From contig NIVC01000652.1 of NCBI GenBank assembly GCA_002269645.1, positions 186,001 through 250,000 of the forward strand: a DNA stretch of 64,000 bases. The letters are read 5' to 3'. The first letter of the stretch is position 1; every line of letters starts with the position of its first letter. Origin of the DNA: Macrostomum lignano (lineage: Eukaryota). The notes beneath the pieces are model-generated. The model had not been told where the DNA came from. It saw only the letters and a program-made list of their open reading frames with translations, and ran no database searches. The translations under genes were made by a program, and so were the position numbers. Positions 1-64,000 of the stretch are shown piece by piece.

Positions 1-512
1 GTTCAAGTTTCATTTAGGGCATAGAGGCCCGATTTTTCAAAAAGTTATCATTTGACATTTAGTTAGGCTTGAAACTGGAATTTCAAGACAGGTGACGGTC
101 TAACCTGGCAAAGGCAAAGCAATATATTTAGCACAATTAACAAAATTAAGTTGACCTAATTTAGGGTCCAGTCAAGGCTTGATATACTTATACTTAAAAG
201 CTACACCTGTAAGCTAGGCTTTTCTATTTAAGTTGCTCCACCATAACCATTGGCATTGTTTTGCATCGTACTCATAAATCAAACACAAGACAGGACTTTT
301 GTTTGCCCTTGGTAGCCTAGGCCCTATCATTGACATTAGTGACAAGTGAATTTTAGAGCAAAAGGAGAAGAAAGGAAATGCCTTCCTATTTTTGTCACCA
401 ATGCAATACTGAACGTGCTAGCTCTGAAGTATCAAATGACATTGACAATTCGGTAAGACTTGCTTATCCTACTTTATCTTTAGTTTTTAGTTTTAACCTT
501 CATAGTGCTTAA

Positions 513-2077
513 TAGTGTTCCACCATAAGGAGGGTCCATGTACCATAGCTGTAGCCATAAGCAAAACTATGGCTTATTCCAATTCTCTATATTCTGTAGC
601 CATAGGGACCCTAATATTACCATATTCCCATTCCCATAGTTCCTATAGCCATAGCCATAGTTTTAACAAAAAGTCTAGAAAACAATTTATATTTTGAATC
701 AAGAACTTGCTAGGATGGAATCTTTATATGACAAGTTTGGAACAAAAAGTTTTTTACCTATGAATGCACAATTTTTTTGCCACTTGAATTTCTTAGCAAT
801 ATTTTTACAATGTTTAATTAAAGTTTAAATAAATCCTTTAAAAATATTATTCTTTTTAGTTTATTGTAGTTCCCAGTAGCTTTGTTTTTTAATTTGCAAT
901 AACTTTATTTTACTGTAACAAGTGCAATATTCAAAATTTAAATTAAATTATACAAGATTTCTTAGAATATTAAGCTGTGCGCACGTAAGCTTTTTAAAGT
1001 TGTGCAAGTTTGCTAGAAATGTATGCACAAGTGCAAAGTTTTTTTTAGCATGCATGGAATGCATCTAGGATTTTGCACAAAAATTCCATCCTGGACCTGG
1101 TCACGAAGATAACCTAGTGCTTAAACAACTGCAAATTAAGTTAGAAAATAAAAGACACACTTAATTGTCTTTGTAAGATTATATTTCATCTTTTTATTGA
1201 GCAACAATACTTAATCACTACTGAAAGTACTAATTCTGAACTTTTTCACATTAATAAAAATTCAAATTTGCTAGTGTTTTATTGTACTTTATGAGGTATA
1301 TTATATAAGTTTCTAAGTTGATAATACAGTTTACTAAAATATCTTTGTTTTATTCTACCTGTTTCTAATAATATGGAAGTGCTTATCCCCATGGTCCCAT
1401 GCCGATAATTCTAATTTTATCCACACAAATCCGTGTCAATAATTTTTAGCTTATCCCCACGGCTAAGATTGTGCAGTTGCTTGTGTTTAGTTTTGTGTAT
1501 TGACGTTAAATCAATATTGTCATTATTATTAGTAATATTATCATTATTATTATATTTTGAATTTTGAAAATCTCATTCGCCTCGATATTTGGGTCATTTG
1601 GTCATTCTAAGCAAAGCCCGCAGCTAAGCAAAAATTTAAAATTAACCCTTTTAATGATAAAAAGTTTTAACAAAATATTCTATATTATTCAGTATTCAGT
1701 ACATATAGTTTATTTGGAAGATTTGTAAAACAAAAATAAAGTTTTTAAACAGATTCATTTTAATGTTCTTTATTCCAATAAGCTGCCGTGAGGATAAGCT
1801 GGAAATTATTGACATGGATCCGTGTGGATAAAATTGGAATTATCGGCACAGGACAGTGGGGATAAGCACTTCCTTCTAATATTTTTTTTATTTTTTTTAA
1901 ATTAATAACTATGGCTATGGGAATCTATGGAATATGATAGTAACTACCATATTTCTATAGTCGTAACCATAAGAGCAGCTAGCTATCATAGGCCTATTAG
2001 TAGCTGCTATAGGCACCTATTTTGCCATATTTGTTGTAGGATCCTATAGCCATAGCTTTGGCTATGGTGGAACACTA
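513..2077. mobile_element. Non-autonomous hAT-type DNA transposon
   Basis: Perfect 15-bp TIRs TAGTGTTCCACCATA (513-527) and TATGGTGGAACACTA (2063-2077). 8-bp TSD GTGCTTAA at 505-512 and 2078-2085. Clustered subterminal CCATAG/CTATGG motifs at both ends. No transposase ORF. Confidence 0.85.
1375..1873. mobile_element. MITE with about 90-bp imperfect TIRs nested in the hAT element
   Basis: GGAAGTGCTTATCCCC...CCCCACGGC (1375-1463) is the imperfect reverse complement of GCCGTGAGGATAAGC...GATAAGCACTTCC (1785-1873). Flanks resemble a TTCTAATAT duplication with a 3-bp slip on the left. Confidence 0.7.
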
Positions 2078-2328
2078 GTGCTTAATGCCATATATAGCCT
2101 AGGGCAGGCTTATTAAGCCTATATTGTAATTTTTAGGCCTTATTATATTATGCTTTATTTAAGTTCATTTTATAGCTATACTATTAAATAAAATAAACTT
2201 GACTAAATAGATAAGGGCCTATATCAACCTATAGGCATAGACAGGCAATCTTCTAATTTCCTACTTAGTTAAACACTTATTTATTAGCCTATATAATAAG
2301 CAAAATATTGATATATTTATATTAAAAA

Positions 2329-3108
2329 TGTGACAGGTGTTATTCCCCTGTCTTTGTGAACAATCCCACTGCTGACACTAACTGTGATAGGCCTTCTGGC
2401 TCTGTCTTTCTAAATTTCTAACTATTGATGCTAGTGTTTATTAAATATCCTACAAGCTGCCACCAAGTTGTTACAGGTTTTCAATTTTCTCTGCTGATAC
2501 TAAATTCTGCCTTTGGTATCTCTAACTGTTTCTTAGAATTTCATTTAAATATTCTGGTAGCGTCTTATGTATTAATCTGGTAGCGTTCTTAGTATATTAG
2601 CCTGGTAGCGTTCTTAGTATATTAGTCTGGTAGCGTTCTTAGTATATTAGCCTGGTAGCGTTCTTAGTATATTAGTCTGGTAGCGTTCTTAGTATATTAG
2701 TCTGGTAGCGTTCTTAGTATATTAGTCTGGTAGCGTTCTTAGTATATGGCCTGAGCGGTCTTACTGGTATATGTGCTTTCTCTCTCCAGTCTGGGCGTTA
2801 CCGAGATTAGAGGGTCACAGCGATCACTCTTAGTACTTTCTTTGCATGAATCCCTGATTCCCAACTCTCAATACCTCTTAAAAATAAGCAATGATCTGAG
2901 AATAAGTATTGAACAACGTTTTGAGCTTATAGCTATCGAACGAGTGTTCATTTTCCTACCTCCAACTTCGCTCCTATTTATACTATCTCAACTGCGTATA
3001 TTTATAACAAACGTAGAATATTAAGAATATTTTGCAAGTTAAAACAAAACATAGTTTTCGCGTGATTTTAGAAATAAGGTTTCCTAGAAAACAGTAACCG
3101 CTTCTACA
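2329..3108 (-). repeat. 3' LTR (780 bp)
   Basis: Direct repeat of 10365-11069. By eye it differs by one substitution (2553 region) and three extra 25-bp units. Confidence 0.95.
2553..2746. repeat. 25-bp tandem array in 3' LTR (7 full + 1 degenerate unit)
   Basis: Unit CTGGTAGCGTTCTTAGTATATTAG(T/C). Confidence 0.9.
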
Positions 3109-3109
3109 A

Positions 3110-3121
3110 CTTTCCTCCTCT
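3110..3121 (-). promoter_or_regulatory. Polypurine tract (PPT)
   Basis: Minus strand AGAGGAGGAAAG lies 1 nt before the TG of the 3' LTR. Confidence 0.85.
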
Positions 3122-3494
3122 TATCATGAATTTTGAATGAAAGCAATGCTACAGTGAAAAATTTATGAGTACATTTAACATAAAAATTGGAAGCTGAAAA
3201 TAAAACATATTTAGTACAAATGCTATTAAAGAAAACATAAAACATAGTACAACTGCTAAATCAGATAGTCAATATAGGTGCTTTGGGTGCTAAAGAACGA
3301 AATGCAGTGCATAGGTGAGCAACACACAATAGAAATAGACTGTTAATTGTCCACAAAAGTAGGCATATCAAAGAAAAATAGGCATAGTAAGGTTTTAAAG
3401 ACAATAGACATAGTAAAATTTAAAGAAAATAAGCATAGTAAAGTTTAAAGAAACTAGGCATAGCAGAAATATTAAATGTCAAAGTGTCAAAAGT

Positions 3495-4334
3495 TCAAAA
3501 GTCGCAATACCGGGGCAGGTCTCGATAGAATGGCCATCCGAGCTGCGAGAAGCACCATCGCAGCTCGATATTGACCAGCTGCCGCTGCGCCGGCCGGGCA
3601 TCCGCTTGCAATGTGCGCTGGAGACGTTCGGCGATCTCCTGCAGCACAGCCACAGCCTCGCGATGGTTAAAGTGCTCACGCAGAGTGCGCAGGTGAGGCC
3701 AAATCTGCGACCGCTGCGGCAGAGCCTCGTCTAGACGCAGAAAGGCGATCCTCAGAAGGTACTGTTGGAGGCTGTGCCGCGGGCGTTCGACCTCGGCGCC
3801 TCTGGTCTCGATGAGCTGGCGAACAATGGCGCGATGATCCTGCGAGTCTTCCTGCGGCGGCGGGCGCGCTGGTGGCGTACCTGGGCGAGATTGGCGAGCA
3901 TTCGATTGTCTGCGCCCACGAGACGGCGCTTCAACTGGGACGGCAAGCTGTATCGATCGGCCGCCAGCGCTATCCGCTTTCATGACACAAGAACGGATTG
4001 GCGCGGCCGCTTGTCGTTCTAGCAGGGCAGCCCGCTTCCTCTCTGGTTCGTTGGACTGACTCGAGGCGGCAGCAGATGATGAAGCGCTCGATCGCTTGGT
4101 GGCGGAATCCCCGCCTGGGGGCCTTGGGCGCGTTGGCTGCCTGAGGGGAGCCTCGTTCTCCTGCTGCTCTCGGGCTCGTCGCTCTCGGTCACGCTCTCGC
4201 TGCTCGCGCTCTCGCTCTTCACGCTCTCGCTCTTCGCGCTCTCGCTCTTCGCGCTCTCGCTCTTGTTCTTCGCTTGGATTGCCATCTTCCAAAAGGTCTT
4301 GCAGGAATTTGTCAATATCGTCGTTGTTGTCCAT
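3495..4334 (-). CDS. Retrotransposon accessory ORF3, 279 aa from first ATG, unknown function (not env)
   Basis: Open GC-rich ORF between integrase and the 3' LTR. ATG at 4334 (the track start at 4352 is GTG). Acidic N-terminus, (ER)n coiled coil, predicted helical C-terminal domain. No signal peptide or TM segment. Confidence 0.7.
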   Translation of the reverse strand: MDNNDDIDKFLQDLLEDGNPSEEQEREREEREREEREREEREREQRERDRERRAREQQENEAPLRQPTRPRPPGGDSATKRSSASSSAAASSQSNEPERKRAALLERQAAAPIRSCVMKADSAGGRSIQLAVPVEAPSRGRRQSNARQSRPGTPPARPPPQEDSQDHRAIVRQLIETRGAEVERPRHSLQQYLLRIAFLRLDEALPQRSQIWPHLRTLREHFNHREAVAVLQEIAERLQRTLQADARPAQRQLVNIELRWCFSQLGWPFYRDLPRYCDF

Positions 4335-4431
4335 CTTCGAATTACTCTGCACAGCTCTTAGTATTTAATCTTCGAATCGCTCTTCGGATGTGTGAAATAT
4401 GGGGGCCTGCTAGCGGTCAGGGGGTTTTGCA

Positions 4432-4437
4432 TTTATA
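4432..4437 (-). promoter_or_regulatory. Candidate TATA box for ORF3
   Basis: TATAAA on the minus strand about 100 nt upstream of the ORF3 ATG, within a short GC-rich block. Confidence 0.3.
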
Positions 4438-4743
4438 GGCTGGCGGCCGAAAAGCTGGACCGCATCATTGTGTTCCACGCGGGCCTCGAGTGGGGGGTGC
4501 TTGGGTTGGCAGATTTGACACTCAGATTTTTATGGATTTTCTTTAGATTTTTATAACTTTTTTTTTCGAGATTTTTTCTTGAGTAATATGTCATATGAAA
4601 GCTTACATTTAGCAGAATACTATGGTGTTTTCAGATTTGTTCTATGTACAACATGTCAATTTTTATAGGCAAATAACTATTATTAATATGAAATTTTAAC
4701 TAATTTACACTGGTTTCAATGGCAATTCGCTGACGTCATCACC

Positions 4744-6237
4744 CTATTGTTCCAAATATCGCGCGTAGCGCCTTCGGGGCACGAATCCGTTCACACCTTC
4801 TCCTTGCTGAGTCACTCTATTGCCTCGTGGTCTCAGATTATACCTTTCTACTGGCTGAGCTTCCTCCTCTAACTCTATTGCTCCTTCCTCTTCTGATGGC
4901 TCATCTGAGTCAGTCGCTCTCTCTGTGTTTTCACTGTTCAGTTCTTCATTTCCTTCGTTTTCACTCTGCGAATTAGGATCTGCGAACACTCTCCATTGAA
5001 TTCTGTCTTCTTCGTCTGAGCTTTCCTCCTCTAAAATTTGAACCTCTGGATTTTTATTAACTTCTTTTTGTCTATGGCAAATTCTTTTCTTTGGCTTTGG
5101 CTGTTCCTTCTTCTTAGTTTGTACTATTGCTGGTTCTAAATAATTATTAATTTCCTCTGGTAAATCAATTTCGGATTTCGGCACTGGAGTCAGATTATTT
5201 CTATGTACTAATAGTTTTTCTCCGCTCCTTTCGCCATTGATTTCTCTTTGCACACGGAACACTGTGTCTGATATCTTCGCAAGAACTCGATAGGCTGCTC
5301 TCTTCTTTCGATGAAACTTGTGGCTCTCCTCTTGGTGAAGTTGAGGGTTATTGATGAGAGCGAGACAGCCAACTGGCACATTTTTAGGCTGACGATTCTC
5401 AACTTCGTCCTCTTGCCTTTTCTCTCGCACCTTTTCGAGTTGTCTTCGCACAATTGCTTTTGTCTCCTCGATTCTCTTCGCATGATCCAGCACATAGCTA
5501 GGATAGTCTCGGTATAATCTTGGCCTTTTCACAATGCTATCTATTGGCAAATCTGCTTCTCTCCCGAATAGTAAGTAGTGTGGTGTGAACCCAGTAGTTT
5601 GATTAACACTGGTTCGCACAGCTACCAAAGCGGCGGGTATGAGCAGATCCCAATCTGAATGATCCTTTTCAATCAAACAGGTTACAATCGATTTAATTTG
5701 CTTGTTAAATCTTTCGACAAGCCCGTTACTCTGAGCATGGTAAGGCGTAGTGCAAGTATGCTTAATGCCATATAGGGTACAGAATGCCTGAAATTGGTGA
5801 CTTACAAAAGTCTTGCCATTATCAGTGTGTATCCATTGGCACTGGCCATACTCGCTGAAAATTCTCTCTTGTATCGTTTTGATAACAGTAGCGGATTTCT
5901 GGTTCCGAACCGGAAAAGCGAATGGGAACTTCGTTGTACTATCTACAACAGTAAGTACATATCGGTGTCCTCTTCTGCTTTCCTTTGATATTGGACCGAT
6001 CAAATCTATGTGCAGCCGATGGAATGGCTCACATATCGGAAAGGTCTGCACCGGTGCTCGTACTTTATTTCCGCTTTTACTTTCCAGACACGGGATGCAT
6101 TCTGCGATGTACTTTTCAACTGCAGTCACTAACCCTGGCCTCCAGAATCGGTCTCGGACTCGCTGTAGCGTCTTGTCCCGACCTAGGTGGCCTGCTAGCG
6201 GACTATCGTGCAGCTCTTTGAAACACATCTTTCTCAA
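4744..6237 (-). CDS. pol: Integrase region of pol (frameshifted relative to PR-RT-RH)
   Basis: HHCC zinc finger (HDSPLAGH...CIPC), DDE core (HIDLIGP, HTDNG, SNGLVERFN), acidic C-terminal tail ending RYNLRPR. There is no true ATG start; it continues pol after one extra base at about 6238-6245. Confidence 0.92.
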   Translation of the reverse strand: MRKMCFKELHDSPLAGHLGRDKTLQRVRDRFWRPGLVTAVEKYIAECIPCLESKSGNKVRAPVQTFPICEPFHRLHIDLIGPISKESRRGHRYVLTVVDSTTKFPFAFPVRNQKSATVIKTIQERIFSEYGQCQWIHTDNGKTFVSHQFQAFCTLYGIKHTCTTPYHAQSNGLVERFNKQIKSIVTCLIEKDHSDWDLLIPAALVAVRTSVNQTTGFTPHYLLFGREADLPIDSIVKRPRLYRDYPSYVLDHAKRIEETKAIVRRQLEKVREKRQEDEVENRQPKNVPVGCLALINNPQLHQEESHKFHRKKRAAYRVLAKISDTVFRVQREINGERSGEKLLVHRNNLTPVPKSEIDLPEEINNYLEPAIVQTKKKEQPKPKKRICHRQKEVNKNPEVQILEEESSDEEDRIQWRVFADPNSQSENEGNEELNSENTERATDSDEPSEEEGAIELEEEAQPVERYNLRPRGNRVTQQGEGVNGFVPRRRYARYLEQ

Positions 6238-9200
6238 TCTTCTCTGGCAATACTACTTTTCGTTTACCGTTTTCACTGACTGTCAGCATTTCATCTTCGA
6301 TTTTCATCTGCTCGTAGAACTTAACCATCTTCTTCAACTCTCCGGATGCATTTTCTGGTAACTTCGGCTCACGTACTTTCTTCTGCTTCCAGTCCATCAA
6401 GGTCCTTATAGAAGGATCAGCATGCTGCGCTGAAGTCAGCTGCTCTTTCTTCAATGGAACCGAGAGGTAATCTGTCAGAAGCTTTCTGCACACTGTCTCT
6501 TCCTCTTCGAAATAGTCTCTTGCATCTTCATAGATGTCATCATCATCTTCGAACTGATCACTGGCATCTTCGTATTCATCATCTGCGAATTCGTCTTCGG
6601 AATCTGATTCATACTCTTCTGTGAAGTCGGTCTGGCAACTCTGATCTTTCACGCTGCTAGTCACGACTTGTTTCACAGCGCTGGTTTCTATTGTCATCTT
6701 AGGAATTTCAGCCTCATTCTCTTTGATCTTAGCATCTTTCTGTTCAACTGGTGGTTCCGAGGGTCGCCGTGACAATCCATCTGCGTTGGAATGTTTGGCT
6801 CCACTGCGGTGCTCAATATCGTATTGAAACTCACTCAGTCTTTCAATCCACCTTCCAAGAATTCCTTGGGCTTCGGTCTGGCGCAATAACCATAGAATTG
6901 CCTTGTGGTCTGTGCGGGCCAGAAACCTTTTGCCGATCAGGTAAAATCGAAAGTGTTTCATGCCATCTACTAGCGCTAATAGCTCTTTTCTGGTAATCGG
7001 ATATCTTTTCTCAGACTCTTTCATTGCTCTGCTGAAGTAAGCAATGGGTCTCTCAACCCCGTCCGACTGTATTTGACCCAGGCAAGCACCAATTCGGTCT
7101 TCGCTTGCGTCGGTATCTAACACCATTCGAACATTTTCGTTCTCTGAGAACTCTGGGTACGCAAGTACTTCGGTCGATGTCATTCTCTGCTTCAACTGCT
7201 GGAAAGCCTCATCATGCTTCTTAGTCCACTTTTCCCTAAAGTTTTGAATACCTTTCTTAGTTAATTGAAATAGCGGATGCGCTGCCTCTGCGTAATTCTT
7301 TACAAATCTGCAGTAGTAGTTACACAACCCCAAGAAGCTTCGCAGTTCTTTGACCTCTTTCGGCGTAGGCCATGACTGTATCGCTTCGATCTTAGCTGGG
7401 TCTGTTCTAATCCCTTCTCTTCCTACGATATGCCCTAAGTACTTTAGCTCTTTCTGAAACAAGTTGCACTTTTTTGGTCTTAACTTTAGCCCTGCTGAGA
7501 TTAGTCTTTGAAATACTTCTTGCAGATGACCGAGATGATCTTCGAATTTCTCTGAGTATGTCACAATATCATCTATGTACGACATTGCGAATTTGTGCTG
7601 TATTCCCATCAGCACCAAATTCATGAGTCTCTGGAATGTACCAGGAGCGTTAGACAAGCCCTGTGCCATGACCTGATATTCGAACTGGCCTCTGGTAAGG
7701 GTGGAAAAGGCTGTCATAAATTTGTGCTCCTCTTTGATAGGTACCTGCCAGTATCCAGAGTTTAAATCTAGACTACTGAAGTACTTGCTTCCAGATAACT
7801 GAGCGAAAGTCTCTTGTATGTTCGGCAATGGATATGGGTAATAGTTCACTCTCGAGTTCAGGACCCTGAAGTCACTGACGATTCTTATGGATCCATCCTT
7901 CTTAGGAACTATCACTAGCGGCGTCGAATAAGTACTATAGCACGGTCGGATCAAGTTCTTAGCAAGCATGTCGTCAAGTTGCTCATCTACTTGCTTTTGC
8001 AGATGTGGTGGAATTCTGCGTGTTGGAATCCTGACCGGTGTAGTATCTTTTAGAGATATTTCATGCGTCACAAGATGGGTGAGACCCATGTCTTGGTTGG
8101 TCTGCGAAAATGCTTCTTTGTTCTTTTTTAGCAAATCGATCACTAGTCCTTTCTGTTCTGATGTTAGCTCTTCTCCTAAGTCTATCTCGCTTATCCAGCT
8201 GTACTCACTCTCTTCACTCTTCACTGTCCTAATTGCATCATCTGAACTGGCTTGACCTTTGCTGTTAATAGAGTAGGCCAGGCCTCCTGGCTTCAAGGGT
8301 TTGGCCACTCCAATCAGCGTAGATCTTGTCAGTCTGATATCGTCATTCTGTCGATTGATTATTTCCACTACTCCTGTTCCATCGTTCATGGTCACTAGAG
8401 TAGGAATCATCTCTAAGGAATTCCTCTTCGTAGTCACTTGGCCTCCAATGGTGTCAACGACCATTGGCGTTCCATAGTTGGCTTCTGATCCTTTAGTCAT
8501 TCTAACTGGAATTCGAAGAGCGCTATTCGCTGGTATAGTCACGCTGTTATGGCTGTAGATTCGGCAGACCCGTACGGGTAATTTTGTAAACTGAATCGGG
8601 ATGCAGGTCCCTTCTTTTAATACAAGCATTCCTCTGGAAAGGCTGATGCTGTCGCAGAAGTTCATGAAGAACTCCATCCCGAGTATGTCGTCACACTCGT
8701 GATTGCACAGCAGGAACTCTGTCTCAATCTCTATCTCTCCGAATCGTATTTTCGTTCTGACTTCTCCTTCAATTCGCACACTTGATCCGTCAAACGTAGT
8801 CACTCTTCGAGTAGTCAACTCAATTTCATCACTTCTGAACATCTTTTTCCACGTACTCTTGCTTAGGAAATTATGTCCAGCTCCTGTGTCTAACAGGAAG
8901 TAGACCTTTCGGTTTCTTAGCATTCCATTGACGACTGCTTCTCGTCCTTTTCTCTCCGTATCTTCTTCGAATTCTCTCTTCGAATGCTCATTCGGAATTA
9001 CTGTACTTTGTACTTTATTATTCGGCCTACTGTAGCTGGCAGACGCATGACTAGGTGCAAGCGGCGTATGTACACGAGGTGCAAAATTTTTATTTGGTTT
9101 TCTGTGAAATTTATTGAATTCGGCATGCGTTCTGCTGTTACTATACTGTCTGGCATTACTTCGATACGCATTATTTACAAATTCAGAGGCCTGAAATTCG

Positions 9201-9259
9201 CGATAACTGTTGCTAGAGGGACGTGGCCTCGCAAAGCGGCCCTCGCTACTCAGTTTCCC
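6203..9259 (-). CDS. pol: Pol: protease, reverse transcriptase, RNase H (expressed as Gag-Pol by -1 frameshift)
   Basis: LLDTGA protease motif, RT SYIDDIV, RNase H LDTDAS and ARTDHKA. I translated the frame upstream of the track start (8923) and it stays open through the gag stop to the slippery site. Confidence 0.93.
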   Translation of the reverse strand, partial: GKLSSEGRFARPRPSSNSYREFQASEFVNNAYRSNARQYSNSRTHAEFNKFHRKPNKNFAPRVHTPLAPSHASASYSRPNNKVQSTVIPNEHSKREFEEDTERKGREAVVNGMLRNRKVYFLLDTGAGHNFLSKSTWKKMFRSDEIELTTRRVTTFDGSSVRIEGEVRTKIRFGEIEIETEFLLCNHECDDILGMEFFMNFCDSISLSRGMLVLKEGTCIPIQFTKLPVRVCRIYSHNSVTIPANSALRIPVRMTKGSEANYGTPMVVDTIGGQVTTKRNSLEMIPTLVTMNDGTGVVEIINRQNDDIRLTRSTLIGVAKPLKPGGLAYSINSKGQASSDDAIRTVKSEESEYSWISEIDLGEELTSEQKGLVIDLLKKNKEAFSQTNQDMGLTHLVTHEISLKDTTPVRIPTRRIPPHLQKQVDEQLDDMLAKNLIRPCYSTYSTPLVIVPKKDGSIRIVSDFRVLNSRVNYYPYPLPNIQETFAQLSGSKYFSSLDLNSGYWQVPIKEEHKFMTAFSTLTRGQFEYQVMAQGLSNAPGTFQRLMNLVLMGIQHKFAMSYIDDIVTYSEKFEDHLGHLQEVFQRLISAGLKLRPKKCNLFQKELKYLGHIVGREGIRTDPAKIEAIQSWPTPKEVKELRSFLGLCNYYCRFVKNYAEAAHPLFQLTKKGIQNFREKWTKKHDEAFQQLKQRMTSTEVLAYPEFSENENVRMVLDTDASEDRIGACLGQIQSDGVERPIAYFSRAMKESEKRYPITRKELLALVDGMKHFRFYLIGKRFLARTDHKAILWLLRQTEAQGILGRWIERLSEFQYDIEHRSGAKHSNADGLSRRPSEPPVEQKDAKIKENEAEIPKMTIETSAVKQVVTSSVKDQSCQTDFTEEYESDSEDEFADDEYEDASDQFEDDDDIYEDARDYFEEEETVCRKLLTDYLSVPLKKEQLTSAQHADPSIRTLMDWKQKKVREPKLPENASGELKKMVKFYEQMKIEDEMLTVSENGKRKVVLPEKIEKDVFQRAAR

Positions 9260-9412
9260 TGCTGCTTCTGGTAGTTCATCACTCGCTGACCGTTTGGCCT
9301 AGCGCTCTGGCAATTCCTCGCCATGTGGCCAAGCTTCCCGCAATTGTAGCAGGCTCGAGGCTGCTGTTGTTGCTGTGGCTGCCTGTTGAATTGAGGCTGA
9401 CCGCGCCACACT

Positions 9413-9445
<33 letters not shown>

Positions 9446-10263
9446 GGCCGATATCTCGGCTGCTGCGGCGGTCCGGCGATCTGAGCATAGGTTTGATATT
9501 GGTTCTGCGGATGGTACTGCTGACGGCTGGCTCTTTTCTCTTCCATCAACTCGTCAATCGCCTTCTTCTGTTGCTCTAGCTCTGCTCTCTGCTTCTTGAT
9601 TATGTCCTCAAGCTTCTCCTGCTCTGCCTTCTGCTCACTCTCACCTTCGCCTTTGGCCATTCTCATGTTGACATTCTTGTGAGACATGTTCCACGCAGCC
9701 TCCATCCTTCTTAGCATTCTTCTAGCCTCTTGCAAATTGCCTGGCTGCGCAAAGATTAGCTTCTCACGGGTCTCTGACGGAATTCTGATTCCCTTGATGA
9801 ATTGCTCAACAATTTCTTCTTCCCTTTGCTCAACCGTCATATTTGGAAATGCACGCGATGCCAGCTCGATCAAACAGTCTGCGAAAGTCTCTACAGGCTC
9901 ATTTCTGCCTTGCATTCTTCCACGAAACTCCTCTCTGAATTCTGCGGAACTACCGATTCTTCCGAATCGCTCAATCAGTCGCTCTTTGAACTCTTCGTAT
10001 TCGAGATCCTCGGGCAGATTTAGGCGCTGTACCGCTGCGAATGCAGTGGACAGGTCCAGATTAGCTAGCAATTCCTGCTTCCTATGTTCCTCATCTATCC
10101 CTTCTACTTCACAGCGCTGATCGAAGGCTGTTAGCCAGATCCGAATGTCTTGCGTAGGTGTGAATTTCTGAATCTTAACGTGTCTCATCGGCCCTATCTC
10201 TAGTCGGTTTCGCAATTCTTCTGCCAGCATGGCGATGGCGTCATTAGCCTGATTCTGATTCAT
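9250..10263 (-). CDS. gag: Gag (337 aa)
   Basis: ATG at 10263. C-terminal CCHC knuckle CYNCGKLGHMARNC preceded by a Q-rich tract. Lies directly downstream of the PBS. Confidence 0.92.
9253..9259 (-). promoter_or_regulatory. -1 ribosomal frameshift slippery heptamer G GGA AAC
   Basis: Gag reads CAG GGA AAC TGA; the -1 frame GGG AAA CTG is the pol frame. A GC-rich GAGGG...CCCTC stem follows. Confidence 0.8.
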
Positions 10264-10351
10264 CTTCTCTCTACGAAAAACTTTTCAAATTATTCTTCGG
10301 AATTCTTCTAAATCTAGTTTTAAGAGTTCGCGCCGTTTCTCTAATCCTTAT

Positions 10352-10362
10352 CGCTGCCACCA
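10352..10362 (-). promoter_or_regulatory. Primer binding site, tRNA-Leu(AAG/UAG)-type
   Basis: Minus strand TGGTGGCAGCG, 2 nt after the 5' LTR. Complementary to the ...CGCTGCCA-CCA end of metazoan tRNA-Leu(AAG/UAG) as recalled, not searched. Confidence 0.85.
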
Positions 10363-10364
10363 GC

Positions 10365-11069
10365 TGTGACAGGTGTTATTCCCCTGTCTTTGTGAACAAT
10401 CCCACTGCTGACACTAACTGTGATAGGCCTTCTGGCTCTGTCTTTCTAAATTTCTAACTATTGATGCTAGTGTTTATTAAATATCCTACAAGCTGCCACC
10501 AAGTTGTTACAGGTTTTCAATTTTCTCTGCTGATACTAAATTCTGCCTTTGGTATCTCTAACTGTTTCTTAGAATTTCATTTAAATATACTGGTAGCGTC
10601 TTATGTATTAATCTGGTAGCGTTCTTAGTATATTAGCCTGGTAGCGTTCTTAGTATATTAGTCTGGTAGCGTTCTTAGTATATTAGTCTGGTAGCGTTCT
10701 TAGTATATGGCCTGAGCGGTCTTACTGGTATATGTGCTTTCTCTCTCCAGTCTGGGCGTTACCGAGATTAGAGGGTCACAGCGATCACTCTTAGTACTTT
10801 CTTTGCATGAATCCCTGATTCCCAACTCTCAATACCTCTTAAAAATAAGCAATGATCTGAGAATAAGTATTGAACAACGTTTTGAGCTTATAGCTATCGA
10901 ACGAGTGTTCATTTTCCTACCTCCAACTTCGCTCCTATTTATACTATCTCAACTGCGTATATTTATAACAAACGTAGAATATTAAGAATATTTTGCAAGT
11001 TAAAACAAAACATAGTTTTCGCGTGATTTTAGAAATAAGGTTTCCTAGAAAACAGTAACCGCTTCTACA
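10365..11069 (-). repeat. 5' LTR (705 bp)
   Basis: TG...CA ends. 4 full + 1 degenerate 25-bp units. Minus-strand TATAAA near 10960-10966 and AATAAA near 10473-10478. Confidence 0.95.
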
Positions 11070-11527
11070 AAAACTAATAAAATATAATTTTTTATATTTT
11101 TAAAATTTTTTAAAAAATGGTGTAGGCCTAAAATTATAAAGAAAAAATAGTGCTAATATATATTTTCAATTTAATGTTAATATTTTTACAACTAGAGTAA
11201 ATTTTTTATAATGCTACTTAAACTTTTCATATATATATATATTATTTAGCTACTAAAATTTCCTTTTCTTCTTTAAGGTTTATAGTGTCAGAAATATAGA
11301 ATAAGAAGAAGCCATAAGTCACTATTGGATAGAATAGTAATCATGCAATTGCTCTTAGCCAATAGTGACTTACATGTGTGTTGCCAATAGAAATGGCCAG
11401 GTGCTTCCCAAGGTTGCATATGTATGAGTCAAACTATCTAGGTTATACCCCTATATGCTCTTATTTTCTTAGAATTTGTCACCTGTATGTAAATCATTGT
11501 TTAGGCCTGCTATATCTAGGCAGTCTA

Positions 11528-11745
11528 GCAATCAAATAAACTAATCAAATTGATCAAAGCAATCAAATAAACTAATCAAATTGATCAAAGCAATCAAATA
11601 AACTAATCAAATTAATCAAATTGATCAAAGCAATCAAATAAACTAATCAAATTGATCAAAGCAATCAAATAAACTAATCAAATTAATCAAATTGATCAAA
11701 GCAATCAAATAAACTAATCAAATTGATCAAAGCAATCAAATAAAA
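11528..11745. repeat. 31/41-bp AT-rich minisatellite
   Basis: Unit GCAATCAAATAAACTAATCAAATTGATCAAA with 10-bp longer variants. Confidence 0.85.
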
Positions 11746-11938
11746 GCAAATGGCAACTTGACTAAGTAGGCTTGCTCTTCTAAATGTTTTTAGACTATCA
11801 CCTGCAGTCAATGTGGCATGGACTTCCTTGAAGAGATTAACGACTCAAAGTAAGTAGAGCTTGCTTGCCAGAGAAGCGCTGTTTGCTGCAAATTTGCTTT
11901 TTCAGTGTTATACAAAGTTACTGCCCCCCCCTCACCAG

Positions 11939-14496
11939 CCGGCAGGACCTGCTACTCCCCTCGGCACCCGCCAGTGCCACAGCGCAGCATCTGCGCCACC
12001 TGCTGCACCATCTGCATCACCAGGAGGGGCCTCAGCAGCACCAGTCTGTACCGCTGTTCAGCTTCGGCATGCACCGCATGATGAACTTCCTGGAGACCGG
12101 CGCTCTGGACCAGGTCATGACCCATCTGCTCGGACAGGTGGACAGCAACGGCGGCGCTCCGCCTCCGGCCACGCAGCAACAGTTGGCCGCGATTAAAACT
12201 GTCACAATAGCTGAGGAGCAGGTTAGCCCTGCATTGAGTCATTGCGCACCTCAGCTCATTGCACCTCATTCTCTGCTCATTGCATCTCATTCTCAGCTCA
12301 TTGCACCTCATTCTCAGCTCATTGTATCTCATTCTCTGCTCATTGCATCTCATTCTCAACTCATTGCATCTCATTCTCAGCTCATTGCATCTCATTCTCA
12401 GCTCATTGCATCTCATTCTCAGCTCATTGTATCTCATTCTCAACTCATTGCATCTCATTCTCAGCTCATTGCATCTCATTTTCAGCTCATTGCATCTCAT
12501 TCTCAGCTCATTGTATCTCATTCTCAGCTCATTGCATCTCATTCTCAGCTCATTGCATCTCATTCTCAGCTCATTGTATCTCATTCTCAACTCATTGCAT
12601 CTCATTCTCTGCTCATTGCACCTCATTCTCTGCTCACTGCTCCTGACCCAATCAAGCTCCTCAGCAGTACAGCCGAGTCTATCATTCGCCTTCTATTTCA
12701 GCAGACTAAATCAGCAACTCGTCTCAGCCTACAAAGTCGCCTCCCACACCTCTCCCCTTCAATCGCAGGTGAAAGAGGGCCTTCAGTGCTTTGTCTGTCT
12801 CGACGAGTTCAAGCAGGGCGTCTCGGCCGATGTTCTGCCGTGCCAGCACCACTTCCACCAGCAGTGCATCAAGCCCTGGCTGGAGAAGGTATTTCTTGCT
12901 GCATCTTGTTCCCTCAGTGGGACTTCGCTGTCTCTCTCAGCGGGACTCCAGAACCTTACCCAGTGCTGTCAGCGGGACTCCAGTGCCCCACCCAGTGCTG
13001 TCAGCGGACTCCAGTGCCTCACCCAGTGCTGTCAGCGGGACTCCAGTGCCCCACCCAGTGCTGTCAGCGGACTCCAGTGCCTCACCCAGTGCTGTCAGCG
13101 GGACTCCAGTGCCTCACCCAGTGCTGTCAGCGTGACTCCAGTGCCTCACCCAGTGCTGTCAGCGTGACTCCAGTGCCTCACCCAGTGCTGTCAGCGTGAC
13201 TCCAGTGCCCCACCCAGTGCTGTCAGCGGACTCCAGTGCCTCACCCAGTGCTGTCAGCGGGACTCCAGTGCCTCACCCAGTGCTGTCAGCGTGACTCCAG
13301 TGCCTCACCCAGTGCTGTCAGCGGGACTCCAGTGCCCCACCCAGTGCTGTCAGCGGGACTCCAGTGCCTCACCCAGTGCTGTCAGCGGGACTCCAGTGCC
13401 TCACCCAGTGCTGTCAGCGTGACTCCAGTGCCTCACCCAGTGCTGTCAGCGTGACTCCAGTGCCTCACCCAGTGCTGTCAGCGTGACTCCAGTGCCTCAC
13501 CCAGTGCTGTCAGCGGGACTCCAGTGCCTCACCCAGTGCTGTCAGCGGGACTCCAGTGCCCCACCCAGTGCTGTCAGCGGGACTCCAGTGCCTCACCCAG
13601 TGCTGTCAGCGGGACTCCAGTGCCTCACCCAGTGCTGTCAGCGTGACTCCAGTGCCTCACCCAGTGCTGTCAGCGTGACTCCAGTGCCTCACCCAGTGCT
13701 GTCAGCGTGACTCCAGTGCCTCACCCAGTGCTGTCAGCGTGACTCCAGTGCCTCACCCAGTGCTGTCAGCGTGACTCCAGTGCCTCACCCAGTGCTGTCA
13801 GCGTGACTCCAGTGCCTCACCCAGTGCTGTCAGCGTGACTCCAGTGCCTCACCCAGTGCTGTCAGCGGGACTCCAGTGCCTCACCCAGTGCTGTCAGCGG
13901 GACTCCAGTGCCTCACCCAGTGCTGTCAGCGTGACTCCAGTGCCTCACCCAGTGCTGTCAGCGTGACTCCAGTGCCTCACCCAGTGCTGTCAGCGTGACT
14001 CCAGTGCCTCACCCAGTGCTGTCAGCGTGACTCCAGTGCCTCACCCAGTGCTGTCAGCGGGACTCCAGTGCCTCACCCAATTCATGAAGCCACCCAGCTT
14101 ATATGAAATGCATGACGGTCCGATAGCCAATAAATAATCCCTTGTGGCAACCCTATGCATCCCATGCGCTCCCTTTCCGACTCCCTTCAGCGCGGCACCT
14201 GCCCGGTCTGCCGGAGCCCCCTGTCTGCGTCTGGCACGGACGGGGATCACGACGAAGCGGCGCCTGGCGAAGATGCGGACGCGGCTGACAGCGAGGCCGC
14301 ACAGCTGGGCGCCGTCGGCGGCTTCCTCAGCCACCCGCCTGTGGGGCTCGCCACTCGCCTTGCCGCTGCCTCCGCCGCCGCCGCCGCTGCTGCCGCCTCC
14401 GCTTCTTCTTCCTCCAGTACGGCGGAGTCCCGGCAGGGGCCCAGCCGAGGAGGTCGCCAGCGCAGTCGGGACTACGTGGAGGACGACTGCGACTGA
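11939..14496 (+). CDS. RNF115/RNF126: RNF115/RNF126-type RING-H2 E3 ubiquitin ligase, last three exons (5' exons outside window)
   Basis: Exons about 11939-12221, 12769-12888 and 14191-14496 with GT-AG introns, phase 0/0. Spliced product LDQVMTHLLGQV..PPPAT..TVTIAEEQ|VKEGLQCFVCLDEF..LPCQHHFHQQCIKPWLEK|RGTCPVCRSPL. The N-terminal zinc finger was not found in the window. Confidence 0.88.
12248..12635. repeat. Intronic 21-bp minisatellite
   Basis: Unit CTCATTCTCAGCTCATTGCAT, about 18 copies. Confidence 0.9.
12936..14079. repeat. Intronic 32-bp minisatellite
   Basis: Unit ACTCCAGTGCCTCACCCAGTGCTGTCAGCG(T/G)G, about 35 copies. Confidence 0.95.
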
Positions 14497-14884
14497 GCCG
14501 AGCTGGCGCTGATGTCGGATGTTTTTTTATTTGGCTGTTCGAACTCGGACAGATTTTATTCAGAATTTTTCTATTTCACCACAAATTCAGAAACTGCACT
14601 GTTAGCGAATGCGACTTCTTAGAAAATGGTGCGTGCTGTTCTTACTGTAGCGGCTGACGGCCTGACCGCACAATCTGCCCTCATTTTGCTCATTTCAATT
14701 TCTAGGCTTTATTCTCAGTTACTGGGGCTTTTTAGCTGAGCCGATGTTCTCCATCACCCCCGATTAACTTCTCTTACCGTCCCTTTTTAATATACAGGCA
14801 ACTCGTTGTGGCATGTCCGCATAGCGACATGTTTACTGGTGGAATTAGAGTGCTTTGTGTACTCAGAAAATCCAAGGAGTATAT

Positions 14885-15290
14885 AGGCAAGGAAATCCCG
14901 TTTCTATGAGATAAGGGAATCCCGTTGCTACGAGGTAAGGGAACCCCGTTACTATGAGTTAAGGGAACCCCGTTGCTATGTGGCAAGGGAACCCTGTTAC
15001 TATGTGGCAAGGGAACCCTGTTACTATGAGTTAAGGGAACCCCGTTGCTATGTGGCAAGGGAACCCCGTTACTATGAGGTAAGGGAATCCCGTTGCTATG
15101 AGGTAAGGGAATCCCGTTGCTATGTGGCAAGGGAATCCCGTTGCTATGAGGTAAGGGAATCCCGTTGCTATGCGGAAAGGAAATCTCGTTGCTATGTGGC
15201 AAGGGAATCCCGTTGCTATCGGTAAGAAAACCCGGTTACTATGCTGCAAGGGAATCCTGTTGCTATCCGTCAAGAATTTCCCGTTGCTAT
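14885..15290. repeat. 24-bp minisatellite
   Basis: Unit AAGGGAA(C/T)CCCGTTGCTATGTGGC and variants. Confidence 0.9.
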
Positions 15291-16823
15291 ACAATAAAGA
15301 AATGTTTTTTGCATGGTGCGTTCAGAAATACTTTGCCGCGTGTGTTCGCAGAAGGCAAGCAACGGCCTGTCCTTAGGCATTGTGATGCATTCAATTTAAT
15401 ATTTTACTCAAGTTCTGCTGATGCCTGTGGACTTTATTTAATATCGGAACTGTTTTGCGCAATTTTTATGTGTGTGAATTCGGTTCAAGTTTTGGTAGAA
15501 GATTAGTAAATCGTTTTCTGCTAGGCTTCGACTCAAACGACTCAAAGCTTTAGTTCTCCCTTGTCTGCTCTTAATTTTTAAGTTCGCAAAAAATCTGTAT
15601 ATTTTAAGTTGAATTCTTCTTTGTTCAGAATCTTTGACCAGCAGTGTAAGCTTGCCTGTTTTCCCTCTTCAGCCTACTAACAATAAACTGATTTCCTCGC
15701 TGTCTGCAAAAGGCCACAAATGTTTACTATTGGGCCACGGCTTGCTAATAGCAGACGGCTTGTTTGTCTTGAATTTCAATTTTGATTTAAAATTATTTGC
15801 ATCTACAAGTTTCAGCAATGCCAAGTCCAAAGTCAATGAAAATATGACTATGAGGGATGAAGATAAGAGTGTAATTGGATAATCCGCTAGCAGATTAAGA
15901 TTAAAACGAAAATATTTTTAGGGATAGCGGTCAGGACGGGTCACAGTTATCAAAATATTGACCGCTTATATAAAAATCCCAACCACGAACCAATATGGAC
16001 CAATCACCAACAATTACCAGGTATAGGTCGAAATCTCAAAGCGATTCATATGGTGTCAAAAATGAGAAAGCGCCAGTATAGTCACATGATTCTACCAGGC
16101 CATATAACGCCTGTAGACCCACAGACAGCCTGATACCTTGACATCTGGTTGTAACTATGACCTGAAAAAAGTATGCTGTTAGAATCAAATGAAAATGATT
16201 GGATATGAGATGAATTCAGAATAAGATTTATGGGGGAGACAAAGGATAAGAAGGGAGAGAGGAAAGAAAAAGAAGAAACTGATATCTCTACTGGCTGTAG
16301 AATTCGGTCCTCATCATAAGCCCAAATTAATTTGATCAAAATAAAATTAATTCACTAGCTATTTTTTATCTAGACTTCCATTTGTCTCACAAAATATGAC
16401 CTACCAATTTAATATATGCTAATTATTTACGTAGGTTTAACTGATTCAACAAAAATCAACGGTCACTGATGAACAAATTGCTATTGTAGCATTTTTGAGT
16501 TTTAATATACGAATTTTTTTCAATAACATAAAATATAAGTTTAGAACTTATTTATACTATGTTTCGTTTAGTTAAAATGAATGCAAAACGAAAATTTACC
16601 ATTTTAATTTCTTTAATTTCCTGGAAATCGATTGCTTATTTTGTCCGCGTCCGCGACAAGTCGTTTGCTTACACACCTTTTTCGTTAGTCACGACCAGGA
16701 AAGAGAGTTGCGGAATCTCGTAACATTACGTGACGATAAATTTTCAATGCGCTATCTGCAGTATTGAAGACTTGTGTTCATATTTTTATCTCCACTGCAC
16801 CTTAAAATTAGAAACTACTGAAT

Positions 16824-31538
<14,715 letters not shown>

Positions 31539-32209
31539 GCGGAGTTTTTAACAGCAGTATTCCCGTTTTTAACCAACAGTTTTACTCATTTTAACTTGTT
31601 CCTCCGCTTCTGTCATGCCATTTCTGCTGTGTGCTGCTTTCTCCAAGTTTTTCTGTGTTGGCCGCTGTTCTCAAATCAAAATCAAAGCAAGCACTGACCT
31701 GTGGTGCTCATTTTTGTTGGATTAAACTGTTGTTATCTTCGCTAGACTGCGACTTTCTATTTCACACTTTTAGTGACAGAAATTTCAATTACCCTCTCAC
31801 GCCGTTTTGTGACAATTTTCCATATTGAATTTTATCCGGAGAGTCTGCGTGTGCCACCCGCGCTTCAACGTGCTTTTTATACAGCTATTTATCCCGGTCT
31901 GACTGGATCTGCTTATGCTTCTATTTATATTTTTACTAACTACTTCACCTCCGAAATACACTGCAGCAACGCACTAGCTAAACTGCTGTCAGACTGCCAC
32001 TGCTGCTCAATATATCCGGGCAGTGAAAGCCGCTTTGATTTCATATCGATTTCTGCGGTCTTGAGCTGTCATGGGCGGAGCCCCCAGTGAAGCCTATGGA
32101 GTGTTGCGGGTTTATATCAATCATCGCATTAGCCGGGGTTTCGCGTAAGTCACGGCGATTTTTTTTTTGGGCTCAGTAAAAAACATTCTTTGCGCTGCTT
32201 TGAGTCCTG

Positions 32210-33239
32210 ATGAAGCTGTGGATGCTGCGAGCCGGCCTCTCACTGCTGCTGGCTGCGCTGGTCGGAATTTCTGCCACAGCGCAGTCGCAGCAGCCTGCGG
32301 CGTCAGCGGAGGACGCCACCATGGCTGAGCAGCTGTGCAGCGCCGGCTTGCCGTCTCGGCGAGGCGCGGCGGCGGTGTCGGCGGTGAACTTCACCGACAG
32401 CGCGCTGACCTACGGCTACTGCTGCGCCGAGGGCGGCGGCCCGCGACCTACCGTGCGCTGCGAGGTCCGCTTCAAGCTGGCCTTCCTGCTGCTCTGCGGG
32501 GTCGGCGGCGTCTCCCTGCTGGTCGCCGGCTGCTCGGCCGCCGTTGCCGGCCTTCAGCGCCTCCGTCGGCGCTGGGACGCCCTGGACGACTTTGTGAGTT
32601 CGGTCTGCGGGCCGCGGTCTGCGTGGACAGGTTGGGTTGGGGGATGCAGCTTCTTCCTAAGGCTTTGCTGTGCGCAGCGGGAGGTCGCCAACTGGCAAGC
32701 AGAAAATCCGGTGTCTGTCAGTTCCTGATGCGCATGGCGGTCAAGTCAGGACGGACCGGAAATGAATAAACTGCAAAGACCTACATCGGCAGCGTAGGCC
32801 ATCCACATTTACATGTAGTTGAAGTGAGATATACATGGGCGCGGATACCCCGATTTTAGTGTGTACACATCATGATTGGTATACATGTACTTTTACATTA
32901 CTGTTATACATCTACATGTATTGTTAAATTTTCACGGATTATTTATACATGTAAGTTAGTGCGTGTACAAATTGTTTAACTTCTTAATTGATTGATATGT
33001 TAAACCCCGCAATTCTCCATTGCGTCTACGAGCTACCGCCATGTACATGTATAGATTTGACTACTGGACTGCCATCCTGATAAGCTACATGTAGGGCTAC
33101 AGTCTTACAGAACCGCCATGCACCTTCACCCCCTGCTCTGCAGCTGTCTCGTCCGCTGATGGCGCGCAGCTCCGGCCTGTCCATCCGGGCGGATTCCGAC
33201 TTGTCGATGCCTGAACTGGCCGCGAGTGCGCGGAGCTGA
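32210..33239 (+). CDS. Small single-pass type-I membrane protein (159 aa), family not recognised
   Basis: Exons 32210-32593 (donor GTGAGT) and 33144-33239 (acceptor CTCTGCAG), phase 0. Signal peptide, ectodomain with 4 Cys and an N-x-T site, hydrophobic TM followed by RLRRR. Confidence 0.7.
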
Positions 33240-33635
33240 GGCGCACACCGAACCGACTGCAATCTGTGAAGCTTGTGTACGCATGATGTACATGTACAAA
33301 CATTTTTGCACCTCGGTGCGCTGCTAACCGGTAGTTGACATAACAAATATATGAATGCACAAATTGAAAAACACATATGCACATTTTCACTTAAACGTCC
33401 GCAATCATCACGGCCAAATGTGCATGCTTAATCCTGCATCTGAACAAAAATTATTGAAAGACTTGCTGAGTTCACATGCTCTACGGTGGCAGCGTGAATG
33501 AATAATAAATATGCTCACAAGGGTTGCAGAAAGGCTTCAAAAATTCTGTTTTTTAATTAGATATCGAATTCTAAACAAAAGTAAACTGCCTTAAATTAAA
33601 GTAAATAAAACAATTACATTATGTACATGTAATAT

Positions 33636-34266
33636 CCAAGGACCACTAGAAGAAGAAGGACGGGACACTTCGTTTCTTGGAAAATTTATTAAAGGCTGAT
33701 TTTCACGAAAAAATGCACTAAGCGAGATATGAACATTTCACTTTTTCACTTTAAAATGGTGATAGTTTTTTATTGGAAGCAGATACAAAGCTCTTCTTTT
33801 GATATAACTTACAAAACATGTTGCTTCGACGGATTTTATAAAAAATTTTCATGAATAATTGATCTTCATATTATTTTATAGTTATAAAGTCTAAAGCTAA
33901 AACTGTTTTTTAATGATATATTGCTAATAAATAGATGCATTCGATTAAAAAGATATTGTAAAATTAAAGTTAGTCTTAAGGCCTAGCTTTAGACTATAAT
34001 TGCTGCATGTTATAGCTAGTAACTAAAATAATATGAAGATCAATTATTCATAAAAAAATCTTTATAAAATCCGACGAAGCAACATGTTTTGTAAGTTATA
34101 TCAAAAGAAGAGCTTTGTATCTGCTTCCAAAAAAAGCTATCACCATTTTAAAGTGAAAAAAGTGAAATGTTCCTATCTCGCTAGTGCATTTTTTCGTGAA
34201 AATCAGCCTTTAATAAATTTTCCAAGAAACGAAGTGTCCCGTCCTTCTTCTTCTAGTGGTCCTTGG
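33636..34266. mobile_element. Foldback-type MITE with about 250-bp TIRs
   Basis: CCAAGGACCACTAGAAGAAG... (33636 onward) is the near-perfect reverse complement of ...CTTCTTCTAGTGGTCCTTGG (ending 34266). TAATAT direct repeat on both flanks. Confidence 0.88.
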
Positions 34267-36104
34267 TAATATCCCGTAATAAAAATAAAAGATACTAGCC
34301 AGTTTTAACCGAGTCAAACGAACCATCCAACAGCTAAATCAAGGAAAACCCAGTCAAGTAAAATACGCGCAAGTTGGAACCAAGTTGTCTCAGTGGCGTA
34401 ACCCGCGTAAGATAGCTGTATGAGATTTTTGAAAGGGGTATAACTCCAATTGGGAGGGAACTAATTAGAGCCTTACAATATGAAATTGCAAAGAAAAGCC
34501 TTCTGCTTTAAGCTATTTAAAAAATCGAGAATTATTTACCGATTTTTAAACATGCACGTGCATACATGTACGAGTACATGCATCTAATATTTTTAACGTA
34601 ACACGAAAAAAATTCACAATTTAAACTGTAGATATAATAAAACAAACTAAAGCATAAAGCAATCTCTACAGAAAACAAAAGGCATTTGTGCGCTGCTATC
34701 TCTATATATATTATTACCATATTATAAACTGCTTTAAATATTAAAAAATCAATGCTTTTTTGTGTTGTTAGTATACATCGTGTCTATATTTTGACTTTGC
34801 TATTCAAATCTTTTTGACTAAAATATGTTTTTAGTTACATTTATTTTGTTACATTTTCCTCAGTGAATATTCCGTGCATAAATGAGCATAAGTTACCCAT
34901 TTTATATCTATTCGTTTATAGAACTTCATCAAGTTACTTTCCACTATTATGCAGAAAATTAACTAAACTAAATGTAACAAAGAAATTTAATTTATCAGCT
35001 CAGCTTCACTTGCACAACTTATATCTAGTATTCTAAATCCATATACTAAAAATGAAAATCTTGATCTACTAAAGGTCATAAAGCAGTTAAAAAAACTTTT
35101 TTATTAATTAAAAACTATCTTTTAGCAATTTACAAGTTCATTCAAGAAAGACAGGTTTGAAGAGACAATTTGTATTCAGGGATGACATGGGCTATGTACT
35201 GCATTGTAGAAACTAATATGAATTAAGTATTCTTGATTCACAACATAGCTTAGTAGTTAAGGGCAATTTTTTCTAAAAAAACACTGCATTCAGTGAAACA
35301 ATTAGTAAAGTTTTCTAGGAAACTCGGCAACAATTGAACTATTACGCCAAAAAATATGAAATAAAAAGTAAAAAACATTTTGAATCTTTATCTTTGTCAA
35401 TAATATTAAGATCCACTGATGAATTTTCTGCCTTTATAGATAACAATTATTATCCATATACTAAAAATGGTCTGTCTGTGTCTATCTATCTATGTGTTCG
35501 ATTGGAGAAAAAACGGCTCAACCGATTTTCCTCGAAATTGCACCATTCGATCAGAAATTATAAAGACTAAATTCTAAAGACCTAAAATATTGTTAACGAC
35601 TACTGGAACGATATTTTATCAATTTCGATAAGTTGTGTCACTTTTTAGCACTTTTTAGCTATGATTGTATGCACATGTCCTTGGAGATTTCCTTGCGCAT
35701 TATCACGTCCTTGTAGATTTGCTTGGCTAAACTGATCATTTAGAATTCTGTTTGTATTTCCTTCAGTATTCATTATCATTTAGTCTCCTCGGCTAAGTTA
35801 AGATATTTTATTTGCTAATGCAAAATCAATACTTGGAAATTTCTGGGAATTACATGTACCACTGGTGTAACCATAGGATTTGCTTATCGACTTTTTCTTC
35901 AATGCTAAATAAATAATGAATATTTATAATAATAAATATTTTAATATAATAATAATTATTATAATTTAATATTATAATAATAAATAAATATTTATTTATT
36001 TATATTTATGCTGGATACAAATTTATTGTTTCCAATCGTATGCATTTAGCTGCCCGTAACTTTAAAATACTAAAAACAGTCAGGAACCATTTCGAACCAA
36101 ATTT

Positions 36105-36464
36105 ATGTCATTCAAAGCCGGCATGGACAACCTCGAAGCCACCGACGAGAGCAGCTTCTCCGTCGACGAAGTCAGCAACATCATCAAGGAGAGCGTGGAA
36201 GACGTCATCGGCACGGCGCACTACTCGCACAACAAAGTCGGCCAGTGGACCTCGTCAGTCATCGAGCAGTGCGTCAACCAGCTCACCCGCCTGGGCAAGC
36301 CGTTCAAGTACATCGTGACCTGTCTGGTGATGCAGAAGAACGGCGCCGGCCTGAACACAGCCTCCTCCTGTTACTGGGACAGCCAGACGGATGGGTCCTG
36401 CATCATCAAATGGGAGAACAAGTCGATGTACGTTATTGTGAGCGTCTTCGGCTTGGCAGTCTGA
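36105..36464 (+). CDS. DYNLT1: Dynein light chain Tctex-type 1 (intronless)
   Basis: [12 protein letters not shown]...[53 protein letters not shown]. The second ATG (36123) may be the true start. Confidence 0.96.
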
Positions 36465-36741
36465 GACCGCCGGCTGGCCAAACCTGACGATCCCAACTGA
36501 CTGTCGTTGCTATCGCAACTTAAATACACACTTGTTCACTTCGTGACCTTCTGTGCGCTTTTTCCAATGCTTTCTTGTCGAGTCTGATTATTTCTTGAAC
36601 GACTATAAATAGATAAGAGTACAGGATTGAGGCCTAGGAAGTGACAACACTGGGGGTGCCGTATGCGCCCAGTGGTGCCTTGGAGAATTGGTTCATGCAG
36701 ATTCGCACCTTCAATGTTCAAAATTTATTGCGATCTTTCAG

Positions 36742-39259
36742 ATGGCCGCCGATGCAGTCGGGGACGACTTTTGCCTGCGCGGACTGAAGACCGAGCTGAG
36801 GTGAGGACTCTGACTGCTCTCCCTGAACTCCTCATCGCCCTCCCTGAACTCCTCATCGCCCTCCCTGAACTCCTCATCGCCCTCCCTGAACTCCTCATCG
36901 CCCTCCCTGAACTCCTCATCGCCCTCCCTGAACTCCTCATCGCCCTCCCTGAACTCCTCATCGCCCTCCCTGAACTCCTCATCGCCCTCCCTGAACTCCT
37001 CATCGCCCTCCCTGAACTCCTCATCGCCCTCCCTGAACTCCTCATCGCCCTCCCTGAACTCTTCATGGCACTCCTTGAATTCCTTTCAATCTCTCTCACC
37101 ATCACCCTCACTCACCCATCACCCTCACTCACCCATCACCCTCACTCACCCATCACCCTCACTCACCTACCACCCTCACTCACCCATCACCCTCACTCAC
37201 CTACCACCCTCACTCACCCATCACCCTCACTCACCCATCACCCTCACTTACCCATCACCCTCACTCACCCATCACCCTCACTCACCCATCACCCTCACTC
37301 ACCCATCACCCTCACTAACCCATCACCGCTACCCTCCACCAACTCCAACTCTGCTTACCCAGGCAGCCGCAGCTCCAGAACGGCTCGAGCGGCCAAACAC
37401 TTCAGGCCAGTCACGTGACTTTTGCAAAGAAAACTCGAGATCCGCGAGAAGCTCGGACCTCGGCGACTAACACTAAGCCGAAGGGGCTAAAAAGTCCTCG
37501 CCGACACGAAGTGCGCGAAATCCACAGTCTCAGCAGGTAACTGGGGGGGTACTTAGGATTAACGCGTCTGACATAAGCGCCGACTTACCTGGGTTTGATG
37601 CCGCATAAATTTGGGGCTCGTGAACAAAAATAAATTAGTCAGCGGCTTGCTGTACAATCTCAGAGCCCCAAGACAGAGGGTGTAACAACTCACCGCTGCA
37701 GGCCCGCGAGGACCTGCAGCAGCACCGGCTGAGCAATCAGCGGTCGCCGGTGCCCCCAGAAGAAGACCGGTGGTATCTGAAAGCGCCGCGCTACCTGGTC
37801 ACCGGTGAATACCCGGTGAACCGGCTTGACGGCCTGCCGGAACGACCGGTGGCCACGCCTGACGAGCGACGCGAGGGCCTCCTGGGTGGCCTGCTGGCTG
37901 CCTCGGACATCAGTCGGACCGCCGCTCTGACCGGCAAGGACCGCCAGCCAGCGCCGGCCTCAGATGCTCAGCGGCCGGCGCGGCCCGTGGACTTCGATCC
38001 GCTGGCCGCTGTGCACTTCCCCGCCACCCTGGGCGCCTCCTACCGCCTGCGCGAGCAGATCGAGGCCGCCGGGACCGCCGGGACCGCCGACCCCCGACTG
38101 ACCTTCTCGCCACCCGGCAGCGGCCTGCCCTACCCGCCCGACCCGTGGCGCCTGCGGACTCCGCACAACGCAGACGACTTCGTGCCGACTTTCCGCTCCG
38201 TTGGCGACCATCTGGCCGATGCGCTGCCGGCGGCCCGTCAGCAGCGCCAACTCCTGATGGCGGAGACCGCGCCAGACACTGGTGAGCTCCGAGTCTGGCA
38301 CTCTGGTCTAGCACTCTGTTGCACCAATCCTGGCACTCTGTTGCACCAATTCTGGCACTCTGTTGCACCAATTCTGGCACTCTGTTGCACCAATTCTGGC
38401 ACTCTGTTGCACCAATTCTGGCACTCTGTTGCACCAATTCTGGCACTCTGTTGCACCAATTCTGGCACTCTGTTGCACCAATTCTGGCACTCTGTTGCAC
38501 CAATTCTGGCACTCTGTTGCACCAATTCTGGCACTCTGTTGCACCAATTCTGGCACTCTGTTGCACCAATTCTGGCACTCTGTTGCACCAATTCTGGCAC
38601 TCTGTTGCACCAATTCTGGCACTCTGTTGCACCAATTCTGGCACTCTGTTGCACCAATTCTGGCACTCTGTCGCACCAATCCTGACACTTTATTGCACCA
38701 ATTCTGAGGTCGCCATCACAAACCTGAAGTATAATAAATCCGAAAACCAAAATAGCCTTGGGCATTGCTAGCACTTTCGGAATATAACTTGCAGAGTATA
38801 TCTGACCGCTCCTTCACCCTCGCAGCCGCAGCCGAGGTGTTCGTGTCCTTGCCCTACTCAGTGGAGCTCGCCAGACTTCGCATGCAGCGGCTGCGCATCG
38901 AGGAGGAGCTCCTGCTGGAGGTGAAGCGGCAGCAGCAGCTGGAGGAGACGGCACCACCGAAGAGCAAGTGGTGAGCGGCTCTGAGTAGCCTTGTTCAGCT
39001 AATCCTCAAGAGTCTTCGTATGATACTTGAAAAACTACTAAAATTACTCAGGTTCGAACTCAGGACGCCGCAGTTCCACTACGAGGCCCACAAGAACAAC
39101 CAGCTGGTGCGGGGCGGCGCCGAGCTGCCGGAATTCGACGACCAGCTGCTGGAGTTCAGGCGGCAGCTGGCGAGCAGCTCGGAGAAGTTCAAAGAGACAT
39201 TCGATGCGTACGCGAGGCTCCAGGCCGGTGACGCAACTGACGCAGCCAACTTGCAGTGA
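36742..39259 (+). CDS. Uncharacterised multi-exon protein
   Basis: Exons about 36742-36800, 37363-37536, (37677 or 37702)-38281, 38826-38970, 39052-39259. The last two junctions splice in phase (..PPKSKW|FELRTPQFHYEAHKNN..). The 5' exon phasing is uncertain. Confidence 0.65.
36819..37065. repeat. Intronic 21-bp minisatellite
   Basis: Unit CTCCCTGAACTCCTCATCGCC, about 11 copies. Confidence 0.92.
37092..37330. repeat. Intronic 17-bp minisatellite
   Basis: Unit CACTCACCCATCACCCT. The last unit carries CACTAAC just before the 37362 acceptor. Confidence 0.88.
38296..38706. repeat. Intronic 22-bp minisatellite
   Basis: Unit TGGCACTCTGTTGCACCAATTC, about 18 copies. Confidence 0.94.
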
Positions 39260-39552
39260 CCGCGGCGAGATTTGATGTAAAAGTGCTTCCATTAGCGACA
39301 GATAGACGAACATGTAAATCTATTTATTTATCAGTAGTTTTAAAGCCTAACTGTTCTTGTGTATTGCGCTCTCTATAGATTTAACGTGTGTGCTAGTTTT
39401 AACAAGTTCATGTGGCTAATCAAATAATAACCCGCTAAAATGCTCTCATTTTAATCATTTTGGATTTTGTTTACAAGCTTGAAGCTTGAAATTAATTAAA
39501 CCGAATAGAAAATAAACTAAGCATTCATTAACATGGGATGGAAAATGTTGAG

Positions 39553-39875
39553 GTGGGAATATCGGGGTGGGGAATAGCGGGGTGGTGAATATCTGGGTGG
39601 GGATTATCGGGGTGGGGAATAGCGGGGTGGGGAATATCGGGGTGGGGAATATCGGGGTGGGGAATAGCGGGGTGGGGAATATCGGGTGGGGAATATCGGG
39701 GTGGGGAATAGCGGGGTGGGGAATAGCGGGGTGGGGAATATCGGGGTGGGGAATAGCGGGGTGGGGAATATCGGGGTGGGGAATAACGGGGTGGGGAGTA
39801 GCGTCGTGGGGAATAGTGGGTGGGGAATAGCGTCGTGGAGAAAATTGGGATTGGGAATAGCGGGGTGGGGAATAC
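39553..39875 (+). repeat. 15-bp G-rich minisatellite (G-quadruplex potential)
   Basis: Unit GGGGAATA(T/G)CGGGGT. Confidence 0.88.
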
Positions 39876-40154
39876 TGCCAACACACTTTGTACATGCACG
39901 AACTGTTTAAATGGTTGATTGAGCAACAAGTAAGAATTGAGGGTGCTTCTCAACTGCAAGTTTAGGTGTGCCAAAATGTTCAAGCACTGATCATGCAGGA
40001 ACAGGCGATGTTTTCACCAGAGTGGCAACCAGTGACAGCAGGTTGTGCACTTGTAATTTTATGCCACACTGTACATGCAGCTTCTAGTTGATCTAGGCTA
40101 GTAGGATGTCTGATAGGCTTGATTTACAATGAGTTCAAAGGAGAGATACGCATA

Positions 40155-40767
40155 CACTCAGCAACAGTCGAAACCGCCACCCTGCCGAGAGAGGCGAATT
40201 CTCTCTCACCTCAACTGCAAGTGACGTAACTTGCGCCACGGCGTGGCTAAAGCTGGGTGAGAGTGAATTCCAGGGTGAGAGTACAAAAGGGACTGGGGTT
40301 GGGGGTGCAACAGTACACGTGACAATGGTCAGGCATATGACAGACGCTGAACGATGGCGCGCTGTTGGCATGCTAGAAGCTGGTGCATCCATCAGCGCAG
40401 TTGCTCGGTCGAAATCCGACCGCGCCAGCCACCCTGCTCCGTCTAATGTGGGGTGAAAGAAGCAGATGGGGCATCCCCTGATTGCCCTCTCCTGCATTCA
40501 CTCTCACCCAGCTTTAGCCACGTGGCTATAGAGATGAGGGATACTCAACAACTAAAAAGTCGCCACCTTTGAGAGTGCGCAGTTGAGATGGGTGATGAGG
40601 GATTGGGAAGAACGGAGAGCGAAGATTGGGTGGATTGAAGCTTCCGCCCGGTTTTCATTGTTTTTTCAGCATTTTTAATATCAAAATGGTTGCCCAGGTG
40701 ATGGACACTGCTCGAAAGACACTGCTCACTGGGGCGAAGTGTGGCGACATTTCAATGTTGCTGAGTA
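40155..40767. mobile_element. TA-flanked MITE, copy 1
   Basis: TIR (C/T)ACTCAGCAACA / TGTTGCTGAGTA with TA flanks. Internal 40555-40767 is homologous to 58698-58981. Confidence 0.7.
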
Positions 40768-41058
40768 TATGTACGAGTAATAAGCATCGCACAACCTGCA
40801 CATGAGGCAGAGCTACACGTAGTACTTTTTCAAGAAATTCAAGGTAAGCCATTAGTTTCGCAGCTGCACTTCTGGCACGCGCGCATCTGCGGCAGCGGCA
40901 GCACAGAAAGCCAGCCGCTTTGCACCATAGACACTGCCGTCAGTCCTCTTTGACTTCCTCTGACCAAATAGCTTGGCTTGCAGTGGCAGCATCTGCCTTT
41001 GCACTATCAGACCGAGTGTAAGCAGCCTTGGCGGACCGTAGCTCGTGGCTCATATTTC

Positions 41059-42597
41059 ATGTTAGGGACATCGAGCGCTCAGGACGGCCACAGGAGGAAA
41101 AACGGGCTACATGAACTCCGCCACATGGCTCAGTACTCCCGCACTAATCTCATAGTGAACTATTTGCCACAGAGACTCACGGACGATGAATTTCGCTCGC
41201 TGTTCAGCTGCGTTGCGCCAGTCAAGCGGGCCAAGGTGTGTCGCGACAAGCGCTCAGGCTACAGCTTCGGCTTCGGCTTCTGCGAATTCTACCTGCCAGA
41301 GGACGCCTCGCGCGCCATTCACACCCTCAACGGGCACCGGCTGCACCACAAGACGCTGAAAGTCGCCTACGCTCGGCTGCAGAGCGCCGAGTCAAAAAAC
41401 TGCTGCCTGCACCTGACCAACCTGCCAGCCTGGGTCGCCGCCGAGGACATCCGGCGGGTTCTGGCTCCCTTCGGCGGCATCATCAGTTGCAAGATTCTGG
41501 CCGATCCGCAGGGCCGGTCGCGCGGCATCGGCTTCTGCCTGTTCGAGACGCACACGGCCGCGTCGCAGGCCATGGAGGCCATGAACCAGAAACCGTGGCC
41601 GGACACAACCGAGCCGCTAATCCACATCCGGTTCGCGCACCCCAACGAGAAAAAGGTGAGAGCGCCTGCGCTTCATTTGCAGCAGCAGCAGCAGCAGCAG
41701 CCAGCGCACCAGAACCAGCAGCATAACAGCTATGTGCAGCAGCAACAGCAGCAACTGTTGCACCAGCAGCAAGCTGCCTGCTGCCCAGAACAGCAGCAAC
41801 AACAACAACAACAGCAGCAGCAGCAGCAGATGCTGGTACAGCCGCAGCAGATGTGGGGGTGCTGCCAGCAGCAGCCCATGTTGCAGTACCAATGCCCGCA
41901 CCCTCTCATGCGTGCGGCCCTCGCTTACCCGCTGCCAACGGGTCCGCTGCTGCTGCCGCAGCCGCAGCCGCCACCGCCGCCGCCGCCAGCCTACATGGAG
42001 TTTCGCGTCTGCGCTTCAAACCTCAGCCCGATGCTGGACGACTTGCAGCTCTACGGCCTCTTTGCGCCGTTCGGCGGCATTCTGGAGTTCTCCGTGGCCA
42101 GGCCCGAGCCGCTGCCGCAGCCTCCGCCACCGCCTCCGCCGCCGGTTGTTGATCCAACCAGCACCGAGTCTCAGGCTGATGCGTCCGCTTCCGGCTACGC
42201 CTCCGGCGAAGACTGCGCTGGCGTCGGCAACGAGGCGGATCCCGGAGGCGGAGGCAGCGAAGGCAGTGGAAATGCCGGCGAAGCGAAAGACGACGCAGGC
42301 TGCAACGGCGTGACAGGGGAGCCGTCGGCGCAGCAGCTTTCGCAGCAATCGCCGGAGCCAACCGCTGCAGAAGAGGCAATTAACTCAACTGCGCCAGGAG
42401 ACAACGGCTCCTCGGCTTCGACGCTGCACATGCAGATGTCGCTGACGGTTTATGTAACCTTCAACAACTACCAGTCCGCTGCTGGCGCTGTTTTCAGTCT
42501 GAACGGCCAGTTCATCCACGGCCAGCAGGTTCAGGTTGCCATGCGGATGCTCGATCCGCCCATGTCGGAGAGTGGCGACCTGTGCGTGTACCAGTGA
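41059..42597 (+). CDS. ELAVL: Divergent intronless ELAV/Hu/Sxl-family RNA-binding protein (3 RRMs, polyQ hinge)
   Basis: TNLIVNYLPQ...FRSLF...RDKRSGYSFGFGFCEF...AIHTLNG..LHHKTLKVAYAR is an ELAV RRM1. RRM2 and a split RRM3 (..AVFSLNG..HGQQVQV) follow. First in-frame ATG at 41059, second at 41125; the track start at 40978 is TTG. Confidence 0.85.
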   Translation: MLGTSSAQDGHRRKNGLHELRHMAQYSRTNLIVNYLPQRLTDDEFRSLFSCVAPVKRAKVCRDKRSGYSFGFGFCEFYLPEDASRAIHTLNGHRLHHKTLKVAYARLQSAESKNCCLHLTNLPAWVAAEDIRRVLAPFGGIISCKILADPQGRSRGIGFCLFETHTAASQAMEAMNQKPWPDTTEPLIHIRFAHPNEKKVRAPALHLQQQQQQQPAHQNQQHNSYVQQQQQQLLHQQQAACCPEQQQQQQQQQQQQQMLVQPQQMWGCCQQQPMLQYQCPHPLMRAALAYPLPTGPLLLPQPQPPPPPPPAYMEFRVCASNLSPMLDDLQLYGLFAPFGGILEFSVARPEPLPQPPPPPPPPVVDPTSTESQADASASGYASGEDCAGVGNEADPGGGGSEGSGNAGEAKDDAGCNGVTGEPSAQQLSQQSPEPTAAEEAINSTAPGDNGSSASTLHMQMSLTVYVTFNNYQSAAGAVFSLNGQFIHGQQVQVAMRMLDPPMSESGDLCVYQ

Positions 42598-42981
42598 GGC
42601 ATGGCTGCAGCGAATACCGCAAATTGACCACTGAGTCTGGAAAGCCAGTCACATTTGGGTCTGTTTTTTTTCCTGATAGACCAGCCCATTGATCCTTGAA
42701 GAGGGCAGAAGTTGTCTATTTTTGGTTCCACTGTTTTTTGTCAAATCATTTGCAAATCCTTTAAAAAACTGTAAAACAGCAAGCATGAATGGCAACGCAA
42801 AAAATATAATGATTGCCGCAGATTTTTTTCGCTGCGTACCGGTATGCACTTTTATTTTGAAAAATTTCGCCACACGGTTTCAGCATCAATTTCAATTTTT
42901 CAATTTTATCATTCGTAATGATGGAGTTGCACGTATACATACAACAGTATGCAATTCATTCTCCAGCTCTGGGTGCATTGG

Positions 42982-43260
42982 GGGGGGGCATCACAAACCC
43001 GAAAAATCATAACTCCGAAATTGATAGCAACGCACATCATAAACCCGAAATATCATAAACCCGAAATAGCATAAACCCGAAATATCATAACTCCGAAATT
43101 GCTAGCAACGCACATCATAAACCCGAAAAATCACAAACCCGAAATATCATATCTCCGAAAGTTCTAGCAATGTCCAACACTATTTTGGTTTTCGAAGTTA
43201 TGATATTTCGGGTTTGTAATATTTCGGAGTTGTGATTTTTCGGGTTTATGATGGCGACCC
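42982..43260. mobile_element. MITE-like element with subterminal CATAAACCCGAAA repeats in inverted orientation
   Basis: CATCA(C/T)AAACCCGAAAAATCA.AACTCCGAAA at the left end; its reverse complement at 43200-43255. Confidence 0.6.
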
Positions 43261-44949
43261 GGTGCATGTACTGTATATGCACATGTACATGTATCTTGAG
43301 ACAGCGGTCCAGGTCGAATTTTTTGCTATCTCTCTCAAGTTTGCGTGTACTCAAATCTATAGACCCGGGATATCCAGGTCCCTCCTCGATGACTCATCGG
43401 ATAACTCATCCCTATCGCTTTACCTGCTCCTTTTCATCCCCATACATTTTTCCTCCAACCCAATGAACTCCCATTCCCGCAAACTTATTTCCTACTCGTG
43501 ACTTTTCCATTTTGCCCATCCACTTACACCCACACCCACCCCATTTTTTTAGCCAATCACAGTACGGCTGGACAGGAGACGTCACTCGACTGCTAGGCAA
43601 TCCCAAGTCAAGGACACGCGTGTGATGCGAGATCCCAGCTAGATATAACGAGATACCTGGCATGTCTCAGCTCTCAGTTGTCTTCGATCCCCGGCCAGAC
43701 AAAATCAAGACTGATCAAGTGAGCTGTGTGTGCATGTATGAAGTATTTGCGACTTCAAACTTTTATATTACAGGCGGTATAGCATGTGTGTACTAGCTAG
43801 TATTCAAAAGCTAATATATAGATTTTAAAATAGATCTTAGGCCCTAGGATATTGCAGGGACATTTGAATCATTGCTGTGCTAAACTGCCAAAGATTTATA
43901 TAATTAAGATTGATATTGAAAATTTTGCCGCTGAAAAACTTCGTGTGGGCAAACTTCGGCGGGTAATTTGCCGACAGGAAAATCTCATATAAGAACCCTC
44001 AATCTACACATGGATCTACCTCGAAAATAAGTGCTACAGCAGAAATAGAAAATTCACTTCATTATCGAATCTTAAATCCATTTGTACATTTTCTTCCAAT
44101 TTCTTAATCACGTCCAGCTACAGACTGTAAGAGTCGAGTGCTGTTGCAGCAGACATGGATCGAAGAGAAGCTGAGTTTCTATTTTTTTCTTTTGTAAAAT
44201 CAACATTGTACTAGCTTTAAATCCTATTGTAAAATAGTACCGTAAAAATAAGTACTGTATGCCTAAATTACAAATATTCATAGCCAGTCTGTGCATTACA
44301 AAGCAATCCTGGAAGGTTATACTCGACCGTAGAGGTATATACAAGCAAGCCGCTATATGGAGGCAATCTAGTTATTAGCGCCTCTTTACGAAGGGTTCAT
44401 TTTCCTACCAATTCTCTTAAAAAGGACCTTGACTAAAAAACTTGTGTCTTATCAATTTTTTTGCAAAAATCTGAAGTCTGATTTCATTGTGTTTTAATGA
44501 TTTATTCTGTTCATCGTTTTAAACGCCTCATGTGGCACACTTTTAAAATTTCACTGCTATCGCGCGCAGTTTTTAAGTACAATTAAACTAGCTGGCCTAC
44601 CTACTTGTTAGTTTGTAGCCAAGGCAAAAAGAGTTACTCAGTGTTATCGGTACTTTAGAAAGAATTTCGTTATAAATAACTCTTAGAACTCAATCTTGGT
44701 CCTAAAAAAGCCTTTGTTAACAGTTAGCTTATGCCTTTGCACGGAGAGAAAAAGAAAAGAAAGGAAAGAGAAAAGTAAACGAAAAAAAAGTACAGAAAAA
44801 AAAAACAGAGACTAGGCCTATGTCACAGCCAGATGCAACTAAATTGCAATCAAAAGCAAATAAGTTGCAATCTTTGGGAAAAACTAAGTTGTATCAGTTG
44901 GATAAAATTTAAAAGTTGGACATGCATATCCATAGTCAGGAAGGTGGCA

Positions 44950-45490
44950 GAGTGTGCGCCGGAACAAATTTTGGCCTCTCCCAAAATTGTGCGCCGTGCG
45001 CCGACACAAAAACTCTCGTGTGCGCCGTTGTGCGCCCGCCACTACCTGCCTTGCGACAATAAAAGACCTTTTTTTGAGAAATTGAGATCGTTAAACCGAA
45101 AATAGAAATTTAAAAAATTTTTAATTTAATTTCTAATTTTTAAAACAAAACAAACATAAAAAGTAAGCAAATGGCAAAAACAAAGGTAAAAAGGAAAAGG
45201 AAAATATTTTATTTTATTTTTTATTTTTTGGTAGAATGCAGTGTTACATTAGATACAACAGTGAATAGTGTACTGTAACAAGTAACGACTTACATCGTTA
45301 CATGGGATCGCCACAAGGGTAACGCTGCATGTGGCGCGGCGCCCGCCGCGCCGCGCCGCCATGCTCGGGTGTCCTCTGGTGTGCGCCGTTGTGCGCCGCT
45401 GTGCGCCAGTGCGCCGCTGTGCGCTGTTGTGGCGCGCCGCTGTGCGCCGTTGTGCGCCGTTGTGTGCCCAAAAAGGGCTTGTGTGCGCCG
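44950..45490. repeat. Clusters of TGTGCGCCG motifs (probable transposon subterminal repeats)
   Basis: Motif clusters at about 44950-45040 and 45330-45490; ends not defined. Confidence 0.4.
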
Positions 45491-46984
45491 GAATTTTCCG
45501 ACCAAACTGCCACCTTCATGACTATGGATGCATATATGGATCAATGCATATAGACTATGTCGCCCAAGGGGGGATAGCCTGGGATAGTCACCCTCCTTAA
45601 GCGAAGACTGGAAAAAATTCTAAGAGGAAACCAAGCAAATTTTCACAAAAACAGAGCCATCCTTCTACCCCCTCTTCTGAGTCTTTTCCCTCTAGAATCT
45701 GCCCCCCCCCTCAAAAATTTTCTGATTGCACTATTGCCTAGTGATGCACAAAAGTATCTTTAATTTTTAATATATTGCTACTTCAAAATTCAAAATTTGA
45801 AATTTGTTTGATTTTTATATTGCCTTTATTTATACTCTAGTCTAAGTCTAGATCATGGGCATGACAGGTTAGATTACTATAATGAAAAAAATCTTGTTTT
45901 AAAATTTTAAAATTTTAAATTTTATCATTAGGCTATGCTAAGACTAAAAGTAAAATTGCTTTTCTATCAACTTTTTAATCTTTTCAAAAAGGTTAAGATA
46001 AATTTGCCTAGCATTTTATGGAATAATAATATTAAAGTTTCAGTTTTTGTAGGCTTTTAAATTTTTCTATTTGTTTTTTAATAGGCTATATTTTAGATAA
46101 AAATCATCCAAGTCCCAATAAAGTGAAAACCACCTTAGACTTATACAAAATAGTTAGATATTAAATTGACTATTTTAAATTTTATAAATGTTATCGGTTC
46201 TTCTGTTTTAATGGAATTTAGATATTATTAACAGTTACATACTATTTTCATTTTAGTTTTATTTATGTTTGAAAGAGCTTTTTGATAAAAATTTAGTTTT
46301 ATTAATTTATATATTAATTGGTATACACAATAATGGTGTATATACTAATATTAGACATGTAAATTCTATAAAACAAATTGTTCTTCTTAATAAGGAGCAA
46401 AAATATGTTAACATTTTCTAGCATAAAGGCTCTTAGACTATAGAAAAGATTCATTCCTAATTATACAATAAAATAAAAAGATATAACTATAAAATAAACA
46501 TTTATATTTTAATTCCAAAATTTATAGCCTAATAGCAAATTGTGCAAAATATGCAAAATAAACTAATAAATCATTATTAATACTTTTCTTTGGTCTATTG
46601 ATCCTTTTATAGGTTTTTAATTCTACAGATAGTAGACTCATTATATATTCCTATATGCTACAACCCAATCTAACCCAATCATGTTCAGCTTTATATGCTC
46701 TTAAAATATCTGATAATTTATATGCTAAATTAATTTCTTTTATATTGCTATCAAAGAAAGCAATCTAAAAACTCTTATTATTAAAAATACCCATTGTTCA
46801 CATTCAACTAATTTAAAATTTCAAGTCCCTTTAAATGTATTCACTGATATTGGTCAATCTTTCTCTAAAATAACCTTTCTTTTGTGGGCCACAAACCTTC
46901 CAGATTCTTAGTTGCACCTAATAATCTGCCTTTTGCTGTAATTTGCCTTCTTAGATCCTCAATTGCTGATCCACTGCCAACCAT

Positions 46985-47585
46985 TAGGTCCTCAGTTGCT
47001 AGGCCACCACAACTCCCAGATCCTCAGTTGCTAGGCCACCACCCCTAGATCCTCAGTTGCTAGGCCACCACAACTCCCAGATCCTCAGTTGCTAGACCAC
47101 CACCCCTAGATCCTCAGTTGCTAGGCCACCACAACTCCCAGATCCTCAGTTGCTAGACCACCACCCCTAGATCCTCAGTTGCTAGGCCACAACAACTCCC
47201 AGATCCTCAGTTGCTAGGCCACCACCCCTAGATCCTCAGTTGCTAGGCCACCACCCCTAGATTCCCAGTTGCTGGGCCACCACAACTCCCAGATCCTCAG
47301 TTGCTAGACCACCACCCCTAGATCCTCAGTTGCTAGCCCACCACAATTCCCAGATCCTCAGTTGCAAGGCCACCACCCTAGATCCTCAGTTGCTAGGCCA
47401 CCACAACTCCCAGATCCTCAGTTGCTAGGCCACCACAACTCCCAAATCCTCAGTTGTGAGGACACCACCCCTAGATCCTCAGTTGCTAGGCCACCACAAC
47501 TCCCAGATCCTCAGTTGCTAGGCCACCACAACTCCCAGATCCTCAGTTGCTAGGCCACCACAACTCCCAGATCCTCAGTTGCTGA
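46985..47585. repeat. 29/32-bp minisatellite
   Basis: Units AGATCCTCAGTTGCTAGGCCACCACAACTCCC and AGATCCTCAGTTGCTAGGCCACCACCCCT, often alternating. Confidence 0.92.
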
Positions 47586-48693
47586 GACTTTCACCATAGT
47601 GGAGGCCTTCCAAAGGCTAAGAATTCAGTCTAGTAAAGTTCTTTACAACTAGATAATGACTGTAGAACGAAGTACTTCAGTTCAGTAATTAATGCGCCAA
47701 TTAGCGGCCCAGCTCTTGAACTTATGTGCAACTAAACAGAGCTTGCAAGCCCGCAGCTCCGTCCCAGTCCCAATACAAACCGATTCCCCCGCTGCACTGA
47801 GCACACAACACTGGCTGCCCCCCGCTGACTTAGTCAAACTTGAGCCACTTTGGATGCGCTGCAAGACTTGGGCCGGGGAAGGGGTGGCGGACGGGAGAGT
47901 TTTTCAAGTGTCTGTTGAGTTGGGCGCCTCTTCCTCCCCCCGTCTCGATAAGTCGATAATTTTTGTGCTGCAGAGCAAGGGAGGAGAGCGCATTGGGGAG
48001 GCACTTGCCTCGCATAGTCAAGTGGAAAATTGAAGCAGTTGGTAGTAGCTGCAAATTTTGGCTTGCATATTTTTTTATGCCATATTAGCGAGAGTGAGTA
48101 GCCCGGGGCTGGCTCTCTCCTGGTTTGGCTGTTCGAACTCCGACTCGAAATCGATACGGGGCTACGCGTTTAAGCTGCCTATTTATTCATTTGACGGGGC
48201 TGTCTGCGAGACGCGAACTACCGCGCGGGGGTAAGCATTCTTAGTTTCTGCTTCTAGAAGTAGAGGGCATGTCCTGGGCGTGCTGCAACTGTGCTCCAGT
48301 TTTCAGCCAGCAGCAGGGTGGATCGTGACAGAGGGGAGGGCGAGGACGGCAGGCAGGCAGAAACAATTGGATAGGGAAGCTCCGGGAATATCGGAGTGCA
48401 GGGAAATGCCTTTCTTTGAATAAGAGATATTTTCTTTTTCTAAGCTTCCCAATGCTACACGTATTCCCCCCGTCTTCCACCCACTCGCTCTGGCGATTGC
48501 TTTGTCTTGAACAAATTTCTTTAAGAACAGCAGTAAGGCAGTTTCCAAGTGTCCGCCTCACTGAGAACTGACCCTGAATTTGCCCCATGCTGTAATTGAA
48601 ACTTCATTGCAGCCAGCGGCTAGGCGAGATGTCAATATGCGCCGACGCCTAACGGCACCGCTTGACCTCAGCTGACCCCCCGCCGCCCCGGCC

Positions 48694-49977
48694 ATGCTGC
48701 CGCCGCAGCTGAGCTACGCATACCTGGCCCAGCTGTCACTGGCGGTTGGCGCCCTTGTCTTCCTGGCCGGCCTGGCCGTCCTCCACCTGGTGGCCATCGT
48801 GTGGGCTCGCCTGTACTTTTACCGCCGGCTAGAGCCGCTGGACCCGGAGGCCGACCGCCTGCCCGGCGTTTCCATCCTCAAGCCGCTGGTGGGCATCGAC
48901 AAGAACGTGTACGCAAACCTGGAGACCTACTTCACCCTGGAGTACCCGCGCTACGAGCTGCTGTTCTGCCTGGAAAGCTCCGAGGACATTGTCAGCATGG
49001 TGGTGGACACCCTGATAGAGAAATATCCCCACGTTGATGCGCGCGTATTCAAATCTCCCCAGCAGCACAGCGTGAATCCCAAGGTGAACAACATGATGCA
49101 GGGATTCGAGTGCGCCAAGTACGACTTGCTGCTCATCTCAGACAGCGGCGTCCGCATGCTGCCGCAGGCCCTCGCTGACATGGTTCGCTGCATGGGCCGC
49201 GACGTCGGCATGGTGCACCAGATGCCGTTCACCGAGCAGCGGCCCGGCTTTCACAATGTTGTCCAATCCGCCTACTTCGGCGGCACCCACGCCAAGGTGT
49301 ACATCACGGCTAACCTGGTCGGCATCAACTGCACCACCGGCATGTCCTGCCTGTTCCGCAAGTCCATCCTGGACCCGCTGCCCGGCGGCCTGGCCTACTT
49401 TGGCCGCTACCTGGCCGAGGATTTCTTCCTGTCGCAGTACGTGAGGTCGCGCGGCTTCCGGGTGGTGCTGTCCCACTACCCGGCTCTGCAGGACGGCAGC
49501 ACCTCTGTTGGCAACCTGCGGCGCCGCCTCATTCGCTGGATTAAACTGCGCTCGGCCATGATTCCCCACGTTGTGCTGCTGGAGCCGTTCTCAGACTGCC
49601 TGCTCAGCGGCCTCATGGCCGCCTGGGCCCTCGCCTTCCTTTGGCCTAGCGGCGTCAATGTGTACGCCTACTTCCTCATCCACTGTCTGGCCTGGCTGCT
49701 CTGCGACTACCTGCTCATGCTCAACTGCATGGAGAGCCCCGCGCCGTTCAGCCGCCTGGCCTTCGTCTGCGCCTGGCTGCTCTGCGCCTGCATGTCGCCG
49801 CTGAACGTCCTCTGCGCCCAGTGCCAGCGCGGCGTGGAGTGGCGCGGCCGCCGCTTCCGCCTGGAGTGGGGCGGCGTCACCCGCGAGCTGCCGCCGGTGG
49901 CTTCGGTGGCGGCTGCGACGGCGGCAGCTGCTGCGGAGTCGGCGGACCCGGCCAGCCAGAAGAAAGTGGCCATCTAA
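48694..49977 (+). CDS. UGCG: Ceramide glucosyltransferase (GT21), intronless, 427 aa
   Basis: N-terminal TM, GVSILKPL, NPKVNNM, LISDS, GMSCLFRK, LAEDFF, RLIRWIKLR. Confidence 0.97.
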   Translation: MLPPQLSYAYLAQLSLAVGALVFLAGLAVLHLVAIVWARLYFYRRLEPLDPEADRLPGVSILKPLVGIDKNVYANLETYFTLEYPRYELLFCLESSEDIVSMVVDTLIEKYPHVDARVFKSPQQHSVNPKVNNMMQGFECAKYDLLLISDSGVRMLPQALADMVRCMGRDVGMVHQMPFTEQRPGFHNVVQSAYFGGTHAKVYITANLVGINCTTGMSCLFRKSILDPLPGGLAYFGRYLAEDFFLSQYVRSRGFRVVLSHYPALQDGSTSVGNLRRRLIRWIKLRSAMIPHVVLLEPFSDCLLSGLMAAWALAFLWPSGVNVYAYFLIHCLAWLLCDYLLMLNCMESPAPFSRLAFVCAWLLCACMSPLNVLCAQCQRGVEWRGRRFRLEWGGVTRELPPVASVAAATAAAAAESADPASQKKVAI

Positions 49978-50504
49978 GGGCCGCCTTGGTGTCGCTTTTC
50001 TCCATTCCCACCCGGTCGCGCTATGCCACACAATGTGCCCGCAATCCCTTCGGGTGCAGAGCCGTTCAAAATAAGAAAGTGCAAATAAATAAATTATAAA
50101 TTTCAGTTGTTCAGCGCTTAACTCAAGCCCGAAAATTTGCTATTTTAGTCCAGCTGAGTCTGTGTTGTTGCTCTACGTATTCTTGCGTCTTTAATAATAT
50201 GCTCCCGATTACCTGTCGGTTCTGGGACTTTTCACAATAACAATAATAATAATACTAATAATAAAAGATAATTGTGCACTGTTTATTAAGCATAATCTTT
50301 AATTCAATAGTAAATTTACTTTGTTGACAATTCGGAATGCATCAGAGATAAACAATGCAGTGCTAACTGAATTATTTTTGATATAGTATTAATTAATTTA
50401 ACAAAGCCACAGTCTCAGAGTGCAAAGCGTATTCAAATAAATATCTGCTGCTGCAGTTCAGGTAGAACCCAAATTTGCCGCGCTGAGGGACTGCGACGTG
50501 TTGT

Positions 50505-51556
50505 GTTCACCCTAGCCTAGGCTTTCTTGCAAATCGTTTTTGCGTTCACCCCCTCCTGCCAGTATCACCCTAGCCTAGGCTTTCTTGCAAATCGTTTTTG
50601 CGTTCACCCCCTCCTGCCAGTATCACCCTAGCCTAGGCTTTCTTGCTAACCGTTTTTGCGTTCACCCCCCCCCCTGCCAGTATCACCCTAGCCTAGGCCT
50701 TATTGCAAATCGATTTTGTGTTCAACCCCCCCCCCTGCCAGTATCACCCTAGCCTAGGCCTTATTGCAAATCGATTTTGTGTTCAACCCCCCCCCCTGCC
50801 AGTATCACCCTAGCCTAGGCCTTGCAAACCGTTTTTGCGCTCACCCCCTCCTGCCAGTATCACCCTAGCCTAGGTCTTCTTGCAAACCGATTTTGTGTTC
50901 AACCCTCCCCCTGTCAGTATCACCCTAGCCTAGGTCTTCTTGCAAACCGTTTTTGTGTTCACCCCCCCCCCTGCCAGTATCACCCTAGCCTAGGCCTTCT
51001 TGCAAATCGATTTTGTGTTCACCCCCTCCTGCCAGTATCACCCTAGCCTAGGCCTTCTTGCAAATCGATTTTGTGTTCAACCCCCCTGCCAGTATCACCC
51101 TAGCCTAGGCCTTCTTGCAAATCGATTTTGTGTTCAACCCCCCCCCTGCCAGTGTCACCCTAGCCTAGGCCTTCTTGCAAATCGATTTTGTGTTCAACCC
51201 CCCCTGCCAGTATCACCCTAGCCTAGGCCTTCTTGCAAATCGATTTTGTGTTCAACCCCCCCCCTGCCAGTGTCACCCTAGCCTAGGCCTTCTTGCAAAT
51301 CGATTTTGTGTTCAACCCCCCCTGCCAGTATCACCCTAGCCTAGGCCTTCTTGCAAATCGATTTTGTGTTCAACCCCCCCCTGCCAGTATCACCCTAGCC
51401 TAGGCCTTATTGCAAATCGATTTTGTGTTCAACCCCCCCCCCCTGCCAGTGTCACCCTAGCCTAGGCCTTATTGCAAATCGATTTTGTGTTCAACCCCCC
51501 CCCCCTGCCAGTGTCACCCTAGCCTAGGCCTTCTTGCAACCCGTTTTTGTGTTCAA
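50505..51556. repeat. About 58-62-bp minisatellite
   Basis: Unit CCCTGCCAGTATCACCCTAGCCTAGGCCTTCTTGCAAATCGATTTTGTGTTCAACCCCC with variable C-run, about 17 copies. Confidence 0.94.
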
Positions 51557-52237
51557 CTGTCAGACTTTGTTTGCTAGTTCATTGCGCGCTTTTACAGCAA
51601 ACTTTTTTGTTTCTGTTTATTAGTCAGTATTTGCATCTCCCATATTAATTTGTTAGCCCGTTTAGCCCCTGCGCCCTCAAGATGCTTATTGTTTATTGAT
51701 TAACGCATATTTGCTTCCGTCTGTGTCCCCCTGCTTCCCGTCCGCAGTGACTGCTGAGGGCTGTTCTGTATTTCTGTATTGGTATATATTATGTAGCAGC
51801 ACAATGTCTACACCTTACATAACATAATCTAGTGCAATAATTATTGCATAGCAATGATAAATGTATTGCATAGTTCATTTTTTACTCCCGCATCTCGCAG
51901 CGCTGTCTGCCTGTCTCTCTCTTATCCTAGTCCTCCATTTACTGCAGCTTTTGTTCGCAATATAACAGCAAGCAAGCTCTTTTGTTGCTTCTTATTTAGG
52001 CATATTTTTTACCGTTCAGTTTTTGCTCCACTTGCTTCTTTTTTCTAAACGAGTATTCGCCGTTTCTAATCCGCTTCCTCGATGACCGGGCTGTAGTCCG
52101 CGCATTCAGTCCGAGTAAAAGCTTTTTCTGGCGATTCGAGTCTTTTTTATTACTGCACTAAAGACTGCCAGCCTCTGCAACTCTGCTGCTCTGAGTCCGG
52201 CCTGTCATCTTCGCTTGAAGTTTGGGGATCTTCCATG

Positions 52238-52796
52238 CCATCCTCACAGATCCCCACACAGAACTGGCATCCTCACAGATCCCCACACAGAACTGGCATC
52301 CTCACAGATCCCCACACAACTGGCATCCTTACAGATCCCCACACAAAACTGGCATCCTCACAGATCCCCACACAGAACTGGCATCCTTACAGATCCCCAC
52401 ACAAAACTGGCATCCTCACAGATCCCCACACAGAACTGGCATCCTCACAGATCCCCACACAGAACTGGCATCCTCACAGATCCCTACACAGAACTGGCAT
52501 CCTCACAGATCCCCACACAACTGGCATCCTTACAGATCCCCACACAAAACTGGCATCCTCACAGATCCCCACACAGAACTGGCATCCTCACAGATCCCCA
52601 CACACAACTGGCATCCTCACAGATCCCCACACAACTGGCATCCTTACAGATCCCCACACAGAATTGGCATCCTCACAGATCCCCACACAGAACTGGCATC
52701 CTCACAGATCCCCACACAACTGGCATCCTCACAGATCCCCACACAGAACTGGCATCCTCACAGATCCCCACACAGAACTGGCATCCTCAGATCCCC
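52238..52796. repeat. 27/29-bp minisatellite
   Basis: Unit ACTGGCATCCTCACAGATCCCCACACAGA, about 19 copies. Confidence 0.94.
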
Positions 52797-54151
52797 GCAC
52801 TGAGCTGAGATTTCTATAGAGGATTCCTAATGCCAGCTAGGAGAAATCCGGCAGCTGAGACTCCTTGCAGCAGAGGGCAGTCGCGGCTGGCAACGGTCTG
52901 TCTGGCTCATAACCGAATTCGGCATGCTGGAAGCCGCTTCCATTATTTTTATTGTACTGCCTGTTCGCCCGGCACTCTGGACTGTTGGCGACTCAGTTCA
53001 GTGTTCCACATGCCGTTATTAACTTACCGAATTATTGTTTTCATTGCTGGTCCTTGGTTATTCAATTTAAGAAAATTATATAATTGCTTTTTATACAAGA
53101 CACAAGTTGCTGCTGCTTTTGCGTCCGAGAAGAGAAAGAAAAAATTCGATGTTTGTGCCGGTTGTCCAACTGTTTCATTCATTCGCCGAAGCGGCGCTGT
53201 GTACTTTTATTTCGCGAGCGGTTAAAGTGCAAATTGACTGCGTTATTGCGACTGGCCGATTCGAGTTGCATCTCTGACTCTCAGTCTCGCCCTCAGAGCC
53301 GGATTAGCACTAATCTACCCTCCCAATGGGTGTCTCATGCTATCTTCATCGATTGATCCCCCTGATTTTCAGCCGCACTCGGTCGGTCGGCTCTTCTTTT
53401 CTCCCAGTTTTTTTCACCGTCCCGGCGCAGCTGCGGGTACCGATGGGCGGGGGGCAGAAATGAGAGACACCGACAGACAGACAGACAGATGGAGTGACCA
53501 GCGCTGCGCGGGCTAGCGGATCCCCGCGGGTTTCCTCGGCTCTGACAGGGATGGGCTGTTCGACCTCAGACACCCTGCAGACGCCTGCGCGACTTCCAAA
53601 ATCCACGAGCGCCTCCCTAAACACTTTATCCCCTTTTGGGATCGGCCAGACTGCGGCCTCTCGCCCAGCTTTTCCCTCTCACCCCCTCTTGCGTCTCGCA
53701 CCGACCATGAAGCCCGCGAGGCCTGCGTGACCCTGCCTGCGGGGTGCACTTTCCCGAGTCTGGCATCGCAGTTACCACTGTAGGGAGGGGGAGGCTACCC
53801 CGGCGGCCTTGGCTCGCTGCCAGCCGTGTCCGAAGAATTCTGCCTTGCCAGAGATGAGTCACGCACCCAGATTGCAGCTGCCCCCCCCTCGCTATCATTC
53901 GAACAGCAACAACGAGTAAAAGTAGTTCAATAATTATAGTTACAGTGCATGGCTGTTCTACAATTTACTAAACCGCAGCTACATTCATTTTCTCCTTTAT
54001 AGTTTAGTGCGCGTTGGATGTTAATAAACACGTGTACTTCAGGTAGGGTTGACTTGAATAAATACACCAGAGAAGTGACTTTCGTCCCGCGGTTCAGCCA
54101 GCTGTTCGCAGCTGTCCAGTTTTGATATTCACTGTGCCTGCCTGTGCAAAT

Positions 54152-57100
54152 TCAGCTGAACTTGCTGCCGCCCGCTCCGCTGAAGAGGTTCATCTGGAAT
54201 GCGAAGTCAGACATTTTGGGATGACAAGCTTGGACCCAATAATTAGCTAATTCCCATCTCTTAAGTTGACTCGACCAAATTCATGGAAATTGTTTTAGCT
54301 AAATAAATTATTCCTTTTTGTGAGAAACCGTTTAGTTATTAACTTTCGTATTAGAAACTTTAGCAGAGAAAACTCTTTAAATGAGTTCCATATTCTTACG
54401 GCGAAAGCCTTTCGGAAATCAATTGCAAAAAGACGGGCAAGTCGTTTTGTTCAAAACGAGCTGATACGACTCGCTTTTAATATAAAAACTATCCGTGTTT
54501 TTTAGGTCTTTCTCGGCCAAGCATTTCGTAATTACAGTCAGTCTTCAACACTTTTCTAAGAAACCAAGGGTCCCCGTCTGTCTTGTTTGAGATGTCGCTG
54601 CTTTTTGTCCATGCACTTTGACCAGGGTACTCACCACCGTGTCGCTCAGGGCATTGAAACTGGACCGGCGTATTGGCGAAGTGCCCAGCTTTTCCTGAAA
54701 TTTGGGATGGTCGTTTGTCAGAGGGATTCCACGTGAGGAGTTTTATAGGGTTAGGGCTTCACTGCTATTCGTGTGGAGACAGGCTGACTGAGAGCGTCTT
54801 ATTTCTTTCTGCGTGCAGACTCCAGCTGCTAAATTGATTTTGTCTATGACAAAATCTAGTTCGAATCACATCACTTGTTGTTAAAAGCCAAGGAGTTCTA
54901 CAATTAGCAATCTGGAGCGGAAGCGAGTTTTACCTCATGAGGCCGTGCCAATTGTAAAGAATAAGGAGCCAGCACTGAATGTCTATGGCTCTGTCTGACT
55001 CTGTCTATGCTAGTCTGGCCTCATGAGGTAAAACTAAAAAATTCGTTTCCACTCCAGGTTGCTACTTATAGAACTCCTTGTTAAAAGCACAATCTGTTTT
55101 TACTATATATTACGAGCTATCCATGGTTTTAATGCAGGCTTGAAATTTACTGTGTGTATTTTTAGAAACGAAAAAAATTCAATTTATAAACAACCCCCAA
55201 CCCCACAACCCCAACCCCACAACCCCCAAACCCCAACCCCACAAACCCAAACCATATTCTTAGCCCTCCCCTCACCCTCCACGCGTGCAGGATTGATTTT
55301 GTCTACATGGCTGAAATTCATGGCCTATGATTAAAATCGAATCAAATAGAATATGAACGCGAACTCGTGCATCTTTAGTCTCATTGGCTTTCGCCGATGA
55401 AGCACTCTTTAGCGTTCAAGAATCTTTACAACTTTGGATTTGGATTTGTCCTTTTTGTGTTGCCGGAAGCACATTTTCTGTTTTCGAGCCATAGACAGCG
55501 GAACCGTGTATAGTTGGAACTTAGTGATTGGGTACTCGGGTTGACCATTTTTGGTGGTTCGGGGTTAACCCCGATCCCAAATATCTTTCGCGAACCTGGG
55601 ACACTGGTCAGAGAACCAGATTGAATAGTGACACGTTACTTAAGGAGGCTTAAGCTAAGCTACACAAGCCACCAGTCCAATAAGCTAAACGAGAGAGAGT
55701 TCCCCAAAGATGTTCTTCGGGGCCCGATCCCGACCCAACCCCAAACCCCGAACACCCCTAACCGCTAGCCACTAGTTATCCTGTGCATTCTTGAATATCT
55801 TTTAGGACCCAAGAGTACAGCTCCTCAGAGCTACATACACAGATGGTTCTTCGTAACGTATTGTTTTTTAAAAAGACCGAAAAAGTCTGCTTCATTTTCC
55901 TGTGTCGCCTGTCTCCAATCAAACGTTTTTTTTTCGTTTCATTTAGCCATTCCTCACGAGCCTGTCACTTCACGTATACGAGTACGAGCTACAGCAGTGA
56001 CCTTTGACTCTTCCCGCAGCCCCCCCCCTTTGCCCGATCTCGTGTGATTGCAGTTAATCCGATTTTGCTGACCGTGGACTGGAGCTGGAAAGCCCTAATG
56101 AGCTGCAGGCCTCGAAACTTGACCCGATCTGCAGCCTCCCCTGTGCCTCATCAATTTGAGCAAACTCTCGCCTGTCTGCATGGTCTTCTTCGCCTCCCCT
56201 CTCCCTCATTTTTTCTACCAATCTTGCGCCAGCCGCTGTAAACAGCCGCTGTGCCCGAGGAAAGCTGGGTGAGCTCGTTTGCTGGAGTACAGACAGCCAG
56301 AATTCGGATCTCTAGATGGGGCACTCCAATCTCAGATTGGGCACTCCAACCCGAGTTGGGCACTCCAACCCGAGTTGGGCACTCCAACCCGAGTTGGGCA
56401 CTCCAACCCGAGTTGGGCACTCCAACCCGAGTTGGGCACTCCAACCCGAGTTGGGCACTCCAACCCGAGTTGGGCACTCCAACCCGAGTTGGGCACTTCA
56501 ATCTCGGATTGAGCACTCCAATCTCGAGTTTGGCACTCCTATCCCGAATTGGGCACGATCCAATCTCGGATTGAGCATTCCTATCTTGAGCACTCCTACG
56601 GGGAATTTCTATCTCAGATTGGTCACCAGTCTCAATTGGGTACTCTTCTGATTGATCACTATTTTCTTGCATTGTTCTCTCGTATCTTTAAATTGGCTCC
56701 TCTTTGAACCCTCCAAAGAGGAACCGAACCATAAGGCAGCTTAGGATCCCGTATTTGCAATTTCGAATCTCTACTAAAAGTAGGCTGTTCCGAACAGTTA
56801 ATTAAATAAAAAGCAAGCAGAAGCTCACCGCCAAAAAGCTCTGAGCGGAGGGCCGCCTGCTGCTAACCCGGGAGCTGGGCGGGGTGATGAAGCTGCCGCT
56901 GGCCACGCCCGACGATGTCGGAACGCCAGCCGCCGCGGTGGCCGTCAGACTGTGACGCCGCGCCTGCACTGACGGGATGGACAAGGTGAAGCTGCGGTTG
57001 GCCTCGTCCTGCCGGCGGCGGAGGGGGTGGCAACGGGCGGTTCAATGGGGCTTCCCGGCTTTTGCGACTTGTACGAGCGTACGATGCTGCATGTCTATCA

Positions 57101-60100
57101 GGGGCGCCATGCAGCATCAACGCTACTCCAACGGACGCCATATACTTTTTGCCAGCCAATTAGTGGCACCGCGACCCCTTCCCCTTCTCCCCTCGGTGGA
57201 AGGCTAGGGCCTCGGTGTCCATTTTTTTGTGTTCTTGTGTTGTCTTTGATTGTCTCAAGGTCAGCGTCGTAACCCCGCGAATTCGATGGGCCAATGCAGC
57301 AATTTTGCATGATTCGTATACTGCAAAGGTAGCGTGTGTGGCCAACGGCGAATTTGAGCTTGAGGGGCCCCGCAAAGCTTGTAAATGGCACCCTGCATAG
57401 CCAACGCAGCTCATAAAGCTACCCTATATCAGCAGGATGAGCTGGAGTTCCGCTCAATTTGCCACTCGCTCGAGATGCTTGTCTAATTTTAGGAGAAACT
57501 AACCCTGAACAACTCTGTTGAACTTTCGGGGAAGCCTAGCCGCTTTCCAGCGCGCCTACTGCTAAGTTCCTGCGCGCCTGTGTCAGCTTCACTGGAAACT
57601 TTCGAGGCTGCTTGCAGCTAGACGTCCTAATCAGCAAAGAGCCGCCATCAGCTAATCGTCAGCGGCTTAGACCGTTTCGGTTTTGTGGACAGATCCGCGG
57701 GTCGGCAATCTAATTAATAAACGAAAGTCTTTCTTCTAGTTTCATAGCCTCGCAGAAATTCAATTCCTTCCAAAAGCCTCTACAAACAGGCTTGGGGAGG
57801 AAGACCACGACAACAGAAAAAAAGTGCAAGACGAACGGGAATTTTCTGAGCTGAGAATTTTGCCCATTTCTCAATTTTAAACAGCATCTGGAGAGGAATC
57901 TCTTAGCTTGAATATTTGCAGCCCCGACACGGACGCGCTGACGAAAAGAACAAGTGGCCACTCCATGGGCCCGGCGATGTTTGACTGCGACAATGGCTTA
58001 CGGGGAAATGCTTTCAGTCTGCGCACCTTCGGCCAAGCCAGCGACTCTCAGCCTCATATAGGACTATGAATTGTTAGAGTAAATAAACTGCAGGCATTGA
58101 AGAGATGCAGCTGGCATCGCAGAAGTGCTCAGGTCTCATGCTCAGCAGCGGCAGCTGCAGCAGCAGCATAAAGTTCATATTATTGCGCTATTATTACAGC
58201 AAATTAAATTAGAAGTAAAGCAGGGGCGGAACAATGGCTAATGTGCCGCGGTGAAGCCACATGACTCTTTCTGACCTATAGAGGTTCTCGTGCGGGGATG
58301 AGACCGGCTTCGCCTTCATGAGGCTGTTCAATAGCCATATTTCTTATTCCCTCGCTGAGCTTCAACCGCGGGCGCAGCAACAATAAGCGGAGCAGTTATT
58401 GCTGCATCAATTTTTTTCTCCAGTGGCAATGGCAGCTCAGATCCGCCGCGTCAAGTCTGCTCAAAATTGAGCTGCCGGAACTCTGCTGAGCAACAGGCAA
58501 GATGCGGACTCGGTCGGAAGTGGCTGCAGGTACTGCAGCTGCAGTTTCTATCTGTGTATTTCTAAGAAATAGTTCAGACTGACACCTGGCAGTAAAAAAT
58601 GAATGATTATTTGTGATTTTTCCTTTTGGCTTTTTATTTTACGTATACCTTACATTATATACTCAGCAACATTATACTCAACAGTCAACACCATTAAAAA
58701 GTCGCCGCCTTTGAGAGTGCGCAGTAAATTCTAGTTCAGTATTAAGTTACTTGAGTGAGTGACGCAACTTGCACGCGACGCTGAGTTGGGCTGGGTGATG
58801 TCGATGAGGGATTGGGAAGAGCTGAGGGCGAAGATTAGGTGGATGGATGGAAGCTTCCGCCCGGTTTTCATTGTTTTTTCAAGCATTTTTTAATATCAAA
58901 ATGGTTTGCCAGGTGATAGACGCTGGTCGAAAGACACTGCTCACTGGGGCAAGGGTGATGACTTTTCAATGTTGCTGAGTATACGATGTACGAGCTCGTA
59001 TTATTCTTTACATTTTCATTACTGTGGACGGAATATCCAGCCGCTGCCACACTTTTAAACTGACTGCTTTGTGAAAAGCTAATGGTAAAACAGTAACGCA
59101 ACTGTAACTTTGCAAGCTGTGTCTGTCTGTGTGTACAAGCTGATGGCTCATTCGATGGCAGGGAGATATGCCAGTGCCAACACTGCCAAGCCACACCGTG
59201 AGGCCGTGACACCACACCAGACACCACCCTTTGCCTCAACTTACGGCGTAAACAGCCTACATACGAAATCTTATTAGCGAAATTTCAGTCTGACCCCACT
59301 GTACATCTCTCTCTCCCTATTTTCTTCTGATTCTTAGCTCATGTACATCGCTAATGTACATTGCTTATCGATCGGCCCTCAGACCAACCATGTCCAACCT
59401 CTCCGCCCTACCCCTCTCCGGCCCACCCCTCTCCGATTTCACCACTATACCCCCCTCTACGACTCTAACTAGTATTCAAAGCTTTGCTTCCACCCGCGCT
59501 TCGGCGGCACCGCCTCAGAATGTCTCATTAAAATAAAAATAAAAAGACTGACGTTAGTCTGACTCGTATAACCAACTCCAAACCTCTAAAAACTTTAAGC
59601 CATAAACTTAAACTTAAACTGAAACTCAAATTCCAACAAAATGACCATCAATTCGTCAAAATATATGATGTACGTATTTACGTACGATGCAAAAATTGGA
59701 CCTCATTTGATGATAGCTGTGCACTAGAAACAATTGCTGTTTTGCTGTTGTTGCGGTGTACTGTTACGTTAATAAATAAGATTCAAATATACTTTTTTGC
59801 GATTGAATTCGTCCAAACTGCAAAACCTTTCGTCCACAAATGCTTTCTTAATGGGAGCTAAATTTAGATCATACCATAGACAACTAACATTCTAACAAGA
59901 GACACTGTTTTTGCTTTGTTCAATATCTCGTGATATCAAATAAAGTCGCTCCGTTTAGCTGTTAGCTGTTTGGACGAAGGGTTTAGACGAAATGTTTTAC
60001 AAACTGGATGAACCGTTTTGCGTGAACACAGTTGTCTATGGTATAATCTAAATTTAGCTCCCATTAAGAAAGCGTTAGTGGACGAAAGGTTTTGCAGTTT

Positions 60101-63046
60101 GGACGAATTCAATCGCAAAAAAGTATAGTTCAATTAAACCTAATGTACACGAGCACTAATTCACTTAACTTGCTTACTTAATTTAAAGCTGACAGACAAT
60201 GGGCCGTATGCAGAAAGCTTAGTCCAGACTAGCTAGTCCGGACTTGGGTAGTTCAGTCTATAGTCTATGGTCTAGCTACCCTAGTTCTGCTTTAGTAGAC
60301 CGGTCTAACTTTGCGTTTCTGCATACCAAATCCAAGTCCAGACTAGTTTTTCAAGACCGGACTACCCTAGACAGAGCTTTCTGCATACGGCCCAATAAAT
60401 AGAAATTCTGGCTACTTTTCTAGGGATACCGCGATCCCGAAACTTGCTAAAATCCCGTGGTTGGTATTACTGGATTCTCGGAGTTTAATTTAGGGATCCC
60501 AGTACTGACTTCCCCAACTCTCACTGCTACTTTTTCTATTTGACTGTAACTGTAGCATTTTCTGCAGCAGCTCTTGGAGCTATTTTGCTGCTCGATACAT
60601 CAACACATCACAGACAGGGAGAGAAACAAAGGCACACAGTTGTTGCCAAAGAGCCGAAGCAGGCAAGAACGTCTTGAAAAGAAAGCAGAGCACCATCTTG
60701 CAAGAAGTTCTGGCAAATAAGCAGACACAAAGATTGCTGCGCTCAGAGCAAGATGAAGCAGCTCAGAAACAAGCAAATCATTCGATATTACCGGCACTGA
60801 TAGAGAGTGCTTTGGCCGCGTTGGCGGCTGCAGCAGCTCCGACTCGGCCATGGAAATGGCGCAGGAGGCGCTGCGCCTGCTGACTCGTTGGACTTGACGC
60901 GCCTGACCGGAGCGCATCAGGGCGGCGCGCAGGAGCGACTCGGAGGCGGCCGGTGCAACCAGGAGCTGCGGCTGGCTGTCTGACGGGCTCAGCTAATGGG
61001 AAGTTTTTCCAGCCGTTCAGAACTCGTTTGGCGTGGATTGTGAATGACGCAGCCAGTATAAACCCGTCACGTGACATGCGCGTCCGCGTCGTCTTTAAGA
61101 GACTCACTCATCTCTTCCTTAACCCCCTCCACTAACTTCACCCTCTTTTTTGCGTACCCCACCAGCTCTACAATCTTGCCTACCTCACCAGCTCCACGAT
61201 CTTGTCTACCTTGCTCTACTCTGCATCTGTATGAGCAACTCAGGATTGAGATAATTTTCCTGGAGAAGACATGTGAATTTGCAGGTATAATTAAAGCGGG
61301 TTTCAACCCCCCCCCCCCAGTTTTAGTTTTGCATCCACCGAGTTGCACAGATGTAATTTTCAATTAAGACTGCCCAGCATTTCGGCAAGCAAGCAAAAAT
61401 TACTCATGCACACGTCACGGAACTTGGATGTGGTTACACACCCTAGAAACAAAAAGCAAATAAATTTTATTGCTCCTGGCTGAAATTTTCAGTGCTAAAG
61501 TTTTTACCGGTTTTTTGCCAATTACCGGAGGCGATCAACTGCCGGGGGTTTGATCTCGGAGTGGAGAGATCTACGACGGCTGTCTCGAATCCATGTTCGC
61601 ACCCGTTTAGACAGGAAGGCGTGTTGAACTGGCAGGCCGCGCCCAGTTTGAGGACACGCCAACAAAGCAACTTATTTTAGATTTCAAGAAAAAGCAAAAA
61701 AATTTGCTAAGCAAAATGCTGAGTTAATCTTCGCCTCTAAGGGGTTTGAGCGGAGACAAGCGGCCAAGTTGAGTTGATGATGGGCTCGTCCCGGAAGCTG
61801 GGTCAGCAGCGGCAATCAGCCAGCTGGGAGGGCTGATTAAGCGCGCCAGGAATAAGCGCGCACGTGTATTTTTTTGCACACGTCGGAATAAGCGCGCAGG
61901 GAACAAGCGCGCACGGAAAAATGTTGGAATAAGCGCGCTGCGATATATCAAAAAACTGTAATAAGCGCGCATCGATATTCCTCGATACAGGAATGAGCGC
62001 GCAAAGTTTTGTCAAAATACTGTAATAAGCGCGCATCATCCATACAGGAAAGAGCGCGCAACATTTTTTAAAAGTCGCTGTCCCTCTGCTTCGTGATTGT
62101 GGACTGATGTCACACTCAGGCTTACCGTCTTGATGCTGCAATAGGCGACCAGGACAGTGTTTGTCGCAGCAGCGGAAACCGACTTTGCTTCTATCTCTGC
62201 CACTATCTTTTCGATAGACGAATTCGTCCTTTACAAAAAGTTTTGAACCGCGACGGTTTCCTTCTATGCACTCCATAGCTGGAAGTAACACTGAATAATT
62301 TGATCGCAGTGTAATCGGCTTTTAAACGCCGCAATTGAAAGTGTAAGTCATATCAGGCCCACAACCTGATTTGCACGCTCCATGCGCTGGGCACTGTACA
62401 TTGCACCCCTCTCCCCTGCAGCCAATCAGAAGCCGCGAGAGCCAACTGTGGCCAGTCAGTCAGATATTGAGCCTAAAGGCCCATGCCCTTTGAAAATTTC
62501 AGGCCCCTGCAGTCAGTCAGTTAAAAGCAGCTGCGCGCTCATTCCGAAAGCGGGTAAAATTTTGGCGCGCTTGTTCCAAGTCATGGGAAAACTCGTGCGC
62601 GCTTTTTCCTGTATCGATCAAAAATACTGCGCGCTTATTCCGGTCTGTGGAAAGTTGACTGCGCGCTTATTCAGGTTTTGGTCCGTTCTCCGAACGATGT
62701 AAAATATGTGCGAAAATGCGCGCTTGTTCCTGGCGCGCTTAATCTAGCTACCCAGCCAGCTGAGCCCGGCTGCAAGGTGCGTAGGGTATGTGCCCACAGT
62801 GTCGCTCAGCCCCTCTCAACAAGTCAGAACTCACCGTCCCGCCGCCGGCGCCGTAGATGTCGGTGGCGGAGCCTTTCCTGGGTGCTGTACGCAGGTTGAA
62901 AGTCGGACTGCTGCCCGTTTTGCACATCCTGCCGCTCCCACTGCCACCTCCGCTGACGAATCCAGCAAATGACCTCAGGTGCTGCTGCTGCTGGTTCTGC
63001 TGCTGCGGTTGCTGCTGTTGCTGTTGTTTTTGGTGATGGTCAGGTC
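54152..63046 (-). CDS. 3' part of an uncharacterised low-complexity multi-exon protein (Q-rich, several RRxS/RKxS motifs)
   Basis: Minus-strand exons 63046-62835, 60992-60792, (59256-59245), 57008-56829, 54694-54635, 54193-54152 (stop). All have AG/GT borders and splice in one frame: ..RKGSATDIYGAGGGT|LSPSDSQ..KHSLSVP|..|DEANRSF..SAQSFLA|EKLGTSPIRRSSFNALSDTV|MNLFSGAGGSKFS*. Upstream exons unresolved. Confidence 0.65.
54911..55058. mobile_element. Small MITE-like inverted repeat
   Basis: CTGGAG(C/T)GGAA(G/A)CGA..GTTTTACCTCATGAGGCC at the left and its reverse complement at 55017-55058. Confidence 0.55.
56336..56497. repeat. 19-bp minisatellite with internal palindrome
   Basis: Unit GGGCACTCCAACCCGAGTT, about 8 copies, no spacers. 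Confidence 0.9.
58660..58981. mobile_element. TA-flanked MITE, copy 2
   Basis: TIR TACTCAGCAACA / TGTTGCTGAGTA flanked by TA. Internal homology to copy 1. Confidence 0.7.
59790..60125. mobile_element. MITE with about 100-bp TIRs, TA-flanked
   Basis: TACTTTTTTGCGATTGAATTCGTCCAAACTGCAAAACC... and its reverse complement ending ...CAATCGCAAAAAAGTA. Confidence 0.8.
60201..60393. mobile_element. PIF/Harbinger-type MITE
   Basis: 19-bp perfect TIR GGGCCGTATGCAGAAAGCT; 3-bp TSD AAT. Confidence 0.75.
61826..62752 (-). mobile_element. Internally deleted Mutator (MULE) element with FLYWCH-like fragment
   Basis: 9-bp TSD CAGCCAGCT (61817-61825, 62753-62761). Imperfect TIRs ...GATTAAGCGCGCCAGGAA(T/C)AAGCGCGCA with many subterminal AAGCGCGC repeats. 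Internal peptide KLFVKDEFVYRKDS..VGFRCCDKHCPGRL. Confidence 0.8.
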
Positions 63047-63906
63047 CTGAAATCAGATCAAAGTGAATTGGCTGTGGTTTGACAATAAGATTGGTTTTGC
63101 ATAGTAACTAAAGGTTACTAAGGTCACGCTAGAATTCCGGATTCACGAATGAGATTGAAAGAATATTGAGGAATACAACATGTTGAAAATTCACTACAGT
63201 GAGTCTGCGCACACATTTTGTTTTGGCAAAGGCTGTCCATGACAAGGTGCTTTACTTATGGTTGACACAGATTTTGTGCCTCAAGGTCTATAAACTAATG
63301 TGTCGCCTCGAGCACGCTTTTGGCGAGCTCATCGGGGTGCCCACAGCTACATGTATGAGCAGTGCCGAAGGCGCCAGCATCTAGCTCGGATTCTGTTTCC
63401 GGTAGAAAAAATATTGACCCTCCACAAAGTCCATGCTGCTTGCAGCCACGCGACCGCCTGCGCCAGCGCAGTTTCCTGAAAAGCAATCTCCAAATTTGGA
63501 ATGCGTCTAAAGCAGCCCCTGAATTCAATGAGGCCAATGAAGTTGCGCTTCAGTCCACGAGTGCAAAGTCCTTTTCCCTTCTTCTCCGCCGCGTCATTGG
63601 CTGCTGGGTGGGCAGGGAGGCTGGGTGGTGGGGATGGATATCCCATGAGACGGGTTGGGGATCTGGGGGCACTGCTCCCTCCAAGATCTCCACGCTCTGG
63701 GCCCCGACTCTCCGCTATTAAGACGGCTTGACAGCCCCTCTAAGGCGCCACTTTTTCACTTTCAACTGGGCACGAGCTGCTAGAGCGATACGAGCGAACT
63801 CAAGAACAGGCAAAATCCCCCTGCGACTGCGTTGAGAAACATTGAGCACTGCTGAGAACCTGAATCGCCCGCAATGCATTTGACTCTCGCTACGGCCGTG
63901 GCCACC

Positions 63907-64000
63907 ATGGCACTGCTGCTCTCTGTCGCCGACGGAAGCAAGGCCAAGACGGAGGAGGTCGAGCACAAGAGGTTCGCTGCCCCGGGTCAGTACGACTGGA
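63907..64000 (+). CDS. Probable N-terminus of a plus-strand gene, truncated by window edge
   Basis: Perfect Kozak GCCACCATGG; open GC3-rich frame MALLLSVADGSKAKTEEVEHKRFAAPGQYDW to the edge. Confidence 0.5.
   Translation, partial: MALLLSVADGSKAKTEEVEHKRFAAPGQYDW

Follow-up and report, generated by a model that had tools for sequence, protein, structure and literature searches.

Element-encoded regulators are rare among animal LTR retrotransposons. The systems closest to the gene described here, so far as the available portions of the respective papers go, each match it in part. Bdelloid rotifer LTR retrotransposons are likewise invertebrate Ty3/gypsy elements whose third gene is modular, family-specific and not env, but their ORF3s are recognisable captured enzymes (a GDSL esterase, a DEDDy exonuclease), whereas the Macrostomum lignano ORF3 has no known domain and, unlike them, has a promoter motif of the histone H1 type (PMC5408684). 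Foamy virus Tas/Bel1 resembles ORF3 in size, in its place near the 3′ LTR and, putatively, in its internal promoter and an activation-like segment; Tas, however, is a tested DNA-binding transactivator of an env-bearing retrovirus with its activation domain at the C-terminus, whereas the acidic helix of ORF3 is N-terminal, the two proteins show no homology, and no element common to internal promoter and LTR was found for ORF3 (PMC13220597). CERV of the C. elegans element Cer1 is another novel accessory protein that an invertebrate Ty3/gypsy element encodes, and it is nuclear, but it exports RNA and is made from a spliced mRNA, whereas ORF3 has neither detected similarity to it nor a supported splice (PMC10309623). 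The VANC proteins of VANDAL elements are extra element-encoded proteins that are diverse between relatives and linked to tandem-repeat motifs; they belong to plant DNA transposons in a DNA-methylation context and their binding has been demonstrated, whereas ORF3 is known from sequence (PMC5735166). Finally, the sORF2/FAST proteins of the MDG1 group are accessory ORFs of env-less elements, sometimes encoded past pol, but they are small membrane fusogens (10.1101/2025.03.14.642691), and ORF3 has no transmembrane (TM) helix.

On the host side, the H1 box and H4 box (PMC6027317), Cramp1 (10.1101/2025.02.07.636160) and Hinfp (PMC12127037) offer a parallel in H1-specific promoter control that is tied to transposon silencing. 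According to the available portions of these papers, H1 acts as a transposon silencer in fly and mouse, Cramp1 drives H1 transcription (10.1101/2025.02.07.636160) and transposons are derepressed on Hinfp loss (PMC12127037). Neither the M. lignano motif nor a binder of it is described in the literature examined, and GGTCC is missing upstream of the 16 M. lignano H4 loci surveyed. A paper on M. lignano LTR elements, PMC12801592, lists the named Ty3/gypsy clades Gmr1/Osvaldo, CsRN1 and Mag and describes working transgenesis and LTR reporters for this animal; its available portions contain none of the words ‘ORF’, ‘accessory’ and ‘non-autonomous’. The gene ids of five ORF3-related records are absent from the searched parts of the supplements of PMC12801592 and PMC5730564, and we found no paper on the ORF3 family or its motif in the full-text literature, although an earlier classification of M. 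lignano LTR elements may mention the ORF. Non-env ORF3s as such are known already; the ORF3 protein family, its H1-type promoter and the trade of its cassette are undescribed in the literature examined.

The window, by which we mean the whole 64,000-nt stretch of M. lignano contig NIVC01000652.1 that was analysed, contains the carrier of ORF3, which is a Ty3/gypsy LTR retrotransposon with LTRs, primer binding site, polypurine tract, gag, PR-RT-RH-IN and target duplication (Table 1). Its LTRs differ by 1 mismatch in 705 aligned nt plus a 75-nt difference in repeat number, and a 4-bp target duplication (AAAA) flanks the element, indicating a recent insertion. Its RT matches a protein record named Macrostomum lignano at 100% identity. 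Pol of this copy is made up of two frames, with the break near 6200-6230. ORF3 is co-oriented with gag and pol (3495..4334, minus strand), beginning 410 nt past the integrase stop and ending ~390 nt before the 3′ LTR. The first-pass annotation had described it as an intact sense-strand ORF of 279 aa, clearly richer in GC than pol and than its flanks, and both statements hold: 0/2000 shuffled versions of the region reached the length of ORF3, and its GC content is 0.62, compared with 0.44 in each of the PR-RT-RH and integrase portions and 0.29 and 0.39 in the two flanks (GC3 0.63 vs 0.48).

Table 1. Features of the ORF3-bearing element, in element order; positions are those of the window.
Feature	Coordinates	Strand	Remarks
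5′ LTR	10365..11069	(-)	
Primer binding site TGGTGGCAGCG	10352..10362	(-)	which we take to be of the tRNA-Leu type
gag, 337 aa, CCHC knuckle	9250..10263	(-)	
Protease-RT-RNase H frame	6203..9298	(-)	
Integrase portion of pol	4744..6228	(-)	
TGTCA box	4508..4520	(-)	upstream of the 21-nt motif
21-nt motif GAACACAATGATGCGGTCCAG	4455..4475	(-)	common to host histone H1 promoters
TATA box of putative internal promoter, TATAAA	4432..4437	(-)	103 nt before ORF3 ATG
Initiator-like CATATTTCAC	4392..4401	(-)	~30 nt past TATA; putative start region
TGTGCAG	4347..4353	(-)	unconserved, probably no acceptor
Acidic amphipathic helix, aa 4-16, DDIDKFLQDLL	4287..4325	(-)	
(ER)n coil, low-complexity linker	4158..4277	(-)	lineage-specific
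Conserved linear motif EAPLRQPTRP	4125..4154	(-)	PxRxxTRP in distant lineages
Conserved basic motif and short helix KRAALL..QA.AP	3999..4043	(-)	
C-terminal five-helix domain, aa 166-279	3498..3839	(-)	predicted, AlphaFold2
Polypurine tract	3110..3122	(-)	
3′ LTR	2329..3108	(-)	U3 with TATA 2974-2982, TTCnnnGAA 3081-3089 and a site at 3055-3062 (-) that we presume to be E2F-like

ORF3 belongs to a large family. Its C-terminal domain has at least 149 matches in the M. lignano genome, from 100% down to 29% identity (150 of 269 candidates were scored), and a distant member used as query finds many further ones. Sixty 10-kb loci were retrieved, selected for diversity but with open frames preferred, a preference that overstates the intact fraction of the family; an integrase match lies upstream in 52, RT only in 1, no element gene in 4, and 3 hold a gene for the domain by itself. 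Word-based protein searches with ORF3 returned no match, which says little as known relatives exist, while a profile-based search against 1.84 billion proteins returned eight: five named M. lignano protein records, one unnamed Logan protein of ORF3 architecture and two weak bacterial repeat proteins. That several relatives have named records is a weak hint of expression. Stops or frameshifts interrupt many genomic copies, as expected for old insertions. The family evolves under purifying selection, with a median dN/dS of 0.32 over the 55 unsaturated pairs among 276 non-independent ones and with the protein kept between lineages whose synonymous sites are saturated. Between the window and locus L083 the domain has a pS of 0.76 and a pN of 0.11, and the N-terminal part a dN/dS of 0.14; the window and L082 differ by 15 synonymous and 7 non-synonymous changes; one close pair gives a domain dN/dS of 1.2, on 5 changes. 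No positive selection is seen in pairwise dN/dS, where the divergence is old and purifying.

Full-length members share one layout, in which an acidic amphipathic helix is followed by a variable low-complexity linker, the PxRxxTRP motif, a KR/R-x-x-LL-x-x-QA motif, a second linker and a domain of ~115 aa. The acidic N-terminus DDIDKFLQDLLED, the (ER)n run and the basic patch ERKR (aa 98-101) that had been described in ORF3 are all there, as is the richness of its C-terminal part in L, W and R (32% over aa 166-279). The acidic helix is kept throughout the family with its L/F/I residues, P/Q/A-rich repeats replace the (ER)n coil in other members, and the basic motif KRAALL..QA.AP looks NLS-like. 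AlphaFold2 predicts the C-terminal domain as a five-helix bundle (pLDDT 87) next to disordered linkers and with strands absent; D202, P206 and W260 of this domain are invariant across 36 members. Searches of several kinds found no relative of known fold. Pfam holds nothing significant for ORF3 or for 25 domain members, and a PDB profile search with the domain gave no match (best E 0.41-4.3). With the predicted structure, Foldseek brought out no known fold (best E 0.39 in PDB and 0.41 among viral models in BFVD) and VIA-align returned generic bundles only (best Z 7.7-7.8). An Atlas search with the homologue P0122 gave no usable feature match, its structure rows lying below the bar, and the ORF3 profile reached a probability under 1% against H1 and against Gag. 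Similarity to a known DNA- or RNA-binding fold was found neither in sequence nor in predicted-structure searches. The domain may be of an unrecognised helical kind, although a missing fold match is no proof of novelty.

These data also bear on what ORF3 is not. As had been claimed, it lacks a signal peptide and TM segment, its top 19-residue hydropathy being 0.59, and the same is true of all 24 members surveyed (maxima 0.59-1.11), which have 1-5 Cys and 0-2 sequons. Three candidate identities were rejected: env, for want of a signal peptide and C-terminal TM anchor in the 24 members, the lack of any Pfam, PDB or BFVD match saying little by itself but the model being a small all-helical bundle; a FAST/sORF2 fusogen, whose single TM helix is absent by hydropathy from the same 24; and a chromodomain protein, given no Pfam Chromo match in 25 members and a predicted domain free of strands. 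The earlier description of ORF3 as a non-env accessory gene stands.

Upstream of ORF3, the window’s clade keeps a 21-nt motif despite saturated synonymous sites. Variant 1, GAACAC(A/G)ANGATGCGGTCCAG, is nearly invariant there and occurs in 14 of the 17 members, while 2 carry variant 2, GCTTCGAAGAGGTCCAG. In the sister clade, which makes up 19 of the 36 aligned members and has a protein of the same kind, neither variant was found (0/19), so the link to H1 set out below belongs to one clade and not to ORF3 function as such. A TATA-like box stands 72-111 nt before the ATG in 12/24 ORF3 lineages; a clear TATA is absent upstream of ORF3 in 12/24, among them each of the 7 lineages in the most distant group, and CCAAT boxes are found in many other lineages. 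The candidate promoter that the first-pass annotation had assigned to ORF3 is very likely real and internal: from the upstream sequence, the motif and TATA box very probably form an active internal promoter of ORF3. Of the two signals it had named, TATAAA and TGTGCAG, both are present, but the latter is probably no splice acceptor because it is not conserved; it is limited to the window’s own sub-lineage and lacks a pyrimidine tract. A peptide, EHEDAVQF, that two gene models place upstream was discarded as the promoter motif read in frame, a frame that is not kept.

The same motif marks host histone H1 genes. Variant 1 has 444 exact matches in the M. lignano genome vs 0 for a reversed control, and two lone matches of the motif lie in front of H1 genes. 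Among 15 H1 loci found, 9 (three paralog groups) carry variant 1 and 3 carry variant 2 twice; the 3 divergent ones have neither variant upstream. Upstream of core histone genes, GGTCC was found in 0/30 for H3 (the 30 top-ranking of 94 core-histone matches) and 0/16 for H4. Three H1 groups have the TGTCA box at a similar position, as do several ORF3 lineages, and the window’s promoter matches one H1 promoter over ~30 nt. Outside the motif, homology between ORF3 and H1 promoters does not rise above shuffles, leaving capture of a whole H1 promoter unsupported.

Since the motif upstream of ORF3 is an H1-promoter motif, ORF3 and H1 are likely co-activated. A host H1-gene factor probably binds the motif, to judge from its recurrence at both kinds of gene, and the simplest reading is that it reads both variants; a Hinfp- or Cramp1-like protein is a putative binder. 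We take the GGTCC core to resemble the H4-box/HiNF-P site and the ACACA part presumably resembles the H1 AC box. The variant-2 ORF3 lineage nests within the variant-1 clade, suggesting that it swapped one H1 motif for the other. Variant-2 H1 genes end in a hairpin that by eye is like the histone stem-loop, and none was found in the 150 nt examined at variant-1 H1 gene ends. By a hand tally, 38 of 95 variant-2 sites in the genome lie directly upstream of ORF3 matches, 6 in three H1 promoters, 41 in four arrays, 2 in a similar doublet where a contig ends and 8 elsewhere.

Several side observations concern the motif and its host genes. The M. lignano genome holds at least four H1 paralog groups (L225-L236), one using variant 2 and three using variant 1. 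The 8 variant-2 sites elsewhere (L270-L277), several of which occur as tandem pairs, belong neither to elements nor to H1 genes and may indicate further genes controlled by that factor. Both variants also recur as the invariant core of numerous tandem arrays on many contigs (L101-L108, L110, L121, L145, L208, L278, L280-L282); their spacers are unrelated and their periods span 26-45 nt, which suggests independent expansions of one binding site. The motif suggests that flatworm H1 genes have a control element not described before, which would have seeded many tandem arrays.

We give a probability of roughly 0.45 to the reading, taken as a whole chain, that ORF3 is an H1-coupled nuclear accessory protein likely boosting or de-silencing transcription of its own element. 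The internal promoter would be read by the host’s H1-activating factor, and a counter-measure would be made in the cells and at the times of host H1 increase. The KRAALL..QA.AP motif would import the protein into the nucleus, where the helical domain would dock at the element, on chromatin itself or on one of its proteins, and the acidic amphipathic helix would recruit co-activators, and transcription of the element would be raised or de-silenced. A transactivator or silencing suppressor is our leading guess, drawn from protein anatomy and promoter context. From the accessory-factor interpretation offered earlier, a real, selected, non-env gene has survived; the splice acceptor and the suggestion of a captured host gene have not, with no host parent of ORF3 in any search (protein, profile, Pfam).

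The H1-coupled reading is weakened by the sister clade lacking the motif, by the 12/24 lineages that have no clear TATA, by the lack of resemblance between the ORF3 domain and any known nucleic-acid-binding fold, and because the U3s already hold sites like those of host factors and may need no transactivator. TTCnnnGAA is kept in the U3 of 9/24 divergent rows (~1 expected), E2F-like sites in 7/24 and TTTGTTT(T/A)AA in 17/24, in a comparison whose U3 start is mis-set in 10/24 rows; the factor names, E2F-like included, are our assumption. Internal promoter and U3 have 1.38 8-mers in common within the same lineage vs 1.70 between different lineages, and this lack of excess gives no sign of a common response element, although dissimilar elements would escape such a test and the same 10/24 mis-set starts apply. 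The 21-nt motif is absent from the LTR, and heat-shock elements occur in 0 of 34 LTRs examined. The LTR also contains a 25-nt tandem repeat (window ~2550-2750 and 10570-10710) whose unit and copy number depend on the lineage; a CGCTAC core is common to these repeats in the window’s clade.

An alternative that we regard as unlikely, if the least so, is that ORF3 acts after transcription, through Rev- or CERV-like export or protection of genomic RNA or by giving particle or DNA access to the nucleus. Its Arg-rich helical domain and basic motif would suit such a role, the acidic Leu-rich helix could serve as an export signal, and ORF3 is retained in elements without pol, which depend on packaging in trans. 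Pol is missing from 15 of the 33 fetched elements in which an LTR pair was found; these 15 have near-identical LTRs and target duplications. Among elements with LTRs ≥99% identical a full-length ORF3 is found in 10/13 pol-less and 9/11 autonomous ones, in a biased sample. CERV is a precedent, but one made from spliced mRNA, so far as the available part of that paper goes (PMC10309623), and there is no evident splice in the ORF3 element that would make export a problem. Contigs from four putative RNA runs (two studies) span the element in full; transcript starts cannot be read from them, and they contain no joint into ORF3, although contigs cannot prove that none exists. The missing match to an RNA-binding fold also counts against export.

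The pol-less partners encode a distinct Gag-like ORF, 190-197 aa where complete, which forms one clade (100/100) in a tree of 12 rows, 3 others being omitted because the ORF was absent, short or partial. As a separate observation, this conserved protein lies just past the 5′ LTR (L061, L064-L066, L070, L083-L088, L098), has a hydrophobic stretch and a CxxC..HxC end and has no Pfam match; its possible roles are those of a packaging adaptor or of a truncated Gag with restriction-like action. The 3′ halves of pol-less elements match different autonomous elements at 95-97% (L082/window, L066/L067, L072/L091, L087/L063), from which it follows that ORF3 and U3 move together between backbones, although adjacency by itself can suffice to explain their joint travel. 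L062, L067, L071 and L089 have RTs that are 100% identical, with 0-2% four-fold-site differences, and ORF3 domains that are only 46-76% identical.

A host locus holds a domain-only derivative of ORF3. A gene for the domain alone (L180:6213-6566, L181, L182; NCBI Mlig026206, M. lignano) is present three times, with flanks 95-98% alike over 7 kb, and no LTR, gag or pol lies within the 10 kb fetched around it. Its protein, 118-119 aa and ~40% identical to the helical domain of ORF3, is without acidic helix, basic motif or final GWP tail, and the gene keeps motif, TATA and initiator in surrounding DNA that is ~70% alike. It is open in 3/3 copies, which differ by 4 synonymous and 2 conservative changes, and on these few changes its domestication is plausible.

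The contrast between identical RTs and divergent domains, together with the host-locus derivative and the short conserved linear motifs within disordered linkers, would also be compatible with ORF3 as a protein-binding adaptor directed against the host cell or rival elements, its cassette types reflecting an arms race over a cell-cycle push, the degradation of a defence protein or the exclusion of competitors. We think this rather improbable, as positive selection is not seen in ORF3 and no adaptor fold is prominent among the structural matches. More doubtful still is that ORF3 itself binds the motif, autoregulating like Tas and sitting on H1 promoters, where it would tamper with H1 supply, the arrays being decoys or expanded targets. 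The single variant-2 lineage does have a changed form of a conserved loop as well, RSDMRQRYPQ instead of RLDxxLPQR, and the motif arrays recall the VANC targets that evolve as tandem repeats, as the available part of PMC5735166 describes; yet sister-clade proteins without the motif have the same loop, the motif is missing from the LTR, and its retention in four H1 paralog groups makes an old host factor simpler. We consider it very improbable that ORF3 represents a decayed env or a host gene that was captured, or is a passenger left open only by recent amplification, in spite of its env-slot position, its GC and GC3 unlike those of pol and the many interrupted copies, in view of the missing signal peptide and TM helix, the few Cys and sequons in 24 members, the lack of a host parent among 1.84 billion representatives, the dissimilarity to H1 and Gag, and a protein conserved while synonymous sites are saturated.

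Extending the H1-coupled reading, a bolder scenario, improbable in its entirety, would have a retrotransposon clade bring its anti-silencing gene under the host’s H1 defence circuit through copied H1 promoter elements, including a switch between the variants of the polyadenylated and the stem-loop H1 genes; the cassette would be traded via pol-less partners, and the host would have domesticated a domain-only copy devoid of the activation segment as a dominant-negative brake. ORF3 may bear on how LTR retrotransposons evade chromatin silencing in stem cells, and its study has yielded a new protein family, a motif common to H1 genes, a cassette-trading partner lineage and a candidate domesticated derivative. 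Two further features of the window may be recorded. Positions 11500-56500 are dense in unrelated minisatellites with periods of 8-60 nt, none of which contains the motif, and positions 1368-1880 hold a 96-nt inverted repeat (85%, arms 321 nt apart) with the look of a small MITE.
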